Source: Azolla caroliniana
Taxonomy: Eukaryota; Plantae; Polypodiophyta
NCBI GenBank assembly: GCA_043228905.1
Contig: JBHGNT010000016.1
Location: forward strand, 4,402,001 to 4,466,000
Length of the DNA stretch: 64,000 nucleotides
Direction of reading: 5' to 3'
The notes beneath the pieces are model-generated. The model worked only from the letters and a program-made list of their open reading frames with translations, made no database searches and was not told the DNA's origin. The position numbers and the translations under genes were made by a program. Below are positions 1-64,000 of this stretch, one piece after another; within the stretch, counting starts at the first letter, position 1; each line of letters begins with the position of its first letter.

Positions 1-440
1 CGGGAAAGACCCCACAGTTGTACGATAGAACCGAAACCGAAGAAACCTTGTACAATAGGTAGAAAAGTTTGCTTCTCCAACAACGGAGGGTGTATGATAG
101 TTGGCATCGTTGGCCAAGAAAAGGCAAGGGCGGAGGAGCGACTTCGAGCGTGCGGAGTCCTCGGCCCGGACGAGGAAATCAGCGGAGCCGTGGAGGCGGT
201 CTCCTTCGACGACACCTTGGGGATGCTGAGGAAGGTAGCCAAAGAAGACCTTAACGAAGACCGGACGATACAGGTATGTTCCGAAGAGATGTACGAAGTC
301 ATCGCGAACTTCAGTCAGGGGCTCGGACGGCCCGGGTTAGCACAAAGTACAAGACTGTGGACCGGAAGGTAAGGCCAGTCGCGGCACCCTTACCGGAGGG
401 CAGCGAGTCCCGGATCAGAGGGGTTGCGTAGGACCCCAAT

Positions 441-3400
441 TTGCGAGATCCGGTCCGCATAGGGCACACCTTCACCGATGGGACGCTCCGGGAGCTCAAG
501 ATGGGTGGGGACGGGTTCCTATTGCCGGCGGAGGAAGACCGGTTTCGGAGAATGCTCGGAAGGCACGGAAAAGCCTTCGCATTCTCACCGGAAGAGATCG
601 GGTGCGTAGACCCGACAATCGTGGAGCCGATGGTGATATTCACGGTACCGCATGTGCCGTGGAATCTCAAGCCGATTCCAGTACCGAGAGCTCACATCCC
701 GAAGTTGATGGAGCTATTGAGGCAAAAAGTCGATATGGGCATTCTCGAACCGTCGAGTGCCCCATACTCGAACCGATGGTTTACAGTACCAAAGAAAAAC
801 GGAACGATGCGGTTCATTCAAGACCTGCAGCCGGTCAACAAAGTGACCATTCGGAACGCAGGAATCGGACCGACCATAGACGAGTTCGCGGAGGCCTTCG
901 CCGGAAGGTCGATTTACTCGGTCGGGGATCTATACTCGGGGTACGACCAGTTCCAGCTAGCCGTGGAGAGCAGAGACATTACGACGATGCGATCTCCCCT
1001 CGGCCTAGTGCGAATGTGTACCTTGCCACAAGGAGGGACTAACTCGGTGGCCCACATGGTGAATGCAATGAACAAGGTACTGAGGGATTGTATCCCAGAC
1101 ATCACCATGCCGTTTCTAGACGACATCCCGATCAAGGGGTGCCCGGTGGAAGAGAAGGACGAGACACTCGGGCCGGACGGATGCCGGCGATTCGTGGCAG
1201 CACACATCGACGACTACGAGAAGGTGCTACAAAGGCTAGAGGATGCGAGGCTCACCTTCTCCGGGCAGAAATCGGCCTTCGGGCAATCACAAATCCTGGT
1301 GGTCGGACACCTATGTGGACCATATGGCCGGAAGCCGTCTCTGGCAAAGGTAGAAGCCATCTCCGCGATGAAGACCGACTGTAGCTCGGTTATGGAAGTT
1401 CGGAGGTTCCTGGGGGCATGCGCGTTCTACCACATATGGATCCCGCATTACGCCCACGTTGCGGAGCCGCTATATGGGTTGCTGAAGAAAGGGCGAAAGT
1501 TCGAATGGCGAGACGAGCACACGGAGTCGGTCCGGAAGCTGAAGGAAGCTCTTGCGGCAGCACCGGCGCTCCGGAAGGCTATCTACGAGAAGGGTACCCC
1601 GGTATACATAACGGTGGATACGAGTCCGACCGGGATCGGATGGGTCGTCAACCAAGAAGACGAGGACGGCATTCGGTTCCCGATCCGATTCGGCGCGAAG
1701 GTCCTCAGTGAGCGACAACGAGGGTACGCCCAGGTTAAACGCGAACTCTGGGGTATCGTTTCGGCGGTAAAGGCCGACAAAGACTACCTGATCGGGGCAG
1801 AAGTGATTATCAAGACGGATTGCCTGCCAATTCTCGGCATGGTTTCCGGATGCGCGACACCGGACCTGGTGATGCTCAGGTGGATAGCGTACATCAAGTC
1901 CCTGGACCTGGAAATACGACACATTTCCGGAAAGGACAACGCCATGGCCAACATGCTTTCGAGGGCGAGGTTTGATGACGAGGGCGGCATGGTTTCGGAG
2001 GACGAAGAAGTCGACGTGGACTTCTTCGAGGCAGCGTACGTGACGACCGATGGGACGAGCACTCCGGCGCTTAACGGCTTCGACAAGAGCAAGTACGACG
2101 GCGAGTGGCTACAGAGCGGTGGGTTTTTGAGGACAATGACGCCGGATGCGTCATGGACGAGGGACGAGGCCAACCGGATCCGGAAGAAAGCATACTGATT
2201 CTTTCTCCGGGACGGATACTTATGGAAGCACCTGAAGAAGAGGAACGGCGTCCTACTCCGGGTGGTGGCGATGAAGGAAGAATAGGAGGAGCTATTGACG
2301 GCCTACCACGATAGCCCTTGGGCTGGACACCGTGGAACGTGGGCCACGTTCGAGAAGATAAAGGGGAAGTACTGGTGGCCGGGACTGTACCGGGACGTGC
2401 ATCGGTTCGTGACAACTTGCGAGAGCTGTCAGATGCACTCCGTAGTCCGACATCGGGACGAGCTTCACCCTACGTACCCTCCGACCATCCACTTCAAATG
2501 GATGGTAGACCTGGTGACGATGCCGATGGGAGTAGGATAGATGCGGTATCTAGTCCTGGCTCGGGAAGATCTGACGAACCAGGTAGAAGGCCGAGCCCTT
2601 CAGAACAAAACGACCGCGGCCGTATGTCGGTTCCTGATCGAGGACGTGATATGCCGGTATGGGTGCGTCGGGAAGATCGTGGCTGATCGTGGGGAGTTGG
2701 ACGTCGAAGAGGCCGAGGAGCTGTTCGACCGGCTAGGAGTCAAGCTCTCGCTTACCACTGCATACAATCCGGAGGTGAATGGGAAGGTGGAGCGCGGACA
2801 CGGACCGATCGTCAAGGCGTTAGTTCGGGCATGCGGAGGGCAAGTCGGGAACTGGCCACGGCTACTGCCTTACGCGTTGTGGGCTGACCGAACTACGCAC
2901 AGTTCGGTAACCGGATTCATGCCGGCAGAGCTCATGTTTGGGCAGAAGCCGATCATGCCGATGGAACGTACGATCTCCTCATGGGCAACCGTGGACTGGA
3001 AAGACGAGATGAGCCGGGATGAACTGTTGGCGGCGCGCATGCGACAGCTCGAGCGAAGACCGAAGGACGTGGAGCTGGCTGCGGAAAAGCTTCGGGATGC
3101 AAGGATGAGGAACAAAACCCGGTTCGACCGAACGCACCGGCTCCGACCGAAGAAGATCGAGGAAGGCGACTGGGTGCTAGTCTACGACAGCAGCATCGAC
3201 AACCAGCACCGAGCGACACGGAAGTTCGCAAGAAGGTGGTTCGGGCCTTACGTGGTCCAAAGTGCCAACGACAACGGGACGTACCATCTGGCGGAACTCG
3301 ACGGCACGAGAGTGGCGATACCGGTAGCTGGGAAGCGGATCAAAGCGTTCAAGAAGCGTCACGACGACGAGCCGGATCCGGTTGACCTAGACCGCGACGA

Positions 3401-3443
3401 CGAACGATCCGAAACCGAGGAAGAACCGACGGGCGGGGAATGA
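441..3443 (+). pseudogene. Gypsy pol (RT, RNase H, integrase) interrupted by C>T nonsense codons
   Basis: ORFs 441-2198, 2295-2540 and 2541-3443 share one frame and are separated by TGA/TAG stops where CGA/CAG fits the protein context. Confidence 0.93.
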
Positions 3444-3516
3444 AGGTTGGACCGGTTTTCTCCGTCCCAACTCAATTTGGCGCATGCCGGTGGATGCGCG
3501 GTTAGGTGGGGGCGGA

Positions 3517-3765
3517 TGTCGTGAGGAAAACCGTCCACAAGCGGAATCGGTGCACCGGAGCGTAGGAACCGGCTCTTCATGCACGTGCGCCTAATGTTGT
3601 ACATAGGAGATCCTAGGCAGGTAGATTTGGTAGGTAGGAAGTAAAGGGGAAACGGCTCCTTCCTTGCCTATAAAAGGAGAGAGACGAGGGGGGGGCGAGG
3701 GGATCGCAGAGAGTCGAGGACGAAGTGCTATCGGTCTGTGGGCGGAAGGCTTCCCCCCCCCCCCC

Positions 3766-3829
<64 letters not shown>

Positions 3830-4236
3830 CGCTCGCAAACTCCGTAGCTTCTTACTGTGCAGGTTTCGAGAGGCTCGCGCTGCTTTGAGGAATGCCCGAG
3901 TGCTTCCGGCAGCACCTCCAACCTACTCTTTCCTTTCTGTGCGTTTACGAACAGGCATCGGCATCTGTTCGCCGGCCTGTTCGGTTGTAACCGACTTCGT
4001 GCTTCTTGTTGTTTATCTTGTTGATATATATATTTACATACATTCGTGTCTCTCTGTGTTGCTGTCGCACTCGCGTCTTTGTGTCGAAGGGCCGTGTCCC
4101 TGTGAATCTACGCTCGCACCTAGTGGGTCTCTTCCCTTCTCCTTTTCTCTCTTGCTCTTCGGTACAAGACCCCCGAGGTCCCGCCTCGTTCCACGCATCC
4201 ACGAGGAATACCTCGACAACGGTTTTCTTCACGACA
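3517..4236 (+). repeat. 3' LTR (720 bp) of the Gypsy element
   Basis: Terminal inverted repeat TGTCGTGAGGAAAACCG...CGGTTTTCTTCACGACA. TATAAAA at about 3669. Internal poly-C followed by (CT)n at about 3753-3826. Confidence 0.9.
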
Positions 4237-4569
4237 ATGCGGGAGAGTCAGAGAGAGTAGAACACAGAAAACTCTATTGCAAAAAATAACACTTTGTAAA
4301 CTCTGTACATCGAATGTACTCAGAGAGCACTTTTATACAAGTCCTTAAAAGGACTGATAGAAGTATTGACACGTATTTCAATGCTCATAACTCAGTGGCG
4401 AATGCTAAGTCCTAAAAATATGCCTACCTATTAGGCTAGGATCGTAGGCCTGTAATGGCCTACTGGTTACACACAGATCCAGACACCGATCTGGCTCTTG
4501 GTTCCGGATTACGATCCGGCTCTAGCTTATTTAGCCGATCTGGATCATGTTGAGCTTGTCCATTCAACA
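4237..4569 (-). mobile_element. Fragment of a Copia-like LTR, probably the insertion target of the Gypsy element
   Basis: On the minus strand it starts TGTTGAATGGACAAGCTCAACAT, resembling the Copia-1 LTR start TGTTGAGAATCAAGCTCAACAT. Contains a minus-strand TATAAAA. Confidence 0.5.
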
Positions 4570-6185
4570 CAAGTGAATTAGTTTATGTAAGGATCACAAA
4601 TAAAAATTTCAAAACATAAATTGTGCCACCAATAACATTATTTTGAGATGATAGTGGTTGAGAATTGTAATTTGATCGATGAATATTGGTTTTAAGTCAA
4701 ATTATTTGGTTGAAGTGACTACAAAAGACATTTAATGGTTGACCATGATGTGAGCTTAATAAGGCAACAAACATGAAAGAAACCTTATAACAAAAATTAT
4801 ATTGTGTATTATAATCATTGAATGAAGTTGTATGCTTAATGGTTTGTTTATGTGCATGTGACCAATTGGTGAGGTGCTTCTTCCTAAGTTGTATTGCCAA
4901 TGGCACGCGATGGGAAACCACCTACAAAGCAAGTATTTTATCTATTTAAAAATAAACACAAATAGTGAGTTTTGAACTCAACATCCTTATTCCTTGAACG
5001 AATGTAACTATTAAATAAGTATATTCTTCAAAATGTAGCGAAGATAATTATTATATGTCAACTAAAGCATGGTTGCTAAGTGGAGACATGCTCTTAGCCC
5101 TTAATGCATGTGAGACCCTATATAAAGGTGTTCTTATCTTATGTGAAAGGGGGAGAAGAGGAGGATAACAATTGTCAATATCTATTTTTCAAGGAGAAAA
5201 AATAGCATCCTCAAAAACTCTCAAAAGGAGTTTTGAAATCTTAGGTAAGTTCATATAATACAATTACATTTTGTTTCCATTTCGACATGTTTTATGTATA
5301 GAGTATTGAGTCATAATTTAAAAGTTATAATATATATATATATATATAATTTTATTAAAAAATATGTATGCTTTATTGGTAGAAATGATTCAATCTATCT
5401 CAAAGTTCATAAGTTCAAGACTTAACTCGGTAAAAATAATCCTTACGAAGTATATTTTGCCTTCTCAATCACCACTTGCGAATAAAGGCCCGACGCTTGT
5501 ATGTGCATGTATGCACCGACGCTTATATGTGCATGTGTGGTGCATACGTCAAGAGATTGTGATATCAAAATGGTCCAATGAATGAAAAGCACACCAATAG
5601 GAAACATGTATTTAGTCTCGCAATAGAACAATGGCACGATTTCGATGTTCTACTAGTCCCCCTTGTTGTTGACTATACATGGAGTCACTTGGTTGCCCTA
5701 AGTCAATTCTTGAAAGAGCAATTATATGTGTTATTTGAGCAAATTATGACAATTTATAGTTCATCATGTTTTTTCTCAATACAATTCATCCTGTTTTTTT
5801 CTCACCTTTGGGTAAGAAAAGTGAAGGGCATTTGAGAAAATATTGAGAAACTCTAAGGAGGGGATATCTGGGTGTGATCAATCAACTTATAGTTCACAAC
5901 TTTATATTAGTAAATGTGTGTGAAAAGCACAACACTATAATGGTAGCACAACTTAATGGTGTCACCGCCACATGGTGAATTGCCAATAGGCACGACGAAT
6001 ACTTCACCAAGGAAAGAATTTCTACTTGCTCCAATACAAAAAAAATACCACGTTAATATTCCCTTCAACCTCTCTATCTCTTTGGGGGAGGGGTAAAAGA
6101 GAAACACAATGCTACTGGACTTGACAGCAAAGCAATATACTATTCATTATTCTACAAATTACAGTAAAAATTCCACCCTTTTTAT

Positions 6186-6231
<46 letters not shown>

Positions 6232-6628
6232 AGGCAACGAGGGCATTTGTTTTATTTGGTTTAGTTTGGGTGGGTAAAAAAGAGGAACTCACAGTGTTCT
6301 TTCCTAGGCATTAGACTAGACATAAAAACAACTAGTTTTTCTCTACAGTCCGACAAGCTATCGACAATTCATCCAGTTTTTGGGGGATTTCACTCATTCT
6401 AAGGAATGGATCGAGTGTGTTGAGGGGAAGTGGTAGGAAGTGGTGAGAGAGAGGACTATTTGGGTGTGAAGAGAGATACATACATGAGGTGAGAGAGCAG
6501 AAATAATAATAATAAAACAAAAGGTTTGTTGCCAGATCATAATATAGTGGGATAGAGCAGAAGGCTCCTGAGAGGTGATGGTTGTGGGGCTATATGTGTA
6601 ATTATATGAAAGTAGAGGGTCATGGGAA

Positions 6629-6632
<4 letters not shown>

Positions 6633-6668
<36 letters not shown>

Positions 6669-6707
6669 CCTGTTAGGAATCTGTTATACTTTTTTGTTCA
6701 TCTTTTC

Positions 6708-6761
<54 letters not shown>

Positions 6762-6792
6762 GAAGAAGAAGAAGAAGAAGAAGAAGAAGAAG
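6633..6792. repeat. (CT)n and (GAA)n microsatellites upstream of the PLC start codon
   Basis: Two CT runs and one GAA run are directly visible. Another (CT)n lies at about 6187-6228. Confidence 0.95.
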
Positions 6793-6879
6793 GAAACAGC
6801 TCCTTGCCCTGTTCTGAGAGCTGCCCACCTCCTTCCTTAACCCGATCTGCGAGAGGGAAGAGTGCCATTGAAGCTCGGA

Positions 6880-9800
6880 ATGCTTCCTTTGAAGAGCTGC
6901 TTTTCCTGCCTCTACGGCCACAAGGTCCCCCTCGACCACTCTCCTCCTACGGATGTGGAAGATCTCTTCAGGAAATACTCGGACAATGATTCCATGGAAG
7001 CTCAACACCTGCAGAGCTTCTTAGAGGAATACCAAGGTGAGACCAAAACACTGCAAGAGGTTGAGACCCTCATGAATCTCTATGTGAAAGATAAAGGAAA
7101 CCCCCCCAAGTTTAGCTGTAAACATTTCTTCCAATATCTCTTCGACGAGGGTTCTAATACACCCATGGATTCTAAGGTGAGATTTTCTTCTTCCTCCCTC
7201 CCTCCCTCTCCCCCGTTTGGGCCTTTACTTTTCGATTTTTGCCTCATCGCCTTTGCTTACCTTTTGCAAATAGCTTGCTTTTTTCTGCTAGATAGAATTC
7301 AATCGATTTGCATTTTACCATTTTCTTTTACATTCAATACTAAATCATACAGGTGCATCATAACATGGACCTACCATTGTCACGCTACTACATCTTCACA
7401 GGGCACAATTCTTACCTCACCGGGAATCAGCTTAGTAGTGACTGTAGTCAAGAGCCCATCATCAAGGCATTAGAGAGGGGAGTTCGTGTCATTGAATTGG
7501 ACTTATGGCCAAATCCATCCAAAGATCACATTCATGTTAAACATGGAGGGTAACAGGATGCCATAGGTTTTTTTAACAGTGTTCTGTTTTTCCCAATAAT
7601 GTTTTGCCATGTTCTCATCCTCATCGCATGTCTTCGTTTCCATTCAGAACTTTAACTGCACCTGTTGACTTTGAGAAATGCATCAAGGCCATAAAGGAAC
7701 ATGCGTTTGATAACAGCGATTTTCCAGTAATTATAACTTTTGAGGACCATTTAACCGCGCCCCTGCAAGCGAAAGCAGCAGAGGTAAGCTGATCCGGAAT
7801 TTCCATAGGTGACACTGATTGGTTATAATCTCTTATCTCGAAGCACGGCCCGGGTCTCTCTTATCTTGTAGCAGCCTCAAGTTCATCCACAGTGTGTCTG
7901 CTCCTGCTACTTTGTATCAATCCTATAAGCCTCTTCAAGACCTTATGTATTGTTCATTTCATTATATTGTGTATGTAATCCATGTTAGTGTAAATATATA
8001 TATTATGTTTGCATACACACATCCCTGTAAATTGACACTCCAAACCCTAATGACATACATTGGCAAAGAAAGCACGCCAATTCTACAGCACTTAAATCAG
8101 TTTCAAAGCTGCACTGGAAGACAAACTAAGGTAATGTTTCTCTGCCTCGCAGATAGTTCATCGTATCTTTGGGAAAACTCTATACTGTCCTGACCCACAA
8201 CAAGAGGGTTTCACGGACTTCCCTTCACCAGCGTCACTGAAGAACAAGATAATAATTTCGACAAAACCACCGAAGGAGTATATCGTGACTACACAGGATG
8301 CTAACTTGGTTGCACCTTCCACCACAGAAGTAAAATCAAAACAGTCTCCAGCTGTCAACCAAGAGGAAGCTTGGGGTGCTGAGTTGCCAGACAGCTTCGA
8401 GGATGATGCCAGTGCTGATAAGGTGAAATTTTCCTGACAAAAGAAAGAAGAAAGAACTGAAAATATGTTCTATGATATACTTGTTCATCTTGTGCTGAAT
8501 GTTTGTATTCATATATGTACAAATGTATGTATATCCAGACTACCGAATCCCTTGATGTATACGACAACGACGATGAGGATATAAATGCTCCTGAACTGGC
8601 ACCTGAATACAAAAGGATCATTAGTATTAGAGCAGGAAAACCCCGTGGCAAATCTTTGAGTGATGCCCTTGCTTTAGAACCCTATGTTAAACGAGTGAGC
8701 CTGAGTGAACCCGAGCTTTCGAAAGTTGCCCGTGCACATCCAGATGTAGTTGTGAAGTATGTCATGGATATAACAGTGATGATGAACACCATACGTAATG
8801 CTCTTAATATGAAATGTAATTTTTGTTTTTCTTCCTTTTCAGTTTTACCAAGAGAAATCTACTTCGAGTATACCCAAAAGGCATCCGTGTCGACTCATCA
8901 AATTACAGCCCCTTAGAAGCATGGTTGCATGGAGCACAAATGGTGGCTTTCAATATGCAGGTCTGCAAAATAATATTGATTTGGATATGATGATCATGAC
9001 AAACTTTGAAGTCCAAACAATCAGGGTTTGTTTCTTCTTTATGTGCTCCTGTTATTTCAGGGATATGGAAGGCCACTTTGGTTAGTGCATGGGTTCTTTA
9101 AAGCCAATGGAGGAATCGGATATGTCAAAAAACCAGATTTTCTGATTGATCAAGACTTTAGGCCAATGGATCCCAGACCGGTGAAGCAAACGCTGAAGGT
9201 AAAATCATTTTCACATCGGGCAACAATCACCTTATGAAATATTGTATACGCGGGGACAGAGGAGGGGAGAGGAGAGACTCCTCTTAAAATGAAAAATGAT
9301 TTTTGTTTAGCACATGGTTAACATTGCATAGTGAAATCATCAATTGGCAGGTGAAAATCTATCAGGGAGCAGGATGGAAGGAAAAGTTCAAGAAGGGCCA
9401 CTTTGATGCATTTTCACCTCCTGACTTCTACGCGAGGGTATGTAATATATGTGCATCATCATCATCTATATCTATATCTATATCTACATATGTATGCCTG
9501 TGGGTATGTGTATATACACATGTGTTTTTTATGTTGGCATAGTTATTATCATTGTCATGTCATCAATGCTTCAACAATCACTAATGGAGGGGGAAATGTA
9601 TATACACATATGTGATTTTATGTTGGCATAGTCATTATCATTGTCATGTCATCAATGCTTCAACAATCACTAATGGAGGGGGAAATGTATTACAGGTTGG
9701 CATTGCTGGTGGGAATCAAGATAGCATCATGAAGAAAACTGAGACAATAATAGACAACTGGACCCCTCATTGGAACGAGGAATTTGAGTTTCCACTTCGA

Positions 9801-9995
9801 GTTCCAGAATTAGCACTACTGCGGATAGAAGTGCACGAGTATGATGCCACAGATAAGGATGATTTTGGGGGTCAAACATGTCTTCCTGTCTCTGAATTGA
9901 AGCGAGGAATTCGAACAATCCCATTGTATGATAAGAAAGGAAGGGAGCTTTCCCCTGTGAAGTTGCTGGTGCAGTTTAGTTTTATAGACTCATGA
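6880..9995 (+). CDS. PLC: Phosphoinositide-specific phospholipase C (EF-hand, X, Y, C2), 9 exons
   Basis: Exons 6880-7176, 7353-7549, 7648-7783, 8153-8422, 8539-8756, 8843-8960, 9061-9198, 9351-9437, 9696-9995, all GT-AG and in phase. X box [21 protein letters not shown] and HGGTLT (both catalytic His present). Y box [16 protein letters not shown]...[14 protein letters not shown]2 [36 protein letters not shown]. Confidence 0.96.
9509..9690. repeat. ~89-bp tandem duplication in PLC intron 8
   Basis: ATGTTGGCATAGT...CAATCACTAATGGAGGGGGAAATGTAT occurs twice, ending just before the last acceptor. Confidence 0.9.
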
Positions 9996-10589
9996 ACAGA
10001 GGGTTCTTAATGATAGCATTAATGGCATCCATAAGATTTGATTAGATTAGATATTTTTTAGTGTCCATTGATTTGTCAGAGGGAGGGAGGGATATCTAAT
10101 AATAGCTTTGAGTTGATTGTATATTAGTCGATCGATCTATTGATTTTGTATTTGAGAATTTTCTTGATGCCAAAAATGAGAACCACCATTTCTCCAGTTA
10201 TCTTATATAGGTAGAGTTCAGATTTTCCATTTCATTGGCTCACACATCCCATAAAATTCATATAGATGTCACTTTGGCATTATATGAACTTGTTAAATAG
10301 ATGTTCCAGGTCCTAGATCGTATTGGCACATATTATTATCACTGATGAAAAGGTGGAATGACAGGACTCTCAGCCTTCGTTGAGTTAGTCCTCCACTTCT
10401 TTCCACATTAATCTTACCTTTGGATCCAATGCTGGGTACTAAAAAAAGTTTGCATTCAACTCCAATTGTTAGACAGAAATATAATAATAATAACATTTGT
10501 TAGTACCATTATAAGAACCAGATACATGATGACGATGATTGTATCAGCTATTAGTTGTAAAAGTAGCAGAGATTCTGCATCATCATACA

Positions 10590-10822
10590 GTACCATCATA
10601 GCAAATAGTTTGTGATATGCATATCATAATTTGACAATTCACTATTTATCAAAATTCTAATTGCAGTACCATCATATCAAATAATAGTTTTGTGGTATGC
10701 ATATCATGATTCAACAATTCACTATTTATCAAAAATCTAATTGCAATACCACCATATCAAATAGTATTGTGATATGCATATCATAATTCAACAATTGGCT
10801 ATTTATCAAAATTCTAATTGCA
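10590..10822. repeat. ~75-bp degenerate tandem repeat x3
   Basis: Unit GTACCATCATA..AAATAG..TGTGATATGCATATCAT...ACTATTTATCAAAATTCTAATTGCA. Confidence 0.85.
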
Positions 10823-11029
10823 TCTTATAACCAAAGAAATTCCTGGCTTTTGAAGCTGATTGAAAGCCCCATTTGTATCGTCTAATATCCAACATTGTCA
10901 ATGAAATAGGAACTTCTCCAAGATTTGACTTATCATTGTGGTACACATACATTGAAATAGATATTGTGGAACAACTCCTTTTTACATACATACTTAAAGC
11001 TCTTCTTGAAGTTTTGCTAGAAGTGTACA

Positions 11030-11190
11030 TGTATCTGGGTGTACACAAAAGAGAAGTTTGGGTAGAAGTATGTATATATAGGTTTATATATGGGTGGACA
11101 CAAAAGAGAAGTTTGGTTAGAAGTATACATAAGTTTATTTATGGGTGAGGCCATAAGAGAAGTTTGGCTAGAATATATATCAATTTATAT
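11030..11190. repeat. ~50-bp degenerate tandem repeat x3
   Basis: TGGGT...AAGAGAAGTTTGG.TAGAA.TAT recurs three times. Confidence 0.75.
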
Positions 11191-12208
11191 CACAAAGGAT
11201 TCTAGAATTTTGGCGTCAAGCATACGCTCTAGTAGAGGCTAATAGTGGCCCATTGACAAGGATGTCTAATGGCAGCCTCCTTGTTTGCTATAGAGAATGG
11301 TAGGATATTGTCTAATAGTTAGCCATTCCTCGAAGTTTCCTTCCAAGTGTCATGCAAACACTTTGCTTGATGGTTTAGCCACCATGAAGGAACTACGTGA
11401 GTTCCTTCGTGCAAAGGTCATTGCATGATGCCTCTCATCCTTAAACCAAACAACCTTGACAATGAGCTATCTTCCACATTTTATAGATTTAGAAGAAAAT
11501 TTAATCCCTTGGTCTTTAGGATGCATTGGCACCTAGCCACAACATCGCTTGTAGCTCCAATTTCCCCACCCAAACAATTAATGATTTTCGAACCCTTCAG
11601 ACCTCCATTAACAATGACTTTAGATAACCATGTCTTACATGTTTTCTTTTTCATTTTTCATCGATTGACCACTTGAACCAAATTGTCAAGCCTTTGTATA
11701 ACTTTCCGTTTTCCACATTTTCTCCATTTGCACATGCCACATCACAACACCATCCAAGTTTCTGTATAACGTTTTGGTTAGCCTTGTGAGGCTGAATTCT
11801 TGACATTGACATGGTTTTTTTCTATTAGCAACACAAATTGGAGGTCAAGTAATGAATTTTTATGGTAGTCAAACATGTACTCAGTATTGCCTTCAACATT
11901 GTATCCCCACTTTCCTTGTTTGATAAGGTATTGATGCATCTTGTATCTCCATGATGAGCAATTTGTGGTCAAACATATTCTCGTTAAGGAGCGAGCAACC
12001 CATTTGTTGATTTATCTTGCTAACAATGATATTTTTTTCTCTTCCTCTCTACTTCTCTCGTTTCTTCAAAAGTTGTATATCCACACTACAATAGTGATAG
12101 TTGAGCACGCCGATATAAATGAGCTTGTTCTTCTTGATCAATAGTGTTTATTCTTCAATGACCTATGCACTAGAAAGAGTTTTCGGCATGGTTCACAATA
12201 TACCCCTC

Positions 12209-12243
<35 letters not shown>

Positions 12244-13463
12244 CTACTACCCTCTTCCCTAGTGTTGGGCTTGGCAGGATTTTGTCAATGGAAGCGGATG
12301 TTAGCTATGCATTACTCTTCAATTAGCTCACTTTTCCCCACTCTCGCCATAATAAGCCAATAGTAGGTAATGTGCCCAAGATCATGGGCAAGTGTGTATT
12401 TCAACATAGTGGACTTCATGGCTCCTCAATGAGGGATAAGTAGTTCCCAAAAATAAGATTCAACATAGTGTTTTCTTTTCAACCTAGGGTGAACATGAAT
12501 TTAAATACCTCAATTAGATTCTAGCTTAAATAATTGGTTAGAAGAAATAATGAAGGTAGTCATTTTTTATTTGAATACTAATGGGGTCCCTTATGAGCAT
12601 GGGATTGAAAGGTGGGTAAGAAATGATAATAAGCAGGCTAATTTCTACCCTATATAAATGTAATGTGTAACACTTAGAAAGTTGATGGTGGTACCAAACC
12701 TTAAGTGGCTATATTATCTCTTTAATAGAGAGAAATGTAATATATACCTATTTATCCTTTTTTACTCTCCTCCGTTGTAATGGTTAGCTTATCATTGTTA
12801 ATAAATCAATACTGAGAGTCTCTTATTGTTATATCCATTAGTGATCGGTGAATCCTTAGCCATTAGTAACCTAGGAAACACTAAGCTGAGTAAGCAAAGA
12901 CTACCACCCACTATCAACACATGGCAACTTTAATGTACCAATCATGGAGTTTTGGACGAATGGTCTAATATGATTATCAAAGATGAAGAGTCAGAGTACT
13001 ACAAGACATGGTGACTTGTCCCTTATGACAAAGGAGAACCATTTTTATTGGGAGATGTATCGTGAGAACTACTAAGATGATTGATCACCATTGTGAGGAT
13101 TACTACCATAACAATTAGCAACCAAATCTTATAGCAATTAGAGTTATGCATGAGAAGAATGGTAACATATTTATAGCTTTACGGAAAGGCAATTTGGGTT
13201 ACAACTACAAGGCAATGCATAATTGGCTTGGTTATTACTATGAGGGAAGGTGGCATGTCAAGTAGGTTAGGTTTAGGTTCAAGAATTTGTAAGCATTTCC
13301 CTTTGTGTTTGGGGTTCAAGAGTTGGTTTTGATTCGGTTTGAGCCTTAATTGGCTTAACAATTTAACTATCTAATCATTCGAGGGACATGTTTTAAATAT
13401 TTATTAAATGCATTAATTAACTTTATAAATCATGTACTAGATCATATCAATTCATATGTAATA

Positions 13464-13794
13464 TAGGAATTGGCAACGGTTTGATTTCCTTTACCAATTT
13501 GGTCTTGTCTGAACCAAACCAATTAAGCCTTAACTAGTTTGGGAGTTTTTAAACTTGAAGTGAGCCAATGCCTTGGTTAAGCCTAAGCCAATTTAGGAAC
13601 CAAACTAGCTTTCATTGGTTTGGCTCAAACTAGTTTGGTTTGGTTTGAGTCTTACCAAACTAAGCTCAAACCGGTTAAGGAAGCTCAAGTCTAAACTGAG
13701 TTGGGACTGAGTTGAACCCAACCCAACCGCCAAACAATTTAAAAATTGTTTAACGGCTTGGTTCAGGCTTGAGCCGAGCCATTGCCAACTCCTA
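13464..13794. mobile_element. hAT-like MITE (331 bp)
   Basis: TIRs TAGGAATTGGCAACGG / CCATTGCCAACTCCTA. Internal AACC/GGTT-rich motifs. The insert is absent from the homologous AT-rich segment near 14790-14810. The TSD is ambiguous. Related fragments surround it from about 13290 to 15480. Confidence 0.75.
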
Positions 13795-14704
13795 ATATTA
13801 TTATGAAGTTTTCATTTCAAACCCTTGCCCCTAACAGCTCTTTTAAGATTTAGTTTTCTTTTGAGTTTAAGGAAATCATCTTTCTTAATTAGTTGAAAAT
13901 AGAATGTACAATTGCCAATAATTCGGTTCAAGCCAAAAACTAAATCACAAAACCACAACTTAATGACTTAATAGTTCATGGATATCTTCAACCATCTTGT
14001 TTGAACTTGAGAATCACTCAATTGTTTTGATTTAAATGGTTTCAATTGAAATCTTTCGTTGTTCGGTTTGGTTTAAGTTTCAAAACTTTTGAAATCTTTT
14101 GAGTTTGAGACTCCCACAAACCCAACCATAGCCAATTACTATTCTTGTTTACATGTTTATTTAGATATCCAAACAATAAAGACAACCTCGATGTGACATA
14201 ATATAAAAATGCAATGTATTTTAGCAAGAAATCTCTTGTTTGTTTGTTTACTAGTATGAATTTGAAGCTAAAAAGCAACGTTTTATCTTATGTATGAATC
14301 AATTTCATTCAACAAGTTCTCGGTAAAATCCTACAAGTTTTGTTCGAGTTGAGGACTTTTGGAAAACTTGGAACATTTTGAAATTGCACAATTTGGGAAG
14401 TACATCCCATTAACACCCGCCACAAACGGGTGCAAAGCTAGAAAGCAATACATATGTTGTGGCTTCGTACAATGTTGAGAAAAACAATGTCAAGCATGGA
14501 TGTTAAAATAATTAGGAAATAACAATGGTTTGGTTTGAGCCGAATTAAACTTCAAAACCGTGGCTTTATGGATTACCCAATTCAGTTCAGGTTTGGAAAT
14601 ATGTAAGCTGTTTGGTTGGGGTTTGAGGAGTTCAATTTTAATCGGTTTCATTTAGTTGGAAGCTTTATTGGCTCTATGGCTTGACAGCTTAAGAGGTCAT
14701 TGGT

Positions 14705-15216
14705 TTAATGGTTAGGGGAACTATTCGGAAATATTTATTAAATATATAAATAAACTTTATGGATTATATATTATTATTATTATTATTACTCCAAAAATAT
14801 ATAATATTATTATGAAGTTTTAACTTTGAAATCTAGCCATTTATTTCAGGTTTAGTTTTATTGTCACCTTTTAAAAAATAACCCTTTCTTGAAAAGTTGA
14901 AAATTTGAGCGCACAATTGCCAACTAGTCAGTTCAAGCCAAAACAAAACCAAGAAACCACAACTTAATGGTTAGGGAAACTATTCGGAAATATTTATTAA
15001 ATATATAAATAAACTTTATAGATTATATATTATTATTATTATTCCAAAAATATATAATATTATTATGAAGTTTTAACTTTGAAATCTAGCCATTTATTTC
15101 AGGTTTAGTTTTATTGTCACCTTTTAAAAAATAACCCTTTCTTGAAAAGTTGAAAATTTGAGCACACAATTGCCAACTAGTCAGTTCGAGCCAAAACAAA
15201 ACCAAGAAACCACAAC
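14705..15216. repeat. ~255-bp near-identical tandem duplication
   Basis: Units start TTAATGGTTAGGG at 14705 and 14964 and end AAACCACAAC. Confidence 0.92.
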
Positions 15217-15779
15217 ATAACAACCCGATGACTTAAGGTTTATAGATGTCTTGAACTACATATTTGGTTTGAGCTTGAAAATTCCTCAAATGGTTTATAA
15301 CTAATGGAAGGAGTTTTTTTTGGAAAAATAAATAAATAAATCTTGAAATGGTGTGGTTTGAGCATTTTCGTTTCAAATGGGTTTAGCTCAAAATTTCCAT
15401 GGTTTCATTTAAGTTTCAAAAAATTTAAATGGTTTGATTTTGAGACTCTTGAGTTAAACTGAACCAAACCATTGCCAATTACTAGTGATAACATTACTCT
15501 AAAAATAAAAAGAATTTTACATTACTCTAGAAGCTACTTACTTGAGGAATAGTCTTTACGAATAAATTTGGTGCAAGTGCTCCAAACATGTTGCAGTAAT
15601 TGTCACAGTCATTAGAATAGAAAAAACATTTAAAAAGAATCTACTAATGTGCAAAAAACTTTAAAATATAAAAGAAGGCACTATAGTTTAGCAAAAATTG
15701 TGTCAAGTATCTTCTTGTATATACTAGTGAATTGTATAGGCCAACCATATAGACCAACATTAAATAATGCTAATAGTAA

Positions 15780-16620
15780 ATAGGGTTGTTACCCTTTGAG
15801 CCAGCTAGCATGTTACGAGCAAAGCACACAACTAGTACACATGTGCACTATGAAAAGATAAGAAATCTATTTATAGGCTTTTAAGATGGTGTAGTGGTAA
15901 AGTTGTTGCATTCATTTATGGATTGAAGTCTCAAGTTGCATGCCTTTGATGTTTTGTGGACTTCAAGAAATCCTTTGATATGGTACCAAGGAGTGAGCTT
16001 TGGAAAAGAATGATATAGAGCAGAATGCCTATAGAGTATTGAGCAGTTGTCACACAATTGTATGAGCAAGTTCGGGTAGGGGCCTATTGAAAATGGATTG
16101 TGGTTTCTTGGAGTACTTTTTGAGAAATAACGGGGGTCACGCATGGGTGCCCACCACTCATGCATTGAAAAACTTGAAGAAATAGTAAACAAGGTTGCAA
16201 AGAAGAATGATTAGATGGGTCAAAAGTCATGCATGAGCTTATTTTTATATTCCTATATGTTGATGATGTTTTATTCCACATGCTTTGGATGATATGCAAC
16301 AGTTACTTGATGTATTAAACATGTTCTTTCAAATAAGTGGGCTAGTTGTTAAGGTTGATAAAACAAAAATGATGGCAATAAAGGCATTATAGCCAAGACA
16401 CTACCCCCCACTTTTACATACAAGGGAGAAACAATACAAGTGGTGCAAAGCTTCAAATATATTGGTATTAATGTCCATCGACAAATAAGTGGAGTGTATT
16501 GAATAATCTGACTTGGCGCTTGACAATATGAAATGGTTTATGAGATGAGGGGTAAAAGATCTATTGGAGCTCTCAAGTGATCCTATGAAGCATATGATAA
16601 TCTAGGATAGATTATTAGAG
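15780..16620 (+). mobile_element. Decayed LINE (non-LTR) reverse transcriptase, 5' portion
   Basis: Motif remnants in order: FVDFKKSFDMVPR (~15955), GVTHGCPP (~16135), FLYVDDV (~16250), VKVDKTKMM, VVQSFKYIG. Many frameshifts. Confidence 0.8.
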
Positions 16621-16720
16621 ACATTAAGTGGGAATTGACAATGGTTCGGTTTCGGCTTAACCGATTTGGCCTTGTCCAAACCAAACCGGTTAAGCCTTAG
16701 CTAGTTTGGGAGTTTCCAAT

Positions 16721-17189
16721 TGTAAAGAATCAATGGTGATTCTTGTGTAGCGGAAGAGATGTGAGTTATGTGTGTATGTGTGAGAGAAGAGAGGAGAGAA
16801 GAGAAACACAAGATAGATAAGAGACAATATGAAGCACTCAAGAAGAAGAAGAAGGACATGTATATTAACAAGTAGAATATGAGATACAAAATAGCGTTAC
16901 AAGGAGTCACAACCAACTAAAAATGGAGTAGGAGGAGGGTGCTTTATATAGAGTCACCCTCTCTCTTCGTTTACTCACTACAACGTTCACTCTCTCACTA
17001 CCTTGAGGAATGTGAAGTCTTACGGTCATGGGGAATGTGGAACCCATTAGTTATGAGTCATAGAATATGAATCTATGACACATAGTTTAATGTGTAGAGA
17101 GTGGTGGTGTGACTCTTGACCTTTGGGTAATCATAGATTCTCAAAAGGTGTGTTCACACGTTGCTCTATGTTGAGCTTGATTCTCAACA
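16721..17189 (-). repeat. Copia-1 3' LTR
   Basis: Direct repeat of 32689-33157 with about 8 substitutions counted by eye. Confidence 0.97.
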
Positions 17190-20100
17190 CGCCCCCTCAA
17201 GCTCAACTCGGGTCGGCTTCTTTCGGTTGATGTCCGCTTCGGCTCGTATCCAGTTCGAACGATCTTCGGTGTCCGCTTTGGCTCGTACCCAATTTGGTGG
17301 GTATCCGATTCTCGCTTGTACTCCCCCTCAAGCTTGGCAAGTCCGGGATCGTCAATCCAAGGTCTGACATGAATTGTCGAAGCTTGTCGGCTCCTAGGGC
17401 TTTCGTGAAGATGTCGGCCATTTGAAGATTCGTGTTGATGTGTAGAAGGTCGACATCTCTGGCCTGAACATGCTCTCGAATGAAGTGATAGTGCACTTAG
17501 ATATGCTTCGTGGAACACCGGGTTCTGAGCCAAATGAATACTGCTCATGTTGTCGCAGTAAAGGGGAGTCGGATCCTTGATGGGGACGCCCAAATCCTTC
17601 AAAACCCTCTTGAGCCATACGGCTTCACATGCAGCTACGGTTGCGGCCCTGTATTCCGCCTCCGTACTTGAAAGAGCGACGGTAGGCTGCTTCTTGCTAC
17701 TCCACGAAATCGTTTTGCTGCCGAGGGAGAAGACGAATTCAGAGGTCAATCGTCGATCGGCTTTGTAGCCAGCCCAATCCGCATCTGTGTACCCTTCGAG
17801 CTGTATTGGTGTGTTTGATTTGTAGAGAATGTCGTAATCCATTGTTCTGCCCACATATCGTAATACTCGCTTAGCGCAATTGAAATGGATATCTCGCGGA
17901 GTTTGCATGAATTGGCTAAGGAGTCCGACAGGATAGCTGATGTCGGGTCGTGTGATCGTGAGATAGATGAGGCTCCCGATCAGTTGTCGATATTGAGTCG
18001 GCTCACATTCTTCCGCACCAGAGTCCGCATCCAATTTGAGGTTTCGATCGAGAGGCGCAACGATAGATTTGCACTCAGTCATCCCGAACTTGTATACTAA
18101 GTTGAGAATGTAGTGTCGTTGGGAGATCATAATGCCGACCGGAATCTAAATTACTTCGATGCCAAGGAAGTAGTGTAGCTCCTTCATGTCCGTCATCTCG
18201 AATTTGTTGGAGAGGAGGGACTTCACCTTGTTGATGTCGACTAAATGCTCACCCCCAATAACCACATCATCCACGTATAGGATGATGACAATTGGGCTTT
18301 TAGACTCGTTTCGTACATAGAGGGAGTTCTCGGATTTCGACATTCAGAAGCCGATTTGATGAAGATATTGCGTAATCTTCAAATGTCAAGCACACGGTGC
18401 TTGCTTGAGGCCGTAGAGTTGCTTCTTGAGTCGACATACGACTTTCGGATGGATGCTCGATTCAAAACCGGGTGGTTGTACCATGTACACCTCCTCTTCT
18501 AATTCGCCTTGAAGAAAGGCGTTCTTTACATCCATTTGATGAAGGTGCCACCCTTTCGCTGCGGCGAGTGCAATTACGGTTCGCATAGTCGTCATCTTTG
18601 CCACTGGGGCAAAAGTTTCTTCGTAGTCGACTCCATGCGTCTGTGTGTATCCTTTCACTACGAGCCGAGCTTTGTAGCGGTTGACGGAGCCATCGGCATT
18701 ATACTTCACCTTGTAGATCTATCTGCAGCCGATCGCCTTCTTGTGCGGTGAGTGGGGAACGAGATACCATGTATCGTTCTTGCATAGTGCACGCATCTCC
18801 TCATTCAATGCTTCGATCCATCGCGGGTCCTTTGCGGCTTCGGAAAAGGTTTTTGGCTCCCGTACTGTTGTCACCTTCATCATAAAGGCATAATGGTACA
18901 CCATATACCCTAAACCCTAAACCCTGAACCTTGACTTTTCTCAGGTGGATCAGCGTAGCTTCTCGTTTGAGGATTCTAAGGCTTCCTTCGCTCCATTCGT
19001 CCGGATGTCAAGGCCTTCGAACTCACTATCGAGGGAGTGAGTCGATTCGTTGCCGTTGAGGTGATCTTCTTCATACTCCAGCATTTTTGCCTTCCCCTTG
19101 TCCAACTTCGGACTCGGTCGAGATGTGCTTTGATTGCTCGGAGGCTCTTGTGGTTCGCTCAGTCGGGTCGTGATCGGACTTTCTTCGAATATGCGCGTGA
19201 TGCGATCTTCTATTTCTTGTCCGACGGATTCCAGGTTGAGAGGAATCGTAGTCGTAGTTGTCTCTGGTGCGTACCAAGATGCGGACTCGTCGAAGACTAC
19301 ATCTCGACTCACACGAACCTTCCGAGTTGAGGGGTTATAGCACTTGTAGCCCTTTTGCTCCAATGAGTATCCTATGAGGATACATTTCTCCGACTTCGGG
19401 TCGAGCTTTTGTCACTTCTCGTCAAGGATGTGCACGTACGCAATGGAGCCGAATATCTGAACATGTGATAGATCCGGCTTCTTTTCGTAAAACTTCTCGT
19501 ACGGTGTAAGGTCGTGCACGCCGGATGTCGTACACTGATTCATGAGATAGACCGTCGTGTTAGTCGCTTCCGCCCAATACGATTTCAGCATGTGCTTCTC
19601 GTTGAGCATTGCCCGCGCAACTTCGAGGATGTGTCGATTCTTCCTTTCGGGTACTCCGTTCTGTTGTGGCGTATGTCTACACGAAAACTCTTGTCGAATT
19701 CCTTCTTTCCGTAGAAAAGCCAAAAATTCGTCGGAGAAGTACTCGTTTCCTCCATCAGACTGAAGGCACCATGCGTGTCAACTCGTAGCTTTTTCGACTC
19801 CACTCTTGAATTTTTGGAAGTGTCCGAACACTTCGCTCTTTTGCTGCAACGGGTAGATCCATGTGTGCCTCGAGAAGTCATCGATGAAGGTTACATAGTA
19901 TCGGGATCTGCTGAATGTCGTTGTTTGAGCCGGTCCCCATACGTCGGAATGAATTACATCGAGTACGCCTTTGCTCACATTCCTCTCCTTCGGAAATGAG
20001 TGTCGATGTTGCTTGCCGAATTGAAGGTCGGGAGTCCGATGACGACTCCTTTTGATTGCATTGCCTTAAGCTTTTGAAGGCTGATATGGCCAATCCGCTT

Positions 20101-20629
20101 GTGCCATAACTCTATATCGGAATCGGCTTTCGTGCCTTTTGCGAACATGGCCGATTTTATCTCGTTTGACTCGAGGATAAACATTCGATCTTCCTTTTGA
20201 CCCCGAGCGATGAGTCGGCCTTCCTTCTTGATAAAGCAACCACCTTAGTTGAATCGTACTTGCATTCCTTGCTCCACAATTTGGCTGACGGAGACCAAAT
20301 TCTTCGTAATGGTAGGAACATGCAAGACATGTTTAATGTAGGTTTGCTTCCCTTCTTCTCCGAATGGGACATTGCCGATGTGTCGGATCGGATGCGTAGT
20401 GTCATCTCCGGTTTCGACATAGCCGGATCGCTCCGGCTCTCGAAGTTCTCGGAACCATTCTTGATGAGACGTCACGTTGTTTGATGCGTTGGAGTCGACG
20501 AACCATACATCTTCCGGATCGGAGGCACTAGTTGATGTAGATGCCGCCTGTTGTGGACAAGGCCGTCAATGCGGAAGTGCAAGCAACATTCGTGATGAAG
20601 AAGAACCTGTGTATGCGCATAAGCAAGAT

Positions 20630-20681
<52 letters not shown>

Positions 20682-23600
20682 GCACAAACAAATGTTGTAT
20701 TCCAATAGCAACAGTTACAAAACAACAACCAACCTTTACTAAAGGTTACAAAGTCACTATATATAGTGACTATCCTAGGGCAACTGCCCCTTTATGCTAT
20801 TTACAGAAATAGCCCAAACTCGGGTTGTCCAAAGGGACGGTGTGAATACGGCCATTATACACTCATATTCGACACTCTCCCGTAATGGGCGTATACATGG
20901 GTTATCTAAAGAATTACAAGTATATACAAGGTTTATCGGACAGATCAGTTTTGTTAGAGTGGGCAAGATCCGAAGACTGAAGACTGAACCGGTCAGGTTG
21001 GAAGGGTTGAAGCCAATCCTCAAAGAACTCATGTCGGTGGTCCGAAACCATCCTGTGTTGTGTGTCTGACTTTAACCGGACCTATTTTTCGTTACGCCCA
21101 TTTGGTGCCGAAGGGACCGGAAACGATCCGCCGAAAGACACTTGGTCATTCCATCTGCGAAATTATCGGTTGTGGATATCTTCTCTAGACCGATTTTCCC
21201 TAAAATGACGTAGTTCCGAACGAAGTGATATCGAACGTCGATATGCTTGGAGGCGTTGTGGTGAACCAGATTCTTTGACAAAGCAACAACACCTTGACTG
21301 TCGTTGTAGACAACTGGAACCGAGTCGGAGTCGACCTGTCGAAACGTGTGCGCTAGCCGATCGAGCCATAAAGCTTCTTTTGCCGTGTCAGACGCAGCTA
21401 CATATTCCGCTTCGGTCGTTGAGGTGGTTGTGCACTCCTGAAGTTTCGACTTCCACGAGATTGCTCCATTGCCGAATTTGAAACAATATCCGGTTGTTGA
21501 TTTCTGACTGTCCACACGGCCGGCGAAGTCCGAGTCCCTGAGGTTGAGTTCGGGCCGAAAAGAATGTCGTGGTCTTTTGTACCAGCTAGATATTTGAACA
21601 CATGCTTCACTTGGTTCCAGTGTGATCGGCCGGGGTTGTGTATGAATCTGCTAACGACTACTACGACGTGAGAAATATCAGGCTATGTCACGACCATCGC
21701 GTACATAAGGGAGCCGACTGCCCGTGCATACAGTACCGACTTCATATCTTCCCCCTCTGGGCCGGATGTTGGGCAGTCTCGCTGAGACAACCGAAGGTTA
21801 ATGGGGAGTGGGGTCGAAGCAGACTTGGCCGAGTGCATGTTGAAGCGTTCCAAGACACGTCCGATGTAGTCGGTTTGAGACAAGAAAAGTTGTCATTTAT
21901 CGCGATGCCGACTAATCTTCATACCAAGTATGTGTCTTGCTGGACCGAGGTCCTTCATGGCAAACTTCAACCGCAGTTTCCGAACGAGTTCGGTGAGCTC
22001 TCCCGCATGCCGACCGGAGAGTAGCATGTCGTCCACGTAGATGATGAGGAAGACGGGAGACCCGTCTTGAGTTGTTTTGGTGAAGAGACAGTGGTCCTCA
22101 TCGCTCTTTGAGAAGCCAACCGATTGGATGAAGTCGTCGAACTTCTTGTACCATTGTCAAGGTGCCTGTTTCAGGCCGTAGAGACTCTTCCTGAGTCGGC
22201 AGACTAGATGTTCCTAGCCGGATGCCACAAAGCATTTCGGCTTCTTCATATAGATTTCCTCCTGTAGGTCACCGTGGAGGAATGTCGTTTTTACATCTAG
22301 CTGAATCAGCTCCAAGTTGTTGGCGGCCACGATGCCGAGCATGAAACAATGGGTTGTCATTTTCACCACTGGTGAAAAGATTTCGTCGAAGTCGACGCCA
22401 TATTCTTGTCGAAAACCCTTCGCAACTAATCTGGCCTTGTACTTTGGGTTGGTCGAGTCAAATGTCTCTTTTAGTCGATAGACCCACTTACATGGAAGAG
22501 CACGTCGATTCTTCGGTAATTCGACCAAGTCCCAAGTCTTGTTTGCCCGAATGGAGTGCATTTCCAACTCCATCGCCAGATGCCATGTGGCTGAATCGGC
22601 AGATGCCGATGCTTCTTCGTAAGACGTCGGTTCGCCGACGTCGGTAAAGAAAATTCCCGGAGAGTACCTCTCCAGAGGTTGTGACAGTCTCTCGGATCTA
22701 CGAGGTATGACTGGACTAGTCGCACCGGGTGTTGATGTCGGATGGTCGGAAGCCGAGCCACTCGGTTGTGCTGAATCGGTGAATTCAATGCGGGAGGTGT
22801 CGGTTACCCATGAAACCAATCTCGTGTTGTGGGATGGGCCTTCATGAAGGGTTGGCACTTCGAAAAATATTACCCTTCGGACTTCAATAGGCCTTCCGGC
22901 CGTTTTATGAATAGCCGACTCATTGAACACAACGTCCAAACTTCAGACGATTTGTCTGTGCTCGGGGTCCTAGAGTCAGTATCCGATCTCACCGTCGGGT
23001 CCATACCCAAGGAAAATGCATTTCCTTGATCTTGGTTCGAGTTTTCGGCGATCGTCTTTCGGTATGAGGGCGTATGCCTTGCAACCGAAGATCCTCAGCT
23101 TGTCATAATTCGGCTTAGTGGCGGTCCATATTTCCTGAGGTATTTGAAGTCCTAGAGGTCTACTTAGCGACATATTTATTATGTGTACTACTGTAAGTAG
23201 AGCCTCCGCCCAAAAGTCATCCGACAGTCCGGAGTATTGGAGCATGGATACTATGCGTTCCTGAATCGTCTAATTCATGTGTTCTGCAATTCCGTTCTGC
23301 TCTAGACTATAAGGTGTCGTATATTCACGTCGAATGCAGTGTTCCCGGCAAAATTTGACGAATTCTTCAGACTTGAATTCTCCTCCGTTGTCGGTTCAGA
23401 GACATTTCAGTTTCCGACCGGTCTGATTTTCGACCATTGCAAGCCATTCGGAGAAGATCGAGAACACCCGATCTTTGGTTCTGATGGGGTAAGCCCACAC
23501 CTTCTGAGTTGAGTCGTCAATAAAACTGACGAAGTACGAAGCACTACCAAGAGACTGATGTGGCATCAGGCCACAGACGTTTGAGTGGACCAAATCGAGG

Positions 23601-24571
23601 GGACTCGATTCTCTTGGTGCTGATGTCGGGTGTGATATGGTTACCTGTTTGCCGTACTGGCAATGCTCACAGAATTTGTGATCCAAGAAGGAGAGCTTGG
23701 GGATGTAACCGGCTCTGGATAGGTGCATTATGCCGGCCTTCCTGAGGTGTCCAAGTCGTCCGTGCCATAACGATGACACGGGAATATCGACCAAAAACAA
23801 GTCACCCTCTTTGAGTGTGACATATAAAGGGTACAAGGAATGTACCTTTAGTCCTCGAGCAAGCAGGAGGTTCCCTTTGTGGAGTGTCCACCCTCTTGAT
23901 GAGAACCCGGCACGGATGCCAGCTTCGTCAAGTTGTCTGACTGAGATCAAGGGTTTTGAAAGCTCAAGAACGTGTCTGACGTTGTGTAATACGAGTGTAG
24001 AGCCACCCGGAAGGTTGAGCTCTACAGTGCCGATTCCGATTATGGCACAATGTTGCGAGTTCCCAACTCGAACTAAGTCGGAGTGCCGGTCCGAGTATTG
24101 CCGAAACTAAGATCGGTGAGGTGTCACATGATACGACGCGCCCGAGTCTAGGAGCCATGTCCTCGATTCCTCAGTCGTAAGCAGAACTTCTGATTCGATC
24201 GGGTTCTCTATGGACAATATGTTCGGGCGAGGAAGTGAGAAGAGGAGAGAGAGAGAGAAATAGGATGATGACAGCAGCTCTTATATTATATGAAAGATAA
24301 GTACAAATCGGCTAAGAGGCTTAAGACTGGTGTTGAACCAATTTGGTTCAAAACAATGCCTTGTGCCTCCTTTTATAGTGTTTTTAGGAATAATCCTGAA
24401 GCTTCTAGAATGTTCCAGAGAGATCTGGAATATACATCAATTTTCTATGATAAAGCATAAATGAAAATAATATCCTACAAAATACAATTCATAGTCTAAT
24501 GGTAAGAGCTCGACCCATGTAGCATAAGGTCATGGGATCGAGTCTTGCCATATCATGACACTATCTCCCCC

Positions 24572-27500
24572 TTAAAGACGACGAGTGAAACGAGTCGGCG
24601 CTAATTGCGGACCAGGTTTGTCCGGATACTTTCGGTGGAAATCAGCAAGAAGATCTTGTGCATTGGCAACATGCTCGACGGGTTCCCAAGTACGTTCGCT
24701 CGGACTATAACCGAGCCAATCAACCAAGTAATAAAGTTTGTTGCGAACAAGTTTGGAATCGAGGATGGTAGCAACTTCATACTCCGGGCCGGCGTCCAAC
24801 TCCAGCGGGGGCGGCGGTGGTGTCACACGATCGGGAATGGTGTTTGCTTTATAAGGTTCAAGAAGAGAACAATGGAAAACCGGATGTATTTGAAGCTGCG
24901 GAGGGAGATCAAGGCGGATGGTGACATCATTAATCTTCCCCGTAATACGGAAAGGACCAAGTCGTCGATAATCCAACTTGTCGCATGGTCGAGTAGTCTT
25001 GATGTGACGACATAAGAGCCATACTCGATCTCCGATGGCAAAAGAGGAGGGAATCCGATGACGATCCGCATAAGTCTTCTGTGTGTGTTGAGCATGACGA
25101 AGGTGAGTAGAGAGATCCATCTGGATCTTGTGTAGCCTCTCCAAATGATCCTCGGCACGAGGGTTGGTAGGTAGCTCCGGAGTGTCGATCACCGACCAGC
25201 GAGGATGGAAACCGGTATAAGTGAAAAATGGGGAGACCCGAGTCGAGGAGTGAATAGCATTATTATACACAAATTCCGCAAAGTGGAGAATCTCGGCCCA
25301 ATCGTCCTGTTGATAACTCAGGAAACACCGGAGATATTGCTCCAGCGTTTGGTTTGTTCGTTCCGCCTGTCCGTCGGTCTGAGGATGGTAGCCGAAGGAG
25401 AGGTTGCAGGAGACCTTGAGCATCTTGAAGAGATGCTGCCAAAATTTGGAGACAAATTGCTGGCCTCTGTCACTGATAATACTGTCTGGGAGGCCATGAT
25501 GCCGAAATACCTCACGCATGACAAGAGCGGCGGTTTCCTCGCTAGTGATGGCTTTAGTACATGGCACAAAATGTGCCATCTTCGTATATCGATCGACGAC
25601 GATTAGGATAGCATCGAACCCCTTCGAGACCGGTAGATCTGTGATAAAATCAAGACAAATAGACTGCCATGGCTTACTTGGAATCGGTAAAGGTTCCAAC
25701 AAGCCATATGGATGGTGTCGTGGCATCTTTGCTCGGAAGCAAGCATCACAGGTCCGAACGTAGTCGTCGACAAAACGGCGCATGTGGGGCCACCAAAAAG
25801 ATCGTTGCACTAGCTCCAACGTCTTAGTACTACCGAAATGTCCCGCCGTATGGGTGTCGTGACAATGTTGGACGATTTGAAGGCGACATGAGCAATCGGG
25901 GACATATACACGCTTTTTAAAGAATAACAAACCATCATGATATTCGAATTGTCGATAGTCAATACCTGGTTGTTGAGACTGAGAACAGGATGCCCGAGAA
26001 GTATCAATGTGCGCCAGGATGTCTTGAGCAAAACTATCCGTCTTCAAGGTTGCACGTATGTCATCGGTAATCCGTGAATCCATCGGGGTGTGAAAAATCC
26101 GCGTCGTGTGCAATCGTGTTGGTCCCAAGATTACTTGCTTTTGATTATCAAATGTTGCGTCACCAGGACGAGGTGCAAGATATGAACGTCGTGATAGTGC
26201 ATCTGCTTTTCCTTGCTGCTTCCCCGGTCGATATGTGATTTTGAAGTCGAAACGCGTGAGGAATTGCGCCCACCGAGCTTGCCGTCGATTTAGTACGCGA
26301 GCGTTCTGAAAATAAGCAAGATTTTTATGATCGCTAAAGACAATGACCTGATGTGGAGAGCCCTCCAAGAAATGCCGCCATTGTACAAATGAATCCACGA
26401 TGGCTAATAACTCCTTGTCATGTATTTCATAGTTGATTTCTGCGACATCGAATTTGCGCGAATGGAAAGCCACCGGATGCAACTCTTCTTTATCGCCTTG
26501 TTGAGAAAGGATGCTACCGAGGGCGAAATCAGATGCGTCGGCCTCCATGATGAATGGTTTGCTTGTATCCACATGAGCTAGAATCGGTGCTAATGTAAAG
26601 GCTTTCTTAAAATGCCGAAAAGCCATATCTGCTTTTATGGACCAAAGAAATGCTTGGCCCTTCTTCATAAGTTGTGTGAGAGGTAAAATAATCTTCGAGT
26701 AATCTTGTATAAACTTACGGTAGAAGTTAGCAAAACCTAGAAAACATTGTACATCTCATACCGACCGTGGAATTTGCCACTCTAGTACAGTTTGGATTTT
26801 AGCTGGATCCATGGCGATGCCCTTTGAGGAGATGACGTAGCCTAGAAATTCCACTTGCTTGCAGTCAAATCTACATTTTTCTAGCTTGGCATAAAGACCA
26901 TTCTCACGGAGTCGCTTTAGTACTAATAGTACATGAGAATCGTGCTCTTCCTGGGTCTTCCAATAAATCAACAGATCATCCAGATAAATGATCAAACAGA
27001 TATCCAAGAGGTCTCTGAATATATCATTTGCCATGTGTTGGAAGACTACGGGTGCATTGGTTAGGCCAAACGGCATAACAGTATACTCGAAATGCCCATA
27101 CCGTGTGCGAAAGGCGGTCTTCCACTCATCTCCCGGTCGGATCCGCACGAGATTATACGCTCCTCGTAGGTCGATTTTAGTAAAAAACTTGGCACCATTA
27201 ACTCGCTCTAAAAGACTTGATATAAGAGGAAGTGCATACCGATTCCGGATGGTGACTTTATTCAATCCGCGGTAATCAACGACAAGACGAAGTGAGCCAT
27301 CTTTCTTCTTGACAAAGAAGATGGGTGCACCGGCCGGAGATTTCGAATGGCGGATGAACCCGCTTGCCAAGTTCTCCTCTATGTAGGCTCGAAGGACTTC
27401 TAACTCGGTGGGTGACAAGTTGTAAATTGGTCCCCATGGTGGCTCGGTTCTTGGTTGTAAATCGATGGGACAATCATAGGGACGGTGATGAGGAAGGGTA

Positions 27501-28141
27501 CCGGCTTTTACCTTGTCAAATACATCGGCATAAGGATGATATTTTGCTGGAAGTTGTACTGAGGAGTCCTTAATAGTCCTGGAAGGATGTACTGATATTG
27601 CAAATAGGAACATTGCCTCCTTGGGTCCTTCTTCGCGTAGTTGATGGAGTGAAATGGTTGAAACTTGGTGAGGTGATTCTTGGGGTGGTCGATATCGGAC
27701 TTCTCTTGTTCTCCAATCTATGGTTGGATTATGTAATTCAAACCAAGGTAATCCTAGGACAATGGGATGCTCTGGACTACTAATTATATTAAATGATATT
27801 ACACACACAAAACTATCTAGGACAACTTGAATGGGTTCTGATTCTTCTACAATATTCCTAGAAGCAATGGGACGACCATCAATGACTACTATAGATGCGG
27901 GACAAGGAAGTTTTCTTAAGGATATCTGAGAAGCTTGGGCAAAATTTCGATTAATGAAACAGGAATTAGCTCTGGAATCTAAAAGTGCTAGGACGAGTAC
28001 TGGGGGAGTACTTTTAGTACTAACAATGACTTGGGCTAGGAACACATTGCTAACTTGCTTGGAAGGAATGGAACCACTAATGAGCTGTACAGATCTAGGG
28101 CTGCTGTCCAACCAAACGGCTCCTATTTTGGCTGGACTCAA
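24572..28141 (-). pseudogene. Chromovirus pol (PR-RT-RH-IN-chromodomain)
   Basis: ORFs 26756-28141 and 24572-26668 share one frame, separated by a single TGA where CGA fits. The protease motif reads DSRA instead of DSGA. Confidence 0.93.
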
Positions 28142-28150
28142 TCGTTTAAC
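28096..28150 (-). promoter_or_regulatory. Predicted -1 ribosomal frameshift signal (G UUA AAC plus stem/pseudoknot)
   Basis: Heptamer GTTAAAC at 28150-28144, two codons before the gag stop. 6-nt spacer, then an 11-bp stem GTCCAGCCAAA/TTTGGTTGGAC. Pol is in the -1 frame. Confidence 0.75.
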
Positions 28151-29262
28151 TCTTCATCTAATTGACTAAGGATTTCAAATTTATTTGATATACTTGGGCT
28201 ATTAGTACTATGAATACTATCAAACACTCTATTAGTACTATTAATACTATCAGACACTCCTAAGGGAAGAATTGACTCGGGTTTAGTACAGGCTACAATT
28301 TGATTTACCTGTCTTCTTGGCCTATGGGGACAATTGATTGCGATATGCCCTGGTCCACCGCAATAAAGACATAATCGATTTGCACGTCGTCATTGCTTTT
28401 CTTCTTCCGATAACGGGCCGCGTCGACACATGGTATCGATCTCCATCGGTGTCGAAGTATTTGCTTGAGGTATGTCTCGTGCAAATGGCCTAGCGCGTGG
28501 TATCTGTAATTGACGTTCCGAACGCCGTTCGAAGAGGCGGTTGTCACATCGGACCGCTCGACTGATTGCCTCCGTAAGAGAATTTGGTTCTTCGGGGAAA
28601 GTTAGAAGTAGATATTTGACATCATTTCGCAGGCCATAGCAAAACTGCTCCATTAGTGCTTGATCATCCCAGGGTATGTCGGAAGCGAGTAGGCGGAAAT
28701 CCGCCGCATAGGCAGAGGCTGGATGATCGCCTTGACGCAATCGCCGGATCTTGTTGATCGTCGTCCTGATGCTATCGGTGTCTCCAAAGCAGGCTTTGAA
28801 CTCACTAATAAAATCTTCAAAGTTATTAAGCAAGGGCGATTGTTTTTCTAGAAGCGGAGCGAACCATGCTAAGGCTGAGCCGCTAAGCAACGTGCCTATT
28901 AAGCTGACTCAAGATGCATCAGTGGGGTATCGGGAAGGATGCATTTGGAGGACTAATCGTACCTGATTAAGGAATCCCCTGAATTGCGATCGCGTTCCAT
29001 CAAATTTCCCAGGAAGTCCAATCTTCGGCTCTTTATGAAATCCTTGGGGACTTGATCCTTGTTGTTGCAATGCCGCTTCGAGTTGTTGCACCCGTAACGC
29101 TAACTCCCCATGTTGTTGCTGCGTTTGTTGCTTTTCTAGAGCGATTTGTTGCAGATCCCCTATCAGCCGTTGGTTTTCTTGTTCCAGGGCAACAAACTTT
29201 TCTTTTAGGCACTGTAACTCGGAGAAAACGGATTGATATTCTTGGGCGCTAACAGTAGCCAT
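28138..29262 (-). pseudogene. Chromovirus gag
   Basis: One frame from ATG 29262 to TGA 28138 with two internal TGA stops (28909, 28390). Coiled coil, capsid-like LLSGSALAWF and a CCHC knuckle. Confidence 0.9.
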
Positions 29263-29318
29263 AGTAGGGGGAAAAGGATAGGAGGATGAGGGAGAACGAC
29301 AAGTAGGTTGGAAGAAAG

Positions 29319-29330
29319 AAATTGGTTCAA
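29319..29330 (-). promoter_or_regulatory. Predicted self-priming PBS of the chromovirus
   Basis: Element-sense TTGAACCAATTT, 2 nt after the inferred LTR end, is perfectly complementary to AAATTGGTTCAA (29546-29535), which starts 33 nt downstream of TATAAAA. Confidence 0.7.
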
Positions 29331-29686
29331 ACTATCAGGAATAGTACTAAAGCAGAGATGGAATTAGTACTAAGAAGAGTAGTACTATTAGTACTAAGAG
29401 GACGGGACTGCGTAAGATTCCCGAGAGAGAGGAAGTGAGAAGAGGAGAGAGAGAGAGAGAAATAGGATGATGACAGCAGCTCTTATATTATATGAAAGAT
29501 AAGTACAAATCGGCTAAGAGGCTTAAGACTGGTGTTGAACCAATTTGGTTCAAAACAATGCCTTGTGCCTCCTTTTATAGTGTTTTTAGGAATAATCCTG
29601 AAGCTTCTAGAATGTTCCAGAGAGATCTGGAATATACATCAATTTTCTATGATAAAGCATAAATGAAAATAATATCCTACAAAATA

Positions 29687-29759
29687 CAATTCATAGTCTA
29701 ATGGTAAGAGCTCGACCCATGTAGCATAAGGTCATGGGTTCGAGTCTTGCCATATCATG
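29687..29759 (+). promoter_or_regulatory. tRNA-like Pol III A-box/B-box cassette inside the chromovirus LTR (second copy 24485-24557)
   Basis: A box TAGTCTAATGG at 29694-29704 and B box GGTTCGAGTCT at 29737-29747, with tRNA-like spacing. The cloverleaf is imperfect. Confidence 0.65.
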
Positions 29760-31322
29760 ACAGCTACTCTTCTGATCCACTCTCTGAGCTTTGTCGGTTT
29801 TTTCTTTGAGTGCCCGACAGTCGGCTTTGATGTGTCCTGGTTTCTTGCAGTATTTGTAAATTCGGTTGTCCTGGGACTTGCTCTGGCTTCGTTGATTGTT
29901 CAGCTGTCGGGAAGAACTTCTTCCCCGGTTGTTCGATCGGTCGGTCGAACCTTGTACTACGTAAGCTTCATCTGCCGAGTCTTTGGCGAAAGACTATCTC
30001 CGAGCTGCTTCAGCCAAGATTGCGCTCGTGACTTCGGAGTACTTAACGGTAGCTGTTGAAGCATTGCACACGGTTGTAACGAAAGTTTCCCATGAAGAGG
30101 GGAGACTACTCATGAGTATCATTGCTTTGAGTTCATCCTCGATTGCCGTCCCCTGAGACGAGATTTGGGAGCTTATGCTTTCGTACTCATTGAGGTGTGC
30201 CTGAACCGAATCGGATTCTTTCATCCGCAAGTTGTAGAGGCGCCGAATCAGATACATCTTCGTTGCCGCGACCTTCTTTTCATAAGTTCCGACAGTGTTT
30301 TCCAAAGTTCAAAAGTTGTCGTGCATGATTGCACTCTGAAGTACATTGACTCCGACAAGTGCATCCGAATCGTGGCGCGGACAATTCTATCCAGCTTTAG
30401 CCACTCGTTTGCCTTGTATGCTTCTGGAGGATTTTCATTCTCAATCGGGTCTATCTGACCCTTGACTATGAGATAGTCTTGCATTTGTTCCTTCCAGAAG
30501 TTGAAGTTCGAACTGTCGAACCTCCTTAGACTTATCTCCGATGAGCCGGATGTTGATGCCATCTACTTCGGTTTTGGTTGGTAAGACTCGGTTCGGAGTT
30601 GACTACGAACCTTAATGGAGTGCAGTCAGTCGGCTCACCCGATATCGTTCTAGTCGGTTTTGAACCCGAGTTGGTTTGGTTTCGGATACTTGTTGCTGAA
30701 CTTGCTCGGAGTGACTCCGGTAACTCGAGGGACAGAATCGGCTGGTTTTTCCGAATGTTGTCGAGTCGTAGTGAGCCCGGTTAGCTTCCGATTGTATGTC
30801 GAATACCGATTACACGAAACCGATTGTTTGGGCCGATACTGCTTTGGATGACTGCAACAATGAGAGGGATGGATCCAACTGATCCTCCCGAATGTCAATC
30901 AGCCGAGTGAAGCACGAATTTGGTTGTTGCCTGGAGACCAATCTGTAGCGGGTGGTTACAGCAAGCGGATGAATAGCGTCTGGTGACCTATTCAAATGTT
31001 GTTTAACCGAATGAAGCACGATTGGGTCAGTTGTTGCTCAAGGAGCTCCCCTCAAGTGGTTACAATCACAGGAACAGAGTACAGCCGACTGGCTTACTCC
31101 AATTTGTGATTTAACACAGTGAGATGCGAGCTTTTTGTTTTTCTTCTCCCTTCTCTGTTCTTCAAAGAAAATGAAAACAGAATGTTGTGTGGTGTACTAT
31201 GACGGCCGGTAGCAGGTTGAAGAACCTCCAACGCTCTGATACCAAATGTTGTGGACAAGGCCGTCAATGCGGAAGTGCAAGCAACATTCGTGATGAAGAA
31301 GAACCTATGTATGCGCATAAGC

Positions 31323-31370
<48 letters not shown>

Positions 31371-32688
31371 CACAAACAAATGTTGTATTCCAATAGCAAC
31401 AGTTACAAAACAACAACCAACCTTTACTAAAGGTTACAAAGTCACTATATATAGTGACTATCCTAGGGCAACTGCCCTTTATGCTATTTACAAAAATAGC
31501 CCAAACTTGGGCTGTCCAAAGGGACAGTGTGAATACAACCATTATACACTCGTATTTGACACCACCATAGAGTTCTCTCTATGTCTCATTACGAATAGTC
31601 TACCGTAGTCATCGTAGTTGGAGTTGGTGGCGTAATTCGTGAGTTGTCGGCTTATGGACGTTGACTCGCGCATCTTCTTTCGGCACTCTTCTTCGCGGTG
31701 GCCGACTTTGCCGCAATATCCGCATTCGATTGAGGTTTGTCGGCTCGGACCAGCGGAATGGTGGCTCCCCCTTCTTCCGAAGGTTCCTCGATGGCCTCCA
31801 TCTTGTTGTCGTAATTGAGAGTTGTTTTCATAAGTCGGGCCTCGTCCCCCTCGTCCTTGGCCGAATCGGCCTCTTCTTGCACGGCCGCATCCTCTTCCTC
31901 CGTCCAAGTGCGTGTAGAGCATTTGGCCTTCCGAGCTATTACTCCTTGTTCAAACATGGTTTTCTTCAAACAACAACATGGATTGAAGATCGAAGAAGGA
32001 GGACGGATTCTCCCGTGCTAGTACGACGGTCCGCATCGCGCCGAATCGTGGCGCAAGGCCGCCGAGACATATTTACACCATCTCGTTATCCTCCACATTT
32101 ACGCTTATCGAGCCGAGCGCATCACAAAGCTCCTTGATCTTCAAGGTGTAGCTTGTGATGGACATATCCCTTTGTTGGATATTATTCAACTCTAGTTGAA
32201 GCTTCCTTGCAGTCGTGTTGGCGGCAAAAATCTTTTGTAGGTTCTCCCATGCTTCCTTTGGCGTCCCGGCTTCGCGAATGTAGCCGAGCATGTGGTCATG
32301 TACACATGTCGCCAAGCAATACATTACACGACTCACCGCTTGCTCCCATGTTGCATAGTTGGCGTCTTTCGGGTCAGGGCGGTCTTCTTATGCTCCTTTG
32401 ATGTAGCTCCAATAGCCTTGGCCGACAAGGTATTGGTGCATCTTGTACTCCCAAGATACAAAGTTGTTGCGATCCAACTTCTCGCTAGGGAGAGCGCTCC
32501 CCATTTGAGTATTCATTGTCGATGTAGATTTCTTCCTTCTTTTCTTTTCCTTCTCTCTCGAACACGAGCTATGTAGTCGCACTACGATAACGATGAGCCG
32601 ATTCTTCTTGAACGTCAGCGTAGAGCACAACACACGATCAGGATGAGGCGAGTGGGCTAGATCGAGCTACCAAATCGCTCTAATACCA

Positions 32689-33157
32689 TGTAAAGAATCA
32701 ATGGTGATTCTTGTGTAGTGGAAGAGATGTGAGTTATGTGTGTATGTGTGAGAGAAGAGCGGAGAGGAGAGAAACACAAGATAGATAAGAGACAATATGA
32801 AGTACTCAAGAAGAAGAAGAAGGACATGTATATTAACAAGTAGAATATGAGATACAAAATAGCGTTACAAGGAGTCACAACCAACTAAAAATGGAGTAGG
32901 AGGAGGGTGCTTTATATAGAGTCACCCTCTCTCTTCGTTTACTCACTACAACGTTCACTCTCTCACTACCTAGAGGAATGTGAAGTCTTACGGTCATGGG
33001 GAATGTGGAACCCATTAGTTATGTGTCATAGAATATGAATCTATGACACGTAGTTTAATGTGTAGAGAGTGGTGGTGTGACTCTTGACCTTTGAGTAATC
33101 ATAGATTCTCAAAAGGTGTGTTCACACGTTGCTCTATGTTGAGCTTGATTCTCAACA
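32689..33157 (-). repeat. Copia-1 5' LTR
   Basis: Adjacent to the PBS on its inner side and the TSD CCAAT on its outer side. Confidence 0.97.
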
Positions 33158-33357
33158 CCAATCTTGAACCAAACCGGTTAAGCGCAAACTAGTTTAGGAA
33201 CCGGTTTAGCCAAGCCAATTAAGCTTTAACCAGTTTGCCCCAAATCAATTCAGTTTTGCGTGAGCCATCCCAAACTAAGCTCAAACCAATCAAGGAAGCT
33301 CAAGCCAAAACCGAACTATTTTTAAACGGTTTAACGATTCGGTTCAAGCTTGAGCTG

Positions 33358-33802
33358 TGTTAAAGCTAGATCTTAATGTAAGCATGAGATAAGGATATAA
33401 TAGATAGAAAAATAAGAGAGGAGAGAGAAAGAAGGGTGTCAATCCACCCGACCACCCCCGAGTGAAGCGATCGAGGCGGACTTGAGCCTCGATCGGCGTC
33501 CCATACCACCGTCGTGGCGTTGAGTCGTACTTGGTACTAGCGCACTCGCTACAAGAGTTTGATCCACTACAAGTACAGAGTCTCGACATAGTCAAGAGTT
33601 GTCAAATGAAGGTAGTTAGGCCTCATATTTATAGCCAGATCTAAGGCCCCTAGGCAAGTTCACACTTGGCCTTAATGGGTTGCCTCAATCCCAAGGATTA
33701 AAAGTAATCCTTCCCATCTTTACACTCTCGTTTAACCCTCACACTTTATCCATGTGTATAGAATACTACAGTACGGGATATTATATGGTCATGCCCATAA
33801 CA
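33358..33802. mobile_element. Solo LTR (445 bp) inserted in the MITE
   Basis: TGTTA...TAACA termini, TSD AGCTG/AGCCG. The MITE sequence resumes on the far side. Confidence 0.8.
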
Positions 33803-33833
33803 AGCCGAGCTGTTGCTGATTCTTAGCATTAAG

Positions 33834-34280
33834 GATGAAGTGGCATGATGCTAAAATATCAAATTTGGAAATATTACATTGCACATGTTAACCCCCAACA
33901 TTGGCCCTATGTAATGTACAAGGTAAAAATACGAGAAAGTACCCAATTGCATCTCACTACCCTTATGCACCTTGGCTCTCGCAGAGCCTTAATACTTCGT
34001 CAAACTCACTTACACAAGCTAGGTGTTGAGGTGGCATCATGGTATTATCACCCAAATATGAAGATATGCAAGGTATGAAATGAAAAGCTAGTGGGGGATG
34101 AATATCATTCACTTATTGCATGCTTAGCGTATAAGGTAATTCACGAGAAGTACGATGACTTGTTAGATGGGCGTACGATAATGTTATTGTCATACTCAAA
34201 TCTCCACCACGAAGGGTGAGCACATTTGTGCATGCATTGTTTTCACATATAGAGTTTTTACTATAAGGTAGTAATCCCCC
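33834..34280 (+). mobile_element. Decayed LINE ORF2 C-terminal zinc-finger region (continuation of 15780-16620)
   Basis: Reads ...HKLGVEVASW...KICKV*NEKLVGDEYHSLIACLAYKVIHEKY, resembling the C..C....EDE.H....C..Y...R.KY end of RTE/RTEX-type LINEs. Confidence 0.7.
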
Positions 34281-35036
34281 TTGTTAGAAAAGAGTGTCAT
34301 ACGAAATGCTATGTTGATTTGGTCCCATTGGTCAAAATGGACCTCATCATGGACAATAAAGCATCTCTTCTATTATATTCCCTATCTTTCCTCATATTCT
34401 TCTTATTATATAGTCAACCATTACTACTATCCATTACCATTTGTAACCCTTTTTATTCCATATCTTCAGAGATTTCATTGGTTTGGCTCGTCCCCAAGCT
34501 TCCATTACGGCAACTAGATTTAGTTCTAGACAAAAAGTCAATGTTACACCTCATTATGACAACACCAAGTAATGTGGATTACCACAAGAGACGATTTTCT
34601 TCTTCTATCGTATATCCGACCATCGATCGGTTCCCAACATTACACTCATTTTGAAGCCCGTTTTCGTCGGACATAAAGCTATAGCCGGACACTTGGCCAA
34701 GAGATTTGCTGGGGATAAAGAGTTTCTTTGTGAATGTTGTTGTGAAGAGAGGAGAGGGTCTCTGTTTCTGTGGTCTGTACAGAGTAGATCTTAAACCTTA
34801 TACATCAAAAACATTTTTAACTGTTTAAGTATTGGTAGCTACTAGCTACTTGCATGGCTTAGGGTTTTGAGTCTTTAGGAAGAAGAAGATGGATGGGCAG
34901 AGAAACGCAGGGGAGCAGGATGGATTTGTTACTGTAAACGAATGGAGAAATGGTGGTTTGTAGACATGGTTAATCATCGCTGGCTTTTGGTTGTGATGGC
35001 AGGACTCGTGGGCTCACCTCCATAATTTCATATATC

Positions 35037-36614
35037 ATGCTGCTCAGGAGGCCAGGCGAGGTAAGAAGAACATCATCCTCATCATCTTGGACAGGAGATT
35101 GGATTCTCCATCACAAGTTTTGTCGTGAAATTCGCTGCCCCTTCTTTACATCCCCTGTAGGACTTTCTTTTAATGTGATGAGTTGTGTTAAAGATAAGGT
35201 GCCATGGAGCAATCCGTCATCATCATTGACACGCTCTGTGGATCTTCTGGTGGATCAAATCGAAACAAGTGGGGCATCTGCCTATGCTGATCTTTTACAA
35301 CGTTGCAAGACTGCAAAATCGCTGTCGGATGGCATTCGTGTCCATCATCACATGCTCATGCATTGGGGTTGCTATGCATCAACAATGACCACCACACCTC
35401 TCCTTGATCTCCTTCTTCAAATGTACTGCAAATGTGGAGCGTTTGAAACGACGCTGGATTTGTTTTATCATGCCTCCATGGAACCTTATCAATGGGAGCT
35501 GTTGTCATGGAGTGCCGTGATCCGTGCTTATTCTATGAGTGGGGATGAAAAACATGCGAAACAGGTCTTTGCCCAATTACCTTTGCATTCAGTTTTGCCG
35601 GGAAAGTCTATACTTGCAACTGTTTTCTCAGTCTTTGCTGATCTAGGGGACATATCAGAGGCAAAACGTGTGCATGCATGTGTAGTGCATAGTGCATACA
35701 GTGATGATACTATTGTTTTGACTAGTATCGTGAGCATGTATGGTAAGTGTGGCAATTTTGATGCTGCTCGCCTTACATTCAATGGAATCTCAAAGCGGGA
35801 TTCTGCCTCATGGGATGCGATGATTGGGGCGTGCTCTATAAGTCAGGATGTGTTTTTGCTCTTCTCACAAATGCAGAAGGAAAGATTGGTCCCAACTGAT
35901 AATACTCTTGCTCATCTTATCACTGCCTGTTTCGATGCAAACTTTGAAGATGCTAGGCTTGTGCATTTGATGCTAATGGAAGATAAAATGAATGTAAGTA
36001 ACGAAATTGCAGCCTCACTTATTGGTTTGTATAGTGCATTTGGTAGCTTAGAAGACTCTCAAAGCGTGTTCAATGTATTATGTAATCAGAAATGTGTGGA
36101 TTCATGGAATCCCCTGATCAACGTGTATGTTAAGAATGGTCAAGGTGGATATGCACTTGAGAAATTCAAAGAAATGCAAGACAGAGGAGTACAACCAGAT
36201 GAGCTTACATTCATAACCATGCTTTCGGTTTGCCTGGATCACCATTCAATAGCTGTAGGTGAAAGTATGCATGGCCGGATAATTGCCAAGGGTTTCGAAT
36301 CCTCTGTCAAAACAAGGGTGGCTCTCTTGGATATGTATGGAAGGTGTGGAGATCTTGATAGCGCTGTCAAATTGTTCAGAAAATTTCCTACTCAGACTAC
36401 TGAAGTATGGAATGCTATGATGATTGTATACATAAGATTTGGTTTGGGAAAGAACATCTTTTCCTTGTTCCATCGCATGCATCAGGAAGCGTGCATTCCT
36501 AATGAAGTTACTTACAAACACATTTTTCATGCATGTGAGAGCAAATTGCATGATCTTACTACCAGGAAAATGTATACACTGGTTATGTTTCAAAGAATAT
36601 TTGCATCTGGTTGA
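35037..36614 (+). CDS. PLS-class pentatricopeptide repeat protein without an intact E/DYW domain
   Basis: 525-aa intronless ORF with P/L/S motifs, e.g. TSIVSMYGKCGNFDAAR..F, SWNPLINVYVKNG, GVQPDELTFITMLSVC, ALLDMYGRCGDLDSAVKLF. The start could also be the ATG near 35178. Confidence 0.9.
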   Translation: MLLRRPGEVRRTSSSSSWTGDWILHHKFCREIRCPFFTSPVGLSFNVMSCVKDKVPWSNPSSSLTRSVDLLVDQIETSGASAYADLLQRCKTAKSLSDGIRVHHHMLMHWGCYASTMTTTPLLDLLLQMYCKCGAFETTLDLFYHASMEPYQWELLSWSAVIRAYSMSGDEKHAKQVFAQLPLHSVLPGKSILATVFSVFADLGDISEAKRVHACVVHSAYSDDTIVLTSIVSMYGKCGNFDAARLTFNGISKRDSASWDAMIGACSISQDVFLLFSQMQKERLVPTDNTLAHLITACFDANFEDARLVHLMLMEDKMNVSNEIAASLIGLYSAFGSLEDSQSVFNVLCNQKCVDSWNPLINVYVKNGQGGYALEKFKEMQDRGVQPDELTFITMLSVCLDHHSIAVGESMHGRIIAKGFESSVKTRVALLDMYGRCGDLDSAVKLFRKFPTQTTEVWNAMMIVYIRFGLGKNIFSLFHRMHQEACIPNEVTYKHIFHACESKLHDLTTRKMYTLVMFQRIFASG

Positions 36615-37661
36615 GTATGAACTCAAAAGGCATGATTGAATCAGCATGCCGAGGGATGCTATGATTGCATTGTAGAAATGGACATAAATATGAACGAACA
36701 TAAAAAGAAACTGAACAATGAACATATACTGGGTACGGATGGAATCTACACCAGGAAGAGGAAACCAAGTATATATGGCATATAGAGAAAGGACTGTCAC
36801 CATGGATTGATAGTGGTTGAATCATGTAGAGTTGTGATTGGCAAATTGTTAACGAATCGAACATTATCCACATTAAGCTACATATTATCAATGGATATTC
36901 GAGCAACTACATATAGCATCAAGAACTATCATTTACAGTGATTGTAGTTCAATTTTCAGCTAATGAACATTCTCATCCAGAAGGAGAAGATGTCTATACT
37001 CAATCAAGGTGACAGATGCTCGACAGTAGACAGGGGAGTTGAAGCTCCGACATACTAGTCTTCCATAACATTGAAGAAGAGTGGATCTTTGTGTAGATGA
37101 GGCTCTTGAATTTGGTTTGCCCGGCACATGAAGTAGAAGACTCGTGGAAGTTTTCATGCCTGTGAATTCACTAAGGGATCTTCTTTTCAAAAATGACAGA
37201 TTTGCTCATGTGAGTGTTTTGATGATGATGATGAATACACCATTATTCTGTCGTAGCACCAAAAATAAAAACTGTTAGCCAGTTTATTCAAGGGAAATGT
37301 GGAGGACGATACACAGCATTAGAATAGCCCCAGTTTGATTTATAAAAAGGCAAGGGACAGGTAGAGTATAGCCCTTTGGGACCCAGTTCTTCAGTAGGGC
37401 GTCAACAGGACAGATTATCGACCTTAATGCCCTCACGTGAAAACTAATTTCTGGAACAATTTAGATAAACTTGTATTTACCGTTTTGTTGACTTGGTGAA
37501 CAATTCATCAGCACAAATAAGGAAAGAGAAGAATAACTAAGGATCAATTAAACCTCATAAACACTGATTAAGTATTTAGATTGTCGTTTCTGTAAATATA
37601 GAGAAGAGTGCAATCATTTAAATATTAGACCAACAATAGACTAACTAATAATATGAAAGAG

Positions 37662-37960
37662 AATGAGCTAAGAGGTCTCACAAATTGAGACATGTTTGGG
37701 TACAATGTGTCCCCACCCCTGTTTTTGTGTGGATGTGTATTTGTGTACCTCAGGTAATACCACTGATCACTAATCAATTATCTATACCAATATCCATGCA
37801 ATTCATGACCTACAATTATTGACAAAATCAATCAAGCAGGCATCACACATTTGACAATGAGCTAAGATGTTTCACAAATTGATGTATATGTTTGGTTACA
37901 ATGTATCCCCTCCCCAATTTTTGTGTGGATGTGTATTTGTGTACCTCTAGCAATATCACT
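37662..37960. repeat. Diverged ~195-bp-period direct duplication
   Basis: AATGAGCTAAGA...TTTTTGTGTGGATGTGTATTTGTGTACCTC at about 37662 and 37856. Confidence 0.75.
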
Positions 37961-39232
37961 GATTCTTGTTCATGAAATTGTTGGTTTTGAAAGTAATTAT
38001 GGCTTTCTGCTCATCTTAGTCTATCATCTACACAACTACCCATGCAAGTCATGACACAATCGATCAAATAGACATTACAAAAGAGGACAAATGTAACAAT
38101 GTGACTCCCACTATAGTCAAGGGAATCATGCATCCACATGATTGGGTTTTTGGCAAAACGAAACTACTAAGCTTTGTAATAAACCATACAATATCATTAT
38201 GTCACTTTTTTTGCAGTTTTAGGCCTCTTAACACAATTAGAATACGTATAATTCTTTCATCTTTTATTCCCATTCTGGGATGTAGAATAATTCAGGTGAT
38301 TGAAAGGCTTCCTTCATCAGCAGTTCAAAGATTTACCTTAGCTTGTACAAGCCATATTATTAAGGATAATTTGGCTCACAGCATGTACAGTCTCTTGTAT
38401 TTCTTTTTCAGACATGTAAGTAAACATAAACAGAGAGGGGACTTGGGAGGTGCCCCAAATGGTTCCTCTTCTATGGCTCCACTTGGCCGCATAATCACAT
38501 TTGCTTCCTTAAAGCACAACGTCAATCATTCTCATTACGCATAACAGTACATCTACTTTTCCATGTTGGTTGGAATATCTTTAGTAGGCCATTTAATAAC
38601 CCATGCAACCTGAGGGATTTGGGGTCACAACGCAAAAATGAAAAATCAGAAAACGTTTTACACGTTTATGCCATCAAAATCCAGAAGACCAATATAAAAA
38701 CAGAACTAAGATATTTCATTCTAGGACTGGCCATGCAGTCTCCTACCTAAGCTTGGTTGAAATGTAGCACATATTGTAATGCCTTTGTGTTCTTTGCCTT
38801 TTCAAAACTTGCTCTTGTAACTTTCTTACAATATGGAACTCATACACGCTTTACAATTAATAGATTTAATAAGTTATGTAGATATCCCCCATATCTACAA
38901 TCTTCTATCAGTAGCCAGCAAAGCATATTATACACGTCAGTATTGGAGAAACCTTGTGTATTGATGAGGAAAATGTCCCAAATACATCCAAATTAAGTGC
39001 AAAATGGAGTTCTCTCCAAATATTTGCTATACCTCATCTCTCGAGTATGATTTTTCAAGGTAGTTTTTCTAAGGTGAAAACTAAACCTTTTACAAACACT
39101 CAAGAGTAATCAAATAAATGGGATCATACTCCATGGTCACTGAAATTAGTAGCAAAAAATGAAGTTTTCTAGAAAATGGCTTTAAAATCAGAGCGCTCTT
39201 ATTGCCACACTTGTCTTTTAATATTTATAACT

Positions 39233-42200
39233 TCATGTGTCATTAACCTTTTCCTTGCCAAGCATCCTAATATCAGGAAGGCTTTCACATCCAGGACAGT
39301 TGTGTAAACTCTCATGGATATATATATCACAATCAAAACAAAAATGTTGTTTGCACCGAGGACATGCAACTCGGACTCCGGTCACTTTACCTCCTGTAAC
39401 ACCAAAAATAAATAGGGTTATCCTCATTGCTGATAGTTCTACACAATTCAATATACATATTCTGGGCTTGAGATTTAAAGATATGAATAACGTCATATGA
39501 TTTGATATAATTCACATTTTGCAAATAGATTATTTTACCTGCATAAGGAAGGTCTTGCTGGCATCCAAAACAGACCCTCGGGAGTTTAGAGACACCAACT
39601 AATGATATTTCTTCAAATGCTTGAATAGGAAATAGATGGTGGTAGGACCTTGCTAAATGTGGAGAAGAAACAAGCGTAAGATCACAGATATTACACTTTG
39701 TCGGTAACTCACAGACGCGTGCCTTGCACTGCGGACATGTATAACACACACCAACTTTCACCTCTTTATGGCATGCACATAAAGCAACAGACTCTTCTGA
39801 GCACCTCTCTGGGAAACCCATTCTTACAAGGCTTGCAATAGCAGATTCCGCAATAGCAGGTGGTGGAGGTGCATGCTCAAATATAAGCTCCTTCAAATGA
39901 CTCTGAGATGACACAAGTAAACAGCACTGTTATTACGAACCAGAGATAACAATTTGTAACATCTATATATCTTTTATTACCTCATTTAATGAGACGGAAT
40001 ATACACCACCTGTCTCCTCACAGAGGAGCTTACAGACGTAAATCTCTGCTGATAATCCCACAATAGAACACCGTATTTTGGCATCCTTACACTTCTTGAG
40101 AGTCTCCATTATATCTCCTGGATCACATGTGTTTAATGCAGAGAATATAATTAGTACTTCCCTGTGGCCATAAGATGGTATCTGAGCTAGAAAACTTCTC
40201 GAAAGCTCTAGGGCATTCTGAAGAGATGCATCACCACCACATTCCATGCTATTTCGCAAAGCTTTGATGTGTGCTTCAGGACTTCCACTGAGATCTGTCA
40301 GTCGATGTGCTATTCCATTTCTTATCGCTATCAGGCCAAGATGGCTCAAAGGATTTTGATCAAAGTACTCCCTAATAAAGGATTCCACTGCATTAACAAC
40401 TACAGCTATGTTGTTTGGGCGGTAGTCCATCTCCGCTGCTGCCTAGGCAAATCACAGGTTAATAAATTCAGGGTCATGAAATTTGATGAACACCTACGGT
40501 TTTATACTGACATTACTTAATATTGTCACTTAATTAACAGAGCCAAAACATTACTTAATGAGCAATCACTATATCACACTTCCATGTTTGAATATAACCC
40601 AGGGCAAAATGATATATGACCGCAATATCAACGGCAAGTGAATCTTTTATGACCTGCAGATAGAGGAGGTTGTGAGGGTAGAATGCACATAAAAAACGAG
40701 AAACTGATGGAAGATGAAAGAGGAGATATCTGCCACCATGAATACTGAAGTAATGTGTGCAAACAAAAAATAAATTAAAAATCTTGAAATACCAGCGGTT
40801 GAAATGACAGAGGCTATGAGGAAGACATAAAGAGCTTATGAAGTCTGAAGAAAAATTGAAGGGTACTGCAGTATTTTACACGGACCAATCTGTGCAAAAA
40901 GAAAAATCAAGAAAGGCTAGGAAATGGCAGAAAAACAAAAGGAGATGCAATCATGACAAGAAATGATCAAAGAAGCAAAAAAACAACACAGAGAAAAAGG
41001 AAAATGCACTTGAATAAACCTTAAGTGTGGTTGAAAAGAAACACATCGAAATGCCATTGAACAACTCGAGTGATCAATGCAGAAATACGAATATACATTT
41101 TGCAGAAAAAGTGGAAGGGTGGGCAGAAAAGGCTGGCCCACAAGAAGATTGTAAGAGTGTGCTAGAAATCCACATTGCCATTACATAGTCTCTATGGATT
41201 GCTTGGAAGAAGATCTCTCTCACAACAGAAGGGCACTCAATGGAGAAAAGACGTTTTTGGATGATAACCTGACAAGAAGACAGTTATCACACAAGGAGAA
41301 TATGATGACAACAGATGAAATCAAAAATAGTTTACAGCGTTCATAGGAAATCAGTGTTTTTATTAGAAAGAGGTTTGTAGGATGTGATGCTACCAATTAG
41401 CCCTACAGATATGAAATTGCACTCGATCTTTAGGGACAAATGCAAGCTCCAAAGATACTTTCAATCATAAATGGAAGTACCTGATCTACAAGCCTCTAAA
41501 TTCCATGTAGGAATCATTATTCTGCAACTAAGATCCACAATAACAAGCATCAGACATTAAGGTGGAGCGGTGATGTTGGATGGACATATCTCTACACATC
41601 AGAATCCAATGCTAACTAGACAGGCCATGTGTTGATTATGCAGCCTGCTATGCCTGAAGCCTCAAGTCCAACGACCATTGTTGACCGTTCACGAGCTATA
41701 ATATAAATCTCTATAAATATAGGTTAGAGAGAACTATTGTTTACAGAGTTCAAAGGAAATCACGAAGTTAAAAATATTAGACCTTACAAATATAGAAATG
41801 CAATGTAACTTTGGGACAAATGCATGCTTCGAGGAAACAATCACAAGCCGTCTAGGTTACAAATAGGAATCGCTGTTCTGCAACCAACAATGCACATTGC
41901 ACAATAACAAGCATCAGGCATTAAGGTGGAGTGGTGAAGTTGGATGCGCACACCTCCACACGTCAAAACCAATGCTAACTAAGCAGCCCATGTGTCTGCT
42001 GATCATGCAGGCTGCCATCCCTAGTATTACAGATTGGACTAATGATGAGAAAAAGAATAAGAGATTACGGAGAAGAATGCATTACGGGTGTTTGACAATG
42101 CCAACCACCCCAGAGCGAAGGACATGAGACAGACAAAATACAATCGGTGTCCCATACCACCAAATATTACCTTATGTTATACCTTGGTTGTTGAATGAAA

Positions 42201-45200
42201 GATCCGAAGACAAGAGCTAGTCTCACCAGTAGAGTCTCGACAGTGTCTCAAGTTTCCGTGATGAAAGGGGTAGCTAGTCCCCTTTCTATAGCTCAACGCC
42301 GAAGGCTCCCAGACCACCACATGTTCCTGCATGTCATTGGTTCTTATGGGTTTGTCCAAGTTCCTAGTATAACATGTTGACTATCTTAACCTTAGCCCAT
42401 TAAAAACACCTGGACCCTCAAGTCTAATGATCATTGTTGGCAGTTCATGGGCTATAATGTCAATCCTATAGCTTTAAGTTAGAAATGTAAGGGGTAGAAA
42501 AAAGGGCACTTTTGAGTTATTGAAACTAGCTTTCTTTTTAAGCATCAATTGATCGTTGTTAAAATAAGAGTGTCATTGTAAGGCTCATTCATGAGCCACT
42601 AGGAATTAAGTTGGAAGGAAGGTAGATGTAAGGTGATGACGGTTGGAAGTCGGCTCGTCCTTATTCCCTGCTCTATATAAGCAACACCATAATGATCTCA
42701 AGAGTAAGTTTGTAGGGGAGATCTCTGCCCAGATGAATCCCCTCAACCTACCAACAGGGGGATACAGAGCATGAAAGCATGGTTGATTGATCCCAAAGGG
42801 CCCCATCACTCAGTGAGATGGCAAATGGTTAACTCTTGGTTAGCATCAATAGATCGTTGTTAAAATAAGAGTGTCATTGTAAGGCTCATTCATGAGCCAC
42901 TAGGAATTAAGTTGGAAGGAAGGTAGATGTAAGGTGATGAAGGTTGGAAGTCTGCTCGTCCTTATTCCCTGCTCTATATAAGCAGCACCATAATGATCTC
43001 AAGAGTACGTTTGTAAGGGATATCTCTGCCCAGAAGAATCCCCTCAACCTACCAACAGGGGGATACAGAGCATGAAAGCATGGTTGATTGATCCCAAAGG
43101 GCCCCATCACTCAGCAAGATGGCAAATGGTTAACTCTTGGTTAGCACTTGATTATTACTTAAATTAGAGTGGACAGAGGGATTCTTAAAAACAGTACAGT
43201 TACACAAGCTCAATTTTATTCCCTCTCACTTAAGAATTAATATACTTCTGTTTAAATAGAGCAGGAAATAAGGAAAAGGAATTCATGCCTCCATCACCTT
43301 AACTGTACCTTGCTTCCTGCTTAATTCTAATGAGCATGAGCTTCACAATAGCGCTCTTACTTTAACAATGATCAAATGAATATGAAAAATAAAGCTAATT
43401 CTAATGAGTCCAAAAGTGTTTATTTTCAACCTCACGTTTCTAACCTACATTTAAAGAGAGTGTGATTAATGCATTACATTATAGCCTGCTGGACAGAACT
43501 ATTTTCACTTCGACTATCTCACATAGAACATGTGATGTTCTCTTGCCCAATTTCAAGAATTCCAGGAGCGCAAGATAAAGAAAAACGAAAAATAATATTC
43601 CCTAATGTCACAAACTAAAAAAATGACAGCTACGATGGCATAATCCCCTGTTGAAACTATGCAAGCAGTCCCATTACATGCCTGCAATACATGCTAACAG
43701 ATAATATAGGACAATGGTGTGTTAACTCATGCAATTTGTGTCATCGAATAAATTGTTATCACAACACATCTCCATCTTCGAATGTCATAATGTAACATTC
43801 CAAGTATCTGGGTAGTAGTCTCTAAGTGACCATAACATGTCAGTTCTACTTTAGCCATAAACCCCATCTCTTGAAAGATGGAGATGCGTTGAGTATGCAT
43901 GGGCTTTATAGCCTTCATGCACTGGTAACTACATATAACAAAAAAGATTGCACTTACACATATAGAGAAGGTTCATATCTTAGATGTCAAATTTAGATGG
44001 GAATTTATTTTCCTGGTATCTCGACTGGTGCTATTTCAAATATAATGAGAAATCGCATTTTTATGTACTTGGTCTTTACTGAAGGTGTTAATGCACATGA
44101 ACTTGAAACTAATTTGTTTGCAGTAGATAGAAAAAGGAACGTTTCTTGAACACTTTCAGAAATTGTTTTCCAGATGCTCTGCCAGGAGAGTTACCTTTTG
44201 AAACGACAGAGGATTGTACAATTGATATTATCAAGGGTGTGGTCCACATAACATACCACCTTACAGGGTTTGTGTGGCTCAACAAAAAGACATTATGAGT
44301 CAAGTAAATGATTTTTGGAGAATAGGGCTAATGCAGACCGCTTCATCTCCTTATTGTTATACAGCAATTTCTGTAGAAGAAAGATGGTTCTTTGCATATG
44401 TAATTTGATTATCATGAATTGTACAAGAACAAAAATTCTGCTAAGATTATTTTTTATACCAAGGATTGACAATATCCTTGATCGATTTGAAAATCGCCAT
44501 GCAGTCCTAGCAGGGTCTGTAGCTCAAAACTCGCTAATATATTAGATGGATGTAACGCCCATTTTTCTGAAAGGATGTAGTTATTCATGAAGCAACCACA
44601 CGACTTTGATCATCCTTAATTCTGAAAGAAAGATCTTGAGGTTGCGGAAAGCTGTGTGTGAGCTGGTTAAGCAGGCATCAAGGACTTGATTGGAGTGGAT
44701 GGATGGATTCCTTGCAGAAGGCAGAATTAGCAGATGTACAGAGGATCCTCCCCTCTTCATCAGAACTGCTGTGAGCAGATAATGATTATGTGATGACAGT
44801 CCTGATAAGGTCCACAGCTCAGAACTACCATCCAATATATTAGATGAATGTGAAGTCCTCTTTTCTGAATGGATATCTCAAGGCAGAGGCATTCATGGAG
44901 TAACCATCTAATTTTGAGCTGATTGATTCAGAAAGATGTGGGAAGGATGTCAGAAGTCCACACAATGGTTCCAATAAGTGCACACTCATACCATCTCTAG
45001 CAATGAGTGTAGTCTTGAAGACAACAAGAATCATGAGCTTCTAGGATTTCAAGTGATTTGATAGTAGAAGTAAAAAAGAAGCATTTATTCTGCTTTCCAT
45101 TCCACCATGACTGAGACACGATAACTTCTGTTGCTCTATTTGATATGATTCGGACCAGATTAAGAAAACTGGTATTGTTTTAGGGTTTCAAAGAACATAC

Positions 45201-45506
45201 CCGAGACATGTCGACGACAATGTACAAGTAGCGGATGATGCCACGCTGGATACGGGAGACTACAACAGTCTGGATGCGGCGCCGGTGCTGCCGCTGCTGC
45301 TCGGCTTTGTCGAAGGAGCGGAGGAGGAGGCCAGACTCATCCTCTTGAAGAGATTCCCATGACCTCTCATCGGCATACGCTCGCTCCCACGCCTCCTGGC
45401 CTTTCCTACCTCCTGCTCCTCCATCTTCCTCCTCCTCCTCCTCCTCCTCTTCTTCCTCCTCCTCCATCTGCTGGGATTTCCTTAGCGAGTGAGGGCGTGA
45501 AGCCAT
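39233..45506 (-). CDS. GTF2H2: General transcription factor IIH subunit 2 (p44/Ssl1), 4 exons, ~430 aa
   Basis: Exons 45506-45201, 40442-39981, 39902-39539, 39393-39233, GT-AG and in phase. WERAYADERSWESLQEDESG, vWA domain (IIRYLYIVVDMSRAAAEMDYRP...FDQNPLSHLG), C4 zinc finger (CPQC..C..C, LVSSPHLARSYHHLFP) and C-terminal CFDCDIYIHESLHNCPGC. Intron 1 is about 4.76 kb. Confidence 0.96.
41330..42460. repeat. Old ~400-bp tandem duplication in GTF2H2 intron 1; second copy interrupted by a solo LTR
   Basis: CACAATAACAAGCATCAG.CATTAAGGTGGAG and flanking blocks are shared between about 41330-41700 and 41740-42460. Confidence 0.75.
42025..42408. mobile_element. Solo LTR (384 bp), distantly related to 33358-33802
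   Basis: TA(from TG)...ACA ends, TSD CCTAG/CCTGG, absent from the paralogous duplicate. Shares ATCGG.GTCCCATACCACC and AGAGTCTCGACA with the 33358 LTR. Confidence 0.7.
42541..43147. repeat. 301-bp tandem duplication (LTR-like content)
   Basis: Near-identical units start at 42541 and 42842, which explains the twin 67-aa ORFs. Each unit contains TGTAAGG... and TATATAAG. Confidence 0.92.
44300..45040 (-). mobile_element. Possible decayed L1-type LINE endonuclease region
   Basis: Only weak motif remnants (SSKLDG ~ SRLDR, LSSH ~ LSDH). Confidence 0.35.
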
Positions 45507-47567
45507 GCGGGGGTGAGATCCAGGTATGGAAGGTTTCCGGTGGTGCCTGCAGTCCACCCGAGTGGCAGAATCTGCTGCTGCTGAAGCCTTGGTTGTCTGC
45601 CTTTTCTAAGAGTAGCAGCAAGAGTAGAATATAGATTAATAGAAGTAACAGTCGAGTATGTATGTAGCGTATTTGGGCTGGGAAACAGAGCCCCCCACCC
45701 CCTCTCCTCTGTTCTTATTACTTAAGCAACACAATACTCCTTCTTTTCTTCTCTCTGTTGGTCTTGTCCCACTCACACCTTTTGCTGATGGTGTCCATTG
45801 TCCAGGGAGAAAAGGGGGGTCTTCTTAAGACGTCTCCAGAGGGAGAGGGATGTGGACATGTCACATGACATGTCGCGGTAGAAGTGATGTCCCAAGGGCC
45901 CGGAAGTTCCGATTGTGTATACTCCAAAACTTAATGCCTGATGTTTGGCTATGGAGGAAAGCTCACTTTTAGAAGACAATCTTACAACATGATAATGGAA
46001 GGAACGCAAGTTGAAGCATGAAACATTGGATCGATAGGGATTTAACATTAAAGGGGAGGGCATTGCAATCAAGGACCAATTCACAATCTCTAACATCATT
46101 GAATTTTGTCGCGGGCAACTATGGGCACATATTGGAATCATATTTCAAGTATATCCTCGATCATGATGAAGGGATTGATATCTTAGTAGTGCGCAGTTGC
46201 AAAAGGATCAATCACTAATGTAGCAAGCAAACAAAGGTGCTAGAAGCCAATAAAAATGTCAAGGAACTAATCAACGAGAACATGAGTGAAAAAAACAAAA
46301 GTGTTTGCAAACTACCCAACACACAAACTTGTTTGGGGATTTGGGGGAAATTGCTTCAACAATCACAAAAGAAAATGGTACAATAAAACAATGAGTAGAA
46401 ATCTCAATGTTAAATCAAAGAAATGATCGTGACCATCGAGTGTGATGCATTGCATATATGCCCTCCCTTTTTATACATGGCAAGTTTTAGTATCTGTATG
46501 TTTGTCATTTGCCCACAAACATGTACATAAAAATATGCATGTGAGATGGGTTTCATTGTCAACACGATAAACTTACGATCATTTATTTTGAGCATCGATT
46601 GGCTCACCGCAAAAGGGAATGGGAACATGGATCCAAATACCAATGTTAGAATCTAATTCATGATTGATGGTTACTCCACCAAACAAATGACTAGTTGGAG
46701 GGTGGCTAAGGTCACCCTAATATAGGTGGCTCACCTAGTGCATGGTGTGAAGTCGACAAGTTGATTGAATCCTATCCCATCCACTAGACGGGAAAATTCT
46801 TGAAATACACTGAAGTCTTTTTTCTATATCCCCACCACCACAAAACAAGTCTCCACAGATTTTCATTGTTTCCTTAAACGATAATGTTCGATCACCTTCT
46901 CTTTGAGTAGATGGCATGTGGTACTTGAGAGAAACTACAGACCGAAAAAACGTTTGGAAACTTATACAAGAATAATAACATTGTACCAAATCCATGGCAA
47001 TAGGCCCATGAGAGAGTTCGGATATGATTTATTCACGACTCTAGGTCTCGAACTTGGTTTCTCTTAATTCTATTTCGGATTTGAGAGAGAGAGAGTGTGC
47101 GTGTGTGTATTTGAGAAAGAGAGCCTAGGAGATGGAAGGAGAGGAATGGGTGGCCATATGGCATGTGCTTTACCTCTGTTTCTTTTTTCATTGTAATTTA
47201 TGATGCTTTCATACTTATCTTCAATTTAATGCACATGCACGTGGATGGCAACATTTTATTTGATTTCTTTTCTATTATTCATTCTCTCTTTATAGAAATA
47301 AATGAACACATGTATTCCCAGCTATTGTTATAAGAATCCCTATACACTTCTACCATCTATTCTGTCAAATCCTTTCTTACATGCAGAAACACACCCACCC
47401 ACACATACTGCCATCATGGATCATGGTAATGGAGGAAAACAATATTTAGGTCTATTTGCATATAATGAAATCAAGATCAATGCATTCAATGGTTTTTAAA
47501 CTATCGCGTCTTAAAATCATGTGGTGAAGGTGGAGTGGTTAACGTTTATGTTGACAATTTTATCAAT

Positions 47568-57234
<9,667 letters not shown>

Positions 57235-57242
57235 GCACAGGG

Positions 57243-57374
57243 AAATTCTAGAACACAAGGCTAATGGCATAGACATCTCATTGTTTGTTTTGAGATTTTG
57301 AAACTTCTGCAAAATTCTAGAATACTAGGCTAATGGCATAGACATCTCATTGTTTGTTTTGAGATTTTGAAACA
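57243..57374. repeat. ~68-bp tandem duplication in the NADP-ME 3' UTR
   Basis: AAATTCTAGAA...GGCTAATGGCATAGACATCTCATTGTTTGTTTTGAGATTTTGAAAC occurs twice. Confidence 0.9.
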
Positions 57375-59239
57375 TCTGTACATACAGGGATTAACCCTCT
57401 CAGCAAGCGTAGTACTCTTTAAGTAAATAAATAAAGTGCGGAAATTCCAACATTTTAGTACTGGTTCTAATGAATCAGAAGGTTAATCTCTACAAAGTTT
57501 TGAGTTGTTTCTTGTGTCCAATAACTCGAGTGGGAATGGAAAGATTGCAAGGCCTGTTGGATTCATTTTAAAGACAAAATGTAAGGGGCTTAATTTTTGC
57601 ATCCAATCCCTTGCAGCCTTGTGGAAGAATCAAAACTCTCTTAATTTCTTGGTATCAAAAATATATCTGAATTTGAAAAGGTGAACTAAGTCCTAAAAGC
57701 TAGGGTTCCAATGCTTTGATGTTTTATAATGAGATGAGATCTAGTGTCATTATTGGTTTGAACTTTTCCATGCCTTGTGATTTCTCTTCACTTGTTCATG
57801 CTCAAACATTCAAGTTTTTTTGCTGCAAAAATGAACGGAGTGCATTGGCTTGACATTAGATTCATGTGAAGAATTGGGATTGAATATATTTTTTTGCATT
57901 ACATTGGTCATGAGTTCTTATTGTGAAGTTTCCACCAATTTCTTCTAATGATAGAGCTAATGTATATGCCATAAACTTAGCAGCGGTGGCCAAAGAAAAT
58001 GGTCCTTGAGAGTTTGGCAATTGGTATATAGGCATTCACAGGAGGAGTATTTACAATGCCTTGAACAATGAGTGTCCATTTGACCTTGTTTATTTATTTA
58101 TACATCCATACGTTTCTTCTGGCATCTAGGTGGTATGGCTTATTTTTAGAAAACCCTAAACCCTAAACCCATTCTTCTCACGATACTTGCCATATTCGTA
58201 CAATCCATTGATCATCATTGTAAAGCCATAAACGCTCTAGCCTCTTTAAGGAACCTGGACTAGGATTAGGTGTTTTCCTGGAGCTCTTGCAGCCCGTGTC
58301 ATGTGAGATGGGTTTAATGTTCAATAGTGAAAACCTTGAAAGAAGAGGATACATAAAAAGAAAGATGAAAAAAGTTGCAGCTGACTGTGAAAACCAGCCA
58401 GATTGTTCCAAGGGGTAAATAAAGACAAGTAGGTTATGAACGAGCAATGCTTTGAATGCAGCCCTAGAGTGTTAGAAGTTCTACGTTATGACTCCCCAAT
58501 ATGTGAAATTTTTGATTATTCTTCGTGATATTCAAACATAACATAATCTGAATGGAGTTCTATCCGAAACAAGCAGTTTTATGGAAGTCTTATCAATAGA
58601 ATCGTCATTTCTCTAAGATCTGGGCATAATCAATTCCAATTTCTTTTTCTCTGGCATTCCACGTATTGTTGTATTAATCGGGATTACTAATAATATAAAT
58701 GCTTTTGGCATTTGGCGGTACGAGAAAGCAATAAGTACGCCGCACATCATTCATGCGTTTTACTTTGCAACCTGACATTAAAACGCAATGGACAAAGGCT
58801 TCTGATGGGTGGAGAAACAGAGTGTCGTAACTTGTTTATGGCAACCCCCAGAAAAACATGTATGTGTTTTTTTGTTACTGGAATTCGACCCCTCTCTAAC
58901 TGTGATAGAAAAGCCTACCCATTCAAAAGTAAAAAAGGATTTCTATTGTATAGAAATCCGATTCGATTAATAGTGACCGAGACAAAGAAAGATTCATATG
59001 TACAATATTCTTGTTTTATATTATGTCAATCTCAGATATCAATGATAGATCTCTAAAACATAATCTGGACTAGGTGAGTACTATATTTGTGTGTAAAATA
59101 AATAGTACTACCTTAATGAACTTGTTGCAGTACAAAGGCAGTTGGTAAGTGCGAAAAGTAAACACTATTGAGGATTATAGAGAAGCAGAACATTCAGTAT
59201 CATCAGTTCCCCGAACCAAAGGATTTTTATCGCGGCTCA

Positions 59240-59660
59240 ACAAGTTTAAATCAATTTCACAGGCTTATATTCATGGGAGTTTATGGAATGCAAGAGTATA
59301 GATGGAAATTCATATTTGAATCTTCTATTGAGTAAGAGTCCAGACAGTTGTGCTCCCGTGGTGAAGGTAAAAAGAAAGGTACCAGGGATCCCAAAACAAA
59401 ATCCAATTTTGTTTTATCCATCTATTGAAGGTTTGGAATACGAAATTTTTTGTTGATATCACTCTAGTGGATGAAGATTTCCTATCAGGTTTTATGAACC
59501 AAAGCGTAATAGAATCCGTAGAGGGTTGGGGATTCTCCAAAAAACAATCTACCTTGGATGCTAATAATTGGAATAATTGGATAGGTTCTTTTTATAGATA
59601 TAATTTACCACTAGAAGTTTGGGATAGCATAGTACCCCAAAAAATGGGAACTCAATTTAT
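59240..59660 (+). pseudogene. ycf1: Plastid-derived ycf1 fragment (NUPT); may extend over about 58450-59900
   Basis: SISQAYIHGSLW (~59251) resembles Ycf1 SLSQAYVFYKL. NNWNNWIGSFYRYNLPLEVWDSIVPQKW (~59563-59648, with a 1-nt slip) resembles Ycf1 WKNWL...YQY.L....W..LVPQKW. Frame-disrupted. Confidence 0.7.
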
Positions 59661-59979
59661 GTAATTTTGATACGTTGAAAAATACCAAAACAAAGATTCT
59701 AAAGTAATAAAAAATCGACCCTTAAGAGGAAGAAGAATCACAAAGCTATTCCATCTACACAAAAAATCCCTTATTGCAGAACCGGATTGACAATTATAAT
59801 GAACGTTTTCTAATATATTTATTTTTGTTAAATAGTTTTACCAATTTTCTGCTACATGGGCATACCCAGCTATTTGCTAAACAACAAGATTCCCTATAAG
59901 CAAACTTTTGAGTTCAAGCTTTTAATCCATGTTTTATATGATATATAATTTATAAATATTTGATGGGTTGGATGAGCTT

Positions 59980-60455
59980 GCCGGGTGAGCTAATTTCTAA
60001 TAAGAAAACATGGCATAGGCAACAATAGCATAACAACTTATCACTGGGGTGAGCTAATTTCTAATAAGAAAGAAAGAAAGAAAAAGAAGAGAAAAAAGAA
60101 ACGATAAAAAACTCATAAAACATATATTCGAGAATATGAAGAAAACATGACATGGGCAATAGTAGAATAACAATTTACCATTAGGGTGAGCTAATTTCTA
60201 ATAACAAACAAAGAAAAAAAATGTAACATGACACTAACAAGAGGATATGAGAAAGTTAGGAATTTAACTCAAGACACAAGCAATAGTAACATTGCAACTT
60301 ACCACTAGGTTAAGCTTATTTCTAATAACAAAAAATGAAAAAACTAATTTAAAATTTTGCTATGTTACTAACAAGAGAGAGATGATAAAATTGGGATTTG
60401 AACCCAAGACATAAGCAACAATAGCCCATCTCGGTAGCACTAGAATGACCTGAAT
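59980..60455 (-). repeat. Degenerate tandem array of tRNA/SINE-head-like units
   Basis: GGTGAGCTAATTTCTAATAA recurs at about 59984, 60048, 60185 and 60308. Minus-strand A box TAACCTAGTGG (60312-60302) with B-box-like GAGTTAAATTCC (60270-60259), and GGTTCAAATCCC (60404-60393). Confidence 0.6.
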
Positions 60456-60855
60456 TTGTGATAGAAAACATGAAAAAAAGGAAAAAAAAGGAGCACATAT
60501 TTTTCCCTTTTCAAACGTGTTCGTTTTCAAACGTTTTCAATCGTTTGAATGCGTGCGCGAACACGAATATTACATTCTATGAATATACGTATACACTATG
60601 TATGTACTATGAAGTATGTAATAAAAATATTTATATTATATGTTTTTTTATAACACGCTTAAAATAATATCATCATCATGTAATAATGATATATATTTTC
60701 AAATCTTTATTCTTTACTTATAATATTATAGTTTCAAGCAATAACCTTTATTAAATACTCTAGAAAGTATAAACGCGAGGTCTCTAGATTCGATTTTAAA
60801 GTTTAAAGTTTAAAACTTAATTTTTTATTAGCCTTTTTTTAATATCGTTTTTCTA

Positions 60856-62328
60856 GGGAAAAGTACCAGGATACCCTTGGAAGTTCGTCTATTTACCAGA
60901 ATGCCCCTGGAAGTTCTAAATTTACCAAACTACCCCTATGTCTAAAAAAATACACTTTATAAAGCAATTATACACTCAAATCTACAAGCCCTATTTACCA
61001 GAATACCCTTCAAACACAAATTTCTTTACTTAAGCGAATCTTTGGGTCCTTTGTACTTGTTAAGTAATTAGGTAATTAACTAGGGTTAATTAGAGACTAA
61101 TTGTATGGTTACGTTAAGCAGCGAAAGATTAGTATGATATGCGCGTGAGAGTGTGTGAGAGGAAGAGAGAGAGAGAGAGAGAGAGGAAGTTACACTTGAA
61201 CACAAAGATAAATGGGGGATGATTGACTATATTGAAAAGTGTCATCACATACAAAAATACCCACAATGAGGTATATATACAACCCATGTGCAAAGGTGCA
61301 CATGTGTGGGTAGAACATAGGTACTTATGTGTAAGTCCTACATTAAATGTACTAAGGAGTAGAGGATCTAGAATATCCCACTTAAGTACAAGGTCCTATT
61401 TAAAGGCTTAAGGTCAACACATTAACTAAATTCGATCTAGGTAACTACTAAGTTACATGTGTTGACTAACTAAATTAAACTAGTTGAGCTTGATATCTCA
61501 ACAATACCTAACAGTCTTTTCTTTCTTGTTCATTGGGTTGATCAATCGTCTTCATCATCAGGATATAGGTTTACCTTGTGCATTATTAGATATTTTGGTT
61601 GAGTTGATAGATATATTTGATTTTGTAGATATTTTTGGAATTACACTTTTTGTAGACGGATCAAAATTAACATGTAATTATTACATTTCGATAATTAATT
61701 TTGGTTTGCAAGTATTTTTGAAATTGAGGAGATTTAGTTGTGATTGCATTTTGCTAACAAAATTTAGTGTAAAATCATGAAATTTGGTTTAAGATAGCAT
61801 TTTAATAGCAAAGTGTTATGTGAGATTTCGTTTAAAATGACATTTTGGTAGCAAAGTTTTTCGTGAGATTTGGTTTGACATTTTGGCTGCAAATTGTTTG
61901 TGAATCCACAAATTCATGGATTTTGGCTTCAAAATGGCATCCCAATTGTAAAATTTGGTGTGTGATAAAATGTTTTGGTTTTAAGATTAAGTTTTGGTCA
62001 CTTCAATCACAAATTTTGGTTTTATGGGATTAAGCCAGTATAAGTCGGTGTAAATTCATAGAATTGGATTTTAAGGTGACCTTTCAATTGAAATTTTTGA
62101 TATATAATATAATTTTGATTTATGATGTATTTTGAAAAATAAAAGTGGTATAAATTGGTCAAAATAGGTATATAGTGGCATTATGGTAAATAAGTTTAGG
62201 TTTAAGGGTACTCTGATAAATAAGGCTTGTAGATTTGAGTATATAATTACTTTATAAAGTGTATTTTTTTGGACATAGGGATAGTTTGGTAAATAGACGA
62301 ACTTCCAGGGTATCCTAGTACTTTTCCC
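60856..62328. mobile_element. Non-autonomous Mutator-like element (MULE)
   Basis: Long (~140-165 bp) TIRs GGGAAAAGTACCAGGATACCCT... / ...AGGGTATCCTAGTACTTTTCCC. 9-bp TSD GTTTTTCTA/TTTTTTCTA. No transposase. Confidence 0.88.
61058..61503 (-). mobile_element. Probable Copia solo LTR inside the MULE
   Basis: Ends TTGAGCTTGATATCTCAACA, like the Copia-1 LTR (TTGAGCTTGATTCTCAACA). TGTT...AACA ends. The TSD GTACT/ATACC is imperfect. Confidence 0.55.
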
Positions 62329-62939
62329 TTTTTTCTAATAGAATAACTTCTTTTTTTTCCGAAAAAAGCCTTAGCTTTTTTCAAAAAAATAGTCTTTTTT
62401 TTTCTAAAACAATAGCCTTTTCTTCACACTTAATACTAAATAGTAAAAATATTAACACGATATTTATTTTATGTATTTCATTATCTTTGTGAAGTACTTA
62501 TGGAATTTTGTGTATCTTTGTTCTTATAGTAATGACATTTTAAATTTTTTTATGTTAAATGACATGTTAGTTTTTGCAATTTTTTTTATTTTTTTCCAAA
62601 AAAACTTTTTGCAATCTTAAGTCATGTGGCATATACCTTTAAAAAATGCCCTTCAAAAAACTTTGATTCTAATTTGTCAAATGTAGGCCTTGGACTAGTT
62701 GTGGACAATGAAATGTTTGCGGCCAAGTTTTGTATGCTATCATCAATGATGTCTTCTAAGTGGCATCACATACTTTAAAGGATAGCAAAATAGAAATCGT
62801 AGATTGGAAACTTGGCCCATAAACTTGAGTAAATGTTTTTCGGCTCGCCATTGCCACGTAAACGATTGCGCGTGTGATACTTGTGTGGATTCCGAGTACG
62901 TGCATGACACAGAGAAGACTCTATGAATCAATAGAGTTC

Positions 62940-63780
62940 AAATCATTGTGGTTGCTTAGCATCAATTAGTCAAGGATATTCTGGGAATTGTGATAGGCTA
63001 ACGCTAGCATGGGGCTTTGAGTGTAAAATTGGTATTACATTTTTATCAATATTTAGGCGTGATGTGGAAAATTGTTAAGAGTTTGGTGGAGTAATGAAGA
63101 ATGATGTGATTTAACGGTCCCAAATGATGTAAATGAAAAATGATGAATGATGGAACCCTTAACAGCCCCAAATATTTTTTCAACATGTGTAATTGTCAGG
63201 AGGGAGACGGTGCAAACTCCAATCTGGTCTGGTCTGGTCTGGTCAAGTGGACGGAAACGTAATCCATTTGTCTGCCTCCTTTATATGTAGACCACTCAAT
63301 TTGAGTGAATCATTGTGATTGCTATGCACCTATTATTAGTCAAGGAAGGACCTTCTAGGAATTGTGATAGGCTACGCTAGGGCAAGACTTTAGAATATAA
63401 AATTCATTTTACATTTTTCTCAACATTCGTCGTGTCCTGTCGTGGAAAAGACTTACAAGTTTGGTGGAGATGTCGATATTAAATGAAGAATGGTGGGTGA
63501 ATTTGTGAAGATGCTGAGAAGGATCCCTAATCTTTTTATTTGGACGTCATCAAACTGTACGTAAATATATAAATAATTGTCATGTGGATGAGGGTCCTAA
63601 TGCAAATGTGTTGTTGGATGAGAGGAAGAAGCTGTAACCTCCAATCCAATCTGTCTCCTGTATATATATATATATATACTATATGTATACAACTCAATTT
63701 GTGTGCATCATTGTTGTGATCGTAATACACTGATTAGTCATGGATAATCTAGGAAATGTGATACGCAATGCTAGCGCTGG
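62940..63780. repeat. Degenerate ~370-400-bp-period repeats x~2.5
   Basis: ATCATTGTG...ATTAGTCA.GGA...CT.GGAA.TGTGATA.GC.A.GCTAG at about 62941, 63309 and 63706. Confidence 0.7.
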
Positions 63781-63802
63781 GCGGGCATTGAGAGGCTTGA
63801 GA

Positions 63803-64000
63803 ATGACTGCTATGGATAGTCAAGAGATGGGCACGAAGCTGGCTGGAAACAATGTTAATAATCAGGTGCTCACACCTTTTGTAAGCAACCATATCCTATT
63901 GGAGCTGCCCAAGCCCGAAGAAGAGCAGCCAATTATAATGGCCCCGGTGCAGGCCAACAACTCCTTCATGGCCTATTTCTGTAGCTCGGAGGAATCGCTC
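63803..64000 (+). CDS. Possible 5' end of an unidentified gene running off the window
   Basis: Open frame MTAMDSQEMGTKLAGNNVNNQVLTPFVSNHILLELPKPEEEQPIIMAPVQANNSFMAYFCSSEESL with raised GC. No family recognised. Confidence 0.35.
   Translation, partial: MTAMDSQEMGTKLAGNNVNNQVLTPFVSNHILLELPKPEEEQPIIMAPVQANNSFMAYFCSSEESL

What the first reader, a model, noticed from the sequence alone, without database searches (positions are those of the whole stretch)
29687..29762. tRNA-like Pol III promoter built antisense into both LTRs of a chromovirus
Seen: the U3 tip of both LTRs carries a plus-strand A box (TAGTCTAATGG, 29694/24492) and B box (GGTTCGAGTC at 29737; GGATCGAGTC at 24535). They are 44 nt apart from the U8-equivalent to the G53-equivalent, close to the tRNA spacing. 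The cassette overlaps a hairpin CTCGACCCATG...CATGGG(T/A)TCGAG. The only substitution I see between the two LTRs lies in the B box. Known: Cassandra TRIMs carry 5S rRNA A/C boxes in their LTRs; I do not know of a described tRNA-type cassette in Tcn1-like LTRs. Inference: from the 3' LTR, Pol III would read across the PPT and antisense through chromodomain and integrase (no run of 4 or more T seen until about 25914), giving a built-in antisense or self-limiting RNA. From the 5' LTR it points outward to a T6 at 29798, and TFIIIC binding could insulate the element inside heterochromatic TE nests. The element appears not to need a tRNA primer, which makes the cassette more notable.
Basis: partly seen in the sequence, partly recalled or inferred. 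Interest (0 to 1): 0.82.

Follow-up and report, generated by a model that had tools for sequence, protein, structure and literature searches.

The report
Backwards tRNA promoter in fern retrotransposon
An abundant fern jumping gene carries, back to front at the tip of its terminal repeats, the two promoter boxes of a tRNA gene; these boxes are also kept in a distant relative, so they likely still recruit RNA polymerase III factors next to the element's own predicted heat-shock promoter, although no RNA or binding data show this yet.

Summary
Both LTRs of a self-priming, Tf1/sushi-type chromovirus in a fern carry an antisense tRNA-type A box, AGGTC and B box at the U3 tip. A tRNA-trained profile scores it 22.4 (real tRNAs 21-35; 0 of 1000 shuffles). 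The family is very abundant, and the B box shows no variant at 4% or more in four runs. The closest relative retrieved (58% integrase identity, synonymous sites saturated) keeps the boxes, orientation, position and spacing, but neither the hairpin nor the middle. 87 other LTR tips lack it, including three in the same clade. So the boxes look selected but dispensable. New here: a four-unit heat-shock element lies about 75 bp from the A box, ahead of a TATA box. Best reading (45%): a TFIIIC/TFIIIB platform back to back with a heat-inducible Pol II promoter. The long antisense RNA is weaker: the relative has T5 after 123 nt, and this copy's 3' B box is mutated. No RNA or binding data. It resembles Helenus TRIMs but is autonomous and antisense. 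This scan noted tRNA boxes in fungal retrotransposon LTRs before.

The parts
29333..29762 (-). 5' LTR, 430 bp, starts TGTCATG
   Evidence: most laid depth reads G at 29334, which gives the canonical CA end; the PBS follows 2 nt later
24229..24560 (-). 3' LTR remnant; U5 end and TSD removed by a deletion
   Evidence: 332 bp match to the 5' LTR with 1 substitution and a 2-nt indel; flanking copia frame is discontinuous
29694..29704 (+). A box (tRNA positions 8-19), 5' LTR
   Evidence: family variation mostly at positions 9, 11 and 12, but G10>A in 1-20%
29729..29746 (+). AGGTC variable-loop motif plus B box (positions 44-61), 5' LTR
   Evidence: no variant at 4% or more in 4 runs; 14 of 18 identical to L001; the same motif hits real tRNA genes
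24492..24544 (+). Cassette in the 3' LTR; B box carries T54>A at 24537
   Evidence: score 17.0 against 22.4; A is not a family variant at 4% or more
29701..29753 (.). [quoted passage not shown]
   Evidence: z -5.7 on +, -4.9 on -; not shared by L001
29642..29689 (+). AT-rich (82%) upstream flank with CAA triplets; predicted TFIIIB site and start region
   Evidence: L001 78% AT; CAA at 29680-82 (-7 to -5, variable in the family) and 29687-89 (nearly fixed); plant signature from PMC3082873
29600..29617 (.). Four-unit heat-shock element consensus GAAnnTTCnnGAAnnTTC (also 24398-24415)
   Evidence: the only four-unit matches in the window; L001 has three 3-unit matches; 2 of the other 76 LTRs have one
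29573..29579 (-). TATA box (TATAAAA) of the sense Pol II promoter
   Evidence: sequence
29535..29546 (-). Predicted transcript 5' end and self-primer, 33 nt after the TATA box
   Evidence: 12-nt perfect complement of the PBS
29319..29330 (-). Self-priming primer binding site
28154..29262 (-). gag region, interrupted by stops
   Evidence: Retrotrans_gag and Ty3_capsid hits; frames
24572..28153 (-). pol: protease region, RT, RNase H, integrase, SH3, chromodomain with Y/W/Y cage; one in-frame stop
24561..24573 (-). Polypurine tract
25914..25918 (+). First T run of 4 or more downstream of the 3' LTR cassette (T5)
29763..30100 (-). Flanking copia gag (zinc knuckle); contains the T6 at 29798. The copia continues below 24228

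Best explanation
The U3 tip of this fern chromovirus carries an antisense tRNA-type A box and B box that are conserved in a distant relative, and these likely bind TFIIIC and load TFIIIB back to back with the element's predicted heat-inducible Pol II promoter, where they would tune or shield that promoter. Shown: the boxes, their spacing and orientation, their conservation, the heat-shock element, TATA box and self-priming site. Inferred: (1) origin by capture of a tRNA-derived SINE head or tRNA fragment in an ancestral U3, copied into both LTRs by ordinary reverse transcription; (2) selection on the DNA boxes rather than on an RNA cloverleaf; (3) TFIIIB on the AT-rich 29642-29686 stretch, roughly 25-70 bp from the heat-shock element, keeping it nucleosome-poor or acting as a barrier at the outer edge of the 5' LTR in nested, heterochromatic sites. 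Any Pol III transcripts (outward from the 5' LTR, antisense from the 3' LTR) would be by-products of variable length.
For: Profile scores 22.4 (window) and 22.7 (L001) against at most 7.1 for 87 other antisense LTR tips; 0 of 1000 shuffles. Four-fold sites between the window and L001 are 47 of 167 identical (28%, saturated), yet positions 44-61 are 14 of 18 identical, with the differences at 49, 50, 52 and 59. The middle is about random, and spacing is 44 against 46. T-stem and acceptor stem are not kept in either copy and the rod hairpin is not shared (sequence). Family: 0 of 36 positions vary at 4% or more over 29727-29762, and T8, A14, G18 and G19 vary by 5.4% or less, while adjacent 29691/29692 vary up to 100% and 93%. 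Both cassette-bearing LTRs have heat-shock elements, and L002, L003 and L034 lack both. tRNA genes are nucleosome-poor (PMC11346459 passages). Barrier activity of tRNA genes and their effects on neighbouring Pol II promoters are recalled knowledge, not from a call.
Against: No RNA, ChIP or reporter data. Three close relatives lack the cassette, so it is dispensable. Deep conservation rests on one relative (L001, one contig, one LTR). G10 of the A box changes to A in up to 20% of depth, and the changes at positions 9 and 11 are transitions that are expected anyway. Both hairpin arms are as conserved as the B box within the family, and the tip is constrained by integrase. The B box holds a CpG, and TFIIIC is reported to be excluded by CpG methylation. 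Contig depths are not copy counts, and alignment at 80% or more hides diverged copies. The profile was trained on 20 archaeal tRNAs, not fern ones.
Confidence: 0.45

Rival explanations
1. Built-in antisense or small-RNA unit. Pol III from the 3' LTR makes an RNA that folds into a rod of about 21 bp and reads antisense across the PPT, chromodomain and integrase, feeding self-limiting silencing.
For: No T4 for 1.4 kb; 0 A4 runs against 4.1-4.5 expected from codon resampling, P about 0.002, the lowest of the 64 rows listed. L001 is also depleted (P 0.035). Strong hairpin. Precedent: Pol III hairpin pre-miRNAs inside bovine leukemia virus (PMC10236774 passages).
Against: L001 has T5 123 nt after its A box. 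6 of 77 other elements have an equally long T4-free stretch. The test region was chosen after the fact. This copy's 3' B box is mutated. No terminator follows the hairpin, and L001 lacks the hairpin.
Confidence: 0.2
2. The selected thing is the hairpin or LTR-end structure (integrase attachment, plus-strand priming right after the PPT, RNA 3'-end folding). The boxes are a captured tRNA relic preserved because they overlap it.
For: Both arms conserved: 1 of 21 and 0 of 21 positions vary at 10% or more, against 2 of 11 in the loop. The non-promoter 5' arm is as fixed as the B box. L001 also has a hairpin, a different one, at its tip.
Against: L001 keeps the boxes and spacing outside its own hairpin while the window's hairpin is absent. 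The 5' half of the A box lies outside the hairpin, yet T8 and A14 hold.
Confidence: 0.2
3. Neutral passenger: a SINE head or tRNA piece inserted into U3 and was amplified with a successful family. The match in L001 reflects an independent capture or an LTR swap.
For: Absent from L002, L003 and L034 in the same 96-support clade; the tree needs 2 changes. tRNA-like pieces recur in unrelated LTRs (two sense cassettes in L089; Kojima's remark). A young family looks uniform without selection.
Against: Same position, orientation and spacing in L001 with a randomised middle and conserved boxes. A swap or recent capture would not randomise only the middle.
Confidence: 0.15

Closest known systems
Helenus TRIMs (TRIMp3; Kojima 2024, PMC10886601; read parts 1-4 of 6, searched passages, one supplement passage)
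   Same: [quoted passage not shown]
   Different: Helenus is non-coding, 311-1263 bp and tRNA-primed. In the three LTRs seen whole in the supplement passage the cassette is sense. Here it is a 5.5-kb gag-pol chromovirus, self-primed, with an antisense cassette at the U3 tip and a separate TATA/heat-shock promoter. The paper says 'not a few' Repbase LTRs resemble part of a tRNA but analysed only TRIMs.
Cassandra TRIMs (PMC7215508 passages; PMC10886601)
   Same: Pol III promoter inside LTRs; present in ferns
   Different: 5S type-1 promoter (boxes A and C), non-autonomous, drives the element's own transcript, tRNA-type PBS
Tcn1 clade / Tf1-sushi chromoviruses (PMC6317226 and PMC2864245 passages)
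   Same: self-priming, aromatic-cage chromodomain, non-seed-plant host, LTR of about 430 bp (SM-Tcn1 440 bp)
   Different: reported from mosses and lycophytes, not found by PCR in ferns; the passages read mention no tRNA-like LTR cassette
ONSEN/ATCOPIA78 (PMC3907296 passages)
   Same: heat-shock element consensus in the LTR
   Different: Ty1/copia in Arabidopsis with HSFA2 binding shown; heat response untested here; no Pol III cassette in the passages read
Bovine leukemia virus Pol III miRNA cluster (PMC10236774 passages)
   Same: type-2 Pol III boxes and hairpins inside an autonomous retroelement
   Different: internal, sense, five units each with its own terminator; expression shown

Membership tests
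Helenus / TRIMp3 | tRNA-derived sequence with boxes A and B in both LTRs | tested here: met
Helenus / TRIMp3 | Non-coding TRIM of about 0.3-1.3 kb | tested here: not met
   5.5 kb with gag and pol domains; close relatives with an unbroken RT-to-chromodomain polyprotein (P0294, 95% over RT)
Helenus / TRIMp3 | Cassette in sense orientation, able to transcribe the element | tested here: not met
   antisense 22.4, sense -0.7; sense in the Helenus LTRs seen
Helenus / TRIMp3 | tRNA-complementary PBS | tested here: not met
   the PBS is complementary to the element's own R region
Functional tRNA gene | Cloverleaf with acceptor, anticodon and T stems | tested here: not met
   ARAGORN 0 genes, Rfam no tRNA match; folds as a rod
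Type-2 Pol III promoter | A box and B box at tRNA-like spacing | tested here: met
   44 nt; training tRNAs 44-48
Type-2 Pol III promoter | Plant upstream AT-rich/TATA-like region and CAA | tested here: inconclusive
   82% AT; CAA at -7 to -5 varies in the family; no significance test
Type-2 Pol III promoter | Own oligo-T terminator | tested here: not met
   none in the LTR; T5 is 1.4 kb away, T6 is in flanking DNA
Type-2 Pol III promoter | TFIIIC/Pol III occupancy or transcript | not testable with these tools
   needs ChIP, RACE or in vitro transcription
Tcn1 clade (Tf1/sushi chromovirus) | Self-priming PBS | tested here: met
   (predicted from complementarity)
Tcn1 clade (Tf1/sushi chromovirus) | Chromodomain with aromatic cage after the integrase | tested here: met
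   PF00385, E 6e-13; Y, W, Y read from the translation
Tcn1 clade (Tf1/sushi chromovirus) | RT/IN phylogeny groups with named Tcn1 references | tested here: inconclusive
   no named Tcn1 reference was retrieved; named RT hits with the highest identity are frog elements (up to 65%) against 47-52% for angiosperm ones; quick tree only

The most novel reading that the evidence does not exclude
An ancient lineage of autonomous plant chromoviruses carries its own tRNA-gene promoter as a regulatory part. A Pol III complex sits back to back with a heat-shock promoter and shields or damps it, and from the 3' LTR it makes antisense RNA. This would be a self-contained, stress-gated Pol II/Pol III switch, which seed-plant chromoviruses such as L089 may have evolved in parallel.
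Probability: 0.3. Interest if true: 0.85.

Novelty: new variant of a known kind. Interest (0 to 1): 0.6.

Why it matters
Pol III promoters in LTRs are described for tiny non-coding TRIMs, where they drive the element's own RNA; Kojima 2024 argues that autonomous partners must use Pol II. A conserved antisense cassette in an autonomous, very abundant fern element cannot drive the genomic RNA, so it would need another job. If TFIIIC binds it, a single family would scatter large numbers of potential barrier or Pol III sites through large fern genomes. It would also give a testable case of a retrotransposon using Pol III machinery to control its own Pol II promoter or to make its own antisense RNA.

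Tried and rejected
No whole genome is held, so full-length copies could not be collected. Family variation comes from contigs of 5 different runs: searches runs each, 3 shared; 5 of the 24 listed. No RNA holder listed; X17 was flagged 'probably DNA'; this says nothing about expression. Functional tRNA rejected. Rfam on L001 gave only two weak unrelated matches. A plain match-count score did not separate L001 from background (14 of 17; 9 of 72 reached 14, 4 were higher), so the tRNA-trained profile was built. Viral contigs: the single-protein scan found nothing; the exact LTR-tip pattern found 0; the A-box pattern found 14 matches with no B box behind them; the tip-plus-B-box pattern found 11, of which 10 are phage tRNA genes by ARAGORN. 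The donor tRNA or SINE was not identified, because no fern tRNA set was available. No complement of 11 nt or more to the LTR tip exists elsewhere in the element, so the cassette is not a primer or pairing partner. The sigma-70 scan is irrelevant to a plant. The careful tree did not finish; only the quick tree was read. Of 177 loci, 88 gave a heuristic PPT/LTR tip and 89 were dropped; some tip calls are probably wrong. The landing-pad idea from earlier notes was not tested. Literature: 10 searches. None of the listings showed a paper on antisense tRNA-type boxes in autonomous chromovirus LTRs; 'Tekay, LTR, tRNA-like, polymerase III' and 'fern genome, Tcn1, LTR' gave 0. Subscription papers and Repbase were not searched. 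A recalled 1991 paper on Ty3 and adjacent tRNA promoters was not held, and PMC5911963 had no passage on tRNA-gene-mediated silencing.

Full report
Setting. The window comes from a fern: the TFIIH-subunit ORF at 39966-40442 is 82% identical to Adiantum capillus-veneris, against 71-75% for gymnosperms, moss and a lycophyte. The element lies on the minus strand with gag, RT, RNase H, integrase, SH3 and a chromodomain. This copy has stops in gag and one in pol. It is nested in a copia gag-pol, whose zinc knuckle starts at 29763 and whose protease lies below 24228. The 5' LTR is 29333-29762. The 3' LTR (24229-24560) lost its U5 end and the target-site duplication in a deletion. The shared 332 bp differ by one substitution and a 2-nt indel, which gives about 0.1-0.3 Myr under assumed rates. 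Two nt after the 5' LTR is a 12-nt site complementary to 29546-29535, 33 nt after a TATA box. That is the self-priming layout predicted for most Tcn1 elements (PMC6317226 passages).

Observation. An AGGTC, as in the variable loop of many tRNAs, precedes the B box. It is not a tRNA: the region folds as a rod with arms 29701-29721 and 29733-29753 (z -5.7). A profile built from 20 intronless archaeal tRNAs (from 30 loci fetched) scores it 22.4 in the 5' LTR and 17.0 in the 3' LTR. The training tRNAs score 21-35, and 0 of 1000 shuffles reach the observed values. Across the whole window 29694 is the top hit, but unrelated sites reach 19-20, so the score alone is moderate evidence.

Family variation. 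The LTR is very abundant: 3018-4924 contigs per run were laid on it in organisms A, B and C. On 29650-29765, four runs from four coded organisms (461-1608 contigs each) show no variant at 4% or more over 29727-29762. In the A box, T8, A14, G18 and G19 vary by 5.4% or less. Position 9 changes only to G, 11 only to C, and 12 is free. G10 changes to A in 1-20%, which goes against the consensus. The adjacent 29691 and 29692 vary up to 100% and 93%, and hairpin-loop positions up to 83%. Many contigs carry one extra base near 29706 (loose ends). The A at 24537 is not a family variant, so it is most likely decay in this copy's 3' LTR. Limits: depths are not copy counts, alignment needed 80% likeness, and both hairpin arms are conserved, so this test cannot separate promoter from hairpin.

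Distant relatives. Three scans gave 177 loci; 88 had a recognisable PPT and LTR tip. The closest, L001 (58-59% integrase identity), has an antisense cassette at the same tip, score 22.7, 0 of 1000 shuffles; the other 87 tips reach at most 7.1. Four-fold sites are saturated (47 of 167 identical), yet positions 44-61 are 14 of 18 identical, differing only at 49, 50, 52 and 59. The spacing is 46, the middle is about random, and the upstream flank is 78% AT against 82% here. L001 does not form the window's rod, and neither copy keeps a proper T stem. This pattern is what selection on DNA promoter boxes predicts, and it is the main evidence. It rests on one contig. In a quick tree (51 rows; the careful search did not finish) the window's element and L001 share a 96-support clade with L002, L003 and L034, which lack the cassette; 2 changes are needed. 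Either an old gain with losses or two gains fits, so the cassette is dispensable.

New anatomy. U3 holds a perfect four-unit heat-shock consensus at 29600-29617, found nowhere else in the window except the other LTR. L001 has three 3-unit matches, and only 2 of the other 76 LTRs have one. The layout is: outward-facing A/B cassette, AT-rich stretch, heat-shock element, TATA, sense start. Plant tRNA genes have an upstream TATA-like region and CAA at -7 to -3 (PMC3082873 passages; PMC13578239 passages). A CAA sits at -7 to -5 here but varies in the family, so this is inconclusive.

Mechanism. Best reading (0.45): TFIIIC binds the boxes and places TFIIIB on the AT-rich stretch next to the heat-shock element, keeping the promoter open or shielding it in nested, methylated surroundings. 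All binding steps are inferred. Barrier activity of tRNA genes and their repression of neighbouring Pol II promoters are recalled, not read here. CpG methylation of the B box argues against activity in most copies (PMC11346459 passages). It loses because L001 has T5 after 123 nt, 6 of 77 other elements have equally long T4-free runs, and this copy's 3' B box is damaged. Hairpin or end constraint (0.2) and neutral passenger (0.15) remain. Together, about 0.65 that the boxes themselves are the selected feature.

Comparison. It works like Helenus in carrying tRNA boxes in its LTRs, but it fails membership on size, coding, orientation and priming (PMC10886601). Kojima notes that 'not a few' LTRs resemble part of a tRNA but did not analyse autonomous ones. 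L089, a distant chromovirus (33% identity) whose LTR looks like a seed-plant type, has two sense cassettes, so capture recurs. Earlier scan notes report tRNA boxes in fungal chromovirus LTRs as landing pads and a backwards relic judged a passenger; these are unreviewed and were not re-tested on their DNA. Ten literature searches showed no paper on this arrangement, within an open-access library only. Verdict: real, probably selected, function untested; a new variant of a known kind; interest 0.6.

Noticed in passing
L089:4834-4893 and about 5000-5060: A distant chromovirus LTR (tip at 4726; 33% identity; looks like a seed-plant type) carries two sense tRNA-like A/B cassettes, each followed by T-rich sequence; the first scores 25.5, the best in 1.01 Mb of loci.
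   Followed up: partly
window 60448 and 60312, minus strand: Two degenerate SINE-like A/B units 136 bp apart (scores 19.5 and 19.3), similar to each other; possibly an old fern SINE.
   Followed up: no
window 29600-29617 and 24398-24415; L001 LTR: Perfect heat-shock element consensus in U3, which suggests a heat-inducible, ONSEN-like retrotransposon family in ferns.
   Followed up: partly
window 24229-29762: A self-priming Tf1/sushi-type chromovirus at high copy in a fern; Tcn1 was reported from mosses and lycophytes and was not amplified from ferns.
   Followed up: partly
window 29518-29571; L001 and L003 after the TATA box: A hairpin over the predicted transcript start in all three LTRs, ending in a shared AACACCAGT, probably part of the self-priming structure.
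   Followed up: no
L098-L177: Up to 80 eukaryotic-type gypsy retrotransposon loci lie in prokaryotic species-representative genomes, most likely assembly contamination.
   Followed up: no
window 24228/24229 junction: A deletion removed the end of the 3' LTR, the target-site duplication and part of the host copia between zinc knuckle and protease.
   Followed up: partly
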